This document shows positions 1 through 48,549 of a stretch of 48,549 nt of DNA, one piece after another. The notes under the pieces were generated by a model. The model worked only from the letters and a program-made list of their open reading frames with translations. It was not told the DNA's origin and made no database searches. Within the stretch, counting starts at the first letter, position 1. Every line of letters starts with the position of its first letter. Origin of the DNA: an uncultured Candidatus Saccharibacteria bacterium (lineage in GTDB: Bacteria > Patescibacteriota > Minisyncoccia > Phycocordibacterales > UBA12445); assembly GCA_964531375.1 (NCBI GenBank), contig CAZHDO010000005.1:1-48549 (forward strand). Reading direction: 5' to 3'. A program made the position numbers and the translations under genes.

Positions 1-2
1 CC

Positions 3-56
3 ATCACAGCTGATTACTACACCGCTACTACTACCATTACTGCGGTGATGAATTAA
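3..56 (+). CDS. possible 3' end of an upstream gene (ITADYYTATTTITAVMN*)
   Basis: Open frame from the window edge to TAA at 54-56; Thr-rich; too short to identify. Confidence 0.3.
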   Translation: MTADYYTATTTITAVMN

Positions 57-75
57 TACACAATCAACCAATAGC

Positions 76-193
76 GAAACGCCTCTTCCTGTGGAAGCGG
101 CGTTTCTTATTTACCACTTACACCAAACTACAAGGCAATTTAAACCTAATCGTAAATCAGAAACGTCGTTTCCAAAAAGGGAAACGACGTTTC
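76..193. repeat. composite REP-like element, GAAACG family, copy 1 (two palindromes, ~55-nt spacer)
   Basis: GAAACGCC..GGCGTTTC (76-106) and GAAACGTCGTTTCC..GGAAACGACGTTTC (160-193); aligns with the reverse complement of 15479-15601 including the spacer; a degenerate third palindrome at ~217-249. Confidence 0.85.
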
Positions 194-348
194 GAGGGTG
201 GTTATATGAATAAAGCAAAACCTCGTTTAGGTCGTGTAAGAGATGTTTCTTAAGGTTATATTTAGACATGAAAATTGAACATTTTTAATTTTATGTTATT
301 TAGTTAAAGTGGTTTTATTTCATAAATCCTTTGTTGTATACTACATTA

Positions 349-1806
349 ATGAGTACAAAATTTTATCCTATAATTGGTTTAGAAATTCATGCAGAATTAC
401 ATACAAAAACAAAGATGTTTTGTAATTCAAAGAATGATCCAGATGAGAAAAAGCCAAATGTAAATATTTGTCCTGTTTGTATGGCGCATCCGGGGACTTT
501 GCCGGCAATTAATAAGGAGGCAGTTAAACATGTTCTTCGAGTGGGGAATGCAATTGGAGGTCAAATTGCAAATTTTACTGAATTCGATAGAAAAAATTAC
601 TTTTATCCAGATATTCCGAAGGGTTATCAGATTAGTCAATATAAATACCCGCTCGTTTCTGGGGGTTCGATTAATGGCGTTGCTGTGACAAGGGTCCACC
701 TAGAAGAAGATACTGCTAAATCTTTTCATCGAGAAGGTGCAAGTGAGACCTTAATTGATTTTAATCGTGCTGGTGTGCCTCTTATGGAGCTTGTTACCGA
801 GCCTGTTGTTAAGAGCGCGAAAGAGGCTGGTGATTTTGCAAGAGAGCTTCAACTGATTCTTCGCTATCTTGGTGCATCGGAGGCAAACATGGAAAAGGGT
901 GAGATGCGCGTTGAGGCGAATATTTCAGTAAGCGCGGATCCAAATAAATTTGGCACGAAGGTTGAAGTTAAAAATCTAAATTCATTTAAGGCGGTTGAGA
1001 GAGCTATTGATTATGAAATAAAAAGGCACATAGAATTAATTGAAGACGGAAAAGGGGAGCAGATTGTGCAGGAGACAAGAGGTTGGGACGAATTCAAGCA
1101 AAAAACTATTTCACAAAGAAAAAAGGAAAGTTCTCACGATTACAGATATTTTCCAGATCCTGATCTTCCAAAATTATGGATAAACGAGGTTGAGGAATTT
1201 AAGAATATAAAAAACACCCTACCTGAATTACCAGAACAAAAGCGTGCGAGATTTTTGTCTGAATTTGGTCTTAGGAACGAAGCTGTTGAGATTTTTATAA
1301 ATGAAGTTGCTTTATCGAAGTTTTTTGAGGAAGTAGTAAAAGGAAAAGAAGATAAAGAGTTTATAAAACTCGCTTCAAATTATATTATTTCTGATTTACT
1401 TTTCTTAATGAAGAAGGCTGGTGTAATTGACACGGATGAAATAAATGAAATCAAAGCAGATTCTATTAGAATAAACCCAAAAGATTTTTCAAAACTTATT
1501 GAAATGATAATGAGTGGCGAGCTGTCTTCTCGCGGAGCCAAGGACGTATTGGCAAAAATGTATGAAAACAAGGGTGGAAATCCGGTAGATATCGCTGGAG
1601 AGCTTGGTGTTATTCAGAAGAGTGATGAAGGACAACTAAAGATGTTTGCACAAGAAGTTTTAAATGAAAATCCAGAAATGGCCACGCAATACAAAAACGG
1701 CAAAGTCGTCGTGCTTCAATTCTTGGTTGGCCAAGCGATGAAAAAATCAAAAGGCGCAGGAAATCCAAAATTATTTTTAGATATATTAAAAGAATTATTG
1801 AAATAG
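349..1806 (+). CDS. gatB: Asp/Glu-tRNA amidotransferase subunit B
   Basis: IIGLEIHAEL, CPVC, RKNYFYPD, DFNRAGVPLMELVTEP, DYRYFPDPDL motifs; ATG at 349 preferred over TTG at 331. Confidence 0.97.
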   Translation: MSTKFYPIIGLEIHAELHTKTKMFCNSKNDPDEKKPNVNICPVCMAHPGTLPAINKEAVKHVLRVGNAIGGQIANFTEFDRKNYFYPDIPKGYQISQYKYPLVSGGSINGVAVTRVHLEEDTAKSFHREGASETLIDFNRAGVPLMELVTEPVVKSAKEAGDFARELQLILRYLGASEANMEKGEMRVEANISVSADPNKFGTKVEVKNLNSFKAVERAIDYEIKRHIELIEDGKGEQIVQETRGWDEFKQKTISQRKKESSHDYRYFPDPDLPKLWINEVEEFKNIKNTLPELPEQKRARFLSEFGLRNEAVEIFINEVALSKFFEEVVKGKEDKEFIKLASNYIISDLLFLMKKAGVIDTDEINEIKADSIRINPKDFSKLIEMIMSGELSSRGAKDVLAKMYENKGGNPVDIAGELGVIQKSDEGQLKMFAQEVLNENPEMATQYKNGKVVVLQFLVGQAMKKSKGAGNPKLFLDILKELLK

Positions 1807-1844
1807 TTAAAAATTTTGAAAACTTGCGTAATCTAATCTAAGAC

Positions 1845-2684
1845 ATGACAAAAGAAATAGAAGTATCGGGACCAAACAAAGGATTTGAAGATATAAAACA
1901 TGTTGATGAGAATGGCGTGGAGTTTTGGAACGCCAGAGAACTGATGTTGTCTTTTGGTTATGCTCGCTGGGAGGCTTTTGACGAGGCCATTGCTCGTGCA
2001 GCTCGATCTGCTTTAAATAGTGGTCAGGTTGTCGAAAACCATTTTCGCCATTTGACGAAAATGGTTGATATAGGTTCTAATAGTAAAAGAGCTATTAAGG
2101 ATTGGAAATTGGATAGATATGCTTGTTATCTTATTGCTCAGAACGGTGATTCTTCAAAAACAGAGATAGCTGTAGCTCAAACATACTTTGCTGTTCAGAC
2201 AAGAAAACAAGAGGTTTTTGACAAATTATCAGATATGGAGAAGCGATTGTTTATTCGCGGTGAGGTTTCTAATCAAAATAAAAAACTTTTTCAGACAGCA
2301 AAACAAGCTGGTGTTTCAAATTTTGGGCTTTTTAATGATGCTGGATATAAAGGTCTTTATGGAGCTTCTCTTTCTGATACTGAGACTGGAAAAGGTATAA
2401 AGAAGGGAGAACTTCTTGATAGGGCTGGTTCTACGGAACTTGCTGCAAATTTATTTCGTATTACTCAGACTGATGAAAAATTAAAGAAAGATAAAATTAG
2501 AAGTAATAACGAAGCCAAAAGAACTCATTTTATGGTTGGTGGAAAAGTAAGACAAACAATAAAAGACATAGGAGGAGAATTGCCAGAAAATTTACTACCG
2601 GAAAGGCACATAAAAGAAGTCAAGAAGGTAATTAAAAAAATTGGAAGATCGTCGGGGAAGAGTTTCTTAACCGACAAGAAATAG
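1845..2684 (+). CDS. dinD: DNA damage-inducible protein D (Bro-N domain)
   Basis: EFWNAREL, LDRYACYLIAQNGD, AQTYFAVQTRKQE, ELAANLFRITQTDEKL. Confidence 0.9.
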   Translation: MTKEIEVSGPNKGFEDIKHVDENGVEFWNARELMLSFGYARWEAFDEAIARAARSALNSGQVVENHFRHLTKMVDIGSNSKRAIKDWKLDRYACYLIAQNGDSSKTEIAVAQTYFAVQTRKQEVFDKLSDMEKRLFIRGEVSNQNKKLFQTAKQAGVSNFGLFNDAGYKGLYGASLSDTETGKGIKKGELLDRAGSTELAANLFRITQTDEKLKKDKIRSNNEAKRTHFMVGGKVRQTIKDIGGELPENLLPERHIKEVKKVIKKIGRSSGKSFLTDKK

Positions 2685-2722
2685 ATATCTTGAAAGATTT
2701 ATTAAAATAATCATTTAAGCCT

Positions 2723-3175
2723 ATGAAAATTTTTATTGCCTCAGATCATGCTGGTTTTAATCTAAAGGAGGTGTTGGTGAAATACTTGGAAAAGTTAGAT
2801 TATGAAGTGATCGATAAAGGTCCGGAGGTTTTGGACTTAAATGATGATTATCCTGATTTTATTTCTTTGGTTGCCAAGGAGGTTTCAAATAATCCAAAAG
2901 TAAAAGGAATTGTTATTGGAGGGTCTGGACAGGGTGAAGCGATGGTGGCTAATAGATTTCCGGGCGTGCGGGCTTCGGTTTATTACGGTGGCGCAATTGG
3001 TATGATAAGAACGACAAGGGAGCATAATGACTCAAATATTTTGTCGCTTGGTGCAAGATTTTTGATTGATGAGGATGCGAAGGAAGCGGTGAAGCTTTGG
3101 CTTGATACGCCCTTTGGTAGTGATGAGCGGCATATTTCAAGAATTAGAAAAATAGAAAGTTATCCGCTAAAATAA
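2723..3175 (+). CDS. rpiB: RpiB/LacA/LacB family sugar-phosphate isomerase
   Basis: IASDHAGF, DYPD, GGSGQGE, REHNDSNILSLGAR, RH..RI. Confidence 0.93.
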   Translation: MKIFIASDHAGFNLKEVLVKYLEKLDYEVIDKGPEVLDLNDDYPDFISLVAKEVSNNPKVKGIVIGGSGQGEAMVANRFPGVRASVYYGGAIGMIRTTREHNDSNILSLGARFLIDEDAKEAVKLWLDTPFGSDERHISRIRKIESYPLK

Positions 3176-3181
3176 ATTTTT

Positions 3182-3841
3182 ATGGAAATAATTCCTGCGA
3201 TAATTGGTAAAAATATCGTCGAGATTAAGGATAAGATTGATAAGATAAAAGGCCAAACAAAATGGATTCAGATTGATGTAATGGATGGTAATTTTGTTCC
3301 AACCAGAAGCTGGCCATATACTACTGGCGATATCGAAGAGCTCGCTTTAGTAGATTCAATTAGAAAAGATGACACAAAGCTTGAGGTTCATTTAATGGTA
3401 GAAAATCCAGAATATGTTTTAGAAGACTGGATAAGTTTTGGAGCAGATAGAATAATTTTTCACTACGAGGCTACTTCAAATATAAAGGAGATAATCGAGA
3501 CTCTGGAGGACGAGGAGATAGAATGTGGTATCGCTTTGAAAATGGATACAGATGTATGTGTGCTAGATGATTTTCTCGGTGATTTTGATTTAATTCAGCT
3601 TATGAGTATCGATGAAATCGGTAGTTATGGAAAAGAATTTCAGGAATCTGTAATTGAGAAAATTATACAACTAAAAGAAACCCATCCAGGAATAAGAATA
3701 AGTGTTGACGGGGGAGTGAGTCTTGAAAATGCGCAAGAATTGATAGATGTAGGGGCAGAAAATCTTGTTGTAGGTTCTGCAATCTTTAATTCAGAAGATA
3801 TTCCAAAAACAATTTTAAAATTTAAAAAAATAATTAGTTAG
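3182..3841 (+). CDS. rpe: ribulose-phosphate 3-epimerase
   Basis: IDVMDGNFVP, EVHLMV, FHYEA, VDGGV, VVGSAIF; follows rpiB. Confidence 0.93.
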   Translation: MEIIPAIIGKNIVEIKDKIDKIKGQTKWIQIDVMDGNFVPTRSWPYTTGDIEELALVDSIRKDDTKLEVHLMVENPEYVLEDWISFGADRIIFHYEATSNIKEIIETLEDEEIECGIALKMDTDVCVLDDFLGDFDLIQLMSIDEIGSYGKEFQESVIEKIIQLKETHPGIRISVDGGVSLENAQELIDVGAENLVVGSAIFNSEDIPKTILKFKKIIS

Positions 3842-3849
3842 TATTCTTT

Positions 3850-3989
3850 TGTCATTGCGAGCTTTGGGCGAAGCAATCCAGGCCTAGTTGTTTTTAATCC
3901 TGGATGCGACATTGTTTACTTATGAGCGAGAGCGAATTAGTAAACAAGAAGTGACCTTGTGTCGCCACGGGCTTTGCCCTCGCAATGAC
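3850..3989. repeat. GTCATTGCGAG-type palindromic repeat with nested insertion
   Basis: GTCATTGCGAG..GAAGCAATCCAGG / CCTGGAT..CTCGCAATGAC arms; extra hairpin at 3906-3965. Confidence 0.85.
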
Positions 3990-4025
3990 GTAATTATTAT
4001 CAACTTTTAATTTACAGATTAATTT

Positions 4026-5315
4026 ATGAAAATATTTCTATACGACGAATTTAGTCCTCAAGATATTGCAATGATGCAGGCTCTTTATTCTAGGAGTCCA
4101 TTAAGTGTCGAAACTCATATTAAGAAGGTTAAAGAATCTGGTTCTGGTAAGTTTATGGAAAGGTTTTATGTTGGATATGGCCACGCAAGTATTGCTGACT
4201 GTGGAAGTACTACTTTGTTCATTGAGGGAGTGAGTATGCTCGCTGCGAAAGCGATAGAGGATTGGCCTTTGTTCTCTGGTCAGGAATCAAGCTCTAGATA
4301 TATAGATTACGGAAGTCAGCCTATTGTCGACCCTGTTGGTTCGAAGCAGTCCGCTTTGGTTTTAAATAATTGGCTTGAGTTTTATAAAAAATCGCAGGCG
4401 AAGGTTGAAGAACATTTGATGGGTAAATACCCTAAAAAAGAGGGTGAAGATGAAGTAATGTATGGCAAGGCAATAAAGGCCAGAGCCTTTGATATTTTGA
4501 GAGGTTTTCTTCCTGCTGGAGTTTCAACACAGCTTTCTTGGCATACTAACTTAAGGCAGGCTTATGACAAAATTTCATCTCTTAAACACCATCCATTGGT
4601 TGAAGTTAGAGAACTCGCAAATTCCATTCACAACAAATTAAGAGAAAAGTATCCGCAAAGCTTCGGACATATCGAGCCTGAAGAAAAAGAAAATTATAGA
4701 GAATTTTTAGGAGATAAATATACTTATTTCTTTGAGGATTATAAGAAAGATTTTTCCGCCAAAACGACGATAAAAGAATCTGATCTTAATAAATTTAAAG
4801 ATGTCACAAATAAGCGCCCAGAGAGGATAGGTTTCCCACAATTTCTAGCTGAGCTCGGAAGTGTTAACTTTAATTTCTTATTAGATTTTGGTTCATTTAG
4901 GGATATCCAAAGACACCGAAACGGAGTTTGTAGAATGCCATTGCTTACTTCAAAATTAGGTTTTAATGAATGGTATTTAGATCAGTTACCCAGTGATATA
5001 CAAAAAGAAGCCAAGGTGCTTTTAAAAGAACAAATTAAGGCGATTAAAGAATTGAAGGTCGAAAAAGAAGTTGCCCAATATTATCTCGCAATGGGATTCA
5101 ATGTAAGTTGCAAAGTTACCTACGGCCTGCCAGCCGCTGCATACGTCATAGAACTCCGCTCAGGAAGAACAGTTCACCCAACACTCAGAATCGTCGCCCA
5201 TAAAATGCACAAAGCAATGTTAAAATTATTTCCTAAATTAAAACTTCACTCCGACCTCTCTCTCGACGATTGGGACGTAAGAAGGGGACTGCATGACATT
5301 AAACAGGTTAAATAG
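4026..5315 (+). CDS. thyX: FAD-dependent thymidylate synthase, tandem-domain form
   Basis: FYVGYGHASIAD, QESSSRY, FDILRGFLP, DFGSFRDIQRHR, IELRS..VHP. Confidence 0.88.
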   Translation: MKIFLYDEFSPQDIAMMQALYSRSPLSVETHIKKVKESGSGKFMERFYVGYGHASIADCGSTTLFIEGVSMLAAKAIEDWPLFSGQESSSRYIDYGSQPIVDPVGSKQSALVLNNWLEFYKKSQAKVEEHLMGKYPKKEGEDEVMYGKAIKARAFDILRGFLPAGVSTQLSWHTNLRQAYDKISSLKHHPLVEVRELANSIHNKLREKYPQSFGHIEPEEKENYREFLGDKYTYFFEDYKKDFSAKTTIKESDLNKFKDVTNKRPERIGFPQFLAELGSVNFNFLLDFGSFRDIQRHRNGVCRMPLLTSKLGFNEWYLDQLPSDIQKEAKVLLKEQIKAIKELKVEKEVAQYYLAMGFNVSCKVTYGLPAAAYVIELRSGRTVHPTLRIVAHKMHKAMLKLFPKLKLHSDLSLDDWDVRRGLHDIKQVK

Positions 5316-5384
5316 GGTGGTTTAAGTCAAAAAAACGCTTACTTTGCAAGTTTTTGTCGACAGAGCGTTTTAAAAGTAAAATAC

Positions 5385-5413
5385 TTGACAAATGTGTTAT
5401 GTTGTGCTAAACT
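5385..5413 (+). promoter_or_regulatory. sigma70-type promoter
   Basis: TTGACA-17 nt-TAAACT with extended TG; AGGAG before ATG 5459. Confidence 0.75.
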
Positions 5414-5458
5414 ACAAAAATAGTAAGTTTTTTAAAAATTGAAACACAGGAGAACGTT

Positions 5459-5977
5459 ATGACTTCTTTTATGTACCAATTACCTTGCCCTAAGTTGACT
5501 TTGATTCTAAAGAGCCCACTCCTAAAAGAGCCTCTTTTGGATGTTCCCGAGGAATTGAATAATTTTGACCTTGCTGTTGATTATTCGATTAGCCTTGAGC
5601 AGATGGTTGCTCTTGGACGATTCGACTGGACTAACGAAAAAATTATCGAAAATTTTGAAAAATCTGGTACTGGTAATGTAACGTTGTCTGCTAAAATTTT
5701 TCGGATTAATTGCAGACTTTCGACCGAAGGTGTGGTTGTAGAAATGGGAAAAGAAGGACTTCGTCCCGCAACCCTTATGGAGATTATCGCTTTTGGTGTT
5801 AATTATCCAGAGGTTCAGCGATGTTTTTCCATTATGGCACTGGGTTCCTATTGTAAGATTAGCGGCTATTGCTACGTGCCTTACTTGTGTGAGTTGTATG
5901 GTGAAAGAAATCTCAACCTTAGTTGTAGTGATGGTGGATGGAACGAGGGTTGTCATTTCCTCGCCATACGTACGTAA
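5459..5977 (+). CDS. hypothetical protein, DGR-target (CLec-like) type C-terminus
   Basis: Promoter, SD and terminator present; LRPATL.E motif and C-terminal YVPYL..RNLNL..W..CHFLAIR. Confidence 0.7.
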   Translation: MTSFMYQLPCPKLTLILKSPLLKEPLLDVPEELNNFDLAVDYSISLEQMVALGRFDWTNEKIIENFEKSGTGNVTLSAKIFRINCRLSTEGVVVEMGKEGLRPATLMEIIAFGVNYPEVQRCFSIMALGSYCKISGYCYVPYLCELYGERNLNLSCSDGGWNEGCHFLAIRT

Positions 5978-6019
5978 CTTTTTTATTCTTTTGTCTTTGG
6001 CTTTGGTCTTTGGACTACG

Positions 6020-6049
6020 CCCCGTGATTTTTATCGCGGGGATTTTTTT
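6020..6049 (+). terminator. intrinsic terminator
   Basis: CCCCGTGAT..ATCGCGGGG stem followed by T run. Confidence 0.7.
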
Positions 6050-6195
6050 ATGTAAAATTATTTTCGTTTATTCTTTTTTGTATCCGCTTGAATATCAACG
6101 CTGTTGTTTGGCAAAACAACATAATGCTTATATGGTGAACAGTAAGTAAGTTCTTTTAGAATACAAAAAATCAAAAAACAAAAGGAGTTGCACTT

Positions 6196-6774
6196 ATGGC
6201 CAAACGTCCGCGTGGTAGTGTTTGTCAGAGGGTTCCACCAAGAATTGTGACAGATTTTAAGGGCTTTCTTTCGGATTTTATTCAGAGTGAACTTTCTGAG
6301 TCCTTGAAAAAATTTGATGTTGGTTTTTTAAAATATATCGAACAGAGTAAAAATCATCGGCGTACAGGAAATTCTGTAGTAAATACAAATATCACTCCGT
6401 TTATTCCCGATGGATTGGAGCTTGTCAATCATTCTAAAATGGGAGATATTTCTTGGGATCCACTGAAATTTTCCCTCTACGTCTCGGAAAAACAGCGAGG
6501 ATGGCATATTAAAGGAGATGAGCTTCGCAAGGAGCTCGGGAGTAGGACAGTAGCAAATGCATGCATCCTTGACCACCTTCTTATGAACCTTCACCTTATT
6601 CCAGAAGAATGGAAGGGTTTTGTTATTTGTTTCTGGGCTACAATTTATCGTTCAGAAGGCAACCTTTGTGTACGTAATCTTTATTGGAACAACGGTAGAT
6701 GGGGTCAGGATTACGAACAGATAGATACCGATTGGGGCGCCGATGAACTCGCTCTTGTTCTAAATGATATTTAG
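6196..6774 (+). CDS. hypothetical protein, DGR-target-like C-terminus
   Basis: TTGGCA-17-TATGGT (6108-6136), AAGGAG SD, terminator ~6803-6834; LIPEEWKG..FWATIYR..CVRNLYW..W. Confidence 0.7.
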   Translation: MAKRPRGSVCQRVPPRIVTDFKGFLSDFIQSELSESLKKFDVGFLKYIEQSKNHRRTGNSVVNTNITPFIPDGLELVNHSKMGDISWDPLKFSLYVSEKQRGWHIKGDELRKELGSRTVANACILDHLLMNLHLIPEEWKGFVICFWATIYRSEGNLCVRNLYWNNGRWGQDYEQIDTDWGADELALVLNDI

Positions 6775-6914
6775 TTTCTTGAATCAATTTCGTCTACCAA
6801 TTTCCCACTTTCTCTCGAAGGTGGGGATTTTTTTATTTAAAATAATTTTCTTTTATTCTTGATTTTGTATATTATGTAGGACAAGGATTGATTAGAAGTT
6901 TTATATATTTTTTT

Positions 6915-6992
6915 CGTCATTGCGAACTTCAAGTGAAGCAATCCAGGTCTAATTGTATTAAATTCTGGATTGCTTCGTGCCTCGCAATGACG
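6915..6992. repeat. CGTCATTGCGA-type palindromic repeat
   Basis: CGTCATTGCGA..GAAGCAATCCAG / CTGGATTGCTTC..TCGCAATGACG inverted arms. Confidence 0.88.
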
Positions 6993-7016
6993 TGTAGGTT
7001 TTAAACAAAATTAAAC

Positions 7017-8195
7017 ATGAAAGATAAACAAATTGAGAAGTTGATGAAGGAGGAGAAGGCTAGGCAGAAGAAAACTATTTCTTTGATTGCTTCAGAGAAT
7101 TATGTTTCGGCGGATGTACTTAAGGCGCTTGGATCGGAATTTACAAATAAATATTCAGAAGGTTATCCGGGCAAAAGATATTATGGTGGGCAGACTTATA
7201 CCGATAAACTTGAATTACTTTGTCAAGAGCGCGCTTTGAAACTTTTTAATTTGTCTCCAGAGAAGTGGAGTGTGAATGTCCAGCCTCTTTCTGGTTCACC
7301 AGCAAATCTCGCTGTTTATCTTGGTCTTATTCCGCTCGGGGGAAAAATAATGGGAATGACGCTTGATAATGGTGGACATCTCACTCACGGACATAAAGTT
7401 TCAATGACAGGTAAGGCTTGGGTGCAAATACCATATGGAGTAAATAAAGAGACTGAGGTTTTGGACTACGAAGAAATAAAGAAAATTGCACTCGAGAATA
7501 AGCCAAATATTATTGTTGCTGGTTATACTGCCTATCCGAGAGCTGTTGATTTTAAAAAATTTAGACAAATCGCCGATGAGTGTGGCGCGATACTTATGGT
7601 GGATATGTCGCACTTTGCGGGTCTTGTCGCTGGCGGCGCTTATGCTAGTCCGTTTGAATACGCTGATATTGTGACGACGACTACCCACAAGACTCTTCGC
7701 GGACCACGAGGCGCGATGATTTTTTCAAAGAAAGATGCACGCGATTTTTCTAAGCTTATCGATAAAGCGGTTTTTCCCGGACTACAGGGCGGGCCACACA
7801 TGAATCAAGTTGCATCTGTTGCTGTGGCGCTAAAAGAAGCAGATTCTGGAGCTTTCAAAAAATATGCAAATCAGGTTGTAAAAAATGCGAAAGTTCTAGC
7901 GGACGAGCTCGCTAAATTAGGCTGGAGAATTGTCTCTGGTGGAACAGATAGTCATTTGATACTTATGGACACTTGGATGAGTGGTAAGGGGATAAGCGGT
8001 GCTGAGGCGAGTGATAGACTTGAAAAAGAAGGAATTATCGTAAACAAAAACACAATCCCCGGCGAAACCCGTTCCCCATTCGATCCTTCAGGAATTCGTC
8101 TTGGAACCGCTGGCGAAACCACCCGAGGCGCTAAAGAAAAAGATATGGTGAAAATTGCAAAGAGAATAGATAAGATTCTTAAGGCTGGCAAATAA
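7017..8195 (+). CDS. glyA: serine hydroxymethyltransferase
   Basis: LIASEN, NKYSEGYPGKRYYGG, GGHLTHG, PLP-lysine motif TTTTHKTLRGPRG. Confidence 0.98.
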   Translation: MKDKQIEKLMKEEKARQKKTISLIASENYVSADVLKALGSEFTNKYSEGYPGKRYYGGQTYTDKLELLCQERALKLFNLSPEKWSVNVQPLSGSPANLAVYLGLIPLGGKIMGMTLDNGGHLTHGHKVSMTGKAWVQIPYGVNKETEVLDYEEIKKIALENKPNIIVAGYTAYPRAVDFKKFRQIADECGAILMVDMSHFAGLVAGGAYASPFEYADIVTTTTHKTLRGPRGAMIFSKKDARDFSKLIDKAVFPGLQGGPHMNQVASVAVALKEADSGAFKKYANQVVKNAKVLADELAKLGWRIVSGGTDSHLILMDTWMSGKGISGAEASDRLEKEGIIVNKNTIPGETRSPFDPSGIRLGTAGETTRGAKEKDMVKIAKRIDKILKAGK

Positions 8196-8240
8196 TTTTT
8201 AGTGTTGATTTTTAATCGTGAATATGTATAATACAAGACT

Positions 8241-8915
8241 ATGTTAACTTTATCTGCAAAAAAGAGAGAAATATTTGGTAAGAAGGTTAAACCAGGCAGA
8301 GATGACGGTATAATCCCCGTTGTTGTCTATGGACCAGGCGAACCTACTACACACTTTTCGGTCAAATTAAATGACTTTATAAAAGTTTGGAAAAAGGCCG
8401 GAGAAACATCTGTTATTAAATTAGATACTGATGCTGGCGAGAAGAATGTTCTTATTCAGGACGTTGCTGTTCATACAATCAGCGGTACTCCTATTCACAT
8501 CGACTTTTACGCTGTTAAGAAAGGTATGTTGGTTAAAGTTAGAATTCCAATCAGATTCGAGGGTGATGCTCCTGCTATCAAGACTTACGGTGGAATCTTG
8601 GTGAAGGTTATGCACAATATCGAAGTTGAAGCTGCTTCTGAAAATCTTCCACACGAGATTGTTGTAAACGTATCTTCATTGGCTACACTTTCAGACAGAA
8701 TTGCTGTTAAGAATGTAAAACTTGGTGAGGGTGTAAAAGCCACTACTTCAGGAGATGAAGTTATTGCGCTTGTATCAGCTGCAAACGAAGTAGAAGAGGA
8801 GAAAGCTGCTGAAGCCACTGACTTAACTAAGATTGAAGTTGAAAAGAAGGGTAAAAAGCCAGCAGAAGGCGAAGAAGCTATTCCTGCTCCAGCAAAGAAA
8901 GAAGCAAAGAAATAA
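8241..8915 (+). CDS. rplY: 50S ribosomal protein L25 (long, Ctc-type)
   Basis: IPVVVYG, HIDFY, V.VRIPI, GGIL, LPHEI.V. Confidence 0.93.
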   Translation: MLTLSAKKREIFGKKVKPGRDDGIIPVVVYGPGEPTTHFSVKLNDFIKVWKKAGETSVIKLDTDAGEKNVLIQDVAVHTISGTPIHIDFYAVKKGMLVKVRIPIRFEGDAPAIKTYGGILVKVMHNIEVEAASENLPHEIVVNVSSLATLSDRIAVKNVKLGEGVKATTSGDEVIALVSAANEVEEEKAAEATDLTKIEVEKKGKKPAEGEEAIPAPAKKEAKK

Positions 8916-8929
8916 AAATAATTTTACAG

Positions 8930-8949
8930 AAACCCCGAAAGGGGTTTTT
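8930..8949 (+). terminator. intrinsic terminator of rplY
   Basis: AAACCCC-GAAA-GGGGTTTTT. Confidence 0.85.
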
Positions 8950-9002
8950 GTTTTGTGGTATTTGGATTTTAGATTAATCTTCGGTTATACTGAAGAGAAC
9001 TT

Positions 9003-10388
9003 ATGAAATTTAGTTTTAGAAAAAAATTTATTTTATTAATTTTGTTTGTTGTTTTAATTGGTCCGTTTTATGTTCGTGCAGAAGGTTCTGATATTACTTG
9101 TGATACGGTTAATGAGAATGAAAGACCTGAAATTTTGGATATTAAATATAAGAAATGTCAGGAGGAGATTGTCTTGCATCAGAAATTAATTTCAGAGAAA
9201 GAGAAGGAAGCTGCGAGCTTGCAAAGAGATATAAATATTATTACAGCAAGAGCTCAGAAATCTAGTTCAGAAATTAATGCGAGAAATATTTCTATATTAA
9301 ACCTTGCGCGCGAGATTGATAAGAAAAATCAAAACATTCAGCTAATGGAGGATAAAGTGGATAACATTAAAACGTCCACTTCTGAACTTATAAGAAAAAC
9401 GGTTGATCTTGAATCGGCGACACTTCCGGAGGTGATTTTGGATAACAGAAATCTTTCTGACTTTTTTATCGATCTTGGAACTTTTGAGTCAATTGAAACA
9501 TCCCTCAAGGATACAATGAACAAACTAAAGGATTTAAAATCAGAAGAGGAAGCCCAGAAGTTGGAATTAGCTGAAAAGCAACAAAAGGAGAGGGGGATGA
9601 AGTCTCTTCAAGAAATCGAAAAAAGAAAACTTGATCTCACTGAAGCTGAGAAAAACAGAATACTAAAAGAGACAAAAGGTGAGGAGATAAAATACAAAGC
9701 CATTCTTACAGAAAAGCAGGCTCTGATTAGCAAGATTACGAATATGATACTTAAGATTGTTGGTGGTGGAGAACTTAAGTTTGTTGATGCTCTTAAGCTT
9801 GTGAGGGTTGCTGAGCAGGCAATAGGTATCAGAGCTGCTTTTGTGCTAGCTGTTTTGACTCAGGAGTCCGGAATGAACGGTGCAATAGGTGTAAACTTGG
9901 GTAAGTGTTTTTATAATACAAAATGGAGCAACAGAAGTGGTACTGTAATGAGTGATGCTCAAAAACCATCTTTTCTTGCCTTGCTTGCTGAACTAGGTAG
10001 AAATCCAAATTTAACAACAGTTTCCTGTCCAATATCGAAAGATGGTGATTATGGTGGAGCTATGGGTCCTTCTCAATTTATGCCTACGACTTGGTGGGAT
10101 AAAGATAATTTAACTGGGTACAAGAAAAGAGTAGAAAAAATCACGGGAAATGTTCCTGCGTCCCCATTTAATAATATAGACGCATTCACCGCGACAGCTT
10201 TATATCTAAATGATGCATTAGATGGTTGTGAGGGTATGTATGGTACTAAATATAAGCAAGAAAGCTGTGCCGCCGCTAAATATTATGCTGGAGGTAATTG
10301 GAAAAAACACATTAGTGGTTATGGTGCAAAAGTTGCCAACAGGGCTGTTGAATTCCAGAAAGATATTGATGTTCTTGACTCAGAGTAG
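9003..10388 (+). CDS. secreted coiled-coil protein with C-terminal lytic transglycosylase-like domain
   Basis: Signal peptide, long coiled coil, AVLTQES catalytic Glu, GAMGPSQFMPTTW. Confidence 0.8.
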   Translation: MKFSFRKKFILLILFVVLIGPFYVRAEGSDITCDTVNENERPEILDIKYKKCQEEIVLHQKLISEKEKEAASLQRDINIITARAQKSSSEINARNISILNLAREIDKKNQNIQLMEDKVDNIKTSTSELIRKTVDLESATLPEVILDNRNLSDFFIDLGTFESIETSLKDTMNKLKDLKSEEEAQKLELAEKQQKERGMKSLQEIEKRKLDLTEAEKNRILKETKGEEIKYKAILTEKQALISKITNMILKIVGGGELKFVDALKLVRVAEQAIGIRAAFVLAVLTQESGMNGAIGVNLGKCFYNTKWSNRSGTVMSDAQKPSFLALLAELGRNPNLTTVSCPISKDGDYGGAMGPSQFMPTTWWDKDNLTGYKKRVEKITGNVPASPFNNIDAFTATALYLNDALDGCEGMYGTKYKQESCAAAKYYAGGNWKKHISGYGAKVANRAVEFQKDIDVLDSE

Positions 10389-10423
10389 TTTCTTTGGTAT
10401 CTTAGGTCATTAAGAAAAAACAT

Positions 10424-10633
10424 ATGAAAAAGGATATACACCCAAATTTTTATGAGAATTCAAAGGTAATTTGTTCCTGTGGGAATGAATTCGAGGTTGG
10501 TTCTACATTAAAGGAAATTAGAGTCGAAATCTGTGGTAAGTGTCACCCATTCTTCACCGGAAACGAGAAGATCATTGATACTGCAGGAAGAATTGAGAAA
10601 TTTAAGGCAAGAGCTTCCAAGAAAACAAAATAG
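10424..10633 (+). CDS. rpmE: 50S ribosomal protein L31 (Zn-binding type)
   Basis: [32 protein letters not shown]. Confidence 0.97.
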
Positions 10634-10640
10634 CGTAAAT

Positions 10641-10679
10641 AAAAAACACTCCGATAGATTTAGAATTGGAGTGTTTTTT
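10641..10679. terminator. intrinsic terminator (bidirectional-type)
   Basis: AAAAAACACTCC..GGAGTGTTTTTT. Confidence 0.75.
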
Positions 10680-10741
10680 ATTTGCTAGTTATCAGGTTAT
10701 AATGTTCTAAGGTTAAAAGTTTCAACTTTATAACTAATTTT

Positions 10742-11716
10742 ATGGACATAGAAAAATATCGAAACAATCAAAAAACTATCTATCTTTTTAAGGAATACGA
10801 TAGGCTTGCCAGTGAAATAGAGGAGACAAAATCTCTCGCTTCTTCGGATTTGTCTATGAAAGATATGATTGATGAGGAAGTTAAAAAACTTGAAGATACT
10901 AAAAATACCCTTGCGTCTCAGATAGAAGAAATCGCCAGAGAAGAAGAAAAAGCTGCGCTTGAACCTAAAGAAATTATTTTGGAAGTTCGCGCTGGAGCAG
11001 GAGGGGATGAAGCGGCAATTTTCGCTAGGGAGCTTTCTGAGATGTATATGAGATATGCGGAAGTTAAGGGTTGGGGTTGGAAAACTTTAGACGAGTCTGA
11101 ATCTGAACTTGGTGGATACAAGGAAGCTTCTTTTGAAATAAAAGGAAAGGGCGCATATTCACGATTAAAATATGAAATGGGTGTTCATAGGGTTCAGCGT
11201 GTTCCTGCCACTGAGAAGCAGGGGAGGGTTCATACTTCGACGGCATCAGTTGCTATACTGCCAATAATTGAAAGTAAAAAGGTTAATATTCCAGAAACCG
11301 ATATTGAAATGGAATTTTGTTGCGCAGGTGGGAAGGGTGGTCAGAACGTTAATAAGGTTGAGACAGCTGTGAGACTTGTTCACAAGCCAACTGGAATCGT
11401 CGTCCGTTGTACAAGTGAAAGAAGTCAGTTAAAAAATCGAGAGACAGCTATGAGTATTCTTGCTGCGAAGGTGGCAGAATTGGCGAGAGAGGAGGAGGCT
11501 AAAAAACTTTCAGCTGACAGAAAGAATCAAATTGGCACAGGAGATAGGTCTGAAAAAATAAGAACATACAATTTTCCTCAAAACAGAATCACGGATCACA
11601 GAATAAAGGAATCTTGGCATAATATTGAGAAAATATTCGCCGGTGGGCTCGATGTAATTGTCGACGAAATCGTAAAAGTCGAGAATGGAGAAAAAACCAT
11701 CGGAAGCGAGGAGTAA
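10742..11716 (+). CDS. prfA: peptide chain release factor 1 (short N-terminus)
   Basis: [21 protein letters not shown] (PxT motif), [23 protein letters not shown]. Confidence 0.96.
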
Positions 11717-11756
11717 TTAATTAGACATTACGAATTTAAACAAACTTGCCATGTTC

Positions 11757-11866
11757 GAATCGTCGCTTCCTTTGGAAACGACGATTCTGGTTTCCTGTTT
11801 AATTTTCAAGCTTGAGGGCTTGGTGGTAAAAAAGAAACGCCACTTCCAAAAGGGAAGAGACGTTTC
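11757..11866. repeat. composite REP-like element, GAAACG family, copy 2
   Basis: GAATCGTCGCTTCC..GGAAACGACGATTC and GAAACGCCACTTCC..GGAAGAGACGTTTC. Confidence 0.8.
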
Positions 11867-12031
11867 GTACTTGGTTAAGGATTGGATAAAGCTTTACAAA
11901 AACCCTAAAATATGCAGAATAGGGGATGTTTAATGTTCTTTTAAATAAGGCAATAAAAAAAGGAGGTGACAGGGTTTGGTCTGTTTTTGTTTTACGAAAA
12001 TAAAAAAAGATAAATAAAAGGAGTGTCAGAT

Positions 12032-12637
12032 ATGAACGTTATTGTTCCTAAGAGCTATTTGGACTCGTTGGAAAAGAGCCTTGAAAAGGCTCAAGAAGAT
12101 TTGCGAAGGCTCCTGTCTGTTAGTAAGTTCATTCAACAGAACCAGGTAATGTACCTTCGTGAAGAGGAAATCGATATTCCAGCTGTTGAAAGTGGTTTTG
12201 TGATCAATGAATCACTGGTTGGCGTTAATGGAATCGCAAAATTTTCAAAAACGTTTAAAACCTGGTTTTTTCGTCAGACAGTTAAGCCTCGTCATGAGAT
12301 TCATCTTTCCAGCTATGAACTTCTTCGTACTCTGAAAAAAGGAGAGCTTTTTAAACAGTTGGCAGAGTATGGGAAGAAAGAAGCTGATTTTGGAGCTGTT
12401 CTGCACATCCTCTCTTTCCAGTCTGAAGGACGACGAAGCGGTTATTTGCATGCAGATGGTCATCCTAATTACGTTATTATGAAGTCGACGAAACCACAAC
12501 GACAGGGTGATAATCGTTCTAAGGGTGATGAAACAAGAATTGTTCGCCTTGTTCATGATACCCATGGCTGGAACCTTCATGAATGTTCCGAACATGATCT
12601 CATCTTGCCGGAGAAATCGCGCATCTTTTGTGCTTGA
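12032..12637 (+). CDS. hypothetical protein (orphan cassette; weakly DGR-target-like)
   Basis: AAGGAG SD 8 nt before ATG 12032; GYLHADGHPN..IVRL..GWNLH..SRIFC pattern; terminator ~12802-12834. Confidence 0.65.
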   Translation: MNVIVPKSYLDSLEKSLEKAQEDLRRLLSVSKFIQQNQVMYLREEEIDIPAVESGFVINESLVGVNGIAKFSKTFKTWFFRQTVKPRHEIHLSSYELLRTLKKGELFKQLAEYGKKEADFGAVLHILSFQSEGRRSGYLHADGHPNYVIMKSTKPQRQGDNRSKGDETRIVRLVHDTHGWNLHECSEHDLILPEKSRIFCA

Positions 12638-13030
12638 GATGATTATGAAAATAAAGAGAGTGTATTTTGGGGTGGACTTCTTTAGTAGTGGTGGTTATGG
12701 TATTTGGAAAGTTCTAATAAGGGAGGCTTGGTTAAAAAAACTTTCCATACACCAGAAAAAAATTATTGGAAAAGCACGTTGAGCTGCATTATTTATTTCA
12801 ATCGCATTCAGGTTTATCCTGGGTGCGGTTTTTCATTTTTGTGTGGATTTGGTTAAAAACGGCCATTTTGTTGGCTTTTGGCTTGTTTTGATTGCTTTTT
12901 TGTCTATTTTTTGCTAGTCTTTACTGACTGTTATCTGGCTAAGAGTCAAACCGGCGGAAACAGAAAAACTGAATACAAACAAGCTTTTATTAAAGATTAT
13001 TTTATCATATTAATTTAACGTACTATTAGG

Positions 13031-13822
13031 ATGGAAATTGAACAAAAATTAGATTTTTCAGGAATCAACGACAAAACTTTAATCGCTCTTATCGAAGAAC
13101 TCTACAAGGCTGGAGCTCATTTTGGTTATTCAAGAACAAGAAGACATCCTTCTGTTAAGTCTTTTGTTTATGGATCAAAAAACAGAATGGATATTGTTGA
13201 TCTTGAAAGTATTGCTAAGTCTTTAAAGTCAGCTCTTGAATTTATTGCAAAGCTCGGTTCAGAGGGTAAACAAATTCTTTTTGTTGGTAATAAGAAAGAG
13301 TCTCAGGATTTAGTTGTTGAGTGCGCAAAGAAACTTAATATGCCATATGTGGCTCTTAGGTGGATTGGTGGAACTCTTACAAATTCTTTAGAGATCAGGA
13401 AGAGAGTCGCAAGAATGGAAGACTTAATGACAAGGAAGGCTACAGGTGCTCTTGATGTTTATACAAAGAAAGAGAGGTTGTTATTAGACAGGGAAGTTGC
13501 AAAGCTCCAGAAACATTTTGCAGGTATTGCTATTATGAAGAGGGCTCCAGCTGCTGTTGTTGTTATTGATTCAAGAAATGAAGCTACCGCTGTGGAAGAG
13601 GCAAGAATGGCAAATATCCCAGTTGTAAGTTTGTCTGGTACTGATAATAATATTTCAGGAATCGCTTTTCCTGTCGTTGCGAACGATATTTCAAGAACAA
13701 ATATTTCATTATTCTTAAACAAGATAATTGAAGCATATAAAGAAGGTATAAAGAACGCTCCAAAGGTAGTTACTCCTACACCTGTCGCAACTACTGCCCC
13801 TATTGCTCCAAAAGTTGTATAA
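13031..13822 (+). CDS. rpsB: 30S ribosomal protein S2
   Basis: AGAHFG, ILFVGNK, RWIGGTLTN, AVEEA, ANDIS; upstream of tsf. Confidence 0.96.
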   Translation: MEIEQKLDFSGINDKTLIALIEELYKAGAHFGYSRTRRHPSVKSFVYGSKNRMDIVDLESIAKSLKSALEFIAKLGSEGKQILFVGNKKESQDLVVECAKKLNMPYVALRWIGGTLTNSLEIRKRVARMEDLMTRKATGALDVYTKKERLLLDREVAKLQKHFAGIAIMKRAPAAVVVIDSRNEATAVEEARMANIPVVSLSGTDNNISGIAFPVVANDISRTNISLFLNKIIEAYKEGIKNAPKVVTPTPVATTAPIAPKVV

Positions 13823-13896
13823 TAGAATTTCAAACTAGCGAAGTTGGATGCTAGTCTGGTTTATTAACTTTATTTGACGTATAAAATTAAATTACC

Positions 13897-14493
13897 ATGG
13901 CAATAACTAGTGAACAAATTAAGAAAATTAGAGACCTTACCAATGTGTCTGTTATGCAATGTAAGAGAGCTTTAGAAGAGGCTGGCGGAGATGAAGCAAA
14001 GGCACTCTTGCTTTTGAGTAAAAAGGGAACTGAGATTGCTCAGAAAAAAGCCGAGAGAACTCTTGGTGCTGGTGTTGTCGTTTCTTATGTTCACTCTAGT
14101 GGTACAGCTGGATCTTTAATCGAATTAAATTCTGAATCTGATTTCGTTGCCAAGAATGAAGGTTTTAAAGCTTTGGCTTATGATATAGCTATGCATATTG
14201 TTGCAATGAAGCCAGAATACTTAAAACCAGAAGATGTGCCTGCTGATGCTGTTGCTAAGGTTGAAAAGATGTTTGCAGAAGAGGTAGAGAAGGCTAATAA
14301 GCCAGAAGAAATAAAGAAGAAGATGCTTGAGGGTAAAATTTCTTCTTACTTCGGAGAGAGAACTCTTTTAAAGCAGGCTTATATAAAGAATCCTGACCAA
14401 ACAATAGAAGATCTTATAAAAGCACACATTCAGAAGTTTGGAGAAAAAATAGAAGTAGCTAGATTCACTAGATTCTCTGTTTTGGATAAATAA
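13897..14493 (+). CDS. tsf: elongation factor Ts (short form)
   Basis: IKKIRDLT..MQCKRAL, ELNSESDFVA, IAMHI, GEKIEVARF. Confidence 0.96.
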   Translation: MAITSEQIKKIRDLTNVSVMQCKRALEEAGGDEAKALLLLSKKGTEIAQKKAERTLGAGVVVSYVHSSGTAGSLIELNSESDFVAKNEGFKALAYDIAMHIVAMKPEYLKPEDVPADAVAKVEKMFAEEVEKANKPEEIKKKMLEGKISSYFGERTLLKQAYIKNPDQTIEDLIKAHIQKFGEKIEVARFTRFSVLDK

Positions 14494-14497
14494 AATA

Positions 14498-14884
14498 ATG
14501 TATTACTTATTATCAATATCATCTGTTTCTTTTTTCATTTCATCCTTCGTCCTTTTACGAAGGGTTCATGAGAATAGGATTATAGGAATTCCTGGGGATC
14601 ACAGTAGTGATGTCTATTGGCCGTTCAATGTTATCTTCGGATATTTTTATAGAAAGATAAAAATGGTTTTTGTAACTATAAATAATTTCCTAGCTCCACA
14701 CTTCGTAAAATTAGTTGGTAATTTCGCAACAAAACTTTACAGATTTACATCAGTCGCTTCAGGTTATTTTTTACAGCTCTCAAATCTTGTGCACGGTAAG
14801 GGTTCTTTGAAGAAAAATACTGGACAAACTTCCCTTTTTATCAGAGATATTTCAGAATATAAAAAAGCACTTAACGGAAAATAA
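14498..14884 (+). CDS. hypothetical membrane protein
   Basis: 128-aa ORF directly after tsf with N-terminal hydrophobic segment. Confidence 0.65.
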   Translation: MYYLLSISSVSFFISSFVLLRRVHENRIIGIPGDHSSDVYWPFNVIFGYFYRKIKMVFVTINNFLAPHFVKLVGNFATKLYRFTSVASGYFLQLSNLVHGKGSLKKNTGQTSLFIRDISEYKKALNGK

Positions 14885-14933
14885 ATTATCTGCTATTATA
14901 TTTGGACGAAGTTTTGTTTTAAAATTTAAGTAG

Positions 14934-15016
14934 CAGTATTGCCATCTTACCCGCGCGAATGACTGAAGTCATTCAGTCGGGCGGGGCTCAGTAGCATCAA
15001 TTGTTTTGTAAACAAT
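14934..15016 (+). pseudogene. degenerate duplicate of tRNA-Thr 5' half with a 36-nt palindrome inserted
   Basis: CAGTATTGCCATCTTA-[insert 14950-14985]-GCTCAGT..CAATTGTTTTGTAAACAAT matches 15238-15286. Confidence 0.85.
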
Positions 15017-15254
15017 GTTTACTGTATACGTATTAAGAAGTGAAGATGGTAGATTGTACAAGGGCATGACTAATAATCTGGTTAGACGTTTTAAAGAGCA
15101 TGGATGTGGAAAAACTAAAACCACTAGCACTATGCAAAATTTAAAAATTGTTTATACTGAAGAGTACGAAAATTTTGATGGGGCGAGAAGTCGAGAATTA
15201 TATTTAAAAACTGCATCTGGTAGAAGATTTTTAAAAACAGTATTGCCATCTTAG
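15015..15254 (+). CDS. small GIY-YIG nuclease family protein
   Basis: VYVL..LYKGMT.NL.RR..EH, ARSRE..LK; stop codon lies inside tRNA-Thr. Confidence 0.9.
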   Translation: MFTVYVLRSEDGRLYKGMTNNLVRRFKEHGCGKTKTTSTMQNLKIVYTEEYENFDGARSRELYLKTASGRRFLKTVLPS

Positions 15255-15316
15255 CTCAGTGGTAGAGCAATTGTTTTGTAAACAATAGGTCGTCGGTTCA
15301 AATCCGACAGATGGCT
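15245..15316 (+). tRNA. tRNA-Thr(UGU)
   Basis: Cloverleaf: GCCATCT/AGATGGC acceptor stem, GCTC/GAGC D stem, ATTGT-TTTGTAA-ACAAT anticodon arm, GTCGG-TTCAAAT-CCGAC T arm; CCA not encoded. Confidence 0.96.
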
Positions 15317-15344
15317 CAGATTTTACGCAGTAAAATATTCTAAA

Positions 15345-15456
15345 CTGTCGGATTTGAACCGACGAAGGGGGTCGGGGAAACTGTAGTTTCCCCGTGTAGG
15401 AAGGACTGGGAAAACCGTGGGTTTCCCAGGAGGTTTAATTCCGACAGATGGCTCCA
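15345..15456. repeat. tRNA-associated element: antisense T-arm copy, two hairpins, direct copy of tRNA 3' end
   Basis: 15345-15365 is the exact reverse complement of 15290-15310; 15432-15456 GGTTTAATTCCGACAGATGGCTCCA repeats the tRNA 3' end. Confidence 0.85.
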
Positions 15457-15478
15457 GTATTATGGTTTAACCTATTTC

Positions 15479-15761
15479 GAAACGTCGTTTCCTTTTTTGG
15501 GAAACGACGTTTCTGATTTGCTGAATGATTGTAAATTGACCGCAAGTTCGAAGCGTAATTGATAACCAGGAAACGTCACTTCCAAAGGGAAGAGACGTTT
15601 CGCATTACCAATTAATTACACCCACTCTAAAATAACCACTCCCTAAACCTCGTTTCCTTTTCAGAAACGAGGTTTATGATTTACTAAATGGTAGTAAATT
15701 TGCTGTAAGTTTAAAGGATGGTGGACATCATCACCTTCAAAAGGGATGAGACGTTTTGTCC
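15479..15761. repeat. composite REP-like element, GAAACG family, tandem copies 3 (15479-15601) and 4 (15644-15761)
   Basis: Same two-palindrome layout as 76-193 and 11757-11866. Confidence 0.82.
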
Positions 15762-15785
15762 TTGGTTAAATCCTTAAAGTACAAA

Positions 15786-15814
15786 TTGACATCTTATTTC
15801 ATATTTCGTAAAAT
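15786..15814 (+). promoter_or_regulatory. sigma70-type promoter
   Basis: TTGACA-17 nt-TAAAAT. Confidence 0.75.
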
Positions 15815-15898
15815 TTGGAGATAATTTTTTGTTCTTTGAATTTAAAGCCAAGCTCTAAAGGAGTTCGGTTTATTATAGAGTTAGGAGGTGTTCTAATA

Positions 15899-16018
15899 AT
15901 GAAGATGGTTCGTCGAAGAGAAAAGTCCTTTTCTGTTTATTGCTTTAATCTCGTCCGGCTTAGGCTGGAAGTTTTCTTTCTTCGTGTTGTTGTTGCTTTT
16001 TTCGAGCCCTGTTCTTAA
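15899..16018 (+). CDS. putative 39-aa small basic/hydrophobic protein
   Basis: AGGAGGTG SD, consensus promoter upstream, terminator 16042-16067. Confidence 0.5.
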   Translation: MKMVRRREKSFSVYCFNLVRLRLEVFFLRVVVAFFEPCS

Positions 16019-16106
16019 GTTGGACCAATCTCTCTCTTTTTGCCACACGACCTTGTGTGGCTTTTTTATATAGACTTAAGTTTCTTGTTGGTTTATACTT
16101 TTGTTT

Positions 16107-16856
16107 ATGCAAAAGAAAGATTTAGAAAAAGGTCATATACATCCAATTACTCAAACAATAGTGGAAATCGTAGATGCTTTTAAAGATATTGGTTTTACTG
16201 TAGCCGACGGGCCGGAAATTGAAACTGAATTTTATAATTTTAATGCATTGAATGTGCCCCAGGATCACCCAGCAAGAGATATGCAAGATACTTTCTGGTT
16301 GAAACCACTTGACGCTCGAAAATTACTAAGAACCCAAACAAGTGCTGTGCAGATAAGGCACATGCAGAATAACCCTCCACCGATAAAGATTATTGCTCCA
16401 GGAAAGATTTTTAGAAACGAGGCGACTGACGCTACGCACGAGGCACAATTTCATCAGATAGAAGGTTTGGTTGTTGATAAAAACATATCGCTTGCACACT
16501 TAAAAGGAACTCTAGAATATTTTCTTAAGAAACTTTTTGGAGATTCTGTTGAGATTAGATTAAGGCCAAGTTATTTTCCGTTCGTTGAGCCGGGTTTTGA
16601 AATAGACATGTCTTGTTCTGGCTGTATTAAGGGTGAAAATGATACCTGCTCAATGTGTCACGGGACTCGTTGGATAGAAATTATGGGGGCAGGAATGGTG
16701 CACCCAAACGTTTTAAGGGCTGTTGGTGTTGATCCTGAAATCTGGAAAGGTTTTGCCTTTGGAATCGGTGCAGATAGGCTTGTGATGCTTAAATATGGCA
16801 TAGATGATATTAGAAATCTTTATTCGGGCGATTTGAGGTTTGTAAATCAATTTTAA
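16107..16856 (+). CDS. pheS: phenylalanine-tRNA ligase alpha subunit (N-terminally shortened)
   Basis: GHIHP, HPARDMQDTF, LLRTQTS, FHQIEG, YFPFVEP, GAGMVHP. Confidence 0.97.
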   Translation: MQKKDLEKGHIHPITQTIVEIVDAFKDIGFTVADGPEIETEFYNFNALNVPQDHPARDMQDTFWLKPLDARKLLRTQTSAVQIRHMQNNPPPIKIIAPGKIFRNEATDATHEAQFHQIEGLVVDKNISLAHLKGTLEYFLKKLFGDSVEIRLRPSYFPFVEPGFEIDMSCSGCIKGENDTCSMCHGTRWIEIMGAGMVHPNVLRAVGVDPEIWKGFAFGIGADRLVMLKYGIDDIRNLYSGDLRFVNQF

Positions 16857-16858
16857 AT

Positions 16859-18793
16859 ATGAAAGTATCTTATAACTGGTTACAGTCACATTTTAAAAAA
16901 CAATTACCACCTGTTGAGGAAATTACAAATGGATTAATTTTTCACTCTTTTGAAGTGGAGGGTGGTGAAAAATACAAAGATGGTTATGTTTTTGATATAA
17001 AAATTCTTCCTGACCGAGCTCATGATTGTTTGTGTCATCTTGGTGTTACTAGAGAAATTAGTGCTATATTTAATATTGAAAAACCGGCCGTTCCTTTTGA
17101 AAAATTAGGTAATGTTGGCGGCAAGAAGAGTTCTGTTCAGGTTGAAATTGAGGATGGCGAACTGTGTAGAAGATATGTTGGTAGAGTTGTTAGAGATATT
17201 ATTGTTAAGGATTCTGGGCAGGATATAAAAGATAAGCTGGAAAGTATCGGTCAAAAATCAATCAATAATATTGTTGATGCTGCTAATTTGATTATGTTTG
17301 AGATTGGTCAACCGCTTCATGCTTTTGACCTAGATAAGATAAAAGGAAATATCGTTGTTCGAAACGCCAAATTAGGTGAAAAAATTACCACATTAGATGA
17401 TAGGGAGGTTGAACTTAGGATAGACACTCTTGTTATTGCCGACGATGTTGGACCACTTGCTATTGCTGGGGTGAAAGGAGGCAAGAGAGCGGGTGTCACA
17501 AAAGAAACTAAAAACATTTTTTTGGAGTCTGCTAATTTTAACCCAGTAGCAACAAGAAAGACTGCGACAAAATTAAATATTCACACAGATGCTTCAAAGA
17601 GGTTTGAGAATGATTTTCCTGCAGAGCTTGCAATGGAGGCGATACATCTTTTTTCTGGCGTACTAAAGGCAATGGCTTCAGCTGAAAAGACTGTTTTTGA
17701 GGATATAATTGATATTTACAAAAAACCCGAAGGCATAAGAGAAATTTTTGTAACACAAAAAGAGATAAGCGCTATTCTTGGAATTAAATTAGAAAAAGAT
17801 GAGATTGTAAGTATTTTGAAGAGACTGGATATTTCTGCAACGGTAGAAAATGAAAAAATAAAGGTTATATCTCCAGTCTGGCGTTTGGATTTAAATATTA
17901 AAGAAGACGTTGCCGAAGAGGTTGGTAGAATTAATGGATACGAAAAAGTACCTAATTTATTGCCGGAAAATAAACTGATCGTAAAACAAAATCCTGAATA
18001 CTTAGTCGTCAATAAAATAAAGGAGTTTTTGTTCAAACAAAATTTTTCTGAAATTTACAGTTATTCTTTTTCTGAATACGGAGATGTTGAAATAGACAAA
18101 CCCCTTGCTAGTGATAAAAAATTCTTAAGAAAAAATATTACAGAACCACTTTGTGAAAAAATAGAATTTAATTTAAGAAACTCAATTTTTGACCAAGATC
18201 CGATAAGAATTTTTGAGATTGGTAATGTTTATAATTTAGAAGGGGAGACGAAGAGTCTTTGTTTTGGAGTTGGTTATAAAACAAAAAAATTAAACAAAAG
18301 TAAGGCTGAAATAGATATTATCACTGCAAATCTTCTAAAAGAACTAAAAATCGTACAAGACATTAAACCAACTGTCGTTGAAAAAGAAAATATGACAGTT
18401 GTTGAGTTTGAAATGACTGATATTTTTAAATTATCCTTAGTTGATGATTTTGATTTGCAGACTTTGATAAACAAAGATGCTAATTATAAGAAAATATCGC
18501 AATACCCAAGATCAATAAGGGACATAGCGTTATTTGTGCCCCCAGAGATTACTTCAGATAGGGTAGAGAATTTAATTAAAGAAAATTCAGGGACCCTCTT
18601 GGTTAATGATCCGATTTTGTTCGACACTTTTGAGAAAAAAGATGAGTCTGGTGCTGTGATAAAAAAATCTTTTGCATTTAGGCTTATTTTCCAATCTTAC
18701 GAAAGAACATTACTCGAACAAGAGATAAATGAGTTAGTTTTAGGAATTATTGCAAAAATTGAGGAAAATCAAGATTGGGTAGTTCGAAAATAG
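16859..18793 (+). CDS. pheT: phenylalanine-tRNA ligase beta subunit
   Basis: MKVSYNWL, GQPLHAFD, IAGVKGG, RLDL..EDVAEEVGRINGY, C-terminal RDIAL anticodon-binding domain. Confidence 0.95.
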   Translation: MKVSYNWLQSHFKKQLPPVEEITNGLIFHSFEVEGGEKYKDGYVFDIKILPDRAHDCLCHLGVTREISAIFNIEKPAVPFEKLGNVGGKKSSVQVEIEDGELCRRYVGRVVRDIIVKDSGQDIKDKLESIGQKSINNIVDAANLIMFEIGQPLHAFDLDKIKGNIVVRNAKLGEKITTLDDREVELRIDTLVIADDVGPLAIAGVKGGKRAGVTKETKNIFLESANFNPVATRKTATKLNIHTDASKRFENDFPAELAMEAIHLFSGVLKAMASAEKTVFEDIIDIYKKPEGIREIFVTQKEISAILGIKLEKDEIVSILKRLDISATVENEKIKVISPVWRLDLNIKEDVAEEVGRINGYEKVPNLLPENKLIVKQNPEYLVVNKIKEFLFKQNFSEIYSYSFSEYGDVEIDKPLASDKKFLRKNITEPLCEKIEFNLRNSIFDQDPIRIFEIGNVYNLEGETKSLCFGVGYKTKKLNKSKAEIDIITANLLKELKIVQDIKPTVVEKENMTVVEFEMTDIFKLSLVDDFDLQTLINKDANYKKISQYPRSIRDIALFVPPEITSDRVENLIKENSGTLLVNDPILFDTFEKKDESGAVIKKSFAFRLIFQSYERTLLEQEINELVLGIIAKIEENQDWVVRK

Positions 18794-18927
18794 GACTAAT
18801 TAGGAATTCTTAATCACATAATTTGACAGTTGTTGTTTATCTTCGTTTGTGTTGATAAAATAGGTTTTTTAATTATGGAAAATATGCTAAAATAGCGAAG
18901 TTAAAAGAGATAAATAAACACTAAAAT

Positions 18928-20973
18928 ATGGCCAAAGATAAAAAAGACGGATATAGTTCAGAAGATATTGTTGTTCTTGAAGGACTTGAGCCTGTCAGAA
19001 AGAGACCTGGAATGTACATCGGTTCTACTGGAACAGACGGTCTTCACCACTTAATCACTGAAATTTTTGACAACTCCAGAGACGAAGCGATGAATGGTCA
19101 TGCGAATGAGATTGAGGTTGCTCTTCTTCCTGATGATATGGTTAGGGTTGTGGATAACGGTAGAGGTATCCCTGTTGATATTCATCCTAAAACAAAAGTC
19201 TCTGCGCTTGAAACTGTTATGACCGTGCTTCATGCTGGAGGTAAATTCGAAGGTACATCATATAATATTTCAGGAGGTCTTCATGGTGTTGGTGCGTCTG
19301 TTGTGAATGCGCTTTCTACTTATCTTCGTGTTGATGTTTGGAAGCCAGATGGAAGATATTTTCAGGAATATCAGATTGGCAAGAGAAAGGCTTTGGTTAA
19401 AAAAGAGAAAAATCCAAACAAAGATATACATGGCACTGTGGTTATGTTTAAACCAGATGGCACTATCTTTTCGGATATTATTTTTAATTGGGACAGAGTG
19501 GTCAACCATATGCGTCAGCAGGCATATTTGGTAAAGAAATTAAGAATAAGAGTTGTTGATGCTAGGAACATTGATCCAAAAACAGATTTAACTGAAGCTT
19601 TCTATTTAAGTGATCTTGGTCTCGATATCCCTTCTCAGACTTTTTATTTTGAAGGTGGATTATTGTCCCTTGTAAGTTTTTACAATTTAAAACAAGTTGC
19701 AGTACATCGAAATATTTTTTATGTTGAAAAGGAAGCGAATGGTTTAGTTGTTGAATGTGCTCTTCAGTATGTTGACGATATCTCCTCAAGAGAGCTTAGC
19801 TACGCGAATAATATAAACACCCCAGATGGTGGTATGCATTTAACTGGTTTCAGAACAGCACTTACAAGAATCTTGAATGATTATTCAAAGAAAAACGGTG
19901 CAAAAGATGAGGATAGTTTTACTGGTGATGATGTGAGAGAGGGTGTGACTGCAATTGTTTCTGTTAAACTAAGAGATCCTCAGTTTGAGGGTCAGACAAA
20001 GGCTAAGTTGGGTAACGTTGAGGCAAGAGGAGCCACAGAGACAGTCTTTGGAGAAGCTTTCGCAGCTTTCCTCGAAGAAAAGCCAGATGATGCCAAAGCT
20101 ATTGTAAATAAAATTCTTCTTGCTATGAAGGCAAGAAAAGCTGCAAAGGCTGCGAAAGACAGTGTTCTTAGAAAGGGTGCTCTTGAGGGATTAAGTCTTC
20201 CTGGAAAGCTCGCAGACTGTCAGACCAGAAAAGCAGAGGAAGCTGAATTATTTATTGTTGAGGGAGATTCCGCAGGCGGATCTTCAAAACAAGGTAGAGA
20301 TAGAAGAACCCAAGCTATTTTACCGCTTAAGGGTAAAATATTGAACGTTGAAAGAGCAAGACTTGATAAGGTTCTCTCATCTATTGAAATCAAATCATTA
20401 GTCATTGCACTTGGGACAGCTATTGGAGATATTTTTGATCAATCAAAATTAAGATACCACAAAGTTATTATTGCCACCGATGCGGACGTCGACGGTGCAC
20501 ACATTCGCACATTATTGCTCACTCTTTTTTATAGGCATTTTAAACCGCTTGTAGAGTCTGGTCATATCTATATTGCACAACCGCCATTGTATAAACTCAA
20601 AAAGGGTAAAAATAATTATTATGCTTATAGTGACGAAGAGAAAGATAAGGTAATGAAGCAAATTGGGGGAGATGTTAACGTTCTTGAAGAAACTGAAGGT
20701 GCTTCAGAGGGTGGAGAGGAGGATGAAGGAGAAGAGGCTGTTGCAAAAAGAGCTTCTAAAATTTCTGTTCAGCGATACAAGGGTCTTGGAGAAATGAACC
20801 CAAGCGAGCTTTGGGAAACGACAATGGATCCTGACAGAAGAATACTGAAACAAGTTACAATTGATTCCGCCATGGAGGCCGATAGTACTTTTGATATTCT
20901 TATGGGTTCGGAGGTTTTGCCAAGAAAAATGTTTATCCAGAGTCATGCAAAGTTGGCCAATATTGATGTTTAA
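18928..20973 (+). CDS. gyrB: DNA gyrase / type IIA topoisomerase subunit B
   Basis: VRKRPGMYIG, GGLHGVG, VEGDSAGG, PLKGKILN, DADVDG, QRYKGLGEM. Confidence 0.93.
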   Translation: MAKDKKDGYSSEDIVVLEGLEPVRKRPGMYIGSTGTDGLHHLITEIFDNSRDEAMNGHANEIEVALLPDDMVRVVDNGRGIPVDIHPKTKVSALETVMTVLHAGGKFEGTSYNISGGLHGVGASVVNALSTYLRVDVWKPDGRYFQEYQIGKRKALVKKEKNPNKDIHGTVVMFKPDGTIFSDIIFNWDRVVNHMRQQAYLVKKLRIRVVDARNIDPKTDLTEAFYLSDLGLDIPSQTFYFEGGLLSLVSFYNLKQVAVHRNIFYVEKEANGLVVECALQYVDDISSRELSYANNINTPDGGMHLTGFRTALTRILNDYSKKNGAKDEDSFTGDDVREGVTAIVSVKLRDPQFEGQTKAKLGNVEARGATETVFGEAFAAFLEEKPDDAKAIVNKILLAMKARKAAKAAKDSVLRKGALEGLSLPGKLADCQTRKAEEAELFIVEGDSAGGSSKQGRDRRTQAILPLKGKILNVERARLDKVLSSIEIKSLVIALGTAIGDIFDQSKLRYHKVIIATDADVDGAHIRTLLLTLFYRHFKPLVESGHIYIAQPPLYKLKKGKNNYYAYSDEEKDKVMKQIGGDVNVLEETEGASEGGEEDEGEEAVAKRASKISVQRYKGLGEMNPSELWETTMDPDRRILKQVTIDSAMEADSTFDILMGSEVLPRKMFIQSHAKLANIDV

Positions 20974-21039
20974 TTAATTACAAATTAATAATTAACAATT
21001 ACGAATTATATATTTAACAAAATACTTATCGGGTTTGTT

Positions 21040-21846
21040 TTGGTTAATTTAATATTAACGCCTGTTTCTTTTGCCGCGGAAACCTCGCTTCCTAATACTG
21101 GTTTTATAAAAAGTGGAATTTGGTTTTCAAAAGACCCTTTTTATGCTGGCGAAAAAATTCGAATTTACACAATACTTTTTAATGGCTCGGAAAATGACTT
21201 ACTAGGTGAAGTTGATTTTGAGAATAATAGTAAGTCTATTTGCAAAGGGGATTTTGCCTTAACTGCAGGGAGGACTCAGGAGGTATGGTGCGATTGGCTC
21301 GCTGTAAGGGGGAATAATAAGATTACTGCTAAAATAGTTAACCCCAAGATATCTATTGTTGGTGAAGCTCTGCAGCCAGTTATTTTAGATAATGGCATAA
21401 GCGGTATTAGTGAGAGAAAAATAATAGACCCACCTGTTGCTGTGACATCAGTGGTTTCTGTTAATAAGAACAACGACATAATAAATCCAGACCAAGGATT
21501 TGGTACAAGCTCGAGTTTTGCAGAAGAAAAGATAAAAGAAAATCTTGAGGTGTTGAAAGATGGTGTAGATGCTGTTGCTCCGAAGGAGATAACTAGAGAA
21601 AGCGTAGACAAGGCGAAAGATAAAATTATTTCCTACATACCGTCTTCGGTGGTTAATACAGTGAAGAGTATTTCTGATAAAACAGGAATATCTAAGCTTA
21701 CAGGGCCACTTTCTTTTGTTGTTGATTTCTTGATTGCTGTCTATAAATTTGTTATAAATGACCCGCTTACTATAATAGTCATATTCTCCTTTATTGTTTG
21801 GAAAATATTGAATTATATATATCAAAGGACAAGAAGGCCTTTTTAA
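21040..21846 (+). CDS. secreted/membrane-anchored hypothetical protein (Ig/CARDB-like N-terminal domain)
   Basis: Signal-peptide-like start (frame is open back to 20992, so the true start may be a non-canonical ATT/ATA), beta-rich domain, C-terminal TM helix. Confidence 0.7.
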   Translation: MVNLILTPVSFAAETSLPNTGFIKSGIWFSKDPFYAGEKIRIYTILFNGSENDLLGEVDFENNSKSICKGDFALTAGRTQEVWCDWLAVRGNNKITAKIVNPKISIVGEALQPVILDNGISGISERKIIDPPVAVTSVVSVNKNNDIINPDQGFGTSSSFAEEKIKENLEVLKDGVDAVAPKEITRESVDKAKDKIISYIPSSVVNTVKSISDKTGISKLTGPLSFVVDFLIAVYKFVINDPLTIIVIFSFIVWKILNYIYQRTRRPF

Positions 21847-23256
<1,410 letters not shown>

Positions 23257-23333
23257 AATTACCGCAGTTGTTACAGGTCCCTATTTAAAAATACACTTTT
23301 CATCTAAAAGACAGTAAGGTGTTTTTTAAAATC

Positions 23334-23373
23334 TTACTATAGTACTGAGACGATTGCGATACTACTATAGTAA
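23334..23373. promoter_or_regulatory. 40-bp palindromic site (left), overlapping promoter TTGCGA-17-TATAAT
   Basis: Two ACTATAGT boxes 20 nt apart; 34/40 identical to the reverse complement of 23997-24036. Confidence 0.8.
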
Positions 23374-23388
23374 GCGTATAATATTACC

Positions 23389-23991
23389 ATGATCAATGCT
23401 TCGGAAATAATTTTAAAAATACTAAAAGAAAGCGCGCAGGTGACTTTAGAATTATCAGAGATGATGATACATTCTCGTAGCGAGTCATATCGGCTGTTTA
23501 GAGAAAGCTTGCATGGTAACTCGAAAGGGGAGAAAAAAGGTGGTGTAAAACCTATAAGCAAACAGAATTTTTACAACTTGTTAAATTATTTAAAAAGGGA
23601 AGGTTTTGTTCACAAAGATAATAAGGATAATGATTCTGTTTGGAGTATTACGGATTTGGGTATTAAAAAATTGGAGAGAATTAGGCTTAGAGCTCTGAAC
23701 TCTAAAAATAATATAAATTATAAAGTAGAAAAAACAGACAAAAGTATTATCGTGGCTTTTGATATACCAGAAAAATACGGGAAACATCGAGCATGGCTTA
23801 GAGAAGTTCTTGGTTATTTAGATTTTAATATGGCACAAAAAAGTTTATGGATTGGCACTTCTAAAATACCAGAAGAATTTATTTTTGATCTAAAAAATAG
23901 GGGATTAGTGGACCATGTTGATATTTTTGAATTAGGCGCAAAGGGCACCTTACAGCGAATGAATCTAAAAGAGGGAGCAACTGCGAAATAA
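23389..23991 (+). CDS. PaaX-like protein: winged HTH plus Cas2/VapD-like ferredoxin domain
   Basis: FYNLLNYLKREGFV..WSIT..G wHTH; IVAFDIPE..RAWLR..L..LDF..QKSLW. Confidence 0.82.
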   Translation: MINASEIILKILKESAQVTLELSEMMIHSRSESYRLFRESLHGNSKGEKKGGVKPISKQNFYNLLNYLKREGFVHKDNKDNDSVWSITDLGIKKLERIRLRALNSKNNINYKVEKTDKSIIVAFDIPEKYGKHRAWLREVLGYLDFNMAQKSLWIGTSKIPEEFIFDLKNRGLVDHVDIFELGAKGTLQRMNLKEGATAK

Positions 23992-23996
23992 CATAT

Positions 23997-24036
23997 TCAC
24001 TATAGTATTATCGCAATCGTCATAATACTATAGTGA
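23997..24036. repeat. 40-bp palindromic site (right), inverted relative to the left site
   Basis: TCACTATAGT-ATTATCGCAATCGTCATAAT-ACTATAGTGA. Confidence 0.8.
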
Positions 24037-24107
24037 GGTATTGTGGGGTGTGTTTTTGGGTGTTTATTTGGTATAATTTATTGTGTTTAAAATAATTACA
24101 TAAGAAA

Positions 24108-27100
24108 ATGTCTAAATTTAATGAAGATTTTGGTGTTCCGTTCCATAAACAGACTACTAGCGACAAGATGAATAAAATGGCTAAATTAGACGAAAGAGAC
24201 ATCGTTGACAATTCTGAATATTTGGAGAAGATTAAAAAGACTCAACAGGAAGTTGATAAGTTGATTGCAGAGAAGAAGTTGAAAGAAGAAAGAGAGGCTC
24301 AAGATAAATTAAAAAGCGAAATTTTGAATATTTTTGATAAAAGTGGAGAAGGGGTAAGGGGGGCTAACATTCTTAATCGTGATGGAACATTGAAGGAGCG
24401 TGTCCAAGATGAACTAAGGCAAATAAATGCAATTACTAAACCGCAAGATTCTAGCGGTGGAATTTTTAATGAGGATGGGAAATTAAAAGAAGAAGTGGGG
24501 GGTAAATTAGGCGACAGAGAAAAAAGGTCGGAGGAGGATTTGATCCAGTTAATAAATGAGGAGTCGTTTGATAGTGCCGAAGAAAAATATGGGAATTATG
24601 ATGTTTCTGAAAAAGTGATTGAGGTGTTAAAGAATAAATTATCAGAGATTGTAAAGGAGGAAGGTTTTTCTGGTGTTGTAAATGATCAAGGTAGGTTTGC
24701 GAAATTAACGGAAATTGTTGAGGGGAAATTTAAAACAAAATTGGGATTAAGTAAGTCCTATATTCAAGAAACTTTGATTGTTTTTCTTGAAAACTCAAGG
24801 GAAAGAGATTTGAATTATCTAAAGAGACAAACTGATAAATTGGCTCTTAAATACGATTTGGATAAAGAGCAAATATCGGAAGTTGTGCAAAACTTATTAG
24901 CGAAGAGGATAGCCAATTCCTATGAAGCACACGCTCTTGATGATTATGGTATAACGACAAAACAAGCAAAAGAGGCAGAAAAAAATTTCGACTTGTCAAA
25001 AAAAGAAGTCGAGTCTATTGATAAAAAAGCATTTGAAAATATATTTTATGAAAACAACCTGAAATATCTCGATTGGGAGAAGTTAGGGAAATTTAAAAAA
25101 GAGTATAATATTGGAGATGAATTTGTAGACAAACTGCTTAAAGAACATTTAGGCGAGGTTATAAAGAAATACAGCGGATATTTTTTTAGTCCAGCGAATC
25201 TCGCTAATTTTACGAAGGGTCTTAAATCTATAACCAATGACCCAGTGTTGATCGATAACGCAGTAGAAGAAATAAAATTAAATATTTTTATACATAAGAT
25301 TGACATTGGGTATCCTTACGTCTTAGAAGACGGCGACTTAGAAGGACTCCCGGAAAATCTTAAATTTATTCCCGAAGTGCAGGATAAAATCAAAAATTAT
25401 GTGCAAAATATAACGTTTGATAAATTTACTCCGGCAGTTGAAAACTTAATAATGTTAAACGAAGAAGAGATTGTTCCGATAATCGATAAGAGGATTGATG
25501 AAGTTTTTCTTAAAATAAAGGAAGAAAAAGATGAGTTTAGGGCACATAAATTTAAATCCTTTTTTAGAATTATCAATCACTATGGAAAAGAGAAGGCGTT
25601 ATCTTTTGCTCAAAGATTGACGTTGGGGGCTAATTTTTCTTCCGCACGTGAATTTATTCAAAATGTCAGCGCGGAAGGAGAACTTTCTGAATGGACGGAA
25701 TCGTTTAAGAATAACACCGACGTCCAAAGTGCCCTTTTGTCTAAAGTTGAGGAGGTAATGGGAGCTAGCTGGTCAGAAGAATTTATTTTGAAATGGGGTG
25801 ATTTTATGAGTGCCGAGTCGTTGAAAGAATCTTTTGGTCACTTGGCAAATAAAAACATCTCCGCGTCTATTTTATTTTGTCATAAACTTCTTGCTGTTAA
25901 CAATTTCGGTGAGATACTGAGAATGATTAAATTAGATGAAGATGAATCCAAGAATGAAGCGAAACAGAAGACCATAATAAATTTAATTATCGCAGTAAAC
26001 CCAGTGTTAAAAGAGTTATTTACTAATCCGACAAAGCTCGGGAAGGCCACTAATCTGATTACGAACAAAATTGTTCAGTTTATAGGTAAAATAGAGGATC
26101 GTGATGACTTAGCGATGATCTTGTCTGGGAAGATGCTTGAAATATCCAGGGTTTTTCAGAGTTCAGATAGTAGTGTAATAGACAAAAGAAGTTTATTTTT
26201 AGAATTATATGATCCCGATATCGATTCCAAAGACAAACAATTTTTAGGAGAAATACAGTCTCTTTCTATTGACAACGGGATATCAAAAACTGAGGCATAT
26301 AAAAAAATAGTTTTAAAGGACGAGGAAGGGCTTTTGATCGAATCCGGTAGTCATAGCATGATGGTGTATTTTGAGAAGCTACTTTCTCGAGAACAGGATG
26401 AGAACAAAAAAGCGGATCTTGAAAGTAAAATAAATAGGATTAGGGGAAATATTAAAAAAGCAGATAAAAGGAATAGACAGCTTTTTACTAAAATAAATGA
26501 TAAAAATATTTCCCAAGAAGAAAAAGTCGAATTAATTGTGCCAAAAGAGACAAGTGTATCTCAAGTTGGACCCGAGAAGGTGACTTTGCCAATTCTTGAA
26601 GAAGCTGCTTTTTGTGATGCGCTTTTGGGGGAATTAGGTGCTAAACAGGAAAATAATCTTGGCTTGCATATATCAGCTACTAAATATTATGATAAAATTG
26701 GAATGACATTGTTAAGCCGACTGCCATCTTATGATAATCTTCACGGCGCTCTAGTAAATAGGGTTTATGGAGACATTTCTGGGTACCCTCATAAATACTA
26801 TGGTCCAAGTGGTAGTGAAGATGATGCTTTTAGTATGGGACCGGCTCATAAATGTATTATCCTGGGGTTACCAAGCACAATGATTTCAAGTATCGTTGTT
26901 AAAGATGAAGTTGATGTGTTCGAACAAAAAAAAGCTGTTGCTATGAATGGTTTTTATATTCCAATTGTAAGAGAAAGCGACACAGAGATTTTATTTACCC
27001 CTGATGAATTTGATGAAATGAAGGTTTTTTATGGTTCTTTACACAGACAAGGCTATCCTTCAGAAGTTATCGATAGTGTGTATAAATATTATCTAGAGCA

Positions 27101-28607
27101 AAAAAATAGCGGAGAGGTCACGAAACATAAAATCGTAATTGAAAAAGGCTTCGATTTTGTTAGAGAACAATTGAATTCAGGATTGGAACAGGAAAAGACT
27201 TTTGATCTTGCGGTCTTGGTTGATTTCTTAAAAAAGAACGATTTAAATAAAAAGGATATTGGATGGTATCAGACGTCTTCGTTTGGGGAAGTAATGGAAC
27301 AGATAAGGGGAGATACCGCAAGTAAAAATAGGTGGAAAGCTAGGGATGCCTTGTTTATATATCCAGAAGGTTTTGATAAAAAACCAAAAAGTATTTCTGA
27401 AAACATAGAAACAATAAAAAGTATAGAGAGAAAGCCACATGGTTTTATTGACGCATTTGAAGGCCAACTTGAATATATTACACCGCCCCAAACACTATAT
27501 TTTGAAAATTTGGAATATCAGAAGAATATTAGAAACCTTATGTTTAGGGAAGGTATTAATACAGATGAAATAAACAAACCGAGCATCCGTATTGGTAATA
27601 TTGAGAATTCTGCAAAGTATTTCACAGAAAAAAGAGTAGTGCTTATGAGGTTTGTGTGGAATGAGTGTTTTAATAAGGTGGGTGATAAAATTAGTGATAA
27701 AAAACAATTGTCATTATATCGAGAATTACTAATACCCATAATAACTGGAAGTTTAGGTAGATCTGAGACTGTTCTTGGTTCGGATTTGGACTACAATATT
27801 CTTCTTGATGATGAAAAAATTCCTGCGGATATCGACAAGGATAAGTTTATGCAAGAGATAAAAGAATTTGTAAATAATGTTCTTTCTCCTGAGATGGGCG
27901 AATTAATTAAAGAGAAAAAGTTGAGACCTGATGCGGGATTGGGTAAAGAGGATAGAAAACCTTTTAGTATTGTGAGTAGAATTAAAGAATTTGATATTGA
28001 GTTATCAAAAAAGAGACAAGAAGAGGAGCCAACTGAAATAATAACGATGGAGCCGCTATTTACAAACGGGGAAGAAATAGTTAAAAAGGCGAAAAATTAT
28101 CTTTTTGAAAATAAGTCGGCCTATCTTTTGTCGTCGTTTGTTGAGAGAGATCTTCAGATTGGAACCAAGGAAAAGAATTCTTTTATAGCTGATTTTGAAG
28201 AATTATATTCTTCGGTTGCAAGCGGTAATATTATCAAAAAAATTAAAGAATCAATGCAGAGGACTTTGGTTTTTAAAATGAACCAGCTTTTGTTTCAGGC
28301 AATAGAAGACGGGAAAATTGCAAAAGCTGAAGTTGACAGTATTCCCTCTGCTGTTGTTGAATTAATAAGATATTTAGGTTCAAGGGGTATTTTATCTGAA
28401 AAAGAAACGACAACCTGCGAGGGTCTATGGGCCGTTTCTTATAAATTGAGGTTTTTGGGAGAGGTTTATTCTGACGGTGGGGCAAATACAGAAAAAGTTG
28501 TTAAAGTCAAAAATGTAGAATATAAAATCGAAGATCTTTCGTATGATGATAGAACAGTGGTTTTTCAGCTTCTGAAGGACTTCAGAGAGCAAGTTTTATA
28601 TAAATAG
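24108..28607 (+). CDS. 1499-aa protein with C-terminal GlnD/DUF294-like nucleotidyltransferase domain
   Basis: Long uninterrupted ORF; GSLGRSE..SDLD pol-beta-superfamily motif at ~27747-27792; helical N-terminal two-thirds. Confidence 0.75.
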   Translation: MSKFNEDFGVPFHKQTTSDKMNKMAKLDERDIVDNSEYLEKIKKTQQEVDKLIAEKKLKEEREAQDKLKSEILNIFDKSGEGVRGANILNRDGTLKERVQDELRQINAITKPQDSSGGIFNEDGKLKEEVGGKLGDREKRSEEDLIQLINEESFDSAEEKYGNYDVSEKVIEVLKNKLSEIVKEEGFSGVVNDQGRFAKLTEIVEGKFKTKLGLSKSYIQETLIVFLENSRERDLNYLKRQTDKLALKYDLDKEQISEVVQNLLAKRIANSYEAHALDDYGITTKQAKEAEKNFDLSKKEVESIDKKAFENIFYENNLKYLDWEKLGKFKKEYNIGDEFVDKLLKEHLGEVIKKYSGYFFSPANLANFTKGLKSITNDPVLIDNAVEEIKLNIFIHKIDIGYPYVLEDGDLEGLPENLKFIPEVQDKIKNYVQNITFDKFTPAVENLIMLNEEEIVPIIDKRIDEVFLKIKEEKDEFRAHKFKSFFRIINHYGKEKALSFAQRLTLGANFSSAREFIQNVSAEGELSEWTESFKNNTDVQSALLSKVEEVMGASWSEEFILKWGDFMSAESLKESFGHLANKNISASILFCHKLLAVNNFGEILRMIKLDEDESKNEAKQKTIINLIIAVNPVLKELFTNPTKLGKATNLITNKIVQFIGKIEDRDDLAMILSGKMLEISRVFQSSDSSVIDKRSLFLELYDPDIDSKDKQFLGEIQSLSIDNGISKTEAYKKIVLKDEEGLLIESGSHSMMVYFEKLLSREQDENKKADLESKINRIRGNIKKADKRNRQLFTKINDKNISQEEKVELIVPKETSVSQVGPEKVTLPILEEAAFCDALLGELGAKQENNLGLHISATKYYDKIGMTLLSRLPSYDNLHGALVNRVYGDISGYPHKYYGPSGSEDDAFSMGPAHKCIILGLPSTMISSIVVKDEVDVFEQKKAVAMNGFYIPIVRESDTEILFTPDEFDEMKVFYGSLHRQGYPSEVIDSVYKYYLEQKNSGEVTKHKIVIEKGFDFVREQLNSGLEQEKTFDLAVLVDFLKKNDLNKKDIGWYQTSSFGEVMEQIRGDTASKNRWKARDALFIYPEGFDKKPKSISENIETIKSIERKPHGFIDAFEGQLEYITPPQTLYFENLEYQKNIRNLMFREGINTDEINKPSIRIGNIENSAKYFTEKRVVLMRFVWNECFNKVGDKISDKKQLSLYRELLIPIITGSLGRSETVLGSDLDYNILLDDEKIPADIDKDKFMQEIKEFVNNVLSPEMGELIKEKKLRPDAGLGKEDRKPFSIVSRIKEFDIELSKKRQEEEPTEIITMEPLFTNGEEIVKKAKNYLFENKSAYLLSSFVERDLQIGTKEKNSFIADFEELYSSVASGNIIKKIKESMQRTLVFKMNQLLFQAIEDGKIAKAEVDSIPSAVVELIRYLGSRGILSEKETTTCEGLWAVSYKLRFLGEVYSDGGANTEKVVKVKNVEYKIEDLSYDDRTVVFQLLKDFREQVLYK

Positions 28608-28609
28608 TT

Positions 28610-29479
28610 TTATTTTTCCCACCTTCCAAAAACTCCTTGAGGTAATATTCTTTCGCTTCCTTTTTCTTGGAGGCCGATTTCGGATGATTCGATTTTTCCG
28701 CTGAGATTACCGAAGGCGCTAATTAAGATATTTTTAACTGTTGTTGGAGACATTCCTGTTGAGTAGGAGTTAACGAGGAAAAATAGGGGATTGTTGGTGA
28801 GGATCATTTTGCATTTCTCGATAAGGGGCCAGAGGTCTTGTTCTATTTTCCAGACTTCACCTTTTGCACCTCGTCCAAATGATGGTGGGTCCATTATTAT
28901 TGCGTCGTATTTTGTGCCTCTTTTGGCTTCTCTTTCGACGAATTTTACTGCATCGTCAACAATCCATCTGACTTTATCTCCAAAGCTATTTATCTCGGCA
29001 TTTTCTTTTGCCCAGCCGACAATTCCTTTTGAGGAATCAACGTGGCAAACTTTTGCGCCGGCATATGTTGCCGCAACAGTAGCTCCGCCGGTATAAGCAA
29101 AAAGATTTAAGACGTTAATTTCTCTTTTCGACTCTTTTATTTTATTGATCATCCAGTCCCAGTTCACGGCTTGCTCAGGGAATAGGCCTGTGTGTTTAAA
29201 TTGTGTTGGTTTAATTATGAATTTAAGGTTGGAATATTTTACCTCCCACCTGTCTGGCATTTGGTTTCTTACTGACCATTTTCCGCCACCTTCTTCACTC
29301 CTTAGATAATGGGCATCTGCGTCACTCCATTCTTTCTTTGAGAGCTTTTTGGGCCAAATAGCCAGCGGGTCAGGACGAGATAGGATAAAGCTGTTTGTGG
29401 AAGAACCCCAGCGTTCAAGCTTCTCCCCGTCGCCAGAATCTAATAATTCATAATCTTTCCAATTGTTTGCTGTTTGCAT
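28610..29479 (-). CDS. class I SAM-dependent methyltransferase (RlmI/RlmK-like)
   Basis: YELLDSG.GEKLERWG, HTGLFPEQ, VLNLFAYTGG, IIMDPPSFGRG. Confidence 0.9.
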   Translation of the reverse strand: MQTANNWKDYELLDSGDGEKLERWGSSTNSFILSRPDPLAIWPKKLSKKEWSDADAHYLRSEEGGGKWSVRNQMPDRWEVKYSNLKFIIKPTQFKHTGLFPEQAVNWDWMINKIKESKREINVLNLFAYTGGATVAATYAGAKVCHVDSSKGIVGWAKENAEINSFGDKVRWIVDDAVKFVEREAKRGTKYDAIIMDPPSFGRGAKGEVWKIEQDLWPLIEKCKMILTNNPLFFLVNSYSTGMSPTTVKNILISAFGNLSGKIESSEIGLQEKGSERILPQGVFGRWEK

Positions 29480-29685
29480 TTACCCTGTTAAGTAAAAATT
29501 TGCTTTTACTTATTAATTAATATCAATAAATTTCGACTCAATTTCTAGTTTTGTTGTTACCCAATCACAATTTAGCAAATTTTAAATTTTATTCTAAAAT
29601 TTTACTAAACAGGGTGAACTAAATCTAGCAGATTTTAAGGCAAAATAACAGTCTTTTTGCTTAATGGATAATCGGTTGTGATTAT

Positions 29686-29714
29686 TTGACAAACTTGAAT
29701 AGGTATGTTATACT
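29686..29714 (+). promoter_or_regulatory. sigma70-type promoter
   Basis: TTGACA-17 nt-TATACT with extended TG. Confidence 0.8.
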
Positions 29715-29764
29715 TCAAAGGTAGCTAGATCTAATCAATTAAAAACAGAAAAAGGAGAAGTACT

Positions 29765-30544
29765 TTGAAAAATGATAAAAAAGTAGTAAAAGATGTAGCT
29801 TTGGCTTCTTTATTCGCAAAAATCATGGTTACTGTTTTTGTGATTATATTTGTGTCTATTTTTTTCAACAGGGAATCTTCAGTGGAGGATATTGTTCGTG
29901 AGAAAAGCTCCAGGAAGCTGGGTCAGGTTGTTTCAAACAAGTTTGTTCCGGTTATGATTTATCGGTTGGATGGGAGGGGTGGAGGAAAATTTATCGGGTG
30001 TGGTTCTTATTTCTTGAAGCATGGGAGGGGGCAGGTAATAACGTCAGAACACTTGTTCGTTAATAACAAAACTCCCTCAGCTTACGCGTTTCGGGTTGCT
30101 AGACCATGGGAGAATGATATCAGGCATTTTTTTAGTGGTTTAAATAAATTCTCCGAATTTGTACGAGGGAAGGAGTGTTTTCCTGATGTTGTTGTTTTGG
30201 ATTGTGGCAAGATAGCAACAATCAGTTATCATTCGGACCGTATGGACAGTATTGTTGCCTCTTCAACAACACTCTCTTCTTGTAAACAAAGATTAAGGTC
30301 TTTGGTAAGTGGAGAGGTCGTTGATGTGATTGCAGCTGTTGAAATGAATGACGATGATCCAAGCTCGTTTGTTATTGATTGCTCCAGCGTCAAGGGAGAA
30401 AGTGGAACAGGGTTTGTGGACAGTGAGAACAATATTTATATTGTAAAAGGCACGATTAAATCGTGGCCAGGATACAGCAAATATTACAAAGGAGACGTTT
30501 CAAGGTTAACGGTTGTTTCTGGGCCTTATTGCGTCACTGAATAG
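29765..30544 (+). CDS. membrane-anchored trypsin-like serine protease (putative)
   Basis: N-terminal TM; GCGSYF, ITSEHL (His), PDVVVL (Asp), GESGTGF (Ser); AAGGAG SD; terminator 30559-30590. Confidence 0.6.
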   Translation: MKNDKKVVKDVALASLFAKIMVTVFVIIFVSIFFNRESSVEDIVREKSSRKLGQVVSNKFVPVMIYRLDGRGGGKFIGCGSYFLKHGRGQVITSEHLFVNNKTPSAYAFRVARPWENDIRHFFSGLNKFSEFVRGKECFPDVVVLDCGKIATISYHSDRMDSIVASSTTLSSCKQRLRSLVSGEVVDVIAAVEMNDDDPSSFVIDCSSVKGESGTGFVDSENNIYIVKGTIKSWPGYSKYYKGDVSRLTVVSGPYCVTE

Positions 30545-30675
30545 TTTTCATTATCATACCGCCAGTTGCAAATGCAATTGGCGGTTTTTTACATTTAACT
30601 TTATTTTCACAACTATGGCGGTTTTTTGATTTTTATGTTATAATTAAAGAATTAATAATTTAATTATATAAATTT

Positions 30676-31446
30676 ATGGAGATTATATTTTTAGGCATAC
30701 TTCCAGTGTTTCCTATTTTATTTTTGTTTTTAATTTCTGGTCTTAGGGTTATAAATCAATATGAAAAGGGGCTTATTTTAACTTTTGGTAAATATTCTTC
30801 TACGAGAGGGCCGGGGCTCAATTGGATTTTCCCTGTTGTTCAGTCGATGATAAAGGTAGATATGAGAACAAGGACTGTTGATATTCCAAAGCAAGAAGCA
30901 ATAACAAAAGACAATGTTCCCGTTGGAATTAACGGGGTGGTTTATTTTAAAGTTGAAAATGCAGAACTTGCGATATTGGAAATTCAGAGCTACATGGTGG
31001 CTGTATCTCAGTATTCACAAGCTGCCTTGAGAGACGTTACAGGAAGTGTTGAGCTTGATACTTTGCTTGCAGAGAGAGATAGAATTGCGGATGAAATAAA
31101 AAAGATAGTTGATCAGGCAACTGGTGCTTGGGGGGTAAATGTTTTGGAGATAAAAATTCAGGATATTGAACTTCCTGCTGATATGAAGAGAATAATGGCA
31201 AGGCAAGCAGAGACAGAAAGGGAGAGACGATCAGCTATTATTAGAGCGCAAGGAGAGCTCTCAGCCTCAGAAGATATGAAAAAAGCAGCAGTAAACCTAG
31301 CATCAGTTCCTGGTGGTATGACACTTCGAACCTTGAAGGCAATAGAAAGCACTGCCACGAGTCCATCACAGACTATTATCTACGCATTGCCTCTTGAAGT
31401 AATGGAGGGAATAAAATCAATTTCTGAACACTTCGCTAAGAAATAA
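30676..31446 (+). CDS. SPFH/stomatin (band 7) family protein
   Basis: GPGL..IFP, VDMR, QEAITKDNV, ALRDV.G, MARQAE.ERERR. Confidence 0.93.
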   Translation: MEIIFLGILPVFPILFLFLISGLRVINQYEKGLILTFGKYSSTRGPGLNWIFPVVQSMIKVDMRTRTVDIPKQEAITKDNVPVGINGVVYFKVENAELAILEIQSYMVAVSQYSQAALRDVTGSVELDTLLAERDRIADEIKKIVDQATGAWGVNVLEIKIQDIELPADMKRIMARQAETERERRSAIIRAQGELSASEDMKKAAVNLASVPGGMTLRTLKAIESTATSPSQTIIYALPLEVMEGIKSISEHFAKK

Positions 31447-31463
31447 AAATTTACGGGAAATAT

Positions 31464-32435
31464 ATGGAAGTACCAAAAAAGAGCGACTACCTTAATAAGA
31501 TAAATCTTCAAAATAAATATAAGAACATAGACACTGGCCCCAATATTCCACTTATTGTGGTTATTGTGAGCCTTGTTTTGTTTTTAGCTTTTTTTGCTCA
31601 GATATTTTATTGGTTTTATGTTGTTTCAAGTAAGCCTTATGAATATACGACGCCGGTTGTTGGTGAAGTTACAAATGAATGGAAAGTTTCCGATTTTAAA
31701 AAAGAAATTACCGCCACGACTACACACATCAGTGCTGAAGATGCTGAGTCTTTGTTGAAGACTAATACAAATTGGCCATGGATAGGGGTGGAAATTCAGG
31801 GTGTAATTTTGTTTAATAATATCAACCCTGGCGGTGTTTCGAATGATCCAACAAGAGATACTTCGTTTAGGATTGATAAGAAACATAAAATCACATATAT
31901 TTCCAATTACCACTGGAATAATGCGCAAGGGGCTTTTCCTGGCTATATTGGATTAAAAGACAAAGATGGAAATATCCTCGGTAGCTGGAATTCTGTGGGT
32001 CAAGATGGGCAAGGAGGGGCACAAAATGTGGTTTGGGAGGCCATGCCAAATATTATTTTGGAACCAGGTGTGTATACAATAACCGATTCTAGTCCAGAAA
32101 CTTGGTCTCGCAATGATATGTCTAAGAATAGAGGTTTTTCTTTTGTAAAAGGAATCGCAATTGGAGAAAATAATACCTGCTTTATCTTGGATGGTGATTT
32201 AAGGTATTTATCAAAAGACGAAGGTGGAGTAAATGACGTGAAAATTCTACAGGATTTCTTAAAAAATGAGGGTTATTTTGATTTTGTTCCTGATGGTTTT
32301 TATGGACTTTCGACAGTCAATGCGGTAAAAGAATTTCAAAAAAATTACAACTTCAAACAAAGTGGGATTGCTGACGAAAAAACAAGGGCTAAGATTGAGG
32401 AAATGAGTTGCTTTAGTAACTATGAAGAAAATTAG
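31464..32435 (+). CDS. membrane-anchored protein with C-terminal peptidoglycan-binding domain
   Basis: TM helix; DVKILQDFL..GY..DGFYG..T..AVKEFQ..SGIA...TR. Confidence 0.8.
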   Translation: MEVPKKSDYLNKINLQNKYKNIDTGPNIPLIVVIVSLVLFLAFFAQIFYWFYVVSSKPYEYTTPVVGEVTNEWKVSDFKKEITATTTHISAEDAESLLKTNTNWPWIGVEIQGVILFNNINPGGVSNDPTRDTSFRIDKKHKITYISNYHWNNAQGAFPGYIGLKDKDGNILGSWNSVGQDGQGGAQNVVWEAMPNIILEPGVYTITDSSPETWSRNDMSKNRGFSFVKGIAIGENNTCFILDGDLRYLSKDEGGVNDVKILQDFLKNEGYFDFVPDGFYGLSTVNAVKEFQKNYNFKQSGIADEKTRAKIEEMSCFSNYEEN

Positions 32436-32459
32436 TATTGGATAATTTTAATTACGTCA

Positions 32460-33515
32460 GTGTTGTATTCAAATAAAAAAAAGGGAATAATGTCTTTTTT
32501 TATTGGCTCAACAATAGCTTTTTTGATATTGGTATTTTTTAGTGCGTTATTTTTTTTGACTAGTAAATCTTATTCGTTTGTGACTCAAGGTATTTTTAGA
32601 AGCAATGAAATTCCAAAGAAGATAGATAAAAATATTTATATTCTTTCTTTTGGTGATGCTATGTTCGATAGAGGCGTTAGGGCTGTGATGAATAATGGTA
32701 AAGACCCTTTTGAGTTGATTCAGAAAGATTCTGCTCGTTTTGCAGAGGATTATGATTTTAAGATTTTAAACCTAGAGGGGCCAATTACGACAAGTAATAT
32801 TGGTCAAGAGAAAGAATATAATTTTAAATTTGATCCAGAAATTGCCGTTTTGCTTAAGGAAAACAATTATAATCTTGTTAATTTGGCGAATAACCATATG
32901 CTCGACTATTATCGGGCTGGTCACAAAGAGACTGTGGGAATTTTGGATAGAAATAAGATTGGCCACTTTGGTGGATTGAAAATCGAGGATACTTATAAGA
33001 TTGAAACGGTAAAAGGTAAGAAAGTTGCTTTTGTTGGTATAGATGAGTCTACATTTGTATTTGATATTAATAAATTTTATTCTTTAATAGAGAAATTAAA
33101 GATAGAAAATGATTATGTTGTTGTTAACATTCATTGGGGAAATGAGTATGATTTTTTGCCATCAGAGAGTCAGAAAAACGTTGGACATAGTCTAGTAGAT
33201 TCTGGCGCTGATATTGTTTATGGTCACCATCCTCATGTAATTCAGCCTATTGAGATTTATAAAAATAGAGCCATCTTTTATTCCCTCGGTAATTTTATTT
33301 TCGACCAAGTAAATTCATATTCAAAAAAGGGGATTGGTGTTAGTGCTGTTTTGGGAGAAGGAAAGAATACTTTTAACATTTTTCCTTTTGATATTGTCGG
33401 CAATAGACCCAAATTGTTTAATGCTTCTAGTACAATCGAATTTTGTGATAAATACTTGGGTGATATTAAGGGTAGTGTAGGTTGTTATTTTGAGGTGATA
33501 CAATTACGACCATGA
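32460..33515 (+). CDS. CapA family (PGA_cap) metallophosphoesterase-like protein
   Basis: GDAM, NLEGP, NLANNH, IHWG.EY, GHHPHV, YSLGNF. Confidence 0.92.
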   Translation: MLYSNKKKGIMSFFIGSTIAFLILVFFSALFFLTSKSYSFVTQGIFRSNEIPKKIDKNIYILSFGDAMFDRGVRAVMNNGKDPFELIQKDSARFAEDYDFKILNLEGPITTSNIGQEKEYNFKFDPEIAVLLKENNYNLVNLANNHMLDYYRAGHKETVGILDRNKIGHFGGLKIEDTYKIETVKGKKVAFVGIDESTFVFDINKFYSLIEKLKIENDYVVVNIHWGNEYDFLPSESQKNVGHSLVDSGADIVYGHHPHVIQPIEIYKNRAIFYSLGNFIFDQVNSYSKKGIGVSAVLGEGKNTFNIFPFDIVGNRPKLFNASSTIEFCDKYLGDIKGSVGCYFEVIQLRP

Positions 33516-33598
33516 GAGGATTCGAAAATAATAATATTAAATGGAAATTCGCAAAAAATAATTTTGAAGGTAGTTTAAAACTTTGGTAGAAATATAAT

Positions 33599-34543
33599 AT
33601 GTTAAAACCAATTCAGAAAGTAATAATGTTTCTTTTTTTGGGGATCATCTGCGTACAAGCTGTTTTGTTAACTCAAGTTTTTTATCGGTCTATGGTGGAT
33701 AAAATTTTAGAAAAAAATTCCCCACCTTATTATATAGCAAATGATTTTTTAGAGAATATAGATAATAAAGACACTTTGGATAAGCAAAAGATTTTAGGCA
33801 ACAATAATAAGCCAAAAATAGAAAATACCGATATTTCAAATTGGGAGATATACAGAAATGACAAGTATGCTTTCGAGTTTAAACACCCAAAAGAGTGGAA
33901 ACCTCTATTTTATGAGACACGACTTGTTTCGTCACCCTTAGAAAGTGGTTTTGTTGTAAATTTTCAAGATAATTCATATGTTGATTCAATTAAGATGTCT
34001 CTAGATATTAATCCTATTAATGGCCACCAATCCGCTTCTCGTAGTGACCAATTTGGAATGGAGGTATTCATTAAAAGAAACAATGAAAGTCTTGTTCGAA
34101 TTGCCTATTCGAGGATTATTGATGGAAAAGAGCAACTTTTAACCCCCAAAGAAAAGATTGATTATGAAAAGATTATATCTACATTTAAGTTTACAGCCGA
34201 AATACCAGATGAAAAAAGCACAATATATGAGAATAAAAAATATGGTTTTACTTTGGAGTTTCCACCTTTGTGGAAGGATTATCGTGTAAAAGAAGAGCAA
34301 GGTGCTTCGGTGTTCGGTTTAGAAGATTACGATAATGTTTTTACCATTGGTATTATGTCGAAGGAGCAATACACTGGCTGCAAAAATGCTGAGCTATGTA
34401 CTTTGACGTATATAGCTGAAAACAAAGATCATGTCTTTGTGTTATATGGTCATCAAGATTTTCCACAGGCACTTTTGCATCTTGCAGCTGGAAAAAATGG
34501 GTGGGATTCAATAGTTTCTACATTAAAATTTACCAATAATTGA
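33599..34543 (+). CDS. exported hypothetical protein with two PsbP-like repeats
   Basis: TM anchor; Y.N.KY.F.F.(H/F)P..W ... I.ST.KFT unit occurs twice. Confidence 0.7.
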   Translation: MLKPIQKVIMFLFLGIICVQAVLLTQVFYRSMVDKILEKNSPPYYIANDFLENIDNKDTLDKQKILGNNNKPKIENTDISNWEIYRNDKYAFEFKHPKEWKPLFYETRLVSSPLESGFVVNFQDNSYVDSIKMSLDINPINGHQSASRSDQFGMEVFIKRNNESLVRIAYSRIIDGKEQLLTPKEKIDYEKIISTFKFTAEIPDEKSTIYENKKYGFTLEFPPLWKDYRVKEEQGASVFGLEDYDNVFTIGIMSKEQYTGCKNAELCTLTYIAENKDHVFVLYGHQDFPQALLHLAAGKNGWDSIVSTLKFTNN

Positions 34544-34643
34544 TTTAAAAAAAGAACCATTTAAAGATAACAAAAGTTTAGGTAGATTTCCTAAGCAATA
34601 ACTTTTGCTTTTTTTCTTTTGTGCAATTATCGTTGTTGGTATT

Positions 34644-34857
34644 TTTTATTTTCGACCAAGTAAATTCATATTCAAAAAAGGGGATTGGTGTTAGTGCTGT
34701 TTTGGGAGAAGGAAAGAATACTTTTAACATTTTTCCTTTTGATATTGTCGGCAATAGACCCAAATTGTTTAATGCTTCTAGTACAATTGAATTTTGTGAC
34801 GAATACCTAATTAATATTGAAAATAAAAAAGATTGTAGTTTTGATGTGGCAAGATAG
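34644..34857 (+). pseudogene. duplicated 3' fragment of the CapA-family gene
   Basis: 34644-34799 matches 33293-33448 at 155/156 nt, then a diverged homologous tail. Confidence 0.88.
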
Positions 34858-34938
34858 TTGTTAAAATATTTTATTAATTGCTTAAAAGTTAGATATATTA
34901 TAATATTTACCGCATACATTACACATATGTAATTATTC

Positions 34939-35009
34939 GGGAGCTTAGTTAAATGGTATAACTGCGGTCTCCAAAACCGCTGTCGTGGGTTCGATTCCTA
35001 CAGCTCCCG
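34939..35009 (+). tRNA. tRNA-Trp(CCA)
   Basis: GGGAGCT/AGCTCCC acceptor stem, GCGGT-CTCCAAA-ACCGC anticodon arm, GTGGG-TTCGATT-CCTAC T arm, G73. Confidence 0.95.
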
Positions 35010-35043
35010 CAAAAAAAATCCGCCTTGAAAAGGGCGGATTTTG

Positions 35044-35170
35044 TGCGGAAGCTAGTAAGGCATACTAAATGCCTTACGCGTAGGAATCGAAGACCTTTTG
35101 AGCATATTTTGAAGTGCAAAGCACGAACAAAATATCCAAAAGGTGTACCGTCCATGTAATGGAAGATTCC
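35044..35170. repeat. tRNA-associated element: interrupted antisense copy of tRNA-Trp 3' end plus hairpins
   Basis: TGCGGAAGCT (35044-35053) and GTAGGAATCGAA (35080-35091) are complementary to 34990-35011. Confidence 0.7.
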
Positions 35171-35262
35171 TTTTTTTGTTTTATTGTGTAAGGTTGCTGA
35201 AGAGTATTTTTGCCTTACTTTATCTAAGCAACAAAAAACCGCCCTTGTGGACGGTTTTTAAA

Positions 35263-35421
35263 TTATTTCTTAACCTCTTTGTGTTTAGTCTTCTTTGTGC
35301 ACCATTTGCAGAATTTTAAGTATTCAAGTTTCCTTGTAACAAGCTTTTTGTTTTTGCTAGTCCAATAGTTAATCCTTTTGCAGGTGGTACAAGCTAATTT
35401 AATTAATCGTTTCTGTGGCAT
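35263..35421 (-). CDS. rpmG: 50S ribosomal protein L33 (not in ORF track)
   Basis: Manual translation MPQKRLIKLACTTCKRINYWTSKNKKLVTRKLEYLKFCKWCTKKTKHKEVKK; two CxxC; terminator ~35233-35259. Confidence 0.95.
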   Translation of the reverse strand: MPQKRLIKLACTTCKRINYWTSKNKKLVTRKLEYLKFCKWCTKKTKHKEVKK

Positions 35422-35596
35422 AAAATTTATTTAATGAAAAATGTTGCGATTCAAAGATAATAGTACAATTTGATAAAAAAATCAACCCCATTGAATTTAA
35501 TATGTTGTTTATTTTAAAATATGGCTATTTTAAACAATATAAATTGAATAATAAAGAAAAATCCCCACTTTTGGTGGGGAAGGCGAATGGGCAAAA

Positions 35597-36148
35597 CTAC
35601 CATGCCAAATTGTGACAAATAGCACACCTGACTTCATATTCATCGAGGTCGCCGGCTTTGATTGTGTTACCTGCAGCATCTTTTTGCGCAGTATCTTTTC
35701 TTTTTAAGTAACTGAGATTGCCGTCTTTTTTGCACATAGTACAGATTCCGGTAACCTTGATAACTTCGTTGGCTTTTGCCATTAAAATTGGCATAACGCC
35801 GAATGGTTTTTTATTTGAATCCATATCGAGGCCAACCACAACAATTTCGAAATCTCGGGTTACGTTTTTTTCCATCAGTCGGTCGATAACATCGACAATC
35901 CACGGTCCAAAAAATTGACACTCTTCAACACCAAGGAAGTCTGGATTATACTTTTTAAGAATAATATCTACTTCTTCTTTGTTTCTGACAATTTCCGCTT
36001 GAATGTCCCTGGGGCCTTGTCGAAGACCGATGTCTGTTTTGATGACAAGTGTTTCCAGTCTTGAAAACTGCTTACGTTCGATGAATCTTTTGAGCGTCTG
36101 TGTCTTGAACGAGAACATTGGGCCTGTTACAACGGTCAGTTTTGCCAT
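35597..36148 (-). CDS. tdk: thymidine kinase (atypical P-loop)
   Basis: TGPMFSFKT, EECQFF, VVGLDMD..KPFG, CTMC, YEVRCAICH. Confidence 0.88.
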   Translation of the reverse strand: MAKLTVVTGPMFSFKTQTLKRFIERKQFSRLETLVIKTDIGLRQGPRDIQAEIVRNKEEVDIILKKYNPDFLGVEECQFFGPWIVDVIDRLMEKNVTRDFEIVVVGLDMDSNKKPFGVMPILMAKANEVIKVTGICTMCKKDGNLSYLKRKDTAQKDAAGNTIKAGDLDEYEVRCAICHNLAW

Positions 36149-36251
36149 CGCATACTCCTTTTAAATGTACTTACCCGACAGGAATATATCATTAAGTTAA
36201 CTGGTCATCAATCTATGAAATTAGGCATTGTAGTGTTAGAATATCTCAAAC

Positions 36252-37589
36252 ATGCCAAGGGGTAAGAAAAACAAAGATAATGATTCTTCTGAGAATAAAT
36301 TAAGTTCGCTTTTTGATTTTGATCAGCCAAAAGAAGAAATAGATAAGAAAGATTTTTTCACGGTTGGTGAATTTCTTGAATCTTTGAACGAATATTTAAA
36401 AAGTAAAAAGAATTTCGTTGTTGGTGAAGTTACGGAATTCAAAGCTCATGATAAATGGGCTTCTTTCTCTTTGAAAGACAAGCAGGATGGTTCTATTTTA
36501 AAATGTTTTCTTTCTATTTGGACATATAGAAAATCTGGAGTTTTACTCGAGGACGGAATGGAGATAAAAGTCGGCGGTTTTCCTAGGATATACAAACTTG
36601 CGGGAACTTTTAGTTTTAATGTGGAGTCGATCGAGCCACTTGGCGAGGGTTCTCTGAAGAAGGCTTATGTCTTGCTTTTGAAAAAGCTCGAGCTTGAGGG
36701 TTTGTTTGCTAGAAAACGTCCTTTTGATAAATTTATTAAGAGAGTTGGGGTTATTTCTTCTAAAGACGGTGTGGTTATCCACGATTTTTTAAGGAATTTA
36801 AAGCCGCTTGGTTTTAAAATTGATTTCTATAATTCTCGCGTTGAGGGAGCTGATGCTGTACCTGGAATCATTGGTGGAATAAAATGGTTTAATAAAAATA
36901 TTCCGGGTTTAGACATACTTGTCTTGATGCGAGGCGGCGGAAGTTTGGAGAGTATGCAGGCTTTTAATAATGAACAGGTCTGTAGGGAAATATTTGCTTC
37001 TAAAATACCTGTTTTGTGTGGAATTGGACATGAGGTAGATGTTCCAATTGCTTGTCTTGTTGCTGATTCGTATGTGTCTACGCCGACAGCGACGGCTTAT
37101 GAAATAAATAAAAGCTGGGATGATATCTTGCTTGGCTTGCCCGTTATGGAACGCCAGATTTTTAGTGGTTTTACTTATAATTTCAATAGACTAGCGCAAA
37201 AGATTCCAACTTATAAAAAAGGAATAGTTACACATTTTCAGTTTTATTTGGATAGGAGGGTTCGAGAGGTCGGAACACTTGCGTCAAGGATTTCTTCTGG
37301 TTTTAAGCAAATATTTTCACAGTTTGATATTCTCTCTAGAAAGATTACAAAAGATGGACTTGGTAAAATTGCTGAAAGTATTACCAAGATGCTTTACAAA
37401 ATATCTAGTATTGAGAAAATGATTGTTTTGGCTAATCCTGAAAGAAATTTAAAATTAGGATATAGTATCGTTTTTAATGAAAAAGGGAAAGTCTTGAAAA
37501 ATATAGACGACATTAGGGTGGGTGAAAAAATAACAACAAAATTAAAAGATGGGGAAGTTGAATCCGAGGTTAAAATAATTAGGAATTAG
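36252..37589 (+). CDS. xseA: exodeoxyribonuclease VII large subunit
   Basis: OB fold, RGGGSLE, AFNNE, GIGHE.D, TPTATA, LKLGYSIV. Confidence 0.95.
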   Translation: MPRGKKNKDNDSSENKLSSLFDFDQPKEEIDKKDFFTVGEFLESLNEYLKSKKNFVVGEVTEFKAHDKWASFSLKDKQDGSILKCFLSIWTYRKSGVLLEDGMEIKVGGFPRIYKLAGTFSFNVESIEPLGEGSLKKAYVLLLKKLELEGLFARKRPFDKFIKRVGVISSKDGVVIHDFLRNLKPLGFKIDFYNSRVEGADAVPGIIGGIKWFNKNIPGLDILVLMRGGGSLESMQAFNNEQVCREIFASKIPVLCGIGHEVDVPIACLVADSYVSTPTATAYEINKSWDDILLGLPVMERQIFSGFTYNFNRLAQKIPTYKKGIVTHFQFYLDRRVREVGTLASRISSGFKQIFSQFDILSRKITKDGLGKIAESITKMLYKISSIEKMIVLANPERNLKLGYSIVFNEKGKVLKNIDDIRVGEKITTKLKDGEVESEVKIIRN

Positions 37590-37622
37590 AAATTACGAAT
37601 TATGAATTAAAAAAATAAAAAA

Positions 37623-37832
37623 ATGGCAAATAAGAAAAACGAAATCGCAGAATCATTAAAAAAACTTGAAGCTATTGCAGACTGGTTTGAAAAAGAAAGC
37701 GAGATAGATGTAGAAGAGGGGCTCAAGAAGGTTCGCGAGGGTGGCGAGCTTATAAAAGAACTTCGAGGTCGCCTTAAAGAGGTTGCAAATGAATTTGAGG
37801 AAATAAAGAAGGATGTTTTTAAAGAGGAGTAG
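37623..37832 (+). CDS. xseB: exodeoxyribonuclease VII small subunit
   Basis: ESLKKLEAI..E..IDVEEGL..EG.ELIK; directly after xseA. Confidence 0.9.
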   Translation: MANKKNEIAESLKKLEAIADWFEKESEIDVEEGLKKVREGGELIKELRGRLKEVANEFEEIKKDVFKEE

Positions 37833-37859
37833 GTTATCATCTATTTTGCTTTTTCTTTT

Positions 37860-37929
37860 TGTCATTCCGAGCGCAGTCGAGGAATCGCTTCTACGTTTAA
37901 GGGATCCCTCGACTGCGCTCGGGATGACA
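37860..37929. repeat. GTCATTCCGAG-type palindromic repeat upstream of GIY-YIG gene
   Basis: TGTCATTCCGAGCGCAGTCGAGGAATC / GATCCCTCGACTGCGCTCGGGATGACA. Confidence 0.9.
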
Positions 37930-37956
37930 GGTGGTTTGGAGTGATAGCAAATAAAT

Positions 37957-38241
37957 ATGAAAAACCATATATATTATATTTATATTCTGGCTAGCCACAG
38001 CGGTACTTTGTACATTGGGGTAACAAATAATTTAGAACGTAGAATTTCTGAACATAAACAGGGACTGGTCGAAGGTTTTACAAAAAAATATGCATGTAGC
38101 CGTTTAATATATTACGAAGAGTGTGGTGATGTTAACCAAGCAATCACACGAGAAAAGCAATTGAAAAATTGGAACAGAAAAAAGAAGGAAGTTTTAATTA
38201 AAACTCTCAATCCGCAATGGAATGATTTAGCTGAAGTTTAG
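37957..38241 (+). CDS. small GIY-YIG nuclease family protein (UPF0213-like)
   Basis: YYIYIL..TLYIGVTNNLERRI.EH, GFTKKY, AI.REKQLK.W.R.KK..LI...NP.W.DL. Confidence 0.93.
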   Translation: MKNHIYYIYILASHSGTLYIGVTNNLERRISEHKQGLVEGFTKKYACSRLIYYEECGDVNQAITREKQLKNWNRKKKEVLIKTLNPQWNDLAEV

Positions 38242-38253
38242 GGGGAGGTATTT

Positions 38254-38327
38254 TGTCATTTCGACATTGTGGAGGAATTGCTTATGCTAAAACACTAAGG
38301 GATCCCTCGATTGCGCTCGGGATGACA
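38254..38327. repeat. GTCATT-type palindromic repeat downstream of GIY-YIG gene
   Basis: Degenerate left arm; right arm TAAGGGATCCCTCGATTGCGCTCGGGATGACA is nearly identical to 37898-37929. Confidence 0.85.
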
Positions 38328-38348
38328 AGAGGGAGGGTGGTGCCGGAT

Positions 38349-39248
38349 TTATTTTGTAAATTTTGTTACCTGCTCAAGTATTTTTTCTGTTTCTTCTGGT
38401 TTGAACCATTTTATTCTTTTATCTTTTTTGAACCAAGTCATTTGACGCTTGGCATATTTTACAATTTCAGAATTTAGTTTTTCGATCATTTCTTCTTTGG
38501 AAAGTTCACCTTGCAGGTATTTTGCAACATATCTATATTCAAGACCAAGCTCGTCGAGCCTTTTCCAAGAGACGCCACTTTTTTTTAGTTTTTCAACCTC
38601 AGAAAACATTCCAGCATCTATTCTCTTTAGTAATCTTTTTTTAATTCTTTCTTTTAGGTTTTCCATTTCTGGAAGTAATCCAATTTCAAGAATATTGAAT
38701 TTATTAGAATCTTTTTTAAGTTCTGGTACAACTCCAAGCGCTTTTGCAATTTCAATAGCCCTTATGAGTCTTACTGGATTTTTAGGATCAATGTTTTGAG
38801 ACCTTCTTGGGTCTAGTTTGTCTAGTATAATAAAGAGCTCCTCGGGTGTTTTTTTGGAAAGCTCTTTTCGGAGTTCTTTGTTTGGTGGTACTTCTGGAAT
38901 AGACATATCATCGATTACTGCTTGTACATAAAGTCCTGTTCCTCCACAAATTATTGGGGTTTTTTCGCTAGTTAAAATCTGCGCAATAGCCTTTTCTGCT
39001 AAAATTTTAAAATCACTAACTGTGAAGACATTTCTGGGATATTCTACGTCTAGCAAATAGTGAGGGACTCCACCTTTTTCTTCTTCTGTCACCTTGCCTG
39101 TCCCAATATCCATACCCTTATAAACCTGCCTTGAATCAGCTGAAATCACCTCGCCATTGATTTCTTTTGCTATAAGCACCGCAATGTCACTTTTGCCAGA
39201 AGCGGTAGGTCCTACGACCGTTATGATTTTTGGTTTATTTTCATTCAT
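38349..39248 (-). CDS. miaA: tRNA dimethylallyltransferase
   Basis: GPTASGKS, SADSRQVYKGMDIGTGK, GGTGLY, YAKRQMTWF. Confidence 0.97.
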   Translation of the reverse strand: MNENKPKIITVVGPTASGKSDIAVLIAKEINGEVISADSRQVYKGMDIGTGKVTEEEKGGVPHYLLDVEYPRNVFTVSDFKILAEKAIAQILTSEKTPIICGGTGLYVQAVIDDMSIPEVPPNKELRKELSKKTPEELFIILDKLDPRRSQNIDPKNPVRLIRAIEIAKALGVVPELKKDSNKFNILEIGLLPEMENLKERIKKRLLKRIDAGMFSEVEKLKKSGVSWKRLDELGLEYRYVAKYLQGELSKEEMIEKLNSEIVKYAKRQMTWFKKDKRIKWFKPEETEKILEQVTKFTK

Positions 39249-39349
39249 TTGATGATAAATATTAAGCTATCATAGATTTAAATAATAAAAAAGAACCAAT
39301 ATATCTATTTTTTCTTTATTTGTGACTGTTTATGTGCTAAATTTTGCAT

Positions 39350-40042
39350 ATGAAAGATAGTAAGAAATTTTGGAACAAAGAATACAGCACACCTGGCATT
39401 TTTAACCTTTCCACCGAACCAGCCGAGGATTTGAAAAAATTCACAAGATGGCTTGAGCGGGAATACGGAAAAGGTTTTTTGGACAACAGAACTGATGTTT
39501 TGGACCTTGGTTGTGGAAACGGGAGAAATTTAATTTATCTTTCGGAATCTTTTGGGTGTCGAGGGTACGGTTATGATATATCGGATGAAGCGATAAATCA
39601 GGCGAAATCTGCTTCAAAAGGTCTTCCTTTGACTTTTCAGGCCAGAACCATTGCAGGGCGGTTTGAACTAGAAAACGAATCGATGGATATTGTTATTGAT
39701 ATGATGGCTTCTCATTATTTGAAAGAGAAAGAAAGGGTGATTTATCTGAACGAAATCGTTAGAATTATAAAACCAGGAGGTTGGATGTTTTTTAAGTCTT
39801 TTTTGAAAGAGGAAGACCAGCATGCTGAAAGGTTATTGAAACAAAACAGCGCGGGCGAGGAGGATTCATATATACATCCAAAACATGGCACATATGAGCA
39901 CGTTTGGGCGGAGGAAAAAATGATAGAATTTTTCGAGCCTTATTTTGATATCGAAAAAGTAGAAAGATCAGGTAAGCATCTTATGAACGGAAGGGCTTTC
40001 AAAAGAAGGCATGTTATCGTTTATTTACGAAAGAAGTTTTAA
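39350..40042 (+). CDS. class I SAM-dependent methyltransferase
   Basis: VLDLGCGNGRN, GYDIS, IIKPGG. Confidence 0.88.
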   Translation: MKDSKKFWNKEYSTPGIFNLSTEPAEDLKKFTRWLEREYGKGFLDNRTDVLDLGCGNGRNLIYLSESFGCRGYGYDISDEAINQAKSASKGLPLTFQARTIAGRFELENESMDIVIDMMASHYLKEKERVIYLNEIVRIIKPGGWMFFKSFLKEEDQHAERLLKQNSAGEEDSYIHPKHGTYEHVWAEEKMIEFFEPYFDIEKVERSGKHLMNGRAFKRRHVIVYLRKKF

Positions 40043-40099
40043 TTAGCTTTAATGATTTTTTTGCTTGATTTGTCTTTTAAAATCGATCTTTTATTGTAC

Positions 40100-40378
40100 T
40101 TGACAGATAACTACATAACATGCTATAAAGGCGACATTCGAGTACGTTGTAAAATCAAAAGTGGTAGCTTGTTTATCTTTTATTGAGGTAGGCGCAATGG
40201 GTATAAATTAAATTTGTATCTAATGCGCCTGTCTCATAAAAAAGGAGTGAGACAGTGGATGGTGTGTTCTATCTTTTTTTTTGTTTTTTTAATACTTCTG
40301 CAATTTCGCAGAGTATACTGGCATCGTTACTATATTTGTAGGTGCGCAATGTTCAAAATCCCAAGGAGAAATCGATAA
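40100..40378 (+). promoter_or_regulatory. promoter plus structured leader, copy A (uORF 40255-40341)
   Basis: TTGACA-18-TATAAA; hairpin 40184-40236; homologous to 40882-41154. Confidence 0.8.
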
Positions 40379-40759
40379 GTGAAAAATTTCGTCGTTTCGG
40401 AAGATGATTCTGTGGGTTTTCGCGATCAGAGTGAAAATCAATTGTTGCGAGATGGTAAGGCTATTGTCGGTAAGACTATTGGGAGTCAGGGAAAAGAACG
40501 TAAGGTTACGGTTTGGAGACCTATTGAAGGTGGTAAACTCAAGGGCACCTTTAATTCGTCTTTTAAACCAGCTGGCAATCGCAACAAGAAGGTGGTATTG
40601 ACCCACGGAATAAACGAAGAGATTGCTAGTACCGTTGCTAGTGGTCTTATGACCGAAGAAATTTCGAAGAATGGTGATTTTAAACGAACTGTGATTAAAG
40701 AGGTTGGTGGTATCGAGCTTAGGACAGATATCAAGGTTGTGTACGAGCGAAGCAGGTAA
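40379..40759 (+). CDS. hypothetical protein (cassette A)
   Basis: AAGGAG SD, GTG start, terminator 40822-40852; weak similarity to 41155-41640. Confidence 0.7.
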   Translation: MKNFVVSEDDSVGFRDQSENQLLRDGKAIVGKTIGSQGKERKVTVWRPIEGGKLKGTFNSSFKPAGNRNKKVVLTHGINEEIASTVASGLMTEEISKNGDFKRTVIKEVGGIELRTDIKVVYERSR

Positions 40760-40881
40760 GAGTTACCATCTATATTAATTATACAAATCCAATTTGAATC
40801 TATAAAAAGATGAAGATTGGTCGCCAGTTTCTTTCACAGGAGCTGGCGTTTTATTATTGTAAAAACTAGCTTTTTAAGAAT

Positions 40882-41154
40882 TTGACACAAAACACAGCAT
40901 CGTGCTATAAAAGACAAGTTCGAGTACATTGTAAATTCAAGAGTGGTAACTTATTTGTTTTTGTAGTGAGATAGGCGTAATGGATATAAATTTTTTGTAT
41001 CTAATACGCCTGTCTCATACAAAAGGAGTGAGACAGTGAACAGTGTGTTCTATCTTTTTTTTGCTTTTTTAAATACTCTCGCAATTTCGCAGAGTATGCG
41101 CGTGTTTATCTAGTTTGTAGATGACATTTGTTTTTATCAAGGAGAAAATTAGAA
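40882..41154 (+). promoter_or_regulatory. promoter plus structured leader, copy B (uORF 41036-41113)
   Basis: TTGACA-18-TATAAA; same hairpins as copy A with a compensatory change. Confidence 0.8.
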
Positions 41155-41640
41155 GTGAATAATCCTGCTTCCGTTTCTGTAGACTCGTCTGAAAAGTTCA
41201 TTCGCAACACGTTCAAAGCTGAGTTTCTTCGTTCCGATTCGGTCAAGAAGGAATTCATTCGCACCAAAGAGTCAGATGTTCGTTTGCTCAAAAAGGACGC
41301 GAAAAAAAACGTGGTTAATGGTTCTGTTAAGATTTCGCATATCTCGACAGCTATCACGGCAAAAAAGCGCATGAATCTTAAGACGGTAGATAAGATTGCT
41401 GATGCGGTGGCCGAAAAGATTGAGATCAACAAGTTCTCGAAGGGGCGTTTCGAAAGTTCTTCCAGGATCAATGTTGATGGTTTCGAATTCGGCATTGGTT
41501 TCGATCTTACTTTCACACAGAACGTTGGAAATGGTACTGACACGACTGGGGAAAGGTGCGAAATCACCAACCCCAACAATACCCAGGAAAAGTGTCTTAA
41601 CGGCACTAATCCGAACAACAAGTTCAACGAAAACGAATAA
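41155..41640 (+). CDS. hypothetical protein (cassette B)
   Basis: AAGGAG SD, GTG at 41155 positionally equivalent to 40379; terminator 41693-41725. Confidence 0.7.
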   Translation: MNNPASVSVDSSEKFIRNTFKAEFLRSDSVKKEFIRTKESDVRLLKKDAKKNVVNGSVKISHISTAITAKKRMNLKTVDKIADAVAEKIEINKFSKGRFESSSRINVDGFEFGIGFDLTFTQNVGNGTDTTGERCEITNPNNTQEKCLNGTNPNNKFNENE

Positions 41641-41813
41641 GCCGCCACCCGCCGCCTAAGCCAACCAAATCTGTTAAAGGATGAAGGTTGGGCGCTAGTT
41701 TCTCTTTTTGAGACTGGCGTTTTTTATTGCTTAAAAATTGACACTAAGGCATCGGTTGTGCTAATAAATAGCCAGTATTGTAATCTTGAAAACAAAATAC
41801 GGAGGTGTGAAGT

Positions 41814-42140
41814 ATGCCTATGGCTATGTGTTATCCTAAATTGGACTATGTTCCTGGGAGTCAAACTGTTGAGTCTCATCTTATGCTCACTGTGGTCATG
41901 GGTGATGGAAGGCGGTTGAAGAATGATATTATTAAGTCGTTCTACGATTCCGACTGGAAAAAACTTTCTTCAGCACGCCGTGATGATATTGAGGCGACCA
42001 GACCTCTTGATGAAGTACAGGTTGATAAGCACGGTAATGTTGATCAAGAGGAGCTCTCGAAGTGGTTTTTGAGAGCAAGGGATCATGAACGTGCAAGGAA
42101 AAAGGGTCGTATTGACCCTGACCAGTGCGAACAGATGTAA
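41814..42140 (+). CDS. hypothetical protein, paralog family member 1
   Basis: TTGACA at 41738, GGAGGTG SD, terminator 42162-42188; shared D..F..W..P..G.V..L..W..A motif. Confidence 0.75.
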   Translation: MPMAMCYPKLDYVPGSQTVESHLMLTVVMGDGRRLKNDIIKSFYDSDWKKLSSARRDDIEATRPLDEVQVDKHGNVDQEELSKWFLRARDHERARKKGRIDPDQCEQM

Positions 42141-42300
42141 CTGGTCTGGAAAGTGTGTTTCGGCATCGAGCTAGTCTCGGTGCCTTTTGTTTTTGTGTTT
42201 AAATTATTCAATATTTTTTTGAAAAAATTGACATCTTCTGCTCGCTCGTGATATAAAAAGTTTGATACTGTTCCTTAAAATCAATATCAGGAGAAGACAA

Positions 42301-42729
42301 GTGATCTGTCGATGTGTTTCGGTTAAGTATATTCCGGGTGAACAGGTACCTGTTCCTGGTACTCTTAATGACTATTCGATGTTTGAGGAAGGCGTTGTGT
42401 ATATTGAAGAAAAAAACGGTCGAGTGTTAAGATCGACCAGCAAAAAGATGGACCTTGAAATAGAACTCATCGATGGGAGCTTTGAACACTGTGATATTTT
42501 CCCATTCTTTCGCAAAAGATGGGGACGCATATCCAACAAGAGAAGAAAGGCTATTATCGCAAAAAAGCCCGCTGTAATTAAGCGACTAATATCAGGTGTT
42601 GTTTGCGAATTAGACCTAGCTGATTGGCTTGAACAAGCAAGGGCCGTGCTTAAGGTTCTTGAGAAGTGCGAGCAAAATATTCCGGAGAAACATGCCCGAA
42701 GTTGGGAATTTCTTCAGATGGAGTATTGA
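42301..42729 (+). CDS. hypothetical protein, paralog family member 2
   Basis: TTGACA-18-TATAAA (42228-42257), AGGAG then GTG 42301, terminator 42764-42790. Confidence 0.75.
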   Translation: MICRCVSVKYIPGEQVPVPGTLNDYSMFEEGVVYIEEKNGRVLRSTSKKMDLEIELIDGSFEHCDIFPFFRKRWGRISNKRRKAIIAKKPAVIKRLISGVVCELDLADWLEQARAVLKVLEKCEQNIPEKHARSWEFLQMEY

Positions 42730-42875
42730 ATTTTTTTTACCTGACCTCTCCTTTTTTGCTTTCGACACCGGTCCCTCGGTGTCCTTTTTTGTTCAAAATT
42801 ATTTGACATGATTTGCTGGGTATTGTAGTGTAAGGCTAGTTTTTTGAAATTTAAATAAAATCAAGGGGTATTTGT

Positions 42876-43256
42876 ATGAAAGTTAAGTGTTTGGACGTGC
42901 TTTTTTCAAAAATTGTTAATTTTCCAACTGTTCAAGGAATAAAAAAAGATAGAAAAAATGAACACAGTAATGAGAGTCGCGGTCGTTTCTTCTATAAACA
43001 GGCAAGGGGTACTGCGAAATCTGGTATTAACCCTTTGCTTATGCTTGAGTACGAGAAAGCTGCTAAAAAAAGAACTTTCGACCTTTTGCCTTTTTTCTAT
43101 GAAAGGTGGGGAGTCAAGAAAATTATTCAAAAGACGGCCAATGCTCTGAAGAAGACGAAACCGTCAGAAATTACTATCGACGAATATGGGGTAGTCGATA
43201 GCGGCGAACTTCAGGCTTGGTGCGAAAGAGCTGAAGTTGTCTTGGGTTTGAGATAG
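42876..43256 (+). CDS. hypothetical protein, paralog family member 3
   Basis: TTGACA-17-TAGTGT (42803-42831), AAGGGG SD, terminator 43274-43300. Confidence 0.75.
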   Translation: MKVKCLDVLFSKIVNFPTVQGIKKDRKNEHSNESRGRFFYKQARGTAKSGINPLLMLEYEKAAKKRTFDLLPFFYERWGVKKIIQKTANALKKTKPSEITIDEYGVVDSGELQAWCERAEVVLGLR

Positions 43257-43354
43257 CTCTATTTGTTTTTATTGACACCGACAAGTTCGGTGTCTTTTTT
43301 CTTTTGTGTGAAATATAATGACAAAATAGTCAATTTCGTATAGCATTTACAAAT

Positions 43355-43921
43355 ATGAATATAAAAAGTGCGGTTTTTAAGAAGGGGATAAGGGGTTCGG
43401 ACAATATCTTATTTGATACCAAAATGCAGATAGCTTTTATTGGGCGCTCGAATGTTGGTAAATCTAGTCTCATGAACTGTCTTTTGAATCGTTCTGATTT
43501 GGTTCGCTCGGGTAAGCTTCCTGGCAAAACCACTGAAATCAACTTTTTCCTTGTAAACGATATGTATTACTTTGTTGACCTTCCTGGTTATGGATATGCA
43601 AAACTTCCGCTTGATGTTCGTGAACAAATCGCAAAGATGATTCAGTGGTATTTTTTCCAGAACGTTTTTAAAAGGAAAGCCGTGCTTGTTTTAGATATTA
43701 AGGTTGGTCCAAATGAGATGGATCTTGAAATGATCAGGATTTTACAAGAACGCAAGCAGGAGGTAATTATTGTAGCAAATAAAGCTGATACTCTTAACCA
43801 AAAGGAAAGAGTAGAAAGAATTAGGGATATTTCCTCACTAATTCCAGGTTTTGAAATTATTCCTGGCTCAGCTAAGACAAAAGAGGGGAGAGATGAAATC
43901 CTTGGAAGAATTATTGCATAA
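43355..43921 (+). CDS. engB: ribosome biogenesis GTP-binding protein YihA/YsxC
   Basis: GRSNVGKSS, PGKT, VDLPGYGYA, NKAD, SAK. Confidence 0.95.
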   Translation: MNIKSAVFKKGIRGSDNILFDTKMQIAFIGRSNVGKSSLMNCLLNRSDLVRSGKLPGKTTEINFFLVNDMYYFVDLPGYGYAKLPLDVREQIAKMIQWYFFQNVFKRKAVLVLDIKVGPNEMDLEMIRILQERKQEVIIVANKADTLNQKERVERIRDISSLIPGFEIIPGSAKTKEGRDEILGRIIA

Positions 43922-44032
43922 AATCCAAATATTCATGTTTCAAAATAGTACTGGGGATAAACCAGTGCTATTTTTTTTGAGGATTGTTTATAATTTAATA
44001 TAATAGCTAATTTTATTTATTAAATTTTATAA

Positions 44033-46261
44033 ATGGTCATGAGAAAAGTAATTAAGTTTTTTGGGTTTTTGTCGGTTTTTTTGTTGTTTGCTTTTAGTAG
44101 ACAGGCTTTTGCAGTTCCTACAACTGACTATATCCCACCAGACACAAGCATATCGTCTTCCATAGATGATGCTGGTTTTATAGTTGTGGATAATGCAACG
44201 ACTTCTGCGACCGGTATCAATATTGTTTTTACTGGCACAGATAATATAAGCCCACCATATACTCTGTCTTTTTCTTGTAGTTTTGATGGGGGTGCGTTCG
44301 CTCCTTGTGTAAGCCCTATTGCTTATTCTGGTTTACCACTTGGCAGACATTCTTTTTCTGTTAAAGCTACTGACCAAGCAAAAAATACCGATCAGTCACC
44401 AGTGGTTTTAAATTGGGAGATTGTTATCCCTCCAGACAGGACGGCTCCGGATACTTTGATTGTTTCTTCTGTAGAAGGAAATGGTGTTAACTTGGCTTCA
44501 AATGGTTCTACTATTTCAAATAGCATGGTTTTTTCTTTTTCTGGTATGGATGATAGAACAGATTCTGGTCTTTTGTCTTTCGTGTGTGGTTTGGATAACG
44601 CGGCATCGTTACCTTGTATGCCTCCTGTAAGTTACTCAGGTTTAGGTCTTGGAGTTCACACCTTTACTGTTTCTGCTATTGATCAGGCTGGTAATATAGA
44701 TGCAACGCCAGCTATCTATTCTTGGTCAATAATTCCTCCTCCAGACATAACACCACCGGACACGTTGATAGTGTCTGCGATTGACGAGAGTGGGGCTACG
44801 ACGACAATCAATGGTTCAACTAAATCAACTGGTATTAATATTACCTTTGCAGGTGCGGACGACAGAACTGCCACAAATGACTTAGCTTTCTCTTGCTCTA
44901 TAGACAATGGTGGATTTTCTTCTTGTGTAAGTCCTAAAAATTATTCGGGACTTGCAATTGGTACACATACTTTTTCTGTTGTAGCGATAGACCAGGCAGG
45001 GAATACTGATGCTTCTCCATCTGTTTTTCAGTGGACAATCGTAAGTGATTTGGATGTTGTTGCCCCTGAGACAACAATTGTTTCTGTGGTTGATCAAAAT
45101 GGGGGGGTGTTAAACATGAATCAGTCCACCAACTCAACGGGTGTGTCAATTAGCTTTACTGGTATTGATGACAGGACAAGTGCTGATAATTTAGCTTTCT
45201 CTTGCGCTATTGATGGTGGTGCATATTCTCCTTGTACGAGTGCCAAGAGTTATTCAGGACTTGCTCTAGGCGGACACACCTTTTCTGTTGTGGCTACGGA
45301 TCAGGTAGGCAATGTGGATGCGACCCCTGCATTGTTTTATTGGACAATTACGGGTAAGTGCCAGGACCCTATTATTCAATTACAAAGCTTAATAGCCTTG
45401 ATTAAGAGCTATAATTATTCTCAAGATTTAACAAAGAAATTAACTGATTATCCAAATCAAGCAATCAAGAGTCTTACTGATAAATACAACAAAAATGACG
45501 TGCATTTGGCTTATGTCGCACTCGATAATTTTATAAAGAGGGTTGATTCAGAATCAAAGTATAAAAATAGCCAAATAACTAAAGATAAGGCTGTTTTATT
45601 GAGTAAATTGGCTGAAGACATAAAAATAAACATTACATGTATCGATTCAGTCGTTTCTTTGCAAAATCTTATTAAGTTGGTAATTAGCCTAGATTTGCCA
45701 AAAGATATTACACACAAGCTAACTCAATACCCTTACGATGCAATTGTTTGGTTGGTTGACAAAAATCACAAGGACAAGCCAGTTTGTTATGAGATAGATA
45801 GATTTATTAAAGAGGTGAATGGTATTTTGGATTATAAGAAATATCATTACATCAGGGATGAGGATATGGGCTGTGGAGGTAAGGGGGACTACGATGACCG
45901 AAATAAGAAATATAGCGATGGTAAAAATGAGGGTGGAAAAGATTCAAAAGATGGTAAGAGGGGTGCTTATGGTGATGGATCAAATAATAAACTAGATACT
46001 CACGACAAAGGTGAATCGGGAAATCGAGATGGTAGAAATGGTGGCTATGGTGACAATAGAGAAGATAATAACGAAAATGGAGGATATTACATCCTAGATA
46101 AAGACAAAGCCTCTCAGATGATTAAGGCTGCACAGGCAATTAAAGCAGAGTTTGGCTGTAGCTCAAGTAGAGATATCTTTGGAAATACCACAAGCATGTT
46201 TGCTGTTTTAAGCGAATATCTTGTCGCCAGCTTAAATTTTTTTTTATCAATTTTTAGTTAA
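44033..46261 (+). CDS. secreted surface protein with four Ig-like repeats
   Basis: Signal peptide; four ~100-aa units P(D/E)T.I..F.G.D..F.C..D..C..YSGL..G.H.F.V.A.DQ..N.D..P..W.I; two helical repeats and a G/D-rich tail. Confidence 0.8.
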   Translation: MVMRKVIKFFGFLSVFLLFAFSRQAFAVPTTDYIPPDTSISSSIDDAGFIVVDNATTSATGINIVFTGTDNISPPYTLSFSCSFDGGAFAPCVSPIAYSGLPLGRHSFSVKATDQAKNTDQSPVVLNWEIVIPPDRTAPDTLIVSSVEGNGVNLASNGSTISNSMVFSFSGMDDRTDSGLLSFVCGLDNAASLPCMPPVSYSGLGLGVHTFTVSAIDQAGNIDATPAIYSWSIIPPPDITPPDTLIVSAIDESGATTTINGSTKSTGINITFAGADDRTATNDLAFSCSIDNGGFSSCVSPKNYSGLAIGTHTFSVVAIDQAGNTDASPSVFQWTIVSDLDVVAPETTIVSVVDQNGGVLNMNQSTNSTGVSISFTGIDDRTSADNLAFSCAIDGGAYSPCTSAKSYSGLALGGHTFSVVATDQVGNVDATPALFYWTITGKCQDPIIQLQSLIALIKSYNYSQDLTKKLTDYPNQAIKSLTDKYNKNDVHLAYVALDNFIKRVDSESKYKNSQITKDKAVLLSKLAEDIKINITCIDSVVSLQNLIKLVISLDLPKDITHKLTQYPYDAIVWLVDKNHKDKPVCYEIDRFIKEVNGILDYKKYHYIRDEDMGCGGKGDYDDRNKKYSDGKNEGGKDSKDGKRGAYGDGSNNKLDTHDKGESGNRDGRNGGYGDNREDNNENGGYYILDKDKASQMIKAAQAIKAEFGCSSSRDIFGNTTSMFAVLSEYLVASLNFFLSIFS

Positions 46262-46289
46262 ATAAATTTTCTTTAATTAGAAAAGTTAA

Positions 46290-46320
46290 AAATTCCGCAC
46301 ATAAGTCTTGCGGAATTTTT
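46290..46320. terminator. intrinsic terminator
   Basis: AAAATTCCGCA..TGCGGAATTTTT. Confidence 0.75.
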
Positions 46321-46553
46321 ATTTTATGTCCAACTGAATATTTTTGTAGTTTATCCACATACTCGCTGGGTTACTTATGTTCAAATTCCTTATTTATTAT
46401 GGGTTATTTTCGCTACTGTCTTACAATTTACAATAACTTATTTAAATAGGTAAAAAATTATATGTGTGATAGAATCGAAGAAGAGAAAATTTTCTCGATA
46501 TTTTAATTATTAATTAATTTGCGGATTATAAGTTAAGCAGGATAATATAATAA

Positions 46554-48549
46554 ATGGAAAAGAATATTTATGGGGACGCTTCAGTTTTAAGAAATGCATT
46601 GATGAAGGGTGGTATGTTTTTATCAATTTTTCTAGCATTTATTTTTGCTGGATTTTTTCCACAGAATGTTTTTGCGACGTCATATTCGCCCGGAGATGTT
46701 TTGGTGAATGAGTTTAGGCTCGACGGTGTTCAATGGGTAGAGCTTTTAAATACAACTAATAACAACATAGACCTCGGAGCATCTACTTGGGAATTTGTGT
46801 CCCTCGAACTTGGACCAGGTGGGTCAGCTACTACCACTCTTTCAGGATTACTTCCTGCGAATGGTTTAATTACACTTGAACCAATAAGTACACTGTCAAC
46901 TACGACCGATACTTTTTTGTCTTTAAAAAATGACGGCACAAGTATTTATACCATGTCTTATGGTGGGACAACTTTTGGTGAGCCACATCTTGCAGGATTT
47001 CCTAGCTCAGGTGAGTCAGCTTATTACAATGGGGCTGCATGGGCGACAACAGCATTTCCGACAAGGGGTTGGTATAATGGAGCCCCGGCACCTACTATTG
47101 CATCTATCGTTGGTACTATAAACTCCTCAGGTGTTACAACCAACTGGCTTGGTGGGATTGTTGATTCTTCGGCAGCGGCTGATTTGTATTTTGAAAAGAC
47201 AGGTTTTGGTAGAGTTGCTTTTTCTTCGGTATTGAACTTAACAAGTTCTTCAACAAAGACCTTTTTGCAGAATCTTGGAAGTATGATGGACGCTTCTGCT
47301 GGAAGAATGAACTTTGATGCAAGAACTGCATATCTTTTGAAAAATGCAGGAGCAACTATTTCTATTTATAAAGTCAATGAGATTGGGTATGATGTTTCAA
47401 ATTTGAGCACAACTAGTATGACGGTTAAAGATGACACAGGAAATGTTCTTTCTGGAGGCGCTCTTCCTTTGTTTTCTGATATTGCAACAAGTACCGCAAA
47501 TAGTGGAACATTCACGTTTACAACAAGTCACTTTACTCAATTTGGATTTGATCCAATTGTTCAGGAAGTACGCGCAATAGGCTCAACTTCTTCAACTAGT
47601 CCATATTACGTTTTTAGTTCTAACGTTAACGGTTCGGTTATTTATGGAGGTTCATGTAGTGGAACCGCTTCGGCTTCTACAACAATAGGTGACAATACTG
47701 TCACTTTTGGTCCATTAGCCCCTGCAACTTATGCTGATTGTACAGTAAAGGTGGTTGACGGAGCAGGTGCATCTACAACATTAGCAGTGTCTTCTTTTGA
47801 TGTTACACTTGCAACAAATCCATCAGTTGTAGATCTCGGAACTGCTGGTAATTTTGTTATTTTATCAAAGAGTGGAATCTCAAACACGGGAACAACTGCA
47901 ATTACAGGCGATATTGGAGTTAGTCCAATTGGTGCAACTGCTATTACCGGCTTTGGATTGACACTAGATTCTTCAAATACTTTTGCGTCATCTTCTTTGG
48001 CGACCGGGCGAGTGTACGCAGCTGATTATGCAGCCCCTACACCATCTGCAATGACCACGGCTGTAAGTAGTATGGAAGCCGCATATACAGATGCAGCTGG
48101 AAGAACTCTTCCTGTTGCGACAGAGCTAGGTTCTGGAAATATTGGTGGTATGACACTTACAAGAGGTCTCTATAAATGGACTACAGGCGTGACAATACCA
48201 ACCGACCTTACTCTTTCTGGTGGTGCAAATGATGTTTGGATATTCCAAATAGAAGGAACACTTAATATTAGCTCGGCTAGGAGTATTATTCTTAGTGGAG
48301 GCGCTCAGGCAAAGAATATTTTCTGGCAGGTAGCTGGTCAAACAACAATTGGAACAACCGCTGTTTTTAATGGAAACATATTAGATCAAACAGCTATCGT
48401 AATTGAGAATGGCGCAACATTGAACGGAAGGGCACTAGCTCAAACTGCTGTTACTTTAGATGCTAATACTATTACGGCTCCCGCAGCAAGCTCCGCTAAA
48501 GCAATCACAGCCTTCAACTTCACATCCCCAGCTGCTACAGGTGTAATTA
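46554..48549 (+). CDS. large secreted protein with lamin-tail-like domain and DUF3494 ice-binding-type domain (truncated by window end; not in ORF track)
   Basis: Manual translation: signal peptide, GDVLVNEF..QWVELLN..IDL; in the same frame from ~47829 VDLGTAGNFVILSKSGIS..GDIGVSP..AYTDAAGR..GLYKW..WIFQI..NIFWQVAG..NGRALAQTAVTLD. Confidence 0.88.
   Translation, partial: MEKNIYGDASVLRNALMKGGMFLSIFLAFIFAGFFPQNVFATSYSPGDVLVNEFRLDGVQWVELLNTTNNNIDLGASTWEFVSLELGPGGSATTTLSGLLPANGLITLEPISTLSTTTDTFLSLKNDGTSIYTMSYGGTTFGEPHLAGFPSSGESAYYNGAAWATTAFPTRGWYNGAPAPTIASIVGTINSSGVTTNWLGGIVDSSAAADLYFEKTGFGRVAFSSVLNLTSSSTKTFLQNLGSMMDASAGRMNFDARTAYLLKNAGATISIYKVNEIGYDVSNLSTTSMTVKDDTGNVLSGGALPLFSDIATSTANSGTFTFTTSHFTQFGFDPIVQEVRAIGSTSSTSPYYVFSSNVNGSVIYGGSCSGTASASTTIGDNTVTFGPLAPATYADCTVKVVDGAGASTTLAVSSFDVTLATNPSVVDLGTAGNFVILSKSGISNTGTTAITGDIGVSPIGATAITGFGLTLDSSNTFASSSLATGRVYAADYAAPTPSAMTTAVSSMEAAYTDAAGRTLPVATELGSGNIGGMTLTRGLYKWTTGVTIPTDLTLSGGANDVWIFQIEGTLNISSARSIILSGGAQAKNIFWQVAGQTTIGTTAVFNGNILDQTAIVIENGATLNGRALAQTAVTLDANTITAPAASSAKAITAFNFTSPAATGVI

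Follow-up and report, generated by a model that had tools for sequence, protein, structure and literature searches.

How a gene for a nuclease of only 79 amino acids came to lie between a broken copy of a tRNA-Thr gene and the intact gene is the question raised by the locus that begins at position 14934 of the window, the 48,549-nt stretch of DNA analysed here. The preliminary description took the locus for a minimal selfish element bounded by duplicated pieces of its tRNA. The window belongs to a Patescibacteria-type genome (G000) of 859 kb in 13 contigs that is 94% complete, and the genomes of three congeners (G001, G002 and G003) were used for comparison.

The cassette at the tRNA-Thr gene

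The locus lies between tsf and a 128-aa ORF on one side and pheS on the other, the names tsf and pheS being presumed from the translations. Its parts, with coordinates in the window, are as follows.

14871..14899, + strand: promoter-like site with a -35 box, a 17-nt spacer and an extended -10 (consensus match only)
14934..14949, + strand: upstream repeat, part 1, 7 nt of flank and tRNA-Thr nt 1-9, identical to 15238-15253
14950..14985, no strand assigned: GC-rich imperfect palindrome of 36 nt between tRNA nt 9 and 10, belonging to a repeat family
14986..15016, + strand: upstream repeat, part 2, decayed D-arm and perfect anticodon arm (tRNA nt 10-43)
15015..15254, + strand: predicted gene for the 79-aa single-domain GIY-YIG nuclease, Slx1/UPF0213-like
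15238..15286, + strand: downstream repeat, 7 nt and tRNA nt 1-43, overlapping the final codons and stop of the ORF
15245..15317, + strand: intact tRNA-Thr(TGT), Rfam 76.6 bits, the sole Thr(TGT) detected in the assembly
15318..15456, + strand: non-coding tRNA trailer, separate from the nuclease cassette, with an inverted T-arm copy (15345-15365) and a displaced 3'-end copy (15432-15456)

The nuclease ORF is bounded, as first described, by direct repeats made up of the 7-nt flank and the 5' half of the tRNA through the anticodon arm. Based on gapped alignments of the upstream and intact tRNA copies, from which the repeat boundaries were taken, the 19-nt anticodon arm is exact (14998-15016 is identical to 15268-15286) and the D-arm of part 2 has 5 nt where the tRNA has 7. 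The ATG start takes the final two bases of the duplicated anticodon stem, and nt 1-10 of the intact tRNA supply the last base of a Leu codon, a Pro codon, a Ser codon and the TAG stop; both of these earlier observations can be read directly from the DNA. The palindrome was inserted with no target duplication, the 37-nt stretch that contains it has a folding z of -4.2, and a near-identical copy lies at G000:C2:92750. The cassette holds a single GIY-YIG ORF and both tyrosine-integrase (PF00589) matches of the genome lie on other contigs (C4 and C9), in line with an element free of an integrase.

The trailer downstream of the tRNA (folding z of -3.5) was considered as the right end of the cassette and rejected, because similar trailers also follow Thr(GGT) and Asp tRNAs without a nuclease gene in G001 and the filled Thr site of G002 has none. 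The displaced direct copy of the tRNA 3' end within the trailer includes CCA, which the intact tRNA-Thr gene lacks. A group I intron was rejected as well, as the tRNA is intact and partly repeated and not a single interrupted tRNA; Rfam gave no intron family at E up to 1 over 14480-16120. Paired 14-nt inverted-repeat hairpins occur at 15466-15770, 74-205 and 11754-11878 of the window, and such pairs are found on most contigs, often at contig ends. The 128-aa ORF (14498-14884) has no Pfam match, is present in all three congeners at 38-62% identity, and overlaps the promoter-like -35 box with its 3' end.

Promoter-like sites numbered 4 as compared with 2.0 expected by chance. The -10 region of the site at 14871-14899 is conserved 18 nt before the uninterrupted tRNA of the empty congener G001, and the site is likely the native tRNA promoter, now placed upstream of the broken copy. 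Transcription of the nuclease gene from the tRNA promoter and RNase P cutting of its mRNA, both put forward in the preliminary description, are plausible; RNase P RNA and tmRNA are present in G000.

The 79-aa ORF matches the GIY-YIG family (PF01541) with a score above the cut-off (E-value 5e-13). In 98 aligned homologs Y5, Y15, G17 and R25 are invariant and H29 and E61 are at least 90% conserved, and the consensus of these homologs has no conserved Asn after the Glu. The structure model of the protein (pLDDT 92) gave UPF0213 (1zg2), Slx1 and HIGLE as the best Foldseek matches, with I-TevI and UvrC far lower; a sequence search against structures returned 1ywl and 1zg2, and NCBIfam held no family for the protein. 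By sequence and predicted fold, the ORF is an Slx1/UPF0213-like GIY-YIG protein with an apparently intact set of catalytic residues. The protein is a single domain without a separate DNA-binding or auxiliary domain. This favours recognition of hairpin or branched DNA, and we infer that the 79-aa protein recognises DNA of this kind.

A family of cassettes at tRNA genes

A 4-sequence alignment served as query for homologs, and the top 80 were taken from 119 genome loci and another top 80 from at least 448 metagenome loci. The 185 distinct ORFs scored (31 family-level, 87 genome and 67 metagenome) were chosen by protein similarity alone. A same-strand tRNA started within 120 nt downstream of 133 of them, that is, of 15/31 family-level, 59/87 genome and 59/67 metagenome ORFs, and an opposite-strand tRNA was found within that distance for 0/185; the organisms behind the loci are related, so that these numbers show a pattern and are not independent trials. 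Many ORFs outside the 133 are mirror or tandem forms. Among the 127 ORFs that have a tRNA no more than 60 nt away, 26 anticodons and 16 amino acids are represented, and 97 of the 127 have an upstream partial tRNA copy scoring above all of 30 shuffles. The idea of a minimal tRNA-associated nuclease cassette thus holds well beyond the tRNA-Thr gene, and the overlap with different tRNAs that had been proposed as a check on the homologs is borne out. Its opposite, a one-off duplication whose homologs have no association with tRNAs, is contradicted by the strong association across the 26 anticodons. The stop codon lies inside the tRNA at 96 of the 127 loci, 72 of these at nt 8-10. It lies outside at the other 31, and the overlap of ORF and tRNA is therefore not required.

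Hosts among the homologs comprise Patescibacteria, Bacteroidota (all at tRNA-Arg) and Bdellovibrionales records, the nearest named homologs being Patescibacteria records. The cassette is also carried by cultured Bacteroidota (for example at loci L105, L106 and L111), so that its mobility can be tested at the bench. The distribution is patchy: in an even draw of the order, 18 of 81 genomes had a match at E 1e-22, and by eye the loci of these 18 are mostly tRNA cassettes or inverted-repeat-flanked genes. On viral contigs, 352 candidate pattern matches included no relative of the 79-aa protein. Mirror layouts and full-length copies occur, with the downstream flank included, and at some family sites the ORF is broken or lost. 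A tree of 179 proteins over 76 columns was mostly unresolved. Tandem arrays in Bacteroidota and Bdellovibrionales (L111, L113, L122, L123, L124, L090 and L092) consist of units of an ORF and a palindrome-broken tRNA beside one intact tRNA.

The Pfam search of G000 gave seven GIY-YIG matches. The same cassette layout was found at tRNA-Asp on C10 (protein 66% identical, truncated at the contig end) and at tRNA-Ser(GGA) on C1, resulting in a total of three filled tRNA sites, along with one ORF-less relic at tRNA-Arg(TCT) (G000:C2:92728-92912, L221), where a palindrome-broken 5' copy stands before an intact gene. The D-arm region contains a GC palindrome in every one of the four broken copies of the genome (4/4). 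G003 has a piece resembling the Arg(TCT) relic upstream of tRNA-Arg(GCG), and at L219, L220 and L222 of the same congener a non-coding stretch of about 100-150 nt separates a 5' copy broken by a palindrome from an intact tRNA-Ala or tRNA-Glu.

How the cassette may spread

In 50 of 118 loci, 8 nt separate the last conserved motif of the protein from tRNA +1 (the 9 of the 127 that lack this motif were left out). The spacing is found in Patescibacteria-type as well as Bacteroidota loci and is what in-register exchange would be expected to give. The upstream copy ends at nt 38-39, just past the anticodon, in 21 of 97 loci, at nt 40-47 in 9, beyond nt 65 in 4 and earlier in the others. Among the 85 loci with an exact copy of nt 1-9 the shared flank has a median length of 2 nt, and flanks of at least 5 nt were found in 9 as compared with 1.2 expected in shuffles. 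The tRNA-Thr locus of the window is atypical in both respects, sharing 7 nt of flank and having an upstream copy that ends at nt 43, whereas the commonest ends in the family are at nt 38-39.

At nt 1-9 the broken copy is identical to the intact tRNA in 85 of 127 loci; in 19 it has another acceptor strand, and in 23 its start is not recognisable. In 14 of the 127 the two copies differ at two or more of nt 1-7, and the earlier view that the repeat always duplicates the resident tRNA does not survive these loci. Nine of the 14 differing strands are real acceptor 5' strands for the same amino acid that are found elsewhere in the locus set; among the 14, the upstream piece of L158 is a neighbouring tRNA that is itself whole, and L077, if no other, probably matched by chance. 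The differing acceptor strand in the broken piece suggests that in the different-allele loci other than L158 and L077 the cassette arrived with its own tRNA, cutting off the resident one. Only one near-identical pair was found at two different tRNAs, L065 at tRNA-Val(GAC) and L075 at tRNA-Val(TAC), with ORFs 98% identical and the palindrome and spacer in common. Since the 3' end of L065 is like that of another Val(GAC) cassette and retains this older, tRNA-specific form, the pair looks like a conversion between two existing cassettes and not a fresh jump. A search for remnants of an earlier host tRNA behind the palindrome flagged no more than 6 loci, mostly weak ones.

That the cassette is mobile appears very probable from these comparisons. 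As to the means, the reading that we favour, with a probability of about 0.6, is that the cassette, about 300 bp long, is a selfish element that cuts the DNA of tRNA genes and recombines into them with the tRNA arms as regions of homology, and we infer that repair, expression and palindrome breakage of the leftover copy form part of the same mechanism. In the first step, the protein would nick hairpin arms in single-stranded tRNA-gene DNA, in line with its fold relatives, which cut branched or hairpin DNA. In the second, donor DNA carrying the ORF and a tRNA, probably acquired by transformation (ComEC is present in G000), would repair the break, the left join falling somewhere from the D-arm to the anticodon loop and one whole tRNA being restored at the right join. 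The restored tRNA could be the resident allele, in which case the result looks like a duplication, or that of the donor, resulting in a replacement. In the third step, GC palindromes would enter the same stem-loop junctions and be tolerated only in the redundant copy, in which they might abolish the cut site and make excision harder. Lastly, the tRNA promoter would drive the nuclease gene and an RNase P cut at tRNA +1 would leave a stop-less mRNA, which would keep the level of the nuclease low. Several points count against homing of this kind. The agreement at nt 1-9 in 85 of the 127 loci is not predicted by simple replacement from distant donors, the protein has no separate DNA-binding domain, the Thr copies of three congeners fall into one clade, if with a support of 0, and the L065/L075 pair resembles conversion.

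Palindromes lie within 150 nt upstream of 96 of the 127 cassettes, mostly in the D-arm, by a loose rule without a shuffle control. The palindrome is thus a family-wide feature and not chance decay: the decayed state of the upstream copy and the 36-nt palindrome in it were both correctly described at the outset, and it is the reading of the palindrome as incidental to the decay that has to be given up. Of 144 distinct palindromes over all loci, the rule placed 102 in D-arm contexts, and most of the other 42 were seen by eye to fall within pieces of an anticodon arm or a T-arm. Palindrome insertion is not accompanied by target duplication. Across the whole of genomes G000-G003, 17 of 44 palindromes lie within 500 nt of a tRNA, as compared with about 2 expected from the tRNA density of G000, and 27 lie farther away. 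Palindromes are also found in tRNA fragments of non-coding elements that have no nuclease ORF. The placements strongly suggest that palindromes are tied to redundant tRNA sequence, but their presence far from tRNAs and in ORF-less fragments makes the link to the nuclease only an association. A palindrome of the same family is apparently inserted within the pheS region of G002 (L009, about 2205-2245).

The palindromes could instead be the ends of a single-strand transposon, in which the nuclease recognises the GC palindrome and palindrome and ORF enter D-arm sites as a unit, a possibility that we consider unlikely. It would account for the frequent presence of a palindrome upstream, most often after a TA dinucleotide in the D-arm, for the palindrome, spacer and ORF that L065 and L075 have in common at different tRNAs, and for the terminal inverted repeats that flank the genes of sister clades; SsnA, for which the NTS hairpin would be the counterpart, is reported to bind a hairpin and cut beside it (PMC11893778). 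However, the palindromes of G000 and G002 differ in both site and sequence at the same tRNA, some broken copies have two palindromes and others none, the tRNA piece behind the palindrome is usually that of the resident tRNA, and the looseness of the palindrome rule also weakens the case. GIY-YIG enzymes hydrolyse DNA and are not known to join strands.

The congeners allow the history of single sites to be followed. At the syntenic Thr(TGT) site G001 is the empty congener, the other two being filled; at tRNA-Asp, G001 and G003 are empty and the cassette is present in G000 and G002. The empty alleles anticipated in relatives thus exist at both tRNAs. At the Asp site the broken copy retains the flank found in the empty congeners and therefore marks the original position. 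The Thr(TGT) cassette of G003 has kept its ORF and lost the upstream copy. This locus (L010; G003:C9, about 57300-57720) has neither the promoter nor the upstream copy, its GTG start follows directly after the stop of the preceding gene, and downstream of the tRNA there is a partial tRNA copy interrupted by a palindrome. The acceptor stem of the G000 tRNA-Thr differs from that of its congeners and each broken copy (G000 and G002) matches its own tRNA allele, with the palindrome placed after nt 9 in G000 and after nt 21 in G002; one ancestral duplication therefore fails to explain both without later renewal. A DNA tree of 36 rows groups the Thr(TGT) copies of the three congeners in a single clade, at a support of 0, and by identity the congener copies rank below 37 and 53 other rows. 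Vertical descent of the Thr site within the genus, with a loss in G001, is not rejected by these comparisons. Two DNA assemblies, possibly the source of the window, cover the locus in one piece and contain no empty-allele or circle joint, contigs being prone to drop rare variants; the single RNA assembly does not reach the cassette.

A nuclease kept by its host, which restricts incoming single-stranded tRNA-bearing DNA (such as integrating islands) or takes part in repair and leaves the repeats as scars, seems improbable to us. Vertical descent of the Thr site would suit it, as would the conserved catalytic residues, and SsnA is reported to modulate transformation in Neisseria (PMC11893778). 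However, the patchiness, the many tRNA sites, the tandem arrays and the broken or lost ORFs fit a selfish element better, and the cassette protein is 62-63% identical to its congener counterparts, which is below the values for tsf and pheS (71-83%) though similar to those for the neighbouring 128-aa ORF (38-62%).

Copying from RNA is highly improbable. In this scheme RNase P cleavage would make the ORF transcript end at tRNA +1, and the tRNA 5' half and the ORF would be copied into a nick in the anticodon loop by a reverse transcriptase supplied in trans. The repeat does begin at or a few bases from tRNA +1, as judged from the median flank of 2 nt, it often ends at nt 38-39, and the genome has RNase P RNA, but the 94% complete G000 has no RVT_1 match, the flanks of at least 5 nt in 9 of 85 loci exceed the 1.2 expected, mirror and full-length copies include the downstream flank, and the different alleles upstream are left unexplained. 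A stand-alone GIY-YIG gene that landed by a tRNA once and was inherited vertically would explain the ORF at the same tRNA in two of three congeners, whose single clade is not rejected, but the recurrence of the layout, at 26 anticodons across several phyla and three times in G000, makes this reading barely credible and refutes it for the family as a whole.

Relation to known systems

The family is real and widespread, and it is likely selfish. Islands that integrate at tRNA genes by means of tyrosine integrases restore the target tRNA and leave a displaced tRNA fragment at the other end. The cassette resembles them in having both a restored tRNA and a displaced fragment, and differs in its length of about 300 bp, in having no integrase or second gene, and in that the displaced piece is usually the 5' part. 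SegB-type endonucleases, which are much longer than 79 aa and consist of a catalytic domain and a C-terminal DNA-binding region, resemble the cassette in that their GIY-YIG gene is found together with tRNA genes of many isotypes. SegB of phages T4 and T6 is reported to be a free-standing homing endonuclease that cuts a conserved tRNA motif, spreads with the neighbouring tRNA genes and drives the tandem amplification of tRNA segments; it is phage-borne, recognises 27 bp that include the T-loop motif, and adjoins tRNA genes (PMC2330249, PMC13096335). In contrast, the cassette encodes 79 aa, is chromosomal, and is nested between two tRNA copies with its joins in the D-arm and anticodon arm. The stand-alone Slx1-like/UPF0213 proteins (1zg2, 1ywl), the best matches of the cassette protein in both sequence and fold, are treated as probable repair proteins of vertical descent, with a minimal domain that lacks the C-terminal Asn of the UvrC lineage, in PMC1564403, in the consulted passages of which we found no mention of tRNA-gene nesting or mobility for them.

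The Ssn proteins (SsnA of Neisseria meningitidis, cd10448) are alike in being small single-domain GIY-YIG proteins whose gene stands beside hairpin repeats, and the authors of PMC11893778 remark on an insertion-sequence-like layout. The flanks of the cassette, however, are tRNA pieces with no NTS-like motif to be seen by eye, and its palindrome is unlike the NTS consensus; the word "tRNA" is absent from the main text of PMC11893778. The cassette joins a SegB-like tie to tRNAs with an Ssn-like size and hairpin company, and lacks a defining feature of each. Our literature search, to which subscription papers were largely closed, found no description of the cassette, and the Ssn supplements might list such loci.

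If the homing reading is true, a small and common "repair nuclease" gene would often be a selfish element inside essential tRNA genes, even in the streamlined Patescibacteria. It would also provide a testable origin for the GC palindrome family and a means of exchanging tRNA alleles among lineages, and would make available a compact nuclease whose natural target is likely a hairpin. A bolder and tentative proposal, to which we give less than even odds, is that the cassette represents a class of minimal mobile DNA in which a lone 79-aa nuclease targets tRNA hairpin arms without an integrase, transposase or reverse transcriptase, restores or replaces the tRNA, mobilises GC palindromes and is silenced by RNase P. 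If so, such DNA would offer a route for tRNA alleles between bacteria, and the palindromes would be non-autonomous partners that inactivate the redundant copies.

The remaining small GIY-YIG paralogs of G000 have inverted repeats (C4), NTS-like hairpins (window 37957-38241) or nothing evident (C1) in their flanks. NTS-like motifs flank the paralogs at 37957-38241 of the window and on G002:C9, and these NTS-flanked paralogs form a starred branch of their own, apart from the 79-aa protein, in a rapidly built tree of 76 columns whose branches are long. The paralog of the window has 94 aa, with the NTS-like hairpins at about 37860-37930 and 38240-38330, and looks like a member of Ssn. The sister gene on C4 (G000:C4:26281-26514) has no tRNA near it and is hugged by terminal inverted repeats in the manner of a tiny insertion sequence, a layout also found at L031, L043, L044, L046, L048, L052, L239, L242, L243, L252 and L254.

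Follow-up and report, generated by a model that had tools for sequence, protein, structure and literature searches.

A winged helix-Cas2-like gene of Patescibacteria between paired palindromes that its product is predicted to read

In the window analysed here, a stretch of 48,549 nucleotides from the genome of an ultra-small bacterium (Patescibacteria; 859-kb genome, 93.6% complete), a single gene is closely bracketed by two matching palindromes (Table 1), and paired sites of this kind are found across its family. Residues of the Cas2-like domain of the protein co-vary with the bases at the centre of these palindromes, which makes it likely that the protein occupies the two sites, acts as its own repressor and delimits a slowly moving one-gene cassette (site, gene, site), not an invertible switch. 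Our preferred reading, which we place just short of an even chance, is a domesticated selfish cassette: its protein would pair the two ends and now and then seed new copies of the site. We rank this reading ahead of a pure looping regulator.

Table 1. Features of the query locus, in positions of the window
Feature	Position	Strand	Remarks
tgt	21856..23256	+	conserved left border of the variable slot, outside the cassette
Upstream site (inferred operator)	23334..23373	+	quasi-palindrome, dyad between 23353 and 23354
Outer boxes ACTATAGT of the upstream site	23336-23343 and 23364-23371	+	
Core CGATTG of the upstream site	23351-23356	+	
Predicted sigma-70 promoter	23354..23382	+	-35 TTGCGA 23354-23359, inside the site; -10 TATAAT 23377-23382
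200-aa gene	23389..23991	+	N-terminal winged helix and C-terminal PaaX_M/Cas2-like domain
Winged-helix domain, residues 1-103	23389..23697	+	PadR/MarR-like (Z about 12 to PadR/MarR, model)
Cas2-like domain, residues 114-190	23728..23958	+	predicted reader of the central 10 bp
D125	23761-23763	+	Cas2-like domain
Helix 128-143	23770-23817	+	predicted; carries E128, G131, R134, A135, R138
K151	23839-23841	+	Cas2-like domain
Downstream site	23997..24036	-	inverted relative to the upstream site; dyad between 24016 and 24017
1499-aa gene	24108-28607	+	
SAM-methyltransferase-like gene	28610..29479	-	convergent; conserved right border of the slot, outside the cassette; label from motif reading

The query locus

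An earlier note on this DNA had described the two sites as inverted copies identical at 34 of 40 positions, each with two ACTATAGT boxes 20 nt apart, the upstream one ending 15 nt before the ATG and the downstream one starting 5 nt after the stop codon, and all of this was confirmed. The 20-nt core is not truly asymmetric, as had been proposed: each site is one quasi-palindrome around CGATTG, a one-base variant of the family word CGATCG, with self-complementarity at 28/40 positions upstream and 34/40 downstream, where a perfect pair of 15-bp arms is present. The sites are no abundant repeat unrelated to the gene, a possibility that had been raised, as only two copies exist in the genome, both flanking the gene, and the next-best match to either reaches 26/40. 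When one rule was applied to the whole genome, matching palindromes at both ends were found for one ORF in 653 (ATG start, at least 140 aa), the query gene itself.

The query genome (G000) carries other small families of repeated long palindromes, unrelated to the cassette site (C5:176, C6:39788 and C11:22244; C1:52092, C12:17023 and C2:82491; C2:92767 and C5:14967). GATC is under-represented in it (1677 observed vs 2461 expected) and CGATCG is as frequent as expected (37 vs 37). Between the right site and the methyltransferase-like gene lies the 1499-aa gene, which is absent from the closest full locus (L114). No Pfam family matches it over cut-off, a weak DUF294 nucleotidyltransferase-like stretch is seen at residues 1211-1259, and its first 400 aa were not found in 10 genomes of the family.

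Paired sites across the family

The earlier note had made its proposal depend on homologs having such sites too, and most of them do. A matching pair of 34-40-bp palindromes is present at 112 of the 135 non-redundant loci with both flanks, at 128/154 when more loci were included under a core-based rule, and at 59/77 held-out loci searched with a finder that requires no core (80 further loci, minus three without both flanks). The core is near-invariant: upstream it reads CGATCG in 78/112 loci and mostly CGGTCG, CGACCG or CGGCCG in the rest, and most sites are centred on CGRYCG. Around it, the spacer at ±5-10 is loose (partner sites 63-81% identical) and the outer boxes at ±11-17 are gene-specific (partner sites 86-96% identical). 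The two loci closest to the query, L114 and L207, likewise have CGATTG in each of their sites, and the sites are inverted in all three.

Where asymmetry allows the orientation of a pair to be told, it is direct in 15 and inverted in 8 of the 112 loci, and direct in 10 and inverted in 9 of the 59 held-out ones; this free orientation, 25 direct and 17 inverted in sum, argues against recombination or inversion. A sense-strand G-U bias is absent (72 G-T vs 74 A-C upstream, 57 vs 69 downstream), the downstream site has no trailing T-run, and no Rfam model matches near threshold. The symmetric conserved core and the free orientation, with neither G-U bias nor T-run, thus indicate neither crossover cores nor RNA hairpins, and the sites look like duplex binding sites. 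Downstream sites are slightly more perfect than upstream ones, and symmetrisation of the inner arms is commoner within single sites than from one site to the other (81 vs 43 and 35). No helical phasing is seen in the distance between the two sites, but for a loop of ~670 bp this tells nothing either way.

In two comparisons (L171 vs L135, L081 vs L082), other short palindromic repeats have been inserted between the stop codon and the downstream site, which is shifted by ~90 nt and retained. Two loci (L043, L109) have runs of N exactly where the downstream site is expected, so that perfect palindromes may be under-counted in assemblies.

Co-variation of residues and bases

Of central interest are the protein positions that vary together with the site. 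We scanned 128 loci for mutual information between protein columns and distance from the dyad, and the top cells were residue 131 against bp 4 (Z 22), 135 against 5, 151 against 1 (Z 17) and 63 against 13, the residues 131, 135 and 151 falling in the Cas2-like domain. At residue 151, K or R goes with T at ±1, Q with C, and N or D mostly with the mixed core CGGTCG (43/60 sites). At residue 131, R goes with T at ±4, K with C, and Q, S or E with G, while D or E at residue 135 goes with a purine at ±5. Residue 128 follows ±2, counted in half-sites: E with C in 640/696, H or T with G in 14/16, and K or I with T in 10/12. The invariant R134 has its counterpart in a near-invariant G at bp ±3 (728/740 half-sites). 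Residues 128, 131, 134/135 and 138 are spaced as one face of the predicted helix 128-143, and the model places residue 151 in a turn between two strands. The query departs from this code in one half-site, where E128 is found with TTG.

The rules were fixed on the first set and then tested, ties being dropped, on 57 held-out loci (the 59 with pairs, minus the off-centre picks L274 and L279), whose median best identity to the first set is 46%. For residue 131, K was found with C in 19/19 cases, against 8/25 for R with C (p 1.6e-6); for residue 151, Q went with C in 8/8 and K/R with T in 24/24 (p 1e-7); and for residue 135 a purine accompanied D/E in 28/32, against 5/12 (p 0.004). We also counted independent pairs on the well-supported branches (26/125 in the first set) of a FastTree phylogeny built without the tested columns. 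The predicted direction prevailed by 11 to 0 for residue 151 (p 0.001), 9.8 to 0.1 for residue 131 (p 0.002) and 7.9 to 0.2 for residue 135 (p 0.008), and for residue 128 against bp 2 by only 4.2 to 0 of 6 (p 0.125). Three mismatched control comparisons by the same method were not significant.

The winged-helix cells (63 against 13, 67 against 11) were not replicated in the held-out loci (p = 1), so that the reading of the outer boxes, for which helix 58-70 is the weakly indicated candidate, rests on fold, spacing and the precedent of PaaX. The co-variation that was replicated is that of Cas2-like-domain residues with core bases. It lends support to the proposal that the protein recognises its own flanking sites. 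This residue-base code is new here. A Cas2-like surface appears to read bases in this family, and the co-variation leads to a concrete prediction open to test, namely sequence-specific reading of DNA bases by a Cas2 fold. It also gives a first map of the contacts between a PaaX-type protein and its operator, a complex called unsolved in a review (PMC9493321).

The predicted promoter and probable self-repression

As previously proposed, the left site overlaps the predicted promoter of the gene itself, and its core supplies a -35 (TTGCGA, 17 nt from TATAAT), of which CGATTG contributes the TTG. In a set of 185 loci, enrichment of -10-like hexamers is confined to the upstream site and to the sense direction. 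The -10 most often ends 6 nt before the start (36 hits), and 6/185 loci have an SD-like motif. The -10 of the query ends 6 nt before the ATG, fitting the family peak exactly, and its mRNA is likely leaderless. Of 110 loci, 53 have a convergent downstream neighbour and 49 a co-oriented one, and in 8 none was found within 450 nt; with orientations so mixed, the right site is in no position to govern the gene beyond it and belongs to the gene of the cassette. Very probably, a dimer of the protein occupies both sites and acts as repressor of its own promoter, which is predicted to be leaderless.

The protein and its distribution

PaaX_M (PF20803) is the sole Pfam family over cut-off for the query protein (E 5.5e-9) and is matched by 96/96 family members, none of which match the N- and C-terminal PaaX families PF07848 and PF08223 (0/96 each). 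The Cas2 families score below cut-off for the query (TIGR01573, 14.6 vs 24.5; PF09827, 14.7 vs 23.8), and a weak PF09827 match is present in 78/96 members. A fold model from a 96-row alignment (pLDDT 86), which replaced an earlier one from 13 rows (pLDDT 68), finds its best Foldseek match in E. coli PaaX (8a39, E 7e-4). The protein ends ~10 residues past the Cas2-like domain. Prediction of a four-copy complex gave a score of 0.00, which bears neither way.

The Asp of the AFDIPE motif, to which the earlier note had drawn attention, is indeed present (D125). Because conservation of F-D-I-P-E was biased in the first set by the peptide pattern used to collect it, we re-tested it in the 77 held-out loci found by HMM: D125, R134 and S152 are invariant (77/77) and Q150 is nearly so (75/77). 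D125, S152 and Q150 match the Cas2/VapD motif, a conserved acidic residue following strand 1 and a QxS, on an alignment to Cas2 6jhz. We found neither an HUH motif (no His column at 40% or above in 231 rows) nor a catalytic-Tyr motif (one Tyr column at 41% of the 231 rows). The statement that Cas1 and CRISPR arrays are absent likewise held in the 93.6%-complete genome, arrays being sought with a crude repeat scan.

Relatives are present in 114/301 genomes of the order, with 1-10 matches per genome, PF20803 occurs in 55/201 genomes of the phylum, and the family comprises 859 clusters at E<=1e-30, its named records being almost all from Patescibacteria. None were found in the viral contigs or phage records searched, and the plasmid matches are two at 24% identity in one Streptantibioticus strain, which are probably true PaaX. 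To profile searches these genes resemble Cas2, and one relative is named Cas2 by its source; PADLOC matches in the family are almost all to Cas2 models, with none for the query. A strongly hydrophobic N-terminal helix (mean hydropathy at least 1.8 over 19 residues), possibly a membrane anchor or an oligomerisation helix, is found in 39/77 held-out proteins (L235-L314, a second subfamily) and in 18/154 of the first set, the query being without it.

History of the cassette and solo copies

The earlier note had also envisaged a mobile or invertible single-gene unit. The conserved extent of site, one gene and site bears out the unit; the invertible part, with its recombination-site architecture, is not supported in view of the symmetric conserved core, the free orientation and the absence of a target-site duplication (29/185 loci vs 13.9% in shuffled sequence). 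The variable slot between tgt and the methyltransferase-like gene holds the cassette in L114 too (56% identity), pointing the same way as seen from tgt and with the same outer boxes. In three congeners the slot holds three unrelated genes and no site, and one genome (G001) carries a 49% relative elsewhere.

Among pairs of loci, 40/40 at 90% protein identity or above share their flanks, these pairs being highly redundant; one relocation event was found at 70-90% identity; and 42/73 pairs at 55-70% share neither flank, as far as the sensitivity of blastn allows flank-sharing to be seen at that distance. In the relocated pair (L166/L171, 73% identity) the alignment stops at the outer edges of the sites. 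dN/dS is 0.11-0.17 in six pairs, four further pairs being saturated. The cassette is long-resident, under purifying selection, and relocates rarely.

The 80 neighbour slots that we inspected contain mostly unrelated housekeeping genes, with no fixed partner and no paa genes. A gene for a Xer-like tyrosine recombinase adjoins the cassette in five of them (L127, L050, L067, L042, L131), all of one clade, which is probably ancestral synteny. The earlier note had proposed to look for empty sites; empty slots in congeners lack the site. At a second slot, in genus g9, the cassette is present in 0/24 resolved congener loci (L335 is not among these) and 23/24 have no site, the ambiguous one (L338) carrying a hairpin with a CGATAG centre followed by a T-run. 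At a third slot, 6/7 are empty and without site, and one genome (G332) has a solo site, identical at 31/34 positions to the downstream site of a cassette elsewhere in that genome. In about half of the congeners the genus g9 slot (L323-L348) is occupied by single genes that differ from one another; they have promoter-like sequence of their own and, in several cases, a terminator-like hairpin as well, and this slot is a general one-gene insertion hot spot.

Remote solo copies cognate to the resident cassette were found in G100 (4), G113 (2), G201 (1) and G332; precise copies are thus present in 4/6 genomes checked, with none in G173 or in the query genome. They are intergenic, 100-500 nt before unrelated genes. 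Seven of eight match the cognate site at 32-36 of 36 positions (a comparison made without the G100 downstream-site rows), with flanks mostly at chance level, and paralogs in one genome carry different sites. Agreement of the solo copies extends to the inner spacer, loosely constrained as it is, and this is suggestive of copying. Assembled contigs covering the query cassette, which may be the source of this DNA, have no joint at either site, though rare inversions could escape such contigs. In G100, two solo sites with near-identical flanks of ~140 nt lie inverted around a 9-kb housekeeping block (L315, G100:C1 near 306765 and 315825), possibly as an inversion scar.

Comparison with known systems

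PaaX, a phenylacetyl-CoA-responsive repressor, likewise has a winged helix followed by a Cas2-like domain (E. coli W 8a39; Jannaschia 3l09; PF07848 + PF20803 + PF08223). Its operator is TGATTC(N27)GAATCA, a 39-bp inverted repeat, and PaaX represses its own promoter (PMC9493321). The family operator is similar in span and different in sequence, and where PaaX is described with an N27 centre, the family sites have a conserved core that is read, according to the co-variation. The family protein lacks the C-terminal ligand domain PF08223, its gene has no linkage to paa genes in the 80 slots, and a second site after the stop codon sets it apart from PaaX.

With CRISPR Cas2 and VapD, the family shares a motif class (invariant Asp and QxS) and, in most members, the weak PF09827 match. 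It differs from CRISPR Cas2 in the fused winged helix, in its score below the TIGR01573 cut-off and in having neither cas1 nor array in the query genome. In the Cas1-Cas2 complex, the Cas2 dimer lies under the middle of the duplex and contacts the backbone via N10, R14, R16, R77 and R78 (PMC6395717), whereas the residues highlighted here co-vary with bases.

REP/RAYT systems have a short gene between its own palindromes, paralog-specific repeats, dispersed cognate repeats and no near-identical gene copies (PMC3337134). The cassette resembles them in its own flanking repeats, its paralog-specific sites, the lack of near-identical gene copies and, in four of the six genomes checked, its dispersed cognate copies. 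However, the family is without HUH/Y motifs, has a single symmetric duplex site on each side in place of multiple REPIN doublets and 0-4 remote copies in the genomes checked, and its site overlaps a promoter. Of the marks of an insertion sequence or invertible element, we found neither a fixed orientation of the ends nor a target-site duplication nor near-identical copies at different loci. In phage lambda, the cI gene has operators on both sides (OL and OR), is autoregulated, and has a leaderless PRM mRNA. The cassette is alike in its two-sided operators, its inferred autoregulation and its predicted leaderless mRNA, but has no regulated operon or phage context, and its fold differs. The cassette combines the proposed working of a PaaX-type repressor with a layout like that of a RAYT gene and its REPs, but fails membership of PaaX, Cas2, RAYT and IS alike. 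In the open-access literature covered by our search, as far as its texts were accessible, no description of the module was found.

A proposed mechanism and its alternatives

In the domesticated selfish cassette that we favour, the protein would likely bind both bracketing palindromes as a symmetric dimer on double-stranded DNA. The dyad would be occupied by the Cas2-like dimer, its helix 128-143 lying in the major groove, while the pair of winged helices would extend to the gene-specific outer boxes (±11-17), a span like that of the 39-bp PaaX operator. With the left site bound, the -35 would be covered and expression would stay low, and the cassette would likely behave as a slowly moving element of REP/RAYT type. 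Two steps are the least certain: the right site may be kept since the protein pairs both ends, and the invariant D125/S152 centre may contribute, at a low rate, to the copying or movement of the site or of the entire cassette. Against a mobile cassette stand the absence of any recent move among pairs at 90% identity or above, of transposase motifs, of a target-site duplication, of solo copies in the query genome and G173, and of relatives in the viral contigs and phage records searched.

A bolder version, which we consider unlikely, holds that these are phylum-wide Cas2-fold mobile elements, in which the dimer reads a 36-bp site by a simple residue-base code and the conserved Cas2 Asp cuts at the dyad and seeds copies of the site and, rarely, of the cassette. 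If it were true, they would be an analogue of REP/RAYT built on Cas2 instead of an HUH transposase and a candidate for a pre-CRISPR role of Cas2, and they would supply orthogonal, recodable pairs of repressor and operator by the hundreds; should the protein indeed copy its own site, this would be a new kind of self-spreading repeat system.

The strongest alternative, somewhat unlikely in our view, is a pure transcription regulator whose right site is an auxiliary looping operator or a roadblock, whose solo sites form a small regulon and which moves passively by transformation. PaaX ancestry speaks for it, PaaX being a repressor of its own promoter (PMC9493321), as do long residence under purifying selection, slots that accept unrelated single genes as well, and the lack of both transposase chemistry motifs and a target-site duplication. 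However, the only targets in the query genome flank the gene itself, which leaves nothing else to regulate; the solo sites stand 100-500 nt before unrelated genes and agree in the inner spacer in a manner suggesting copying; paralogs within one genome have different sites; and a repressor does not obviously need the invariant Asp.

That Asp, with S152 and Q150 in a Cas2/VapD-type motif, could alternatively belong to a latent nuclease, held in check by tight self-repression or by tethering to the sites and freed by an attack on the host DNA or by loss of the cassette, in the manner of abortive defence or addiction. Its patchy, multi-copy distribution and its retention under purifying selection would agree with this. 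We nevertheless find it improbable: the neighbours are mostly housekeeping rather than defence genes, PADLOC recovers almost only Cas2 models and nothing for the query, the basic residues beside D125 are explained by base reading, and the solo copies are left unexplained.

It is very improbable that the sites act as hairpins, whether as RNA terminators or stabilisers or as single-stranded DNA ends as in IS200/IS605 and REP. The greater perfection of downstream sites and the symmetrising of inner arms within sites would fit; against this, G-U bias, T-run and any near-threshold Rfam match are lacking, and positions ±1 and ±2, the would-be loop tip, show symmetry and co-vary with residues of the protein. 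Least probable of all is an invertible or site-specific recombination unit with an asymmetric crossover core, which could invoke the inverted sites with a common CGATTG asymmetry in the query, L114 and L207 and the Xer-like gene beside 5/80 slots, but which is opposed by empty slots without a target site, by a core that is symmetric and conserved throughout the family, by the free orientation of the sites (25 direct vs 17 inverted), and by a direction relative to tgt that has stayed the same at 56% identity.
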